Below are positions 1 to 28,311 of a stretch of DNA of 28,311 bases, piece after piece. The notes beneath the pieces are model-generated. The model saw only the letters and a list, made by a program, of their open reading frames with translations. It was not told where the DNA came from and did no database searches. Position 1 is the first letter of the stretch; each line of letters begins with the position of its first letter. The DNA comes from a virus (taxonomy: Duplodnaviria; Caudoviricetes). The stretch lies in the IMG/VR virus record IMGVR_UViG_3300028388_000664, positions 1 to 28,311 of that record, one strand, 5' to 3'. The position numbers and the translations under genes were made by a program.

Positions 1-1
1 C

Positions 2-157
2 GTTCCAATTATAGGTACTGTTCTGACCATTGTGGTGGCACTAGCATGGGTCTCAACTTTACCTGAAAGTTGGTCTACTGATATACATACTTGTACAGGG
101 AAGTGTTATGAAGAGTACAGTGAGTCTCATCCTCTAAAAAGTGTGAAAAAGAGTTGA
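2..157 (+). CDS. Partial (5'-truncated) hypothetical membrane protein
   Basis: Open frame from the window edge, VPIIGTVLTIVVALAWVSTL...HTCTGKCYEEY...KKS, stop TGA 155-157; contains a hydrophobic segment. Confidence 0.55.
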   Translation, partial: VPIIGTVLTIVVALAWVSTLPESWSTDIHTCTGKCYEEYSESHPLKSVKKS

Positions 158-182
158 CTTCTGTAGCGTAATCAGTTATACT
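154..182 (+). promoter_or_regulatory. sigma70-type promoter for the ncRNA block
   Basis: TTGACT(154-159)-17 nt-TATACT(177-182) with A-tracts upstream. Confidence 0.75.
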
Positions 183-194
183 ATATAATATAGT

Positions 195-363
195 AAAGAG
201 TTTCAAAGAGACAGACTATTTGATAAGCACCCGCCAAGCCTCTGTTGTGGTCTGGGAGTTGTGGTAAAGACAATCGCTATCTTCGGACGCGATGTTCCCC
301 TTCTCTTGGTAAACATTATGCTCAAATCGGCGAAAAATGGTTGTAGTGTGGCAGACTACGATC
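195..363 (+). ncRNA. Structured ncRNA, possibly manA-motif-like
   Basis: No credible ORF. Pairings: ATTTGA 218-223/TCAAAT 322-327, GGGA/TCCC, ATCGC-(cUUCGg hairpin)-GCGAT, GGTTGTAGT/ACTACGATC. The words GATAAGCACCC, GGTAAAG and GACGCGATGTTC resemble my recollection of the manA RNA motif (unverified). Confidence 0.45.
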
Positions 364-625
364 GGGGTGGGCCAGCTGGCATTGTAAGTCCTATGATGTA
401 CACATAGGCAGATAATGTGGATAAGGATTGAGGATTCTCGGTCGTGCCCCGCACCTTTTTAGAATAGGCACTGAGTATGCTTCGGCATCAGTCAGTCCTG
501 TAGAGTCGCAATCTTGGGCAACGGTGTCTATTCTAAAACACACTAGGCGGGTTTGTGGTAGGCAAACAGTAAGACACCTCACACCACAGTAAAGGATCCC
601 TTGCTTTATAGACTAGTGTGTTTTA
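363..625 (+). ncRNA. Three consecutive structured RNA domains of unknown family
   Basis: CGGGGTG/TGCCCCG stem enclosing a CCTATG/CATAGG hairpin (363-451); 17-bp stem 457-473/522-538 with an internal ATGC-TTCG-GCAT hairpin; perfect 13-bp stem 534-546/613-625. Confidence 0.55.
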
Positions 626-932
626 CTTATTCGATGAAGCAGAGAGAAAGGTGATCTGGACAGAGGTTCAACTCCTCTCACCTCCACCAAAAGCACATAC
701 GCTGGATATGCAGATAGCATATTGAGACATAAGAAACATCAGGTATGTGCTTTTGATGGGGGTGTACTGGTTTCGACAGGTGCTCAGTATCGAAGTGGAG
801 AATCGTCAAGCACTGACGCTAAACAGAGCAACCTAAAATAAACGCAAACGATGACGTTTATACCGAGGACTTTGCGCTAGCAGCGTAAACCTCGCGGGGT
901 TCGCCGGGAGCCTTGTTACCCAAGTCCCGGCA
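626..932 (+). ncRNA. ssrA: Circularly permuted (two-piece) tmRNA; tag ANDDVYTEDFALAA
   Basis: The acceptor piece with T-arm AGAGG-TTCAACT-CCTCT (662-678) and CACCTCC-A-CCA (679-689) precedes the 5' end GGGGGTG (758-764), giving a 7-bp acceptor stem with G3.U70. TTCGAT 630-635 pairs with ATCGAA 789-794. Resume codon GCA at 844, stop TAA 886-888. 3' pseudoknot CGGGGTT/AGCCTTG with GCCGGGA/TCCCGGC. Outer ends are approximate. Confidence 0.93.
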
Positions 933-946
933 CTAATTCGGAGATT

Positions 947-1639
947 GTGTTGCGAACACTACTCATCAGCGATGTGCATATTGGGTTCAAGTTTTCTAGA
1001 GCTAAAGATGCAGTGACTGTTCTTGAAAAAGAAAAGTTTGATAGATTGATACTCGTTGGTGACATTTTTGATATTCAAAACATGATGCATCGTGCATACT
1101 GGGACGAGCATCATACTGCCTTCTTAAAAAAGATTCTCAAAATTGCCAAGAAAAAAGAAGTTATCTATGTGATCGGCAATCATGACTATCCTCTCTACTA
1201 TCTTCAAGAATACACCAAGAAAATAGCAAACGTTCGTCTCTGCAGAGAATATACTTACACCTCTAATGATAAGAAGATCCTTTGTGTTCATGGTGACCAG
1301 TTTGACTCTGTCTCTCGTAAGATTCAAGTTCTTGGTGACTTCTTTTATAGTGTGCTTTTACACTTGAATAGTTTTGTTGCTAAACTTCAAATGCTTTTTG
1401 GATTTAAGTATCGTTCATTTAGCAAGTGGTGTAAAGACAAAGTGAAGAACACAATTAGCAAAGCATTTTCTATTGAAGATAAATTGAGAGCAATTCAAGA
1501 AATTGATGTCGTAGTTTATGGACATACACACATGCCTTATGTTAGTGATGATCTAGTGAACACAGGCACCTTTGTTGAGATCGCTACATATGTTATTGAA
1601 GAGAATGGTATTTTTGAATTAAAGGATTTAGATAAATGA
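947..1639 (+). CDS. Metallophosphoesterase, LpxH/YbbF-like (UDP-2,3-diacylglucosamine hydrolase family)
   Basis: Calcineurin-like motifs SDVH, GDIFD, GNHD, HGD, GHTH; GGAG upstream of the GTG start. Confidence 0.8.
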   Translation: MLRTLLISDVHIGFKFSRAKDAVTVLEKEKFDRLILVGDIFDIQNMMHRAYWDEHHTAFLKKILKIAKKKEVIYVIGNHDYPLYYLQEYTKKIANVRLCREYTYTSNDKKILCVHGDQFDSVSRKIQVLGDFFYSVLLHLNSFVAKLQMLFGFKYRSFSKWCKDKVKNTISKAFSIEDKLRAIQEIDVVVYGHTHMPYVSDDLVNTGTFVEIATYVIEENGIFELKDLDK

Positions 1640-1720
1640 AAAACTTCTCAAAGTACTGGGATTGATTATTTTATGTTGATACATACATTGAAAGTTTTAT
1701 CAATGATGAAAGGAAAGATA

Positions 1721-1963
1721 ATGAAAGGAATTAAAGCATTTTTTGGAAGTTTTTGGACAAGCATCAAAGAATCTCTTAAGACTGCTTTCACAGAAGAGTA
1801 CCAGGTAGTAATTTGGTATGAACCCGATAAAAAGAGTGTCTATAATTTTAAAAAGATTATGAAACTGACCGACACTCAGATCTCTGCGATAAAAACCAGC
1901 GGAGAAAAATTCGATATGAAAGTAAAAGAACCTTTCAATTATCAGGTGACTAAGGTATACTAA
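1721..1963 (+). CDS. Hypothetical protein
   Basis: ORF 1673-1963; ATG 1721 follows AAGGA and is the likelier start; stop overlaps the next ATG (TAATG). Confidence 0.7.
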   Translation: MKGIKAFFGSFWTSIKESLKTAFTEEYQVVIWYEPDKKSVYNFKKIMKLTDTQISAIKTSGEKFDMKVKEPFNYQVTKVY

Positions 1964-2121
1964 TGAAAACAAGTTGGATTGCTGAAATTGTTGAGATTGA
2001 TGGTGAATTAGCACTTGATCTTCCTGACGATTTGTTAGAGACTATGGGATGGAAAGTTGGTGATACGTTGCGCTGGGAACAAGTTGGCGAAACATGGATT
2101 CTCTCTAAAGTCGAAGAATAA
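1963..2121 (+). CDS. AbrB/MazE/SpoVT-like small DNA-binding protein (52 aa, not in ORF track)
   Basis: MKTSWIAEIVEIDGELALDLPDDLLETMGWKVGDTLRWEQVGETWILSKVEE; the LP..L....GW..GD.L pattern is typical of AbrB folds. Confidence 0.7.
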   Translation: MKTSWIAEIVEIDGELALDLPDDLLETMGWKVGDTLRWEQVGETWILSKVEE

Positions 2122-2123
2122 GG

Positions 2124-2567
2124 ATGTCTAAAATGACTATAACTAAATTCAATGAATCGATTTTAGAGTGCGACAGAAGATTCTCATATCAGTTTGATCA
2201 TGTTCGATATGGAATTGCCGACTCCTGGAGAATCTTAGACGAGAGCGGTAAAGGTGATTGTGAAGATTATGCGCTCACTGTTGCTTGGTATTATAGCGAC
2301 AAGAGTTTATGGAAATTATTCAACAATTTTCGAGAGGGTGTTTTAAAACTACACTATGTTCATGTGAACCATGTTGGTCATGCAGTCCTCGAATGGAACG
2401 GAAAGTTCGTTGACAATATACAGAGAAGGATTGTCTCTCAAAAATATCTAGAGAAAAGAGGTTATGAATTCCTGATTGTCATGGGAGTCAGACTTATTGT
2501 CTTAAATATGCTAAAGGGTTATACTATTGGGACTTTAGGAAGACTCAAGAAGATATTTACTCGCTAA
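2124..2567 (+). CDS. Transglutaminase-like cysteine peptidase (BTLCP-like)
   Basis: GDCEDYAL catalytic Cys motif, GHAVL His and VDN Asp. Confidence 0.75.
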   Translation: MSKMTITKFNESILECDRRFSYQFDHVRYGIADSWRILDESGKGDCEDYALTVAWYYSDKSLWKLFNNFREGVLKLHYVHVNHVGHAVLEWNGKFVDNIQRRIVSQKYLEKRGYEFLIVMGVRLIVLNMLKGYTIGTLGRLKKIFTR

Positions 2568-2578
2568 GAGAGAATAAC

Positions 2579-3253
2579 ATGTGTGGCGTGATTGGTGTTG
2601 CTATTCGTGATGCAACCAAAAAAGATATTGACCTAGTTTATCGTTTGTTTACGGAAACTGAAATTCGAGGCAAGCATGCAACTGGAATTTCCTTTCTTTC
2701 TGGTGATGAGATCATATCTTTTAAATTTGGTATACCTGCTCATGAGTTTCTTGAGACAATTTGCATGGGTGATATTGTTAGTAGCGATGGGTCTATCTTC
2801 ATGATTGGACATATTCGCTACTCGACTTCTGACCTTCGTTACAATCAACCATTCTACAACGATACTCTAAGCATTGTCCACAACGGTGTGCTTTCTCAGG
2901 AAGATCCAAGCAAGTGGAAATATCAAACCGAGACTGCCAATGATAGCGAACTGATCCTTCGTTCCTATGAGAAAGGACAGCATCCACTGGAAGATTTTCG
3001 ACCTTCTAGTATGGCAGTCTGCGCTCTTCACTCGAATCAAATTCTTGAGTGGTATCGCAATGAGGCACGACCTCTTTGGTATACTAAGGTTCCGCGCGGC
3101 GTGATTGTAACCTCGACTCAGGATATTGCTCGTCGCGCTGGACTCGAAGGTTCTAAGAAATGTGATATGTACAAAGTGTACTCTTTTAAAAATGAATTAC
3201 ATGTGAATGGTGATTATGACGACCTCGCAGAAAACGTTTCAGACCTACAGTGA
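2579..3253 (+). CDS. Class II (Ntn) glutamine amidotransferase, stand-alone
   Basis: N-terminal MCG nucleophile; RGxHATG, GHIRYST, NQPF, VHNG, DSE and RPL motifs. Confidence 0.88.
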   Translation: MCGVIGVAIRDATKKDIDLVYRLFTETEIRGKHATGISFLSGDEIISFKFGIPAHEFLETICMGDIVSSDGSIFMIGHIRYSTSDLRYNQPFYNDTLSIVHNGVLSQEDPSKWKYQTETANDSELILRSYEKGQHPLEDFRPSSMAVCALHSNQILEWYRNEARPLWYTKVPRGVIVTSTQDIARRAGLEGSKKCDMYKVYSFKNELHVNGDYDDLAENVSDLQ

Positions 3254-3887
3254 AAAAGAGGTTGAGGATCTTCTTGAATCTCAACCCGAAGGAAAGAACA
3301 CCAAGTTCCTGAAGTCCTCTCACAATCTATGGTATCGCTTCCATAACTATGACAAGAATCCTCCCTTTGTCATGCTTGATAACGGCAATCCTGTTGCACT
3401 TGTGTTTGCCACATTCAGTCAGCGTTCCAAGTATATCAATCTCTATGAGATCGTGACGCTCGAAGGAATGGAAGGCAATGGGTATGCCTCTCAAGTTTGG
3501 CAGCATGTTATGCAGGAAGCATATGACTCTGGTATGCGTCGACTTAAGATCTCCTGCACCCCCTCTTCGATTACCTGGCATGTTCGTAATGGACTTATCT
3601 TCTGGGCAGTTGATCCCTCTGGTTCTCTGCGCTCTGATCAACCTCTGTTTCGGACTCGACAAGAGCAACTGGATTTCCGAGAAAGAGCAGTCAAGAATCC
3701 ATCTATTGCCTTTCCTTCAGATTCGGTTTATAATAAACTCCTTGCAGAGTCTCTTGATTCGTATAAGTTCGGCACGAAGAAACGCGCACAGGTTGAAGAG
3801 GCAATTGAGTCCGTGGGTAAATACTGGTTGCGCGACTCTCTTGTTAATAATGCAAATACACTAGAAGATTTCTTTGATGGATTTTAG
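3207..3887 (+). CDS. GNAT-family acyltransferase
   Basis: LYEIVT...EGNGYAS resembles GNAT motif A (Q/RxxGxA); downstream WHVRNG; start could be 3216. Confidence 0.7.
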   Translation: MVIMTTSQKTFQTYSEKEVEDLLESQPEGKNTKFLKSSHNLWYRFHNYDKNPPFVMLDNGNPVALVFATFSQRSKYINLYEIVTLEGMEGNGYASQVWQHVMQEAYDSGMRRLKISCTPSSITWHVRNGLIFWAVDPSGSLRSDQPLFRTRQEQLDFRERAVKNPSIAFPSDSVYNKLLAESLDSYKFGTKKRAQVEEAIESVGKYWLRDSLVNNANTLEDFFDGF

Positions 3888-4881
3888 AACTGCCGATAAC
3901 CGTAAAGAAGCATTCATAAATTGGTTTGGTTGGTCACTAGAGATTGAGGATTGTGACTCTGCTCTCTACATGACCAACTATTTTTTCGATCGTTTCGAAT
4001 ATAATCTTGAGCAAAAATATTGGTTGGTCTGGTTATATGGGACGACATACAACTTTCCCACTGCCTATGTTATCTGGAATGAGTTTCCGGACATGGAACT
4101 TGTTGGTGTGGATCGTCTCAAGAAATGGAATGACGAGAAATATCCTCGACTTCGCTACCAGACTGACACCAAGTGGAACAAGGGACATCTGCCTGCGCAG
4201 TTCCTTTCCTATAAAGAGTGGGTTGGTAGTCGTCCCCAGCGTGAAGCATTTGCGGAGCACATCACCAAAGACCCATTCCAAACGTTTGAGAATCTATGGA
4301 AGGTAGCAAATTCCTGGCATAAGTTTGGTCGGTACAGTTCCTGGTTCTATCTTCAGGCACTGAAGCAGTGCGCCAAGGTTGATCTGGATATTGACAGTCT
4401 ATGGTTGCATGATCACTCTGGTTCCAAGAGTCATCGCAACGGTCTATGTTATGCCGTTGCAAAAGATGACTGGGTTAACAAAAGACTAACTAGAGAAGAG
4501 ATTTTCTGGTTGGAAGAACAGGGGAAAGAACTCTTGCTTGAAGTGAAGAGCAGGTTCCCGAATGTAGCAGAGAAAGCAGACTTCTTTGCGATGGAGACTT
4601 GCTTATGTTCATTCAAGAAACTCTTTCGTAAGAGTCGAGGCAGATACCTTGGTTATTACCTGGATCGCCAAGCAGAGGAAATCAAAAAAGCAGAGGAAGA
4701 TAATTGGACTGGTATCAACTGGTTGCCGATGTGGCAAGCAAGACAGGAAACGATTCGAAGAGAGTATTTGACAAATGCTGTCAATTGTGATAAAATGGGT
4801 ATATTCTTGGATACTGGAAAGATTGACTACAACAACACATTCGTTAGCGAAGGATTTGGTTTAGAGGAATTTATGGCATGA
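3874..4881 (+). CDS. Amino acid:DNA transferase (aGPT-Pplase/AADT family, HhH-glycosylase fold)
   Basis: KFGRYSSWFY HhH-like segment and METCLCSFKK (ETxLCxxK) motif; adjacent to TET and kinase genes. Confidence 0.7.
   Translation: MMDFRTADNRKEAFINWFGWSLEIEDCDSALYMTNYFFDRFEYNLEQKYWLVWLYGTTYNFPTAYVIWNEFPDMELVGVDRLKKWNDEKYPRLRYQTDTKWNKGHLPAQFLSYKEWVGSRPQREAFAEHITKDPFQTFENLWKVANSWHKFGRYSSWFYLQALKQCAKVDLDIDSLWLHDHSGSKSHRNGLCYAVAKDDWVNKRLTREEIFWLEEQGKELLLEVKSRFPNVAEKADFFAMETCLCSFKKLFRKSRGRYLGYYLDRQAEEIKKAEEDNWTGINWLPMWQARQETIRREYLTNAVNCDKMGIFLDTGKIDYNNTFVSEGFGLEEFMA
4768..4796 (+). promoter_or_regulatory. Internal sigma70-type promoter upstream of the TET/JBP gene
   Basis: TTGACA(4768-4773)-17 nt-TAAAAT(4791-4796) with extended -10 TG. 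Confidence 0.65.
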
Positions 4882-6266
4882 GTAGCAACAAGTATTCATA
4901 TGAAGAAGTTGATGGCGTACAAGTAATCACCGCAAAGTTCTGGAATAACTGCGAACACCAACTTGGCACCTATATGGAAGATACCGACTACGATTTCGTG
5001 GTTCAAGACGACTGTGACTTCTATGCTCCCGCAGGAACTGAAATTGAGACCGGTGAAAACGGCGAGCACAACATTATCTTCAAACTTCGTAAAAACGTAT
5101 TCACCGAGGAGGAGCAACTCGGTGCATATGATGGACTGGTTGGTGCAGCACAACCCACTCAGAACCGTGGACTTGCTGCTGGTCCAAAAGCAGGCAAGCA
5201 AGGCAAGCGTGACTGGGTGACTGACGAACAGATGGAAATTATGAACATGTTCATCAGTCAATCCAATTCTCTCTTTGAAGAGTCGATTGAAGACAAACTT
5301 GCTGCAATCCGTAAGAAGCACGAAGGTAAGGACAGCGCAGAAGGTTCCACTCGTGGACTCTGCTGGTTGCGTGCCAAGGTAACTGACTCGGGTTATACTT
5401 ATGAAAACTTCTTCCCGAACAAGCTTGAAGAGTGGTTAGGAATGTCAGAGCAAGACGCATCTAAAGATGCCGAAGCAACCTTGAAAGGATTCGTCTCGGA
5501 TACGACCTATGCCAATCAGGTTCTCTCTGGTATTGCTGGATTCTTTGATCGCTATCCGCGCATTCCCTATGGTCGTGCGACTTCTTATACCGACCACCAC
5601 TTTGAGAAGTATACCAAGTGCTATCCTTTCATGCGCAAACTTGCATCTAAGTTTAAGGAATTGCTTCCTCAGCGATATGGTATCCAGGAGTCTTGTGCCA
5701 ATAAAATTGATCAGAAGTTTCGAGTCTCTGGCAAGGACACTCCTTTTACCACAATTACCGTCAATAAAAACTTCCGCACCTCTGCTCACCGAGATGCTGG
5801 TGACCTGAATGAAGGATTCTCAAACCTGACTGTAGTAGCAAAGGATAAGAACTGGGAGGGCGGATACCTTGTCCTACCCGAGTTTCGAGTTGCGATAAAC
5901 ATTCGTCCTGGCGATCTTCTCCTGATTAACAACCATGGCGGGATTCATGGTAATACCGAACTCAAACCGCCAGCAGGAATGAAGATTGAGGACATGGAGC
6001 GTATCTCTCTCGTCTGTTATTTCCGTGAGAAGATGATGGAACTTGGTTCCTGGGATTACGAGAAACTTCGCCGCCAGTTTGTTGACGATCGTCGACTGAA
6101 TAAGGATCACCCTGAATGGCGTGAGTATTGGAATGGTGTCTCTTCTAACATGTGGTCGTCTCAGGAGTGGTATGATTACCTGAAAGAGAATGGTGGAGTC
6201 GAGATGCTTGATGAGTATCATCCCGAAGCACTCAAAGAAAAAGCAACCCTTGAGGATTTCTTCTAA
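4878..6266 (+). CDS. TET/JBP-family 2-oxoglutarate/Fe(II) dioxygenase
   Basis: PFTTITVNKNFRTSAHRDAGD (HxD), HGNT (distal His), RISLVCYFR (2OG-binding RxS); GAGG SD; ATGA overlap. Confidence 0.87.
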   Translation: MSSNKYSYEEVDGVQVITAKFWNNCEHQLGTYMEDTDYDFVVQDDCDFYAPAGTEIETGENGEHNIIFKLRKNVFTEEEQLGAYDGLVGAAQPTQNRGLAAGPKAGKQGKRDWVTDEQMEIMNMFISQSNSLFEESIEDKLAAIRKKHEGKDSAEGSTRGLCWLRAKVTDSGYTYENFFPNKLEEWLGMSEQDASKDAEATLKGFVSDTTYANQVLSGIAGFFDRYPRIPYGRATSYTDHHFEKYTKCYPFMRKLASKFKELLPQRYGIQESCANKIDQKFRVSGKDTPFTTITVNKNFRTSAHRDAGDLNEGFSNLTVVAKDKNWEGGYLVLPEFRVAINIRPGDLLLINNHGGIHGNTELKPPAGMKIEDMERISLVCYFREKMMELGSWDYEKLRRQFVDDRRLNKDHPEWREYWNGVSSNMWSSQEWYDYLKENGGVEMLDEYHPEALKEKATLEDFF

Positions 6267-6826
6267 TGAATAAAGTTGTTGCCATTGGTGGTGTGCCTGG
6301 AACCGGAAAGACGACTCTCGTTCAGAGAGTCATTTCGTTTGCGGATGACTGGAAAGTCTGCAAACCCGTTGATCTTCTTGATGCTATATACTCTGAGTCT
6401 TTGGATCTATATATTCTTGGCAAGTATGCTCCATTCTATGAAGGAGATGGATATGCCTGGGGAACTGATCGGTTGAGTATGGCAGTGCAACCGAAGGCAA
6501 GCGAGTTTCTGAAAGAGACAACTTCAGATATTTTGTTTGAAGGTGATCGTCTCTTCAATCAGTCTTTCCTGGAACTCTGTGTTGACGAGAAAACGACACT
6601 TATACTTGTCCTTAAAGCGGATAAAGACACTTTAAAGTGTCGTTACGAGGAAAGAGGTTCTGAACAGTCCGAGAAGTTTATTCAGGGAAGAGAGACAAAA
6701 TACGGCAATCTACTGACAAACTTTTTTCTGATGCCATATACCGAGTATATGGAGAATACAAACCAAGATGATCAGGAAAGGATCGTCTCTCAAATTAGGA
6801 AATTCCTTGATGATAGGACAAACTGA
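6266..6826 (+). CDS. P-loop nucleotide/nucleic-acid kinase of the type associated with base-modification clusters
   Basis: Walker A GVPGTGKT, LFEGDRL Walker-B-like motif, RYEERGS lid. Confidence 0.8.
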   Translation: MNKVVAIGGVPGTGKTTLVQRVISFADDWKVCKPVDLLDAIYSESLDLYILGKYAPFYEGDGYAWGTDRLSMAVQPKASEFLKETTSDILFEGDRLFNQSFLELCVDEKTTLILVLKADKDTLKCRYEERGSEQSEKFIQGRETKYGNLLTNFFLMPYTEYMENTNQDDQERIVSQIRKFLDDRTN

Positions 6827-7028
6827 AAAGAATCTGGACTGGGAGTTTATGTTTCGTAGGTTAGTTGAAGATCTACAGAAGCATATCGTAATGCACGAGA
6901 ATGCTCTTGACGTTGCTCTTAATCCTTATTGTCATGATGACTCTCGTTTTACCGAGGGATTTCACGCAGGGATGCGTTCACAATGTAACAAATTAAAATT
7001 CATTCTAAACGAGAATGCATATAAATAA
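6810..7028 (+). CDS. Hypothetical protein
   Basis: ORF 6768-7028; ATG 6810 minimises overlap with the kinase gene. Confidence 0.55.
   Translation: MIGQTEKNLDWEFMFRRLVEDLQKHIVMHENALDVALNPYCHDDSRFTEGFHAGMRSQCNKLKFILNENAYK
7020..7027 (+). promoter_or_regulatory. T4-type late promoter
   Basis: Exact TATAAATA 22 nt upstream of ATG 7050. Confidence 0.75.
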
Positions 7029-7049
7029 AACAAAAATGGGTGTTTTGTT

Positions 7050-7601
7050 ATGCGTAAATTAATACTTGCTTTGGTTTTGTTATCCTCAGTGGTTTATGGT
7101 CAAGATGCAACCATTGACCCTATTATCACAGAAGCAACTACTAACAGCACGGTGAATAGTCAGTCCAATTCGAGGACGAAATTAGAATCACCTCCTCCCT
7201 CTGCTATTTCACCTACGATTAATACGAGCAACTCTGACTTGTGTACTTTTGGTGTTGCTGGAGCAATTCAGACTCAGATTCTGGGCATCTCTACGGGGAC
7301 TCAGGTGACTGATGAGAACTGTGAGCGACTCAAACTTGCCAAGACTCTCTATGATATGGGAATGAAGGTTGCGGCAGTTTCTACGATGTGTCAAGATAAA
7401 CGAGTCTTTGATGCAATGATGAGTGCAGGAACGCCCTGTCCCTATGATGGCATGATCGGCGAGGATGCCAAGGCAGCATGGTCTGTGAATGAAGATCAAC
7501 AGCCGGGAGCAAAGAAAGATGAAGAAGGACTGGAACAGAGTACTCAGACGCTCCTTGGCGGTGCTGGCGTTGCTAGCCTGCTCTTCTTACTCCTACTCTG
7601 A
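7050..7601 (+). CDS. Exported Cys-containing protein with C-terminal hydrophobic anchor
   Basis: Signal peptide MRKLILALVLLSSVVYG; four Cys; ends LLGGAGVASLLFLLLL. Confidence 0.8.
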   Translation: MRKLILALVLLSSVVYGQDATIDPIITEATTNSTVNSQSNSRTKLESPPPSAISPTINTSNSDLCTFGVAGAIQTQILGISTGTQVTDENCERLKLAKTLYDMGMKVAAVSTMCQDKRVFDAMMSAGTPCPYDGMIGEDAKAAWSVNEDQQPGAKKDEEGLEQSTQTLLGGAGVASLLFLLLL

Positions 7602-8412
7602 GGAAGTTTTTGGGACAACTCAGAACGCTGCTGATCAAGCATTGCAGTGGACAATGACAGAGGTTCTTCCTCAGCAGGCAGGACTAACTGTCAGCAATGT
7701 CATCTATCGTTATACCAGCATCAAGCAAACCGAAGATGATATGCTGGTTCATGTTCAGAACCAAAACGCTGAAGCATCTGGATTTATTTTCCGAGAGACC
7801 GACGATTGGTCTGGTATTCCTGGAAACACAATCAATAAGATTGTTCCTGTGAACAATATTCCAGGAGAACTGTGGGGCGATGGTTCTATTGAAGTTGAAG
7901 GTACAGGACAAGTCACAGACGCATCTGTAATCTATTCTTTTCAGTTTGAACCTTGTTTTGACCCCCAGTCCGATCCCTCCTGCCCTGGTTATCAAGATCC
8001 CTTTGATCTCATGCTAGAAGAGGTTAAAGTTTTTGATCCTATGGACGATAAGTTTATACAGGACGAACTTGATCGCAAGACAGTCATGGACGAGGAAGAT
8101 GAAGAGGACCGCCAGCGAAGAAAGATGATGGCAGAAGGTAAAAAAGAGGACAGACTCGAATCAATTCTAAGTATTGTCAACATTGCTCTTTTGGATGCCG
8201 AGGCACAGTCAAAAGCAGCAGAACTCCTCGCAATGAATTTTATCCCTCAAACCTATTATCAAAGCATCCCAGATAATAAATATGAGGAGAAAGTCGTATT
8301 GCCTGGAGGCGATATACCGGATAGCAGAAACGGAAGGAGGGTTGGTTTCGCGCAACAACTGCTTCATAAACAAATGGTAGATTCGCAGTATAATAACAAG
8401 GAGAACAAGTAA
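7519..8412 (+). CDS. Exported protein with beta-rich N-domain, CFDPQSDPSCPG motif and acidic/helical C-terminus
   Basis: Signal peptide RRSLAVLALLACSSYSYS-EE; start uncertain (7489/7519). Confidence 0.75.
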   Translation: MKKDWNRVLRRSLAVLALLACSSYSYSEEVFGTTQNAADQALQWTMTEVLPQQAGLTVSNVIYRYTSIKQTEDDMLVHVQNQNAEASGFIFRETDDWSGIPGNTINKIVPVNNIPGELWGDGSIEVEGTGQVTDASVIYSFQFEPCFDPQSDPSCPGYQDPFDLMLEEVKVFDPMDDKFIQDELDRKTVMDEEDEEDRQRRKMMAEGKKEDRLESILSIVNIALLDAEAQSKAAELLAMNFIPQTYYQSIPDNKYEEKVVLPGGDIPDSRNGRRVGFAQQLLHKQMVDSQYNNKENK

Positions 8413-8909
8413 TGTTCAAAAAATCCCTCGCTCTCGCAGCGGCAATTATTGGGATGAACGCAGCAGCAGAAGATGTAACCATCACAGGGACGGTGACTTC
8501 CAAGTGTGTGATTACTACAGATACTGTTGGGATCTATGGCAACCCTACGCCTAGCGAACTCAGCACTGCGCCAGCAGACGGTGGTGTTCTACCCATCGTT
8601 CGCTATGATGTGCTTCAGGCAAACTTCTACAAAGCACGTATCACTTATCCCGAGTCTTTCTCAGAGAGCCCTGCGCTTGATGATGTAGTAACATGGACAG
8701 GTGATGTGACTGTTGCAGAAGTTACTGATGCTGGTATGTCGGCATATGATACAAGCAAAGTAGAATTTGATAACGTAACAGAAGTTGATCTGACGATTGC
8801 AGGCAGCACTTGGTTTCAAGTTGCTTCTACTGCAGATTACGGTGTGACTAAGGCATTTCCTGCAGGTACGTACCGTGCAATTGTGAGTGCAGACTGCATC
8901 GCACTCTGA
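8412..8909 (+). CDS. Exported fimbrial/pilin-like (Ig-fold) protein
   Basis: Signal peptide ending AAA; VTITGTVTSKC N-terminal strand and FPAGTYRAIVSADC C-terminal strand resemble chaperone-usher/Csu pilin subunits; GGAG SD. Confidence 0.6.
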   Translation: MFKKSLALAAAIIGMNAAAEDVTITGTVTSKCVITTDTVGIYGNPTPSELSTAPADGGVLPIVRYDVLQANFYKARITYPESFSESPALDDVVTWTGDVTVAEVTDAGMSAYDTSKVEFDNVTEVDLTIAGSTWFQVASTADYGVTKAFPAGTYRAIVSADCIAL

Positions 8910-8916
8910 GGTAAAC

Positions 8917-9291
8917 ATGCGCTATATTATGATTGGAGTGATATTGTCCCTGTGTGGGCATGCAAGTGCCCACCAGTGGATACCTACCTATCCTAGGTTA
9001 GAACCCTCTTATGTTGAGGGAATATTGAAAGTAAGAATGGAACTATTTAATACGAGGAAGGACGTTAAATACTACGAAATCCTTGTTTATGATAATGAAT
9101 TTAATCCAGTTAAATTTGCAGTACAAGAAAGAATTATTGAAGTTAGATATTTGAAGCGAAAGAGTATTGAGGTATTCATTCGTGAAGAGGACAGAGATGT
9201 TGCTAGATATGTCTGTTCTAAATCTAAATTACTGAAGGGGACAGGGACTGCTACGTTAGTATCTTCCCGAATATGTTCTAAAATAAAATGA
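8917..9291 (+). CDS. Exported protein, possibly PapD/chaperone-like Ig fold
   Basis: GAGGT SD before ATG 8917; signal peptide ending ASA; beta-strand pattern with MELFN and a C-terminal Cys pair. Confidence 0.6.
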   Translation: MRYIMIGVILSLCGHASAHQWIPTYPRLEPSYVEGILKVRMELFNTRKDVKYYEILVYDNEFNPVKFAVQERIIEVRYLKRKSIEVFIREEDRDVARYVCSKSKLLKGTGTATLVSSRICSKIK

Positions 9292-9719
9292 AATTAATAT
9301 TATTGGTTTTGTTATTTGTATGTGGAAATGCGTTTGCTCAGAATAGTTTGAACTTGGCAATCCCGCAGAGTCCACAGAGTTTCCAGCAGGACAGAGTCCG
9401 TGCTGGTGACCTTGAATGTTCGGCAGCAATTGGTTCGTCAACAAATGTTGAGTTTGGTGTGGTTGGAATCTTGAATCAAAATGATCCCTATGGCGCCAAT
9501 AATCAATTCCTTATTGACCCTGCTACCGGACAGTATAGCACCAATGACTTCGTTCGGGATGTTGGTGTGTATGGTAGAATCACGGTGCCCATTGGAGCAC
9601 CAAAGGAGCGACTAAACTGTAACCTACTTTATAAATTGGAATTGCAAAGACGCAAACTTGAAGTGATGAAATTACAAGCTGAGATCGCACAGTTAAAGAG
9701 ATTAAAGTTTGAGGAATAA
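9288..9719 (+). CDS. Exported protein with C-terminal coiled coil
   Basis: Signal peptide ending AFA; Cys pair in the mature region; heptad-like C-terminus. Confidence 0.75.
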   Translation: MKLILLVLLFVCGNAFAQNSLNLAIPQSPQSFQQDRVRAGDLECSAAIGSSTNVEFGVVGILNQNDPYGANNQFLIDPATGQYSTNDFVRDVGVYGRITVPIGAPKERLNCNLLYKLELQRRKLEVMKLQAEIAQLKRLKFEE

Positions 9720-9721
9720 CC

Positions 9722-10267
9722 ATGTCCGAGAAAGACCTGGGCGAAGAATTAGAAAATATTGAAGAGAAGGTAGAGAACCTCAAGAAAACCAAGTTTACTC
9801 TATTTGGTCTTTCAATGACACCCACAACAATTAGCGCAGCATTTGCGTTAATTGCCACTGTACTTGGTTCGCTATATGGTGGATTTGAGACTTATAAAGC
9901 ATTCCAAGAAATAGCAGAGAAGTTAGAAGTATTAGATCTTGAAGCAATTGAAGCACGTAATGTTGCTATTGAACGTAAACTTGATGACGCTATTGATTAT
10001 ACTCGTGATATAAAAAACAGTCTCAAAGATGATATTATCCGAATTGAACAAGTAACCGAAAGAACAAGTAATAGAGTTAAAACGGTTCAAGACGAAATAG
10101 ACCAACGTTTAAGATTATTATCTGACATCAATAGAGAAACAGAAAAAGATGTCCGCGACACTATGCGTAATACCGAAAATCGCATTGATGATAAAATGGA
10201 TAAACTTGATGCTGATTTGAGAGAGACATTACAAAAAGCATTAGATAATCCTTTGGCAGATGGATAG
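9722..10267 (+). CDS. Membrane-anchored coiled-coil protein
   Basis: TM-like ISAAFALIATVLGSLYGGF followed by a long heptad-rich helix; GAGG SD. Confidence 0.8.
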   Translation: MSEKDLGEELENIEEKVENLKKTKFTLFGLSMTPTTISAAFALIATVLGSLYGGFETYKAFQEIAEKLEVLDLEAIEARNVAIERKLDDAIDYTRDIKNSLKDDIIRIEQVTERTSNRVKTVQDEIDQRLRLLSDINRETEKDVRDTMRNTENRIDDKMDKLDADLRETLQKALDNPLADG

Positions 10268-10391
10268 ACAAGAAGAATTAATATTACTTGAAAAGCGAAA
10301 AAAGATGTTTTATAATATGATTGATAAAGTGAGTATTGTAAGTATTATTCTTTCGGTATTGTATGTCTTTGTTCTATTCGCCACCTTATAG
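10260..10391 (+). CDS. Small membrane protein (43 aa, not in ORF track)
   Basis: MDRQEELILLEKRKKMFYNMIDKVSIVSIILSVLYVFVLFATL; overlaps the upstream stop. Confidence 0.5.
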   Translation: MDRQEELILLEKRKKMFYNMIDKVSIVSIILSVLYVFVLFATL

Positions 10392-10449
10392 GTTCTGGCT
10401 ATCGTCAGCGCCTTCTTCATAAGAAAAAACTATCAAAAAAGTTTTCCTG

Positions 10450-10495
10450 TAAAATCAATGACTTACGACTCATCCTCGCTAAGTTGTTGATTTTA
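10450..10495. repeat. Inverted repeat made of two IHF-consensus sites
   Basis: AATCAATGACTTA (10453-10465) and reverse-strand AATCAACAACTTA (10480-10492) both match WATCAANNNNTTR. Confidence 0.65.
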
Positions 10496-10510
10496 TGGGT
10501 AATTTAATTG

Positions 10511-10539
10511 TTGCTTTCACCACCGAGTTGCGAGATAAT
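10511..10539 (+). promoter_or_regulatory. Early sigma70-type promoter
   Basis: TTGCTT-17 nt-GATAAT upstream of a GAGGTG SD and ATG 10574. Confidence 0.55.
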
Positions 10540-10573
10540 ACTCCCATAGGTTGAGATGAGAGTGAGGTGACAA

Positions 10574-10714
10574 ATGCGAACCCTTGGTGATCTTTATAAC
10601 GAACTGATGTGCCTCTGCGAGATTCGCGGCGAACTTTCACCCGAAGACAATGCTCGTATCGAAGAACGCATCGCTGTAATTACTAATGAAATCAATGAGT
10701 TGGAAAACAACTAA
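10574..10714 (+). CDS. Small hypothetical early protein (46 aa, not in ORF track)
   Basis: MRTLGDLYNELMCLCEIRGELSPEDNARIEERIAVITNEINELENN; strong SD GAGGTG; TAATG coupling. Confidence 0.7.
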   Translation: MRTLGDLYNELMCLCEIRGELSPEDNARIEERIAVITNEINELENN

Positions 10715-11103
10715 TGCGTGAATATAACCTGATCGAAATACTCCGTAAGCATAAGCTTTGGCTTGCTGACGCTCCTGGCGGCGAACGGGCTGATCTGAGT
10801 GGTGCTACCCTGATTGGTGCTAATCTGTATGGCACTGACCTCCGTGAATCTAACCTGCGTGGTGCTGATCTGCTTGATGCCGACCTGCGCCATTCCAACA
10901 TGTATGGTGCCGACATGCGTGATGTTGATCTGCGCGGCGCCAAACTGTTTGGTTCCATACTCGGCAACTGGGTTTGCACGGACGATTTGCACGACTATCA
11001 GTGGAGGCAGGATTCCCAATCCTTGGACTTTGAGGAGTATCAAGACCTGCCCTGGGGTGGAGATGACATGTTCGAGACCTGCTCGTATGCGGAGGACTTT
11101 TAA
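10714..11103 (+). CDS. Pentapeptide-repeat protein
   Basis: Tandem A(D/N)LxG-type repeats: ADLSG ATLIG ANLYG TDLRE SNLRG ADLLD ADLRH... Confidence 0.88.
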   Translation: MREYNLIEILRKHKLWLADAPGGERADLSGATLIGANLYGTDLRESNLRGADLLDADLRHSNMYGADMRDVDLRGAKLFGSILGNWVCTDDLHDYQWRQDSQSLDFEEYQDLPWGGDDMFETCSYAEDF

Positions 11104-11237
11104 TGGTCACTGATTCTGAAGTCCAGCGCCTATACAAACTTTCGGATGGCGATAAGGATATGTTCCTTACAATGCTCGCTCTGCGTTACCCTCTCGTTGG
11201 GGAAGAGTACCTGGTAGAAATTGTAAATTCATTTTAA
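11103..11237 (+). CDS. Small hypothetical protein (44 aa, not in ORF track)
   Basis: GGAGG SD; TAATG coupling; MVTDSEVQRLYKL...IVNSF. Confidence 0.6.
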   Translation: MVTDSEVQRLYKLSDGDKDMFLTMLALRYPLVGEEYLVEIVNSF

Positions 11238-11245
11238 AAAAACTG

Positions 11246-11274
11246 TTGACACTTGTTCTGATTTCAAGTATACT
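11246..11274 (+). promoter_or_regulatory. Early sigma70-type promoter
   Basis: TTGACA-17 nt-TATACT preceded by an A-tract UP-like element. Confidence 0.8.
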
Positions 11275-11308
11275 TACGTTCTAAATTAAATTTTTGAGGA
11301 AATATATT

Positions 11309-12286
11309 ATGGCACACATGGTTGAAACGATGGCATACGCTGGCGAAACTCCTTGGCACGGTCTCGGAGTCGCTGTTTCCAATGACCTCACTCCGCAACA
11401 AATGATGCAGAAAGCTGGTCTCGACTGGACGGTTGAGAAGCACGATTCCTTTGTTATCATTAACGATGGTTTCGGTGGAGTGAAGCACGTTCCTACTGGA
11501 CAGCAAGCACTCGTGCGTTCTTCGGACAAAAAAGTCCTGACGAACGTTGGAGAGGGTTGGAATCCTGTGCAGAACGAGGAGGCATTCTCCTTCTTCAATG
11601 AGTTCGTCCTTGCAGGCGACATGGAGATGCACACTGCAGGTTCCCTTAAGGATGGCAAAATGGTTTGGGCACTCGCCAAGATCAAGGAATCGTTCGATGT
11701 CCTTCAAGGTGACCAAGTCGACTCTTACCTCCTGTTCTCGAATCCTCATCAGTATGGCAAGTCCATCGATGTTCGATTCACTCCGGTCCGTGTTGTCTGC
11801 AACAACACTCTGACCTTCTCGCTCGACCAGAAGGTGGTCAACTCCGTGACGATGAGTCATCGTAGTGAGTTTGATCCCTCCAAAGTCAAGGAGATGATGG
11901 GTCTTGCTCATGAAAAGTTCGACAAGTTCCGTGAGATGTCAGAGTTCCTGTCTGCCAAACAATTCAGCATGGACTCTCTTATTCAGTACTACAACGAAGT
12001 CTTTCCTCGCCAATTCATCGGCAAGAAAGGCAAAGGTGCTACTGTTCAGTCCTATGAGGATCTGACTTCCAACGCCAAGAAGGCATTCGAAGTCCTGGAG
12101 ACTCAACCCGGAGCAGAGTTCGGTAAGGGTACGTGGTGGCAGGCATTCAACTCTGTTACCTACCTGACCGACCATGTGATGGGTCGCGACACCGACACTC
12201 GTCTTGCCTCTGCGTGGTACGGTAATAACCAGGCACGTAAGATCAAGGCAGCAGAGAAGGCAGTCGAGTTCGCGCTCGCTGCCTAA
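11309..12286 (+). CDS. DUF932/TIGR03299-like phage/plasmid protein
   Basis: MAHMVETMAYAGETPWHGLG, AGLDW, VQNEEAF, TAGSL, TPVRVVCNNTL, GTWWQAFNSVT motifs; GAGG SD before ATG 11309. Confidence 0.88.
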   Translation: MAHMVETMAYAGETPWHGLGVAVSNDLTPQQMMQKAGLDWTVEKHDSFVIINDGFGGVKHVPTGQQALVRSSDKKVLTNVGEGWNPVQNEEAFSFFNEFVLAGDMEMHTAGSLKDGKMVWALAKIKESFDVLQGDQVDSYLLFSNPHQYGKSIDVRFTPVRVVCNNTLTFSLDQKVVNSVTMSHRSEFDPSKVKEMMGLAHEKFDKFREMSEFLSAKQFSMDSLIQYYNEVFPRQFIGKKGKGATVQSYEDLTSNAKKAFEVLETQPGAEFGKGTWWQAFNSVTYLTDHVMGRDTDTRLASAWYGNNQARKIKAAEKAVEFALAA

Positions 12287-12295
12287 AGGATATAT

Positions 12296-12466
12296 ATGAC
12301 TTCCTTTGAAGAGTGGTTCTATAATCCAGTCACGCCAGGGGGCAAGAGTTCCCTGGCAGATTGGTTCAATGAAGAGTTTGAAGAACTTTCCGAAGAGACT
12401 CGGAATCGTCTCCGAGACACTTGGATGAAGTTCTCATATAACGCTGGTATGGAGAATAAAAAATGA
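12296..12466 (+). CDS. Small hypothetical protein (56 aa, not in ORF track)
   Basis: AGGA SD; MTSFEEWFYNP...GMENKK; ATGA overlap with the peroxiredoxin gene. Confidence 0.65.
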   Translation: MTSFEEWFYNPVTPGGKSSLADWFNEEFEELSEETRNRLRDTWMKFSYNAGMENKK

Positions 12467-13011
12467 ATCGTGGTGTAACCCTTCCTGTTGTACAGTTTAA
12501 GACCAGGGTCCGAGATGACAGCATCAGTGGACCGAATCCTTTCCGCTGGGAATACTTCTCTTCTGAGAAGGTATTCGGTTCCCAAAAGAACCCCCGCCGT
12601 GTGGTTGTCTTCTCGCTCCCTGGCGCCTTTACTCCGACTTGCTCAACCTTTCAGTTGCCTGGATTTGAGAAGGCAATCGGTGATGGTGAGTTTGAGAAGT
12701 TCGGTATTGACGATGTCTACTGCCTCTCTGTGAACGACTCTTTTGTCATGAACGCATGGGCAAAGCAGCAAGAACTTCAGCATGTCAAGGTGCTGCCTGA
12801 TGGTTCGGGTGAGTTTACTCGGAGGATGGGCATGCTGGTAGACAAGAGCAACCTTGGATTCGGGATGCGCTCCTGGCGCTATGCAATGGTTGTCCGCGAT
12901 GGAGTAATTGAAGCATTCCTGCCTGAAAAAGGGTTCGTGGATAACTGTGACCATGACCCCTATGGCGTTTCTTCTCCGGAGAATGTCCTCAAGGTTCTGG
13001 AGCAACTGTGA
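12463..13011 (+). CDS. Peroxiredoxin, Prx5/type II
   Basis: LPGAFTPTCS peroxidatic motif, SVNDSFVM, RSWRY. Confidence 0.92.
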   Translation: MNRGVTLPVVQFKTRVRDDSISGPNPFRWEYFSSEKVFGSQKNPRRVVVFSLPGAFTPTCSTFQLPGFEKAIGDGEFEKFGIDDVYCLSVNDSFVMNAWAKQQELQHVKVLPDGSGEFTRRMGMLVDKSNLGFGMRSWRYAMVVRDGVIEAFLPEKGFVDNCDHDPYGVSSPENVLKVLEQL

Positions 13012-13229
13012 ACGAATACCACTGGGAGAAACTGAGCGAGAACAAATACAAACTTCACATGGAGATTGATATGTTCAAAAACCATCGGATCAACGAGACC
13101 AATGGTAAGATAAAATGGTTTGATCCCGGTGGTGGTCCTGTGATTTGCTTGGGACGTATCGTAGAGAAAAATAGATACATTACCAAGATTGAAATCGCAA
13201 ATGAAGAAATTATTGTAGAAGTGAAATAA
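13008..13229 (+). CDS. Hypothetical protein
   Basis: GTGA overlap with the upstream stop; GGAG SD; FDPGGGP motif. Confidence 0.65.
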   Translation: MNEYHWEKLSENKYKLHMEIDMFKNHRINETNGKIKWFDPGGGPVICLGRIVEKNRYITKIEIANEEIIVEVK

Positions 13230-13231
13230 CT

Positions 13232-13909
13232 ATGTTTGAACATGTCGAAGTAGAATTGCATGAGATGGAAGCAGTCACGACTGAAGAGGGTCGAGTCTAC
13301 AAAACTCCAGAGGGGATCAACCTTCCTTCAATCACGACCGTCCTCTCCATCCTGAGTCGCGATTCTATCGAGGCATGGAAGAAAAAGGTAGGAATTGATG
13401 AAGCAAACAAGATCTCTCACCGTGCTGCCACTCGTGGCACTGCGGTGCATGAGATCATTGAGAAATATCTCGACAACAAAGAGGACTACCGAGATGGCTA
13501 CACTCCTGATATCATTGAGTCTTTTATTGCTCTCAAGCCTATACTTGATGGAAAAATTGGCAGAATCTTTGCTCAAGAAGCACCCCTTTATTCCAATCAC
13601 CTTGGCGTCGCTGGTCGTGTTGACTGCGTTGCTGAGTTTGATGGCAAACTCTCCATAATTGACTTCAAGACTTCACGTAAACCAAAGCGTAAGAATTATA
13701 TTCAAAACTACTTTATGCAGGAAGCAGCATATTCAATCATGTGGGAGGAGCGGACAGGAATGCCAATTGTCCAACTCGTGACCATCATTGCTGTTGACCA
13801 ACACGAACCTCAAGTGTTTGTCGAGCACAGAGACAACTGGGTTCGTCCTCTCCGCGACACCATTGATCAATACAACCAAGAGAATACTTCAAGTTCCTTT
13901 TTGATATAA
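13232..13909 (+). CDS. PD-(D/E)XK (RecB/Cas4-like) exonuclease
   Basis: PSITTVL, RGTAVH, E-AGRVD-IIDFKTS and Q..AY motifs. Confidence 0.88.
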   Translation: MFEHVEVELHEMEAVTTEEGRVYKTPEGINLPSITTVLSILSRDSIEAWKKKVGIDEANKISHRAATRGTAVHEIIEKYLDNKEDYRDGYTPDIIESFIALKPILDGKIGRIFAQEAPLYSNHLGVAGRVDCVAEFDGKLSIIDFKTSRKPKRKNYIQNYFMQEAAYSIMWEERTGMPIVQLVTIIAVDQHEPQVFVEHRDNWVRPLRDTIDQYNQENTSSSFLI

Positions 13910-13912
13910 ATA
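13905..13912 (+). promoter_or_regulatory. T4-type late promoter
   Basis: Exact TATAAATA upstream of ATG 13944. Confidence 0.75.
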
Positions 13913-13943
13913 GTTTGGTATTTAATCTATATGGGAACCTTCG

Positions 13944-15242
13944 ATGAAATCTTTTGCATCTTTTTTGTTAGAGACAAGTCTAACCTTTGGCGAACTGGTA
14001 AGAGATGATCGCGCATTTCGCGTTGACATTTTTCTTCGCAAGTACAAAGGTGGAGAGCAATTTGAGTTAAATGATGGATCAAAAGTCATCTTCAAGTATA
14101 ACCCAGAGATTGAAAAGGCAGTAAAGGCAAAAGATTCCAAAACTGCCAGTAAGATTGGTCTAGAAACAACAGAAGGAAAGAAAATTTCTTTCGGATCCCT
14201 CAAGAAAACCGAAGAGTTTGGAGGTGGTCGTGGTTCTGGTGGTGGATCAGATAACACAAGAGCAACCGAATCTGCTCAGTGCGTTTACCTTCAAGCAATC
14301 TGGGATAGTCCCAACACAGATTTCTCTCCTGCCGCAATTACAAATGCCTTCAAGAAAACTCACACCGACTCCAACCTCGAAGAAGTTCTAAACATAGACG
14401 AAGATTGGGTCAATTCCTCTATCAATGCTGCTCGAATTATTCACAAGGCACTTGGTAAAAAGACTTATTCTTTTCACAGAGGATCTTCTTGGGTCGATGC
14501 TCTTGAGAACAAATTTAAAGAACTGAATAGAAAAGAGAAAGCATTCTCAAACGTCAACAAGTGGACTCCTGCTGACATCTGGATGGTCGCAAAGGGTGCA
14601 GAAGGTAGATATGACATCCAAGATGCAGAGTCTCTTCAGTACCTCAACAACGAACTTCTGAAAGCATATACAAATCGCGATATCATTGGTGTTTCTCTGA
14701 AGAAGATCGGAAAGAAACCAAGAATTACTCAAGTCAATTACAAGAAACCATTCAAAGCACCGAAGTTTAGTAAAGTTTCCTACGGATTGAAAGACTACTT
14801 CGCTTCGAAGGATGGATATATTTTCTTCGGTGATGGTGGAAGAATGCAGTTTAGAACTTACCCGACCTTCCAATGTGAGATCATTGGTAAGGATGCCAAG
14901 CATGGAAAGGTGAGTCATGGTGGGATTGACTCTGCACTGTATGCTACTACAAGAGACAAAACTGAAGATAGAAGAAAACTTGAAACTATGATCAAGAAAG
15001 ACCGCGAAGGATTCTTGAAGAAATTCTATGGATTCTATAGTGGTGCTGTTGACAAACCAGTAGACTACGATAAATTTGTCGAAAATCTAAAGGGTAAAAA
15101 TGTTGAATGGTTGGTTTCTAAATATTATGTGACTTCAATCTTTGTGATGATTCGAGGTAAAGAACAACAATTCATGGAGTATCTCTATCGAGTTGCCAAG
15201 TCTCAATCAAAACTTTCTGCGGTTCACTTAAAGGTAATGTAA
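13944..15242 (+). CDS. Putative head-internal protein with a PD-(D/E)XK-like nuclease domain
   Basis: N-terminus MKSFASFLLE (capsid-targeting-like); ATESAQC...TPADIW...IGVSLKK resembles a restriction-endonuclease-fold active site. Confidence 0.55.
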   Translation: MKSFASFLLETSLTFGELVRDDRAFRVDIFLRKYKGGEQFELNDGSKVIFKYNPEIEKAVKAKDSKTASKIGLETTEGKKISFGSLKKTEEFGGGRGSGGGSDNTRATESAQCVYLQAIWDSPNTDFSPAAITNAFKKTHTDSNLEEVLNIDEDWVNSSINAARIIHKALGKKTYSFHRGSSWVDALENKFKELNRKEKAFSNVNKWTPADIWMVAKGAEGRYDIQDAESLQYLNNELLKAYTNRDIIGVSLKKIGKKPRITQVNYKKPFKAPKFSKVSYGLKDYFASKDGYIFFGDGGRMQFRTYPTFQCEIIGKDAKHGKVSHGGIDSALYATTRDKTEDRRKLETMIKKDREGFLKKFYGFYSGAVDKPVDYDKFVENLKGKNVEWLVSKYYVTSIFVMIRGKEQQFMEYLYRVAKSQSKLSAVHLKVM

Positions 15243-15243
15243 C

Positions 15244-15963
15244 ATGGCAAAATCACATTATTTAGAAGGACACGTTGGACTTGACATAGCACGTGGTCTT
15301 GTTGTTAATACAACATCGGAACATAAGTTCGGGGCTGTTCCTGCAATGTCTCAGAACCAGACTGGCACTATATGGGATGTCAACGACACACTCTACCCTT
15401 GGTCTGCTTGGGATACCGCAGGCGTTCTTGTTGCGGCACAGGCAAACGCATCTGACAACGGCAAAACTGTTGTTGTGTTAGGACTTGATGCAGACTTCAA
15501 TGAGGTGAGTGAGACTTTTACTTTATCTAGTTCTGGTACAGTGACGGGTGCGGTCACATTCAAACGTGCTTATCGTGCGTATATGACAGACGGTAATAAT
15601 GTAGGGAATGTTTCATTCAGTCGTGGTGGTACAGAGATTCTTCGTATCACAGCAACTAAAGCACAAACACTCATGGCAATCTATACTGTTCCTGCGGGTT
15701 ACACTGCCTATGTGATGCAAGGTACAATGTCGGTACAATCGGGCGCAGATGCAACTGGTAATATGTTTGTTCGTTATTCAGGTCAGAACGTGTTTAGGAT
15801 AGGACACACATTCGAAGTCTCTGGTGCTGGTGGTCAATATATGTACGATTTTGCTGTCCCTATCGCAATACCTGCAAAGTCAGATATCGATGTACGTGCG
15901 ACAGTGCGTTCAAACAATGCCCGAGTAACTTCCGCATTCGATATGATTTTGATTAGGAATTAA
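15244..15963 (+). CDS. Hypothetical beta-rich protein, probably virion-associated
   Basis: 239-aa G/T/A/V-rich ORF within the late operon. Confidence 0.65.
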   Translation: MAKSHYLEGHVGLDIARGLVVNTTSEHKFGAVPAMSQNQTGTIWDVNDTLYPWSAWDTAGVLVAAQANASDNGKTVVVLGLDADFNEVSETFTLSSSGTVTGAVTFKRAYRAYMTDGNNVGNVSFSRGGTEILRITATKAQTLMAIYTVPAGYTAYVMQGTMSVQSGADATGNMFVRYSGQNVFRIGHTFEVSGAGGQYMYDFAVPIAIPAKSDIDVRATVRSNNARVTSAFDMILIRN

Positions 15964-15965
15964 TA

Positions 15966-17186
15966 ATGCAATTTAAAGAATTTATCACAGAACAGAAAAA
16001 CACTCACATGACTCATATTGAGGACAAGGTTCTCTATGGGGGTGTGAATGGAACTCGTCAAGCAATCATGGCGCTTCGTGAGTTGCGTGATATGCTTTCT
16101 GGTCACAAAGGTGGTTCTGTTTCAGTTAAGTGGGATGGCGCCCCTGCAATCTTCGCGGGAAAAGATCCTCGCGACGGTAAGTTCTTTGTTGCCAAGAAGG
16201 GTATTTTCAATAAGAATCCGAAGGTGTACAAGACTCCTGCCGAAGTCGAAGCAGACACCTCTGGCGACCTTGCAGAGAAACTCAAGGACGCACTCAAGTA
16301 TCTTCCGGAACTTGGCATCGAAGGTGTCATTCAGGGAGACTTTCTCTTTGGTCGTGGCGACCTGCAAAAGAAAACCATCGAAGGACAACAATACGTTACC
16401 TTTCATCCCAATACGATTGTCTATGCGGTTCCTGCTGACCAGGCGAAGGATCTGCTTTCTGCCAAAATTGGTGTCGTATGGCATACTACTTACAAGGGTA
16501 GTTCCTTCGAAACAATGAAAGCATCTTATGGCGTAGATGTAAGTAAACTTCGTAAGAGCAAGAATGTTTGGTCGCAGGATGCAATCCTTCGTGACCTGAC
16601 TTCTGCCACGATGTCAGAAAAAGATACGAGGGAAGTGAATGAGTACCTATCAAAAGCAGGAAAACTCTTCAATCAAATCGCAGGATCAACATTGCGACAA
16701 CTCGAATCCAATCCAACACTTGCACAAACCATCGAAACTTTTAATAACACTTTTGTTCGTCGCGGTGAAGTTATTGGAGATTCGAAGAAGCATGTTGCGA
16801 AACTTATCCGCTATATTCAAGACAAGTACCAGAAAGAAATCGAGAAGAGGACGACCCCTAAAGGCAAGTCAGCGCAGGAAAAGAAACGAGACGAAGTCCT
16901 AGAATTCTTCTCTCCTCAAAACAGAGCATCTCTTGAAAAAATGTTTGAATTACAGAAAATGATTGTGTTAGCGAAACTTTCTCTTATAAATAAACTTAAC
17001 AGTTTGAAGAAAATTGACACATTTGTTCGCACCAAACAAGGTTACAAGGTAACTGGCGAAGAAGGATATGTGGCAATTGACAAACTTGGTGGTGATGCGG
17101 TGAAACTTGTTGATCGTATGGAATTTTCATACAACAACTTTTCGCCAGATATTCTAAAAGGATGGGACAGCCAAACAAGGAACTAA
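15966..17186 (+). CDS. Ligase-superfamily (covalent nucleotidyltransferase)-like protein, DUF6267-like
   Basis: SVKWDG (motif I KxDG), IQGDF, EEGYV, AVKLV; N-terminus MQFKEFITE. Confidence 0.65.
   Translation: MQFKEFITEQKNTHMTHIEDKVLYGGVNGTRQAIMALRELRDMLSGHKGGSVSVKWDGAPAIFAGKDPRDGKFFVAKKGIFNKNPKVYKTPAEVEADTSGDLAEKLKDALKYLPELGIEGVIQGDFLFGRGDLQKKTIEGQQYVTFHPNTIVYAVPADQAKDLLSAKIGVVWHTTYKGSSFETMKASYGVDVSKLRKSKNVWSQDAILRDLTSATMSEKDTREVNEYLSKAGKLFNQIAGSTLRQLESNPTLAQTIETFNNTFVRRGEVIGDSKKHVAKLIRYIQDKYQKEIEKRTTPKGKSAQEKKRDEVLEFFSPQNRASLEKMFELQKMIVLAKLSLINKLNSLKKIDTFVRTKQGYKVTGEEGYVAIDKLGGDAVKLVDRMEFSYNNFSPDILKGWDSQTRN
16985..16992 (+). promoter_or_regulatory. Internal T4-type late promoter
   Basis: Exact TATAAATA about 200 nt upstream of ATG 17188. 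Confidence 0.5.
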
Positions 17187-17187
17187 G

Positions 17188-17637
17188 ATGGCAAAGCCTC
17201 TAGGATTTAAGCATTTCGTCAACGTAGACTATACAATGTCAGGTGACCCTGAGTTGGCGTATCAAGCACAAAAAAGGCACCGTCACATCCCCACCGGAAA
17301 CACGGGAGAGTCTCTAGACTTTGCTGCTCGCCGTAAAAAAGCACGCGACATCAAAAAGTATAAAGCAAAGATTGCGCTTGGTCGTAAAAGAGCAGCACGC
17401 AAAGTAGCAAGCAAAGAAGTCTTAATGAAAAGAGCGCGTCGACAAGCACGCGACCTTCTCATGAAGAAACTAACCAAAGATATTCCAAAGAGCGAACTTT
17501 CTTTCGCACGTAGACAAGATATCGAGAAACGCCTAGATAAGATGGGACCGAGAATCAATAAGATGGCTCGGAAAATGCTTCCTGATATCAGGAAGAAAGA
17601 AATTGCAAGAAAACGTGGTGGAAAGAGTGCCGATTAA
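17188..17637 (+). CDS. Very basic hypothetical protein, probably head-internal/DNA-binding
   Basis: K/R-rich 149-aa ORF in the late cluster. Confidence 0.7.
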   Translation: MAKPLGFKHFVNVDYTMSGDPELAYQAQKRHRHIPTGNTGESLDFAARRKKARDIKKYKAKIALGRKRAARKVASKEVLMKRARRQARDLLMKKLTKDIPKSELSFARRQDIEKRLDKMGPRINKMARKMLPDIRKKEIARKRGGKSAD

Positions 17638-18958
17638 AAATTTTAGTCAATTCCTTATTGAAGAAGAGAGGGAAGTTTATTTTACCTTTGGTAGAATGAA
17701 CCCGCCGACTGTTGGTCATGGTAAGGTAATGGATATTCTTGCTTCTAAGTCGGGCAAAGCAGACTACCGTGTCTATGTTTCTCAGTCTCAAGATTCTAAG
17801 AAAAACCCTCTATCGTATTCGGACAAAGTAAAGCATGTTCGTAAAATGTTTCCGAAACATGCTCGCAATGTAATGGTAGACAAGAATGTAAAAACTCCAT
17901 TCGATGCCATGGTTGCACTTTACGATCAAGGATACAGAAAAGTCACTATGGTCGTTGGTTCTGACCGTGTTCGTGAATTTGATGTTCTATTGAAAAAATA
18001 TAATGGTGAGAAAACCAGAAACGGATTCTACAACTTTAAACAGATCGACGTTGTTTCTGCTGGCGATAGAGACCCAGACGCTGAGGGTGTCGAGGGCATG
18101 TCTGCCTCCAAGCAGAGAGCAAATGCTTCTAGTAATGATTTTGTTGCATTCTCTCAGGGTGTGCCGAAAGGCATGTCCAATGCTGATACTCGTAAACTAT
18201 TCAATGATGTTCGTAAGGGTATGGGTCTCAAAGAAGAGACCTCGTTTAAACGTCACCTTGAACTAATGCCTGTTTCAGTGACAAGGGAAGAATATGTCAA
18301 GGGTAATCTCTACGAACTCGGTGATACGGTTGTTGTTAAAGAAAGCGAAGAAGTTGGTATCGTCTCTGTACTCGGAGCAAATTACGTTATCGTTGAGTGC
18401 TCAGATGGCAGAAAACTACGCAAATGGATTGATGCAGTCGAACTCGTTGAGAAAATAAAGACTGCTCAAGATCCTGATATTGCAGACAAGAAAGGTTCGC
18501 AACCGAAACGCTATCATGCTGGTCTTGCCAAGAGCACCAAGCAGTCTCGCGATGCTCACTTCAAGAAACACGGTAAGAAAGCAGACGATGATGCTTCTGC
18601 ATACAAACCTGCTCCTGGTGACAAAGGTGCTAAGACCAAACCTTCCAAGTATACCAAAGCATTCAAAGATATGTATGGTGAGGACTGCTGGGATGGATAT
18701 AAGCAGGTTGGGATGAAGAAGAAAGGGAACAAAATGGTCCCTGATTGTGTTCCAGAAGAAGGCGGAGCAGGCGATTTAGGTACAGATAAACTCCGCAAGC
18801 GTTATGAGAAAGACACGCCGAACGAGCAACAGGATCCTGTAAAGACTGCTCGTGCAGATATTGAACGAGAAAAAGAACAAGACAAGAAACGTCACGACAG
18901 AGTCCTTGACCGCGCGAGACTTGCTCGAGCTCGTATGAAAAATCGGGAGACGAAATGA
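17627..18958 (+). CDS. HUP-fold (cytidylyltransferase-like) nucleotidyltransferase with appended basic modules
   Basis: FGRMNPPTVGH (HIGH-like), KNPLSY, VVGSDR, GMSASK (KMSKS-like); GTG 17627 after GGTGG gives MPIKNFSQFLIEE. Confidence 0.8.
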   Translation: MPIKNFSQFLIEEEREVYFTFGRMNPPTVGHGKVMDILASKSGKADYRVYVSQSQDSKKNPLSYSDKVKHVRKMFPKHARNVMVDKNVKTPFDAMVALYDQGYRKVTMVVGSDRVREFDVLLKKYNGEKTRNGFYNFKQIDVVSAGDRDPDAEGVEGMSASKQRANASSNDFVAFSQGVPKGMSNADTRKLFNDVRKGMGLKEETSFKRHLELMPVSVTREEYVKGNLYELGDTVVVKESEEVGIVSVLGANYVIVECSDGRKLRKWIDAVELVEKIKTAQDPDIADKKGSQPKRYHAGLAKSTKQSRDAHFKKHGKKADDDASAYKPAPGDKGAKTKPSKYTKAFKDMYGEDCWDGYKQVGMKKKGNKMVPDCVPEEGGAGDLGTDKLRKRYEKDTPNEQQDPVKTARADIEREKEQDKKRHDRVLDRARLARARMKNRETK

Positions 18959-19227
18959 TTAACTTCAAAAGATACCTTGACGAGAAACGTTATGCGATGT
19001 ATGACGAACTTGATATCAAGGAAGCACCGGACGGTCTTGCTGCGAAAGCAAAGAAGTCCGGTATCTCTGTTGGTACTTTGAAGAAAGTCTACAACCGTGG
19101 CGTTGCTGCATGGAAAACTGGTCATCGTCCTGGCACAACTCCTCAGCAGTGGGGCATGGCAAGAGTGAATGCCTTTATCGTCAAAAAGAAGAAGGGTGGT
19201 CTGAACCACGATAAGGACCTAGCATGA
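18955..19227 (+). CDS. Small basic protein, DUF5824-like
   Basis: LKKVYNRGVAAWKTGHRPGTTPQQWGMARVNAF; N-terminus MINFKRYLDE; family name from memory. Confidence 0.6.
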   Translation: MINFKRYLDEKRYAMYDELDIKEAPDGLAAKAKKSGISVGTLKKVYNRGVAAWKTGHRPGTTPQQWGMARVNAFIVKKKKGGLNHDKDLA

Positions 19228-20447
19228 AAAATTTTAAAGAAATTAGAGAAACAGTTTCTCTTGATGAAGCAAAGACAATCAAGATAGTTGCTGACACAAA
19301 CAGTCGAAAGTATAAAGAGGGCGAAGTCATCAAAACCTTTCCTGAAACAGATAAGGGTTTGACTCAAGCAATGACTTTCCAAAAAACTGTAAAGGACAAA
19401 CTCGGCATAGACACTAAAATGATTAGAGAGTCTTCTGATCTTGATGAAGCTAGATCTCCAAGACCTCCCAAAATGAAAGGTAATGACGGTCCTTATACAA
19501 GAAGACAGATCGAAAAAGCTGCTAAAGAAGCGAAGGTTGATATAGGCGCCAAATCGCGTATGATGATGGCGCTAAGAAAAATGAACGAGTCGGTTGAACT
19601 TGATGAAGTCTCTGCTAAACTTGCTCGTAAGGCTGCTGCAGCAAGTGCTGCTAAGAGTTTTGAATACGGCAGTTCTGCATATGGACCCGGCTCTGACAAA
19701 GAAACAGATCGCCTAGACAAGAAGGCTGATAAAGCTCGCGCTCACGTTCAGAAGCGTCAAGGTGATAAAGGTGTCAAGAAAGTCGATAGAATGACTGGTA
19801 AACTGATCTATGGTAGAAACGAAGAAGTCGAACTTGATGAAGGTCGCGGTGAAGCACTCAAGGCATTCGAAGCACTCGTGAAGCGTGGTGGAATTGATCG
19901 TGCTACTTTTCAGAAAGCATATGATCTGTACAAAGCAACTAAATTCAATGAGTTGAAAAAATTGATTCGTGATGCTGATACAGATGTTAGTGAAGCAATA
20001 GCCGATCTGATTCAACGTCACGACTCTAAAGCATTTAATAGCATGTATCCGAAAGCCAAGTCTGGTGATTATCTGCGTAACATCACGAGAGAATCAGCAG
20101 AACTTGATGAATTATCAATTGACACCATGAAGTCCTATCGCCAAAAAGCAGCTGACGATGTCGCCAAGAACAAGAAACCTGAGCAAAGAACCAAGGGTGC
20201 TGTCAAAGCAACAGGTAAGATTTATAAGAAAGAGTTGGGCAATCTACACAGAAAAGAAGAAACTGATGTGGAAGAGATGTCAACTCTGACCAAGATCAAA
20301 GCAAAAATTGCACGTGGTGTTCGTGGTCCTAGCAAGAAAGCGACACCTGCTATGTTCCGGCAAACAGGAAAGTCTGCTCGCAAAGTACAAAAAGGGGCAG
20401 AAAAATCTAAACAATACGAGATTGGTAGAAAGGCAAGAGAATCCTAA
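19224..20447 (+). CDS. Modular basic head-internal polyprotein
   Basis: MKNFKEIRE start; repeated xLDE linkers separating K/R/A-rich modules. Confidence 0.7.
   Translation: MKNFKEIRETVSLDEAKTIKIVADTNSRKYKEGEVIKTFPETDKGLTQAMTFQKTVKDKLGIDTKMIRESSDLDEARSPRPPKMKGNDGPYTRRQIEKAAKEAKVDIGAKSRMMMALRKMNESVELDEVSAKLARKAAAASAAKSFEYGSSAYGPGSDKETDRLDKKADKARAHVQKRQGDKGVKKVDRMTGKLIYGRNEEVELDEGRGEALKAFEALVKRGGIDRATFQKAYDLYKATKFNELKKLIRDADTDVSEAIADLIQRHDSKAFNSMYPKAKSGDYLRNITRESAELDELSIDTMKSYRQKAADDVAKNKKPEQRTKGAVKATGKIYKKELGNLHRKEETDVEEMSTLTKIKAKIARGVRGPSKKATPAMFRQTGKSARKVQKGAEKSKQYEIGRKARES
19599..19817 (+). repeat. Diverged module duplicated at 21536-21745
   Basis: LDEVSAKLARKAAA...DRLDKKADKARAHVQKRQGDKGVKKV vs LDEISAKLARKAAA...DRLDKKSDKAMAHVKKRQGKKGVRKV. 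Confidence 0.85.
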
Positions 20448-20794
20448 TGAAAAGATTGACTGAGTATCTGGAGATTGATGAGCATTGCGAGTGCAATGAT
20501 CTCTATGAAGATCTCGAACTCTCAGAGGCCGAATATCAAGGAAGGAAAGTCACTCTGAACGATCCTTTTCGGACTCCTGATGGTCCTAAGAAATTTTCTG
20601 TTTATGTAAAGAACGAAAAGGGTAATGTGGTCAAAGTCAATTTTGGTGATCCTAACATGGAGATCAAGAGAGATGACCCGAAGCGCAGAGCATCTTTTCG
20701 TGCAAGACACAACTGCGCGAATCCTGGCCCTAAGTGGAAAGCACGCTACTGGTCTTGCTACCAGTGGAGAGCTGGCGCTAAGGTAGACAATTAA
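20447..20794 (+). CDS. Small protein with acidic leader and basic C-domain
   Basis: MKRLTEYLE...ELSE then KKFSVYVK...VNFGDP...RRASFRARHNC...RYWSC. Confidence 0.7.
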   Translation: MKRLTEYLEIDEHCECNDLYEDLELSEAEYQGRKVTLNDPFRTPDGPKKFSVYVKNEKGNVVKVNFGDPNMEIKRDDPKRRASFRARHNCANPGPKWKARYWSCYQWRAGAKVDN

Positions 20795-20798
20795 TTTT

Positions 20799-20806
20799 AA
20801 TAAATA
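20799..20806 (+). promoter_or_regulatory. Probable variant late promoter
   Basis: AATAAATA (one mismatch to TATAAATA) in an intergenic gap. Confidence 0.45.
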
Positions 20807-20815
20807 TTCGTACTA

Positions 20816-21115
20816 ATGGGAATTGCGTCAATGGTCGAAAAGCAAACACAGACACAAAGACTTGATCGTATCGAAGAGAAGATCGACAAGTTGTCCGACG
20901 CGATGATCTCTCTTGCAAGAGCAGAAGAGAAACTCATTGCGATTGAGAAGAATAATCATTCACATTATGAGAGAATGAATAAATTCTCAGAAAAACTCGA
21001 TCACATTGAGAAGCAAGTAGATGATAACGCAAGAACTGTTAAAATTATTAACGCAATTATGTATGCATTAGTTGTTGCTGTGATAGGCGCAGCAGCTAAT
21101 ACTTTTTGGGGATAA
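20816..21115 (+). CDS. Coiled-coil protein with C-terminal TM helix (XhlA/holin-like architecture)
   Basis: RLDRIEEKIDKL heptads; IINAIMYALVVAVIGAAA TM; start may be 20831. Confidence 0.65.
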   Translation: MGIASMVEKQTQTQRLDRIEEKIDKLSDAMISLARAEEKLIAIEKNNHSHYERMNKFSEKLDHIEKQVDDNARTVKIINAIMYALVVAVIGAAANTFWG

Positions 21116-21127
21116 ACGGAGAACCCG

Positions 21128-22855
21128 ATGAACAGAAAAGACATAAAATCACTTTGGGAGGCATATCAATCGGTGGTCTCCGAGAAAGCAGTTTCTCAAC
21201 AGCAGCAGAAACTGATGGGACTTGCTCTCGCATATAAGCGTGGCGAAGTCGAAGCAGACAAAATCTCTCCCGAAACAAAGGCAATGGCAGACAAGATGTC
21301 CGAAAAGGATCTTGAAGATTTCGCCAAGACCAAGCATAAGGGTCTGCCTGTTAAAAAAGAAGAAGCAGAGCAGGTTGATGAAGGTCCCGATTATCTTGGC
21401 GACCTGAGAAGAAAGAAAGAGCGCGAAGAGAGAAAGAAGGCATCTCAGAATGATGGTGAGACGAATCGCCAAAAAACGATGCGCAAAGTCTACGGTAAGG
21501 CAATGGGTGGTCTTAAGAAAGAAGAGTCTGAAAAACTTGATGAAATTTCCGCAAAACTTGCTCGTAAGGCAGCAGCAATGAGCGTTGCCAAAGGATACGA
21601 ATACGGTCAGGGCGGAGACGATGACGATGAATTGGATCGTCTGGATAAGAAGTCTGACAAGGCAATGGCGCATGTCAAGAAGCGCCAAGGCAAGAAAGGT
21701 GTTCGTAAGGTTGGAAGACTTGCCAACAAGGCAATCTTTGGTAGAAGTCGCGCATTTGCTACTGAAGAAACAGAACTCGAAGAAAAGACAATGTATGTCG
21801 TTCGCTATAGCGGTCCCGACAAGAAGGGTGACTCCTCTCCGATGTCTAAAGACGCCGCAGAAGCTCGTGCTAAAAGAGGCAATGCTGTTGACAAGGTTGG
21901 TGGAAAGTACACAGTTGTTGCAGTCAATGCAAAGGGTCATGACGTTAAAGAGTCTGTTGACCTTCAAGAGGCAGCAAGTCCTCACGCAAAGGCTGCTGCT
22001 CATCTAGAGAAAATGGTTAAAGATCCAAAGTTTGCGCGTTTCTATGGTGATGACATTGATGACCTCAAGTCTATCGCCAAGGACCTCAAGAGCTCTAATC
22101 CAACTGACCATAAAAATGCAGCAAAGGCAGCAAGGAATCTAGATACAATTGTTAGAGACATTGTTTCTGATGCGGTTCATAAACACAGTTCGAAGGATGC
22201 ATCAAATATGTGGCACGATCATGCTGGCATGCGACGTTTAAAAGAAGAGAAAGTAGAATGCCCGAAGTGTAAGGGTGAAGGTTGTGACCACTGTGATGGC
22301 AAAGGTTATCACCAGGAAGCAATGGATCCGGTCAACAAGAAGGCACTCAAGAAAGACTTCGATGACCGTAAAGACAAAGACATCGACAACGACGGTGATG
22401 TTGATGGTTCTGATGAGTACCTACACAATCGTCGCAAAGCAGTAGGCAAGGCGATGAGCAAAGATAAGAAAGACAAACAAGCAGAAATTTCTAAGATTGG
22501 CGAAGCATTTGAAGATCTTTGGACTGCTATGAAAGAGGCAGCAGAACCTGCTAATCGTAGAAAGAACGCAACTCCGCCTGAAGGACTTATTGACAAAGAG
22601 TCCCCTAAGTCCAAAGAGTTTGTGGCGAAGCATGAAGTTGAAGTTACCGACGAAGAACCTACTCACGATACAGTAACTGCTGCTGGTCGTGCAACGAAAC
22701 CTTCTCCAACTCGTCCTGGCGACAACAAAGCAGGTGACAAAAACATTGTCAATCCTGTCAAGAGTGATGCACAAAGAATGAGAGAGAAAATCATGGATGT
22801 TCTTTCTGGAAAAACCTGGAAAGAAATTAAATCTGAAGCAAACAAAAAGGATTAA
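21128..22855 (+). CDS. Modular head-internal polyprotein (DUF3008-like N-module, CxxC zinc-finger module, DxDxDG loop)
   Basis: KAVSQQQQKLMGLA...AKTKHKGLP; CPKCKGEGCDHCDGKG; DIDNDGDVDGSD; modules separated by (L/V)xE linkers; GGAG SD. Confidence 0.72.
   Translation: MNRKDIKSLWEAYQSVVSEKAVSQQQQKLMGLALAYKRGEVEADKISPETKAMADKMSEKDLEDFAKTKHKGLPVKKEEAEQVDEGPDYLGDLRRKKEREERKKASQNDGETNRQKTMRKVYGKAMGGLKKEESEKLDEISAKLARKAAAMSVAKGYEYGQGGDDDDELDRLDKKSDKAMAHVKKRQGKKGVRKVGRLANKAIFGRSRAFATEETELEEKTMYVVRYSGPDKKGDSSPMSKDAAEARAKRGNAVDKVGGKYTVVAVNAKGHDVKESVDLQEAASPHAKAAAHLEKMVKDPKFARFYGDDIDDLKSIAKDLKSSNPTDHKNAAKAARNLDTIVRDIVSDAVHKHSSKDASNMWHDHAGMRRLKEEKVECPKCKGEGCDHCDGKGYHQEAMDPVNKKALKKDFDDRKDKDIDNDGDVDGSDEYLHNRRKAVGKAMSKDKKDKQAEISKIGEAFEDLWTAMKEAAEPANRRKNATPPEGLIDKESPKSKEFVAKHEVEVTDEEPTHDTVTAAGRATKPSPTRPGDNKAGDKNIVNPVKSDAQRMREKIMDVLSGKTWKEIKSEANKKD
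21536..21745 (+). repeat. Second copy of the module at 19599-19817
   Basis: Shared DNA such as AAACTTGCTCGTAAGGC and clear peptide similarity. Confidence 0.85.
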
Positions 22856-22858
22856 ATT

Positions 22859-23131
22859 ATGCTGACTCCACCCAATTGGTGCCAAAATGCTGTTCCAACA
22901 AGAAGAGGATGGGTAGATCCCCAAACTGGAGAACTACTCAAGTCCACTCGAATCTCTGATATTGATATTCAAGAGTATCGTGATGGTGGAAAGAAAAACA
23001 CCAAAGCACAGGTATTAACTGAAGCACCACCAAATAATACTTCTCTCGAAGAAATGACAGAAACTGAGTTGGATGCTCTTGGTGAACAGCAAGGGATTCA
23101 AGTCTTTGATTCTGGAATTATTTCAGAATAA
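22859..23131 (+). CDS. Hypothetical protein
   Basis: 90-aa ORF with AGGA SD; PTRRGWVDPQTGELL. Confidence 0.7.
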   Translation: MLTPPNWCQNAVPTRRGWVDPQTGELLKSTRISDIDIQEYRDGGKKNTKAQVLTEAPPNNTSLEEMTETELDALGEQQGIQVFDSGIISE

Positions 23132-23169
23132 TATAGATAAAGTTAGTCTATAATCTGTTTGGATATATT

Positions 23170-23526
23170 ATGAGATTAACAAAAGAGAACCTTATTCTCT
23201 ATGCTGCTAAAAATTACTACTCTCCGAAATGCATTGACAGCGAAGAATTTTTTGAAGATCTGAAAAAATTCAATTACATAAAAAGGTTGATATCCCGCTA
23301 TATTGAAACTGGAGTGCTTTCAGAGCGTCTGATACTCAATCATTTAATCATTATTTTTAATGCTTTTGGATATGAAGCAGGATTGAATATTCTCGAACTA
23401 AAAATCCATGTTGATAGATGGAATATTTTAAAACCATTCTTGATATTTTTGAAAGCGATTCAGAATGACGAATATACAAATATTGAGATGGACAAATACG
23501 TAGTTGAAAAGTTAAGGGAAATCTGA
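23170..23526 (+). CDS. Conserved hypothetical protein of T4-like phages
   Basis: EEFFEDLKKFNYIKRL...ERLILNHLII pattern; preceded by TATAGATA (23132-23139), a possible variant late promoter. Confidence 0.72.
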   Translation: MRLTKENLILYAAKNYYSPKCIDSEEFFEDLKKFNYIKRLISRYIETGVLSERLILNHLIIIFNAFGYEAGLNILELKIHVDRWNILKPFLIFLKAIQNDEYTNIEMDKYVVEKLREI

Positions 23527-24125
23527 TGGGTATTTTAAAAAGCGCAGCAGACCTAGTATACACAGTCAGATTTTTAAAACTTCTAGTAACCCCTTTTACA
23601 GAGACTGATGCTTATAAAGCAGGTATAATTGACGAGAAGGGAAATAAGAGAAAGGATTTTTCAACCAATAAAATTGAAAACAGAAAGTCTTACAGAGAAC
23701 ACTATACTGCTTTCCATCGACTCGTTTTTAATGTAAAAAAGATCATAGAAAAAGTTCCTGGTGGTTCTAGCAGGATCGCTTCCTATGCAGCTGCACTCTA
23801 TCTTATTAAAGAACAAGGTCAATTAAGCAATAAGAACCTAGAGAAAATTCACAATCAGACAGGCATTGATGTTCTTGACATTCTTGCTGAAACTTCTCAA
23901 TGGTTTATTTTAAAAGAAAATCAAATTTCTCCTGGCGTCTATAGAATGTCCAACAATACGATGACAACAATGTGCGAAGAAGTTGTGTTGAAAGGAGACA
24001 AAGTAAAGGTATCAGAAAAATCTTCATTTCCTGTTGGTGAAGTTTTTGGTGTGAATATATATGAAGTAACACATTTAAAATCAAATCAAAAAATATATGT
24101 CACCACAGGAGAAATCACTCGATGA
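23526..24125 (+). CDS. Conserved hypothetical protein of T4-like phages
   Basis: RFLKLLVTPF...AYKAGIIDEKG...FHRLVFNVKK...SYAAALYLIKE; TGATG coupling. Confidence 0.72.
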   Translation: MGILKSAADLVYTVRFLKLLVTPFTETDAYKAGIIDEKGNKRKDFSTNKIENRKSYREHYTAFHRLVFNVKKIIEKVPGGSSRIASYAAALYLIKEQGQLSNKNLEKIHNQTGIDVLDILAETSQWFILKENQISPGVYRMSNNTMTTMCEEVVLKGDKVKVSEKSSFPVGEVFGVNIYEVTHLKSNQKIYVTTGEITR

Positions 24126-24307
24126 AGTCTTTCAGTAAATTCTATAAAGAGATGACTGGAACGAGTGCAGTTGCCGGAGCAGGTGACGATTCCTCAACTG
24201 TTGTTGTCCGCAAAAAATACAATCGCAAAAATAAGCGCAAAGACATGGAACGTGTCCTCAGACGTTTCATGAAAATTAAAAAGAATAATATTGACAAAAC
24301 TCCCTGA
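24122..24307 (+). CDS. Small basic protein with capsid-targeting-like leader
   Basis: MKSFSKFYKE; AGGAG SD; ATGA overlap. Confidence 0.65.
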   Translation: MKSFSKFYKEMTGTSAVAGAGDDSSTVVVRKKYNRKNKRKDMERVLRRFMKIKKNNIDKTP

Positions 24308-24319
24308 AGCGAGTATACT
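24291..24319 (+). promoter_or_regulatory. sigma70-type promoter for the nrd region
   Basis: TTGACA-17 nt-TATACT. Confidence 0.78.
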
Positions 24320-24346
24320 TCCTAATTCACTTCAGGGAGATAATCC

Positions 24347-24697
24347 GTGTCGAATAAGAACGATCGAAAAATTGTTATTTTTAGGGGCGACGAAGAAGAC
24401 CTTTCCTGGGTCCATCAAATTCAAGATGAATATGAACAAAAAGGTAAATTAAATTGCCTTGTGTTTGTGCCAACGCAAGGCACAGAAGATAAATACCTCT
24501 ACTCCCAACTCTTTCTAGTTGAAAATTATGAATCTTCCTTAGAAAATCATTTTCTTTGGAACGGACTTATCGACGATGAAGAACAGAAAAAATATATTGA
24601 AGAAAGGGTTGAAGATTTTTTTGAGAAAGGTGAACGTCTTGTCATAGAACATTATGATTTTTTAGAGGACGAGCCGTTTTACGATTACAGCAGATAG
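24347..24697 (+). CDS. Acidic hypothetical protein
   Basis: GGGAG SD before GTG; 116 aa. Confidence 0.7.
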   Translation: MSNKNDRKIVIFRGDEEDLSWVHQIQDEYEQKGKLNCLVFVPTQGTEDKYLYSQLFLVENYESSLENHFLWNGLIDDEEQKKYIEERVEDFFEKGERLVIEHYDFLEDEPFYDYSR

Positions 24698-24706
24698 GAA
24701 CACCGA

Positions 24707-26695
24707 ATGTCTATTAAGATTGATGTAAAGAAAGACGAACTCTTAGAAGAATATGCAATTGGAATGCTGAAAGATTTTTATCTGAACGAATATGAAACAT
24801 CTCCCCAAGAAGGATATGCTCGAGCAGCAACTGCCTGGTCAAAATATAAGGAAGAAATAGACGAAGAACTTGCTCAGCGCCTCTATGACTATGTGAGCAA
24901 GAAATGGTTCATGTTTGCTTCGCCAGTTTTATCGAATGCTCCCAATGGTTCTAAGAAAGATAAGGGCATGCCGATCTCTTGTTTCCTCACCTACGTCCCT
25001 GATACGTTAGAGGGTCTCATTGATCACTCCTCTGAACTACGGTGGTTATCCGTCTATGGAGGCGGCGTAGGAGGGCACTGGAGCGATGTTCGTACAGTAA
25101 GTGATATTGCACCTGGACCTATTCCATTCTTACACACCGTAGATGCAGACATGATTGCCTATCGCCAAGGAAAGACCCGTAAGGGTTCTTATGCGGCATA
25201 CATGGATGTCTCTCACCCTGACATTGTTGAGTTTCTGAACATGCGCATCCCCACAGGTGATGTTCAGCGTAAAGCATTGAATCTACACAATGCAATCAAT
25301 CTGACTGATGAGTTTATGCAAGCCGTTGCTGAGAACAAAGAGTTTGAACTTCGTGACCCGAAAGATAATGCGGTAAAAGAAACAGTCAATGCTCGTAAAC
25401 TCTGGGAGCGTATTCTTGAGATTCGTTTCCGTACTGGTGAACCGTACCTTAACTTTATTGATACCGCAAACGCTGCGCTGCCTCAGAATCTCAAAGACCT
25501 TGGGTTGCGCATTAATGGGTCAAATCTCTGTAATGAGATTCACCTACCAACATCGGCAGAGAGGACCGCAGTATGTTGTCTCTCTTCCCTCAATCTAGAG
25601 TATTACGATGAGTGGAAAGATACGAATATTGTGCGTGATCTTATTCGCATGCTTGACAACGTCCTGCAGTACTTTATCGAAAACGCACCAGATACGATTC
25701 GACGGGCTAAGTATAGTGCTGAGAGAGAACGGTCCATCGGACTGGGCGCTATGGGATTTCACTCTCTACTTCAACGGCACGGAGTCGCCTGGGAATCTGA
25801 GGCTGCGAGAGAGATCAATTCAGTTGTCTTTCGGCGTATATCCGAGGAAGCAAGAAAAGAGACAGAACTTCTCGCTCAAGAACGAGGAGAGTATCCGGAT
25901 GGAGTTGGCACAGGACGACGCCATGCCCATCTGCTCGCTATCGCCCCGAATGCGTCCAGTGGTGTTATCCTGTCCACCTCGCCCTCAATTGAACCTATGA
26001 AGGCAAATGCCTATACGCATCGAACCCGAGCGGGAAGTTTTTTGGTCAAGAACCGCTATTTGGAGCAAATACTTACCGATCGGGAAATGAATAATGACTC
26101 CACTTGGACTTCTATTATCACCAATAAAGGTAGTGTTCAACATCTTCCTTTCTTGACTGAAGGTGAGAAAGCAGTATTCCGCACTGCTCAGGAACTAGAT
26201 CAGAACTGGGTTGTACAGCATGCAGGAGACCGCCAGCAGTATATTTGTCAAGGACAGTCTGTGAACTTATTCTTTCCTGCCGGTGCGCAGAAGTCTTATG
26301 TAAACAAGGTGCATCTGAAAGCATGGCGTGAAGGACTCAAGGGTCTCTACTATCTGCGTACCGAGGCGAAGTCTCGTGCCGAGAACGTCTCCGAGAAGGT
26401 GGAGCGTGTGGCACTTGAAGACGACAAGCGTAACATTGTTTATAGTAAGAAGAACTGTCCATTCTGCGCTATGGCAATGGAAGAACTAAAGTTGCGTGGC
26501 ATTCCTTTTGACAAGGTTGATCTAGAAGAGATTGGTAAGACTGCAGCAGAAGTCACGGGCAGAAAGGTAAGAACCGTGCCGCAAATTTATTTGGGTGGTA
26601 ATTACATTGGTGGTTATGAAGAACTGATGACGCATCTAAATAATGCTTCCGTGGAACAATCCGAAGACAACGAATGCAGAGCATGCGAGGGTTAA
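24707..26695 (+). CDS. nrdA: Class I ribonucleotide reductase alpha subunit with C-terminal glutaredoxin domain
   Basis: ASPVLSN, ISCF, NLCNEI, VCCLSS, APNASS, QGQSVN, LYYLR motifs; then CPFC...TVPQIY...IGGYEEL Grx domain and terminal CRACEG. Confidence 0.95.
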   Translation: MSIKIDVKKDELLEEYAIGMLKDFYLNEYETSPQEGYARAATAWSKYKEEIDEELAQRLYDYVSKKWFMFASPVLSNAPNGSKKDKGMPISCFLTYVPDTLEGLIDHSSELRWLSVYGGGVGGHWSDVRTVSDIAPGPIPFLHTVDADMIAYRQGKTRKGSYAAYMDVSHPDIVEFLNMRIPTGDVQRKALNLHNAINLTDEFMQAVAENKEFELRDPKDNAVKETVNARKLWERILEIRFRTGEPYLNFIDTANAALPQNLKDLGLRINGSNLCNEIHLPTSAERTAVCCLSSLNLEYYDEWKDTNIVRDLIRMLDNVLQYFIENAPDTIRRAKYSAERERSIGLGAMGFHSLLQRHGVAWESEAAREINSVVFRRISEEARKETELLAQERGEYPDGVGTGRRHAHLLAIAPNASSGVILSTSPSIEPMKANAYTHRTRAGSFLVKNRYLEQILTDREMNNDSTWTSIITNKGSVQHLPFLTEGEKAVFRTAQELDQNWVVQHAGDRQQYICQGQSVNLFFPAGAQKSYVNKVHLKAWREGLKGLYYLRTEAKSRAENVSEKVERVALEDDKRNIVYSKKNCPFCAMAMEELKLRGIPFDKVDLEEIGKTAAEVTGRKVRTVPQIYLGGNYIGGYEELMTHLNNASVEQSEDNECRACEG

Positions 26696-27337
26696 ATGGC
26701 ATTTCTAGTACATAATCTACCGCCGATTCATGTTCTTGTTAGAAAAGAATATCTCTATGACCTAGAGAAAGGGCATGGCGAATACACTCCTGGAATCTGG
26801 GTTTCTGTAAAGTCTGTTTCGGGGAAAGCACTTTACTTCGAAACTCTTTTGACTGAGTATGGGGCACTTTATGATAAGTTGCCCATTTCTGCATTTGTTA
26901 GCAAAGAAGATCATGGAGATCTTTCTCTTGATACTCTTCAACTTTGGGATTGCTTTGACTATAACTTGACAGTGATTCAAAAACCACTGCTGAGTCGTTG
27001 TTCTTTCTTCGGAAAAGATAAACAAATGCATGAAGGTAACTATCTTTTTACTATAGATAATTGTCATTCGGAAGAAAGCACACTTGACACTAATTTCTCA
27101 GAATATGATCCAGAGCATAAGTCGTTCAATATTATTGAACTGGACAATGGTCAGTTTGCTGCTCAACCAAATAACAGAGTGATTTGGAAAGACATGTCTC
27201 TCATTCCTGATGCTGTTGAGACACCAGACTTTAAAGTATGCACACAAAATTACCGAGTAGAAACCACAGACAAATGGTCTGTTGGTCATACAGAAGAATG
27301 GCAGTACAAATCCAAAGAGGAAACTGAGAGTGAGTAA
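26696..27337 (+). CDS. Conserved hypothetical phage protein
   Basis: 213-aa ORF with GAGG SD; YDKLPISAF, QLWDCF, GQFAAQPNNR. Confidence 0.75.
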   Translation: MAFLVHNLPPIHVLVRKEYLYDLEKGHGEYTPGIWVSVKSVSGKALYFETLLTEYGALYDKLPISAFVSKEDHGDLSLDTLQLWDCFDYNLTVIQKPLLSRCSFFGKDKQMHEGNYLFTIDNCHSEESTLDTNFSEYDPEHKSFNIIELDNGQFAAQPNNRVIWKDMSLIPDAVETPDFKVCTQNYRVETTDKWSVGHTEEWQYKSKEETESE

Positions 27338-28104
27338 TGAAAGATTTAGTAGTATTCGGAGACAGCTTTGTAGAGGGATATAATAATACAGATTTCACTG
27401 TAGTAGAAAATCCCTTTGGCAAAATTATCGCTGATCACTATGATGTACCCTTTGAAAATAAAGGAAAGCGCGGTCATGGTAATTTTTCGATTTCCTATGA
27501 TGTCTTCAATTATGTGAGAAATAACGAAACCTCCAATAAAGCATTCTTGATATGTTTTTCTGGTTGGAGGAGAGGGTATAGACTTATTCACGAGGGAAGT
27601 CCTTCATATATTCCAAAGCAAAAACGATTACCGTCAGTGGTTGGAGGAATTCCTTCGAAAATTCGATATCAGGAAGAGGTTTGTTCTCCATTTATTCATA
27701 GACATTGGACTGAAATGTCGATTTTCTCTTGTGTAGAACTTTGTCGTCATTATAACATCCCTTTTTTGATGACAAATAGTTTTTGTGAATTTCTGGCATT
27801 TGAAGACTGGAACTGGATATTTAATAAAGAAAATTGGTCATATTGGATAGAAGGTACTAAGTGGAACAATACTCTTTATGATATTCTTCTTGGTCGATGG
27901 TTAAATGATGACATTATTTCATTTAAGAGAAAGGCATTAGATAATAGAAAACAGCAAGAATTTAATATGTTATCTGGCGTTAAACCATTAAAGAATAATG
28001 AAGCAACAAAATACATTACACTTTGTCAGCATCCAACTGTAGCAGGACATAAATTAATCGCAGAAACATTAATTCCCTATTGTCGGGAAATTATACAGGA
28101 GTAA
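27337..28104 (+). CDS. SGNH/GDSL-hydrolase-like protein
   Basis: VFGDSFVEG (block I), NKGKRGHGN (block II), HPTVAGHKLIA (block V). Confidence 0.72.
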   Translation: MKDLVVFGDSFVEGYNNTDFTVVENPFGKIIADHYDVPFENKGKRGHGNFSISYDVFNYVRNNETSNKAFLICFSGWRRGYRLIHEGSPSYIPKQKRLPSVVGGIPSKIRYQEEVCSPFIHRHWTEMSIFSCVELCRHYNIPFLMTNSFCEFLAFEDWNWIFNKENWSYWIEGTKWNNTLYDILLGRWLNDDIISFKRKALDNRKQQEFNMLSGVKPLKNNEATKYITLCQHPTVAGHKLIAETLIPYCREIIQE

Positions 28105-28107
28105 TAA

Positions 28108-28311
28108 ATGTCTCTCTTAGAATTTTCGAAGACATACAAACCTTTTCAGTACCCCTGGGCAGTAGAACTGTCCAAGAAGCACGAAGAAATTCATTGGATC
28201 GAGGACGAGGCAGAACTCTCCGAAGATGTCCAAGACTGGAAGACTAAACTGACTGAAGACGAAAAAGAGTTTATTACTCAAGTTCTTCGTCTATTCACTC
28301 AGTCTGATGTA
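28108..28311 (+). CDS. nrdB: Ribonucleotide reductase beta subunit, 3'-truncated by the window
   Basis: MSLLEFSKTYKPFQYPWAVE...HW...DVQDWK..LTEDEKEFITQVLRLFTQSDV; AGGAG SD. Confidence 0.9.
   Translation, partial: MSLLEFSKTYKPFQYPWAVELSKKHEEIHWIEDEAELSEDVQDWKTKLTEDEKEFITQVLRLFTQSDV

What the first reader, a model, noticed from the sequence alone, without database searches (positions are those of the whole stretch)
2579..6826. Five-enzyme putative DNA hypermodification operon: GATase + GNAT + amino acid:DNA transferase + TET/JBP + P-loop kinase
Seen: five overlapping or translationally coupled genes with intact catalytic motifs. Established: TET/JBP enzymes hydroxylate T or 5mC methyl groups in DNA, and AADT/aGPT-Pplase enzymes transfer amines or amino acids onto phosphorylated 5-hydroxymethyl pyrimidines. 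In the characterised thymine-hypermodifying phages (ViI, M6, PhiW-14 type) 5hmU is made at the nucleotide level before replication. Inference: this phage builds the base after replication. TET hydroxylates, the kinase activates, AADT attaches an amino acid (or ammonia supplied by the stand-alone GATase), and the GNAT acylates it. That would give an N-acyl-aminomethyl or amidated amino-acid pyrimidine that I do not know to have been chemically characterised. The likely role is anti-restriction. No C5-methyltransferase or glycosyltransferase is in the window, which mildly favours thymine as substrate.
Basis: partly seen in the sequence, partly recalled or inferred. Interest (0 to 1): 0.88.

Follow-up and report, generated by a model that had tools for sequence, protein, structure and literature searches.

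The report
Glutamine-fed phage thymine hypermodification operon
An uncultured T4-like phage carries five overlapping genes that likely oxidise thymine in finished DNA, likely attach glutamine-derived ammonia through a predicted two-enzyme complex and probably acetylate it; this kind of gene cluster is published, but its product and this likely short cut have not been shown.

Summary
Confirmed: five overlapping genes (GATase, GNAT, AADT, TET/JBP, P-loop kinase) with conserved catalytic residues, co-conserved in many viral contigs. The cluster type is published (Lee 2021; O'Toole 2026) and this scan found it before on other DNA. The product of this cluster is not reported. Thymine is the likely substrate: 12 relatives, one complete with all five genes, lack C5-methyltransferase and dUMP-hydroxymethylase matches, and five of five tested encode ThyX. 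The GATase most likely serves the AADT. It is PurF-like, tracks AADT across relatives, is fused to AADT in five divergent proteins, and is predicted to dock on it (0.85 versus best control 0.24). Between the two genes the long GNAT is repeatedly swapped for amidoligase plus short GNAT. Best model: T to 5hmU to 5-PmdU, ammonia gives 5-aminomethyl-dU, the GNAT acylates it, probably to 5-AcNmdU by a shorter route than in PaMx11. TET, AADT and GNAT end in the peptide that ends related DNA polymerases, suggesting sliding-clamp tethering. All chemistry is inferred; no cultured carrier was found.

The parts
2579..3253 (+). Stand-alone class II (Ntn) glutaminase subunit, PurF-like; predicted partner of the AADT and likely ammonia source
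   Evidence: Pfam GATase_6; 8 of 8 PDB sequence matches are PurF; C2, R30, R80, Y81, T83, N102, G103, D122 invariant in 42 aligned; predicted complex with AADT
3207..3887 (+). Long GNAT acyltransferase (GNAT-A), exchangeable tailoring gene; ends in polymerase-like tail
   Evidence: Pfam Acetyltransf_1; model pLDDT 93 with generic GNAT matches; never with the amidoligase in 168 loci; tail
3874..4881 (+). Amino acid:DNA transferase family protein (AADT / aGPT-Pplase2); likely transfers ammonia to 5-PmdU; ends in polymerase-like tail
   Evidence: Pfam ADDT 3.2e-24; top three fold matches are PaMx11 gp46/PUGT; PUGT E243/T244/C247/D24 map to E241/T242/C245/D28, glycine-binding W146/K150 to Y154/F158
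4878..6266 (+). TET/JBP 5-methylpyrimidine dioxygenase, long T4-like form; likely T to 5hmU in DNA; ends in polymerase-like tail
   Evidence: Pfam Tet_JBP 5.3e-25; H304, D306, H357, R375 conserved; shares the RYPRIP motif with tested T-dioxygenase candidates in the O'Toole construct table; tail
6266..6826 (+). P-loop kinase, likely 5hmU-DNA kinase
   Evidence: Pfam Ploopntkinase3 1.8e-8; profile matches M6 gp54 (1.1e-7) and PaMx11 gp49 (8.8e-7) among 13 reference proteins
7020..7027 (+). TATAAATA, T4 late-promoter-like site just after the cluster, a likely boundary to the next gene block
   Evidence: 3 matches in the window, 0.74 expected, 3 of 100 shuffles as high; the T4 consensus is recalled

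Best explanation
The five genes likely convert some thymines in already replicated phage DNA into an N-acylated, probably N-acetylated, 5-aminomethyl-uracil, using ammonia that a glutaminase subunit is predicted to hand directly to the DNA transferase. Steps, all inferred: (1) the TET/JBP enzyme hydroxylates T to 5hmU; (2) the P-loop kinase makes 5-PmdU; (3) AADT C245 attacks C6, phosphate leaves, and the exocyclic methylene is captured by NH3 released from glutamine by the docked GATase, giving 5-NmdU; (4) the GNAT acylates the amine, most simply to 5-AcNmdU, the base PaMx11 reaches through glycine transfer and an FAD lyase. TET, AADT and GNAT would work from the gp45 sliding clamp through their C-terminal tails, and the GATase would ride on the AADT. 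The likely role is protection from host nucleases. Shown: genes, families, residues, co-conservation, fusions, cassette swaps, tails. Not shown: any reaction, the complex, clamp binding, the role.
For: Substrate: 0 of 12 related genomes match PF00145 or PF00303, among them a complete 161.7 kb five-gene genome (G007); 5 of 5 have ThyX. GATase partner: all 8 PDB matches are PurF, where ammonia displaces a phosphate leaving group (mechanism recalled). Amidoligase absent from 9 of 9 long-GNAT genomes including G007, present in 3 of 3 others. Five GATase-AADT fusions, 29-62% identical to each other; one confirmed as a single ORF beside a 5-hmdU DNA kinase (PF18748 2e-24) and a thymidylate-synthase-family gene, with no ligase or GNAT hit among the four downstream ORFs scanned. 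Long GNAT and ligase never co-occur in 168 loci; at least 8 swaps are forced on the AADT tree. GATase identity tracks AADT identity (r 0.81) with no cassette effect (coefficient -0.005); L197/L210 differ in cassette with AADT 94% and GATase 89% identical. Predicted AADT-GATase complex: 0.85 against best control 0.24 (mark reached by 116 of 157 solved and 2 of 215 mismatched pairs; runs agree in at least 96% of contacts, partner pLDDT at least 91). Interface residues are conserved: AADT 12 of 19 versus 87 of 316 elsewhere, GATase 13 of 22 versus 28 of 202; five GATase-less AADTs keep 19 of 60, five fusions 48 of 60. PUGT glycine ligands W146/K150 are replaced by conserved Y154/F158. Tails: exactly GNAT, AADT and TET among 35 window ORFs; 5 of 5 related DNA polymerases end alike.
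Against: No AADT has been shown to use ammonia in the papers I saw; the closest characterised one is the serine transferase ViI gp247 (1.8e-43). The GATase also fuses to GNAT-A (2 proteins) and to the ligase (2 proteins), so fusion partly reflects adjacency. The GATase-AADT correlation is expected from linkage alone. The GATase interface overlaps its active site, so its conservation is not independent, and control AADTs are more distant overall (45% versus 68% of other conserved positions). GNAT-A is only weakly like PaMx11 gp48 (E 0.0065 among 13; the short GNAT-B scores 1.4e-6) and has an invariant Glu89 where GNAT motif A usually has Arg or Gln (rule recalled), so acetyl-CoA is an assumption. 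Some clade C1 dioxygenases without ParB showed no activity in E. coli, and no ParB was found in 5 related genomes. The PUGT mapping rests on an alignment at about 11% identity. No channel could be traced, as no coordinates were returned.
Confidence: 0.55

Rival explanations
1. Same route to 5-aminomethyl-dU, but the long GNAT adds a group other than acetyl (another acyl-CoA, or an amino acid from charged tRNA as Mom does), giving an undescribed base.
For: GNAT-A replaces a two-gene ligase + GNAT cassette, which would add a larger group. It has an invariant Glu89 in motif A and a C-terminal helical extension. Weak likeness to PaMx11 gp48. A phage GNAT using Gly-tRNA on DNA exists (PMC13219725, abstract and one section).
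Against: No likeness to Mu Mom (probability 0.3%; a single-sequence comparison and insensitive: the same method missed AADT versus gp46). Fold matches listed are ordinary acetyltransferases. gp48 also has Glu near this position.
Confidence: 0.17
2. The AADT transfers an amino acid (for example serine, as in ViI), the GNAT acetylates its amine, and GATase ammonia amidates its carboxylate.
For: Closest characterised AADT is ViI gp247. GATase + amidoligase is a common pairing, seen in 51 of 168 loci and in 2 fusions. All characterised AADTs I read about use organic amines or amino acids.
Against: No ligase in 9 long-GNAT genomes including a complete one, yet GATase catalytic residues stay invariant there. 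No cassette-diagnostic column in GATase or AADT (largest frequency difference 0.65). Two loci have GATase next to AADT with no tailoring gene between. Predicted GATase-AADT complex.
Confidence: 0.12
3. The GATase-fold subunit is a hydrolase acting on the DNA adduct: the AADT attaches a gamma-glutamyl compound (glutamine or glutathione) and the subunit removes the glutamyl group, unmasking an amine for the GNAT.
For: Fits the complex, fusions and co-conservation equally well; the GATase active-site face is in the interface. AADTs accept thiols in vitro (PMC8989533). Ntn hydrolases of this kind exist (EgtC, Dug3; recalled).
Against: Matches are to PurF (8 of 8) and GATase_6/7, not GATase_4. The N-terminal C-G, R-G and H-x-R-Y-x-T pattern is that of ammonia-channelling enzymes (roles recalled). 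A bulky F158 at the PUGT amine-binding lysine argues against a large nucleophile.
Confidence: 0.1
4. The substrate is 5-methylcytosine made by a host or divergent phage methyltransferase, so the product is a cytosine derivative.
For: Phage T-dioxygenases also oxidise 5mC in vitro (PMC13229309). The window is only 18% of its genome.
Against: 0 of 12 relatives match PF00145, with the control ringing in 9 of 14 genomes. The same GATase-AADT module occurs beside a 5-hmdU DNA kinase and a thymidylate-synthase-family gene. Kinase and AADT relatives act on 5hmU.
Confidence: 0.04

Closest known systems
Clade C1 phage T-dioxygenase (5mYOX) neighbourhoods with GATase, P-loop kinase and AADT (O'Toole et al. 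2026, PMC13229309; parts 1-5 of 7 read, supplements searched)
   Same: Same families: PF12851, PF18751, PF18724, PF13522/13537; GATase in about 11% and GNAT in about 7% of their contigs. Loci L141 and L232 have ParB + short TET + the same four genes.
   Different: Only the T-oxidation step was tested there. This TET is 462 aa, not about 305-325, no ParB was found here or in 5 relatives, and three enzymes carry polymerase-like tails that L141 and L232 lack.
PaMx11 pathway to 5-AcNmdU: gp49 kinase, gp46 glycine transferase (PUGT), gp47 FAD lyase, gp48 GNAT (PMC8989533, passages and two sections; PMC11472151, passages and one section)
   Same: Kinase + AADT + GNAT logic; AADT fold and E-T-x-x-C centre; probably the same end product.
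   Different: 5hmU comes from TET after replication, not from a nucleotide-level enzyme; no FAD lyase; a glutaminase instead; the glycine-binding W146/K150 are not kept.
ViI pathway to 5-NeOmdU (gp67/gp243 kinase, gp247 serine transferase, gp226 decarboxylase)
   Same: gp247 is the closest characterised AADT by sequence (1.8e-43; 26% identity).
   Different: No PLP decarboxylase in the cluster; gp247 has no GATase in its 17 kb region and keeps 5 of 12 conserved interface residues.
Class II glutamine amidotransferases, PurF type
   Same: Glutaminase domain with Cys at the N-terminus and matching R-G, H-x-R-Y, H-N-G and D-S-E motifs; ammonia replacing a phosphate leaving group (recalled).
   Different: Separate subunit (fused in some relatives); the acceptor would be a base inside DNA, activated by an AADT.
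C-terminal gp45-binding epitopes of T4/RB69 gp43, gp55, gp33 (PMC2988020, passages)
   Same: Short acidic-hydrophobic C-terminal peptide shared with the DNA polymerase of related phages.
   Different: Here on DNA-modifying enzymes; binding untested; the window's own polymerase and clamp are not in the fragment.

Membership tests
AADT / aGPT-Pplase2 (PF18724) | Profile match above cut-off | tested here: met
   86.4 bits, cut-off 26.2
AADT / aGPT-Pplase2 (PF18724) | PUGT-like fold with catalytic Glu, Thr, Cys | tested here: met
   Top three Foldseek rows are PUGT, TM 0.52-0.54, probability 1.0 but E 0.04-0.09; E241, T242, C245 conserved
Glycine:DNA transferase (PUGT / M6 gp51 type) | Glycine-binding Trp146 and Lys150 | tested here: not met
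   Y154 and F158, both conserved in relatives; low-identity alignment
AADT / aGPT-Pplase2 (PF18724) | Transfer of a nucleophile to 5-PmdU in DNA | not testable with these tools
   Needs enzymology
TET/JBP dioxygenase (PF12851) | Profile match, HxD...H iron ligands, 2OG-binding Arg | tested here: met
   88 bits, cut-off 34.9; H304, D306, H357, R375
Phage T-dioxygenase (not 5mC type) | No C5-methyltransferase partner; canonical dTMP synthesis | tested here: met
   PF00145 0 of 12, PF00303 0 of 12, ThyX 5 of 5 in relatives; own genome is a fragment
ParB-dependent clade C1 subclass | Neighbouring ParB activator | tested here: not met
   None among 30 window ORFs or in 5 related genomes; present in small-phage versions L141, L232
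Clade C1 5mYOX | Placement in a tree with the tested enzymes | not tested
   Only a shared motif was seen in the construct table
5-hmdU DNA kinase (5-HMUDK) | P-loop kinase homologous to M6 gp54 / PaMx11 gp49 | tested here: met
   PF18751; profile E 1.1e-7 and 8.8e-7; distant, and the Pfam family differs from PF18748
Class II glutamine amidotransferase | N-terminal Cys, oxyanion-hole Asn-Gly, glutamine-binding Arg, Thr, Asp | tested here: met
   C2, N102-G103, R80, T83, D122 invariant; aligned to PurF; residue roles recalled
Class II glutamine amidotransferase | Coupling to a synthase domain through an ammonia channel | tested here: inconclusive
   Complex with AADT predicted, with residues 28-33 and 81-83 in the interface; channel not traced
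GNAT acetyltransferase | GNAT fold | tested here: met
5-NmdU N-acetyltransferase (PaMx11 gp48 type) | Specific homology to gp48 and use of acetyl-CoA | tested here: inconclusive
   E 0.0065 among 13 proteins, 20% identity over 99 columns; donor not testable
PaMx11 5-AcNmdU pathway | FAD-dependent lyase and pre-replicative 5hmU | tested here: not met
   No such gene in the cluster or among recurrent neighbours; PF00303 0 of 12. It may work like this pathway but is not a member
gp45-binding C-terminal epitope | Terminal peptide like that of the cognate polymerase | tested here: met
   polymerases of relatives, not of this phage
gp45-binding C-terminal epitope | Measured binding to the clamp | not testable with these tools
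   The one complex job went to GATase-AADT

The most novel reading that the evidence does not exclude
The GATase and AADT form a two-subunit, glutamine-dependent DNA aminotransferase that channels ammonia onto a base inside DNA. It works from the T4-type sliding clamp where small phages use ParB, and the long GNAT caps the amine with a non-acetyl group, giving a base not yet described.
Probability: 0.15. Interest if true: 0.85.

Novelty: new variant of a known kind. Interest (0 to 1): 0.6.

Why it matters
The NEB group lists GATases and amidoligases in these clusters as unexplained. The evidence here assigns the GATase a specific partner and makes the question testable with five genes in E. 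coli and two known masses (257 u and 299 u). If right, it adds ammonia to the nucleophiles that AADTs use, and a glutamine amidotransferase whose acceptor is a DNA base. It would also give a fully post-replicative enzymatic route to put a primary amine handle on thymine in any DNA. The system is common in aquatic phages: about 870 IMG/VR stretches match the GATase patterns, and 341 stretches encode the long GNAT. The swap between long GNAT and ligase + GNAT predicts several related bases on one intermediate.

Tried and rejected
Single-sequence search with the TET found nothing in viral contigs; alignments of the other genes did. No cultured phage carries the system: long GNAT 0 matches, GATase at most about 32% identity among the 30 listed of 242, AADT at most 30%. 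Cultured phages with the long TET (DLP6, C48C1, Cr30, S-CBWM1) pair it with sugar enzymes; only Cr30 has an AADT and kinase nearby. A sixth co-conserved modification gene: none; the commonest neighbours reach 27 of 73 clusters and look like T4 replication genes (recognised by eye). Sigma-70 promoter and terminator scans were at chance level. Profile-versus-single-sequence comparisons of AADT with gp46 and of GNAT-A with Mom gave nothing; the first is a false negative. No solved structure matches the AADT by sequence. Loci for two of three fusion proteins tried were not found. The tree is the quick one; the careful search did not finish. Iyer et al. 2013, which first predicted such neighbourhoods (recalled), was not held and may already list this gene set. 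Searches that found no report of this product or of an ammonia-using AADT; PMC13458397 has no mention of GATase in its main text. Most subscription journals are outside the library; figures and the supplements of Lee 2021 were not seen.

Full report
Observation. The five ORFs are real, on the + strand and overlapping at every junction. Pfam confirms GATase_6, Acetyltransf_1, ADDT, Tet_JBP and Ploopntkinase3, each above its cut-off. The window is a whole 28.3 kb virus record, about 18% complete; other genes (exonuclease, peroxiredoxin, ribonucleotide reductase, TATAAATA sites) and the relatives mark it as T4-like. Catalytic residues are conserved across dozens of relatives: GATase C2, R30, R80, Y81, T83, N102, G103, D122; AADT D28, E241, T242, C245; TET H304, D306, H357, R375; kinase P-loop and E92-G-D-R.

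Co-conservation. I fetched the best 80 viral loci each with alignments of the AADT, GNAT and GATase (210 locus ids, some contigs twice). Of the 80 AADT-anchored loci, 69 show the GATase; the other 11 end within about 2 kb upstream. In 168 loci both genes are whole. They fall into 73 clusters at 90% AADT identity; 71 have TET and 70 the kinase in view. The DNA between GATase and AADT varies: long GNAT as here (115 loci, 42 clusters), amidoligase + short GNAT (47 loci, 25 clusters), amidoligase without GNAT (4 loci), nothing (2 loci); one cluster holds both main types. The ligase is Amidoligase_2-like (no direct Pfam hit). These proportions are biased, since one search was anchored on the long GNAT. 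Long GNAT and ligase never share a locus, and well-supported branches of a quick AADT tree force at least 8 changes. The core is therefore TET, kinase, AADT and GATase, with an exchangeable tailoring cassette.

Substrate. Twelve larger related records, two at least 90% complete, have no match to the C5-methyltransferase or the thymidylate synthase/hydroxymethylase family, and five of five tested have ThyX. One, G007, is complete with terminal repeats and carries the same five genes (L136). These phages therefore most likely make ordinary dTMP and hydroxylate thymine after replication. This agrees with PMC13229309, where phage enzymes of this superfamily oxidise T in DNA. A divergent methyltransferase could have been missed.

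What the GATase does. Its sequence matches in the PDB are all PurF (8 of 8). It keeps invariant catalytic residues where no ligase exists (9 of 9 long-GNAT genomes). Its identity tracks the AADT (r 0.81; 0.75 across cassette types) with no cassette effect, and no column separates the types; linkage alone could give the correlation. A search of longer proteins returned 50 hits, among them five GATase-AADT fusions, two GATase-GNAT and two GATase-ligase fusions, so adjacency explains part of this. One AADT fusion is confirmed in DNA, beside a 5-hmdU DNA kinase and a thymidylate-synthase-family gene. The complex prediction supports binding without showing it: 0.85 against a best control of 0.24, a mark reached by 116 of 157 solved and 2 of 215 mismatched pairs; runs agree in at least 96% of contacts, partner pLDDT at least 91. 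No AADT-GATase structure turned up that it could have recalled. The interface uses GATase residues 28-33, 81-83, 162-165, 180-182 and 223-224, the face that meets the synthase domain in PurF (recalled), and AADT 39-46, 69-76 and 279-285. These positions are more conserved than the rest; five GATase-less AADTs keep 19 of 60, five fusions 48 of 60, against 45% and 68% at other conserved sites.

The AADT. Its model matches PaMx11 gp46/PUGT first (TM 0.52-0.54, weak E-values). PUGT's E243, T244, C247, D24 map to E241, T242, C245, D28, but its glycine ligands W146 and K150 map to Y154 and F158, so glycine is unlikely. The nearest characterised sequence is the serine transferase ViI gp247, which keeps the amino-acid rival alive.

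The GNAT. The fold is a confident but generic GNAT with extra C-terminal helices. Likeness to the PaMx11 5-NmdU acetyltransferase gp48 is weak; none to Mom was seen. Acetylation is the simplest reading, not a tested one; Glu89 in motif A is invariant.

Clamp tails. Earlier notes of this scan pointed to polymerase-like tails, and I tested that. Of 35 window ORFs, only GNAT, AADT and TET end in the pattern. Among relatives it ends 87 of 116 TETs, 48 of 108 AADTs, 34 of 70 long GNATs, 4 of 37 short GNATs, 0 of 119 GATases, 1 of 91 kinases, 0 of 39 ligases and 19 of 956 other ORFs, most of which look like DNA polymerases. Five of five related polymerases end alike. Many TET misses are near-variants. 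In T4 such tails bind gp45 (PMC2988020, passages). Two five-gene loci with ParB and a short TET lack the tails, while five T4-like relatives lack ParB. Binding is untested.

Model. T to 5hmU (TET), to 5-PmdU (kinase), to 5-aminomethyl-dU (AADT with ammonia from the docked GATase), to an N-acyl derivative, probably 5-AcNmdU (GNAT). In ligase-type relatives the same amine would be aminoacylated and then acetylated. Each reaction is inferred. Confidence 0.55; rivals are a non-acetyl cap (0.17), amino-acid transfer with amidation (0.12), a glutamyl-removing hydrolase (0.10) and 5mC as substrate (0.04).

Comparison with what is known. Lee et al. (PMC8989533; passages, sections 17 and 21) report TET_JBP next to kinase and AADT genes, note amidoligases and amidotransferases of unknown role, and reconstituted 5-AcNmdU from PaMx11. 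O'Toole et al. (PMC13229309; parts 1-5 of 7 and supplement searches) link clade C1 dioxygenases to GATase, P-loop kinase and AADT but test only T oxidation. Burke et al. (PMC8256090; passages and section 5) cover 5mC types. Searches found no product for this gene set and no ammonia-using AADT; Iyer et al. 2013 was not available. No cultured carrier was found. This scan has reported the same cluster, the ammonia reading and the tails on other genomes; those notes are unchecked and are not counted as support. One of them favours an amino acid for a ligase-type cluster.

Verdict. A real and widespread operon, a new variant of known thymine hypermodification. The gene set is in print and the likely product is a known base. 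The open and testable parts are the glutamine-fed AADT complex, the exchangeable caps and the clamp tethering. Interest 0.6.

Noticed in passing
window 597-979 (+): Permuted (two-piece) tmRNA gene: ARAGORN and Rfam RF04321, 112.5 bits. Permuted tmRNAs are typical of Alphaproteobacteria and a few other groups (recalled), a hint to the host.
   Followed up: partly
L009 7727-9004, L029 7673-8992, L055 7515-9002 and others: A 425-510 aa gene inserted just before the AADT in many ligase-type loci; no Pfam hit; by eye a GIY-YIG-like start and a ParB-like motif. It could be a mobile endonuclease or a dioxygenase activator.
   Followed up: no
L071 5026-8898; L174 8678-11126; L206 2658-5106: A further tailoring set between GATase and AADT: amidoligase, low-molecular-weight phosphatase (PF01451 in L071) and glycosyltransferase (TAGT in L071; by eye in L174, L206).
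   Followed up: no
L231 2-4920: GATase-AADT fusion followed by a 5-hmdU DNA kinase, a thymidylate-synthase-family gene and a 2OG-oxygenase-like gene: the module also occurs in a probable pre-replicative 5hmU phage.
   Followed up: partly
L141 6407-10746; L232 1485-5764; L083 6360-10034: Versions with ParB and a short TET (TET not in view in L083) lack the polymerase-like tails, while T4-like versions have tails and no PF02195 match: ParB and gp45 may be alternative clamps. Only three cases.
   Followed up: partly
L004 9998-18891 (Caulobacter phage Cr30): A cultured phage with the long TET, an AADT, a TAGT-like gene, myo-inositol-1-phosphate synthase and a P-loop kinase, without GATase: its virion DNA may hold an unknown thymine derivative.
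   Followed up: no
L228 1-3462 (Mycobacterium phage Mudslide): Cultured phage with annotated ParB-like gene, TET, AADT and kinase as genes 1-4 and no GATase; the AADT match starts upstream of the annotated start.
   Followed up: no
window 7050-10267: Block of six or seven genes without family hits, several with signal-peptide-like starts, after a TATAAATA site.
   Followed up: no
window 24707-26695: Class I ribonucleotide reductase large subunit with a C-terminal glutaredoxin domain.
   Followed up: no
window 10714-11103: ORF with pentapeptide-repeat-like sequence, seen by eye.
   Followed up: no
G002 and G003 (L224-L227): The family B DNA polymerase is split into two ORFs (about 485 and 376 codons); the clamp-type tail is on the second.
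   Followed up: no
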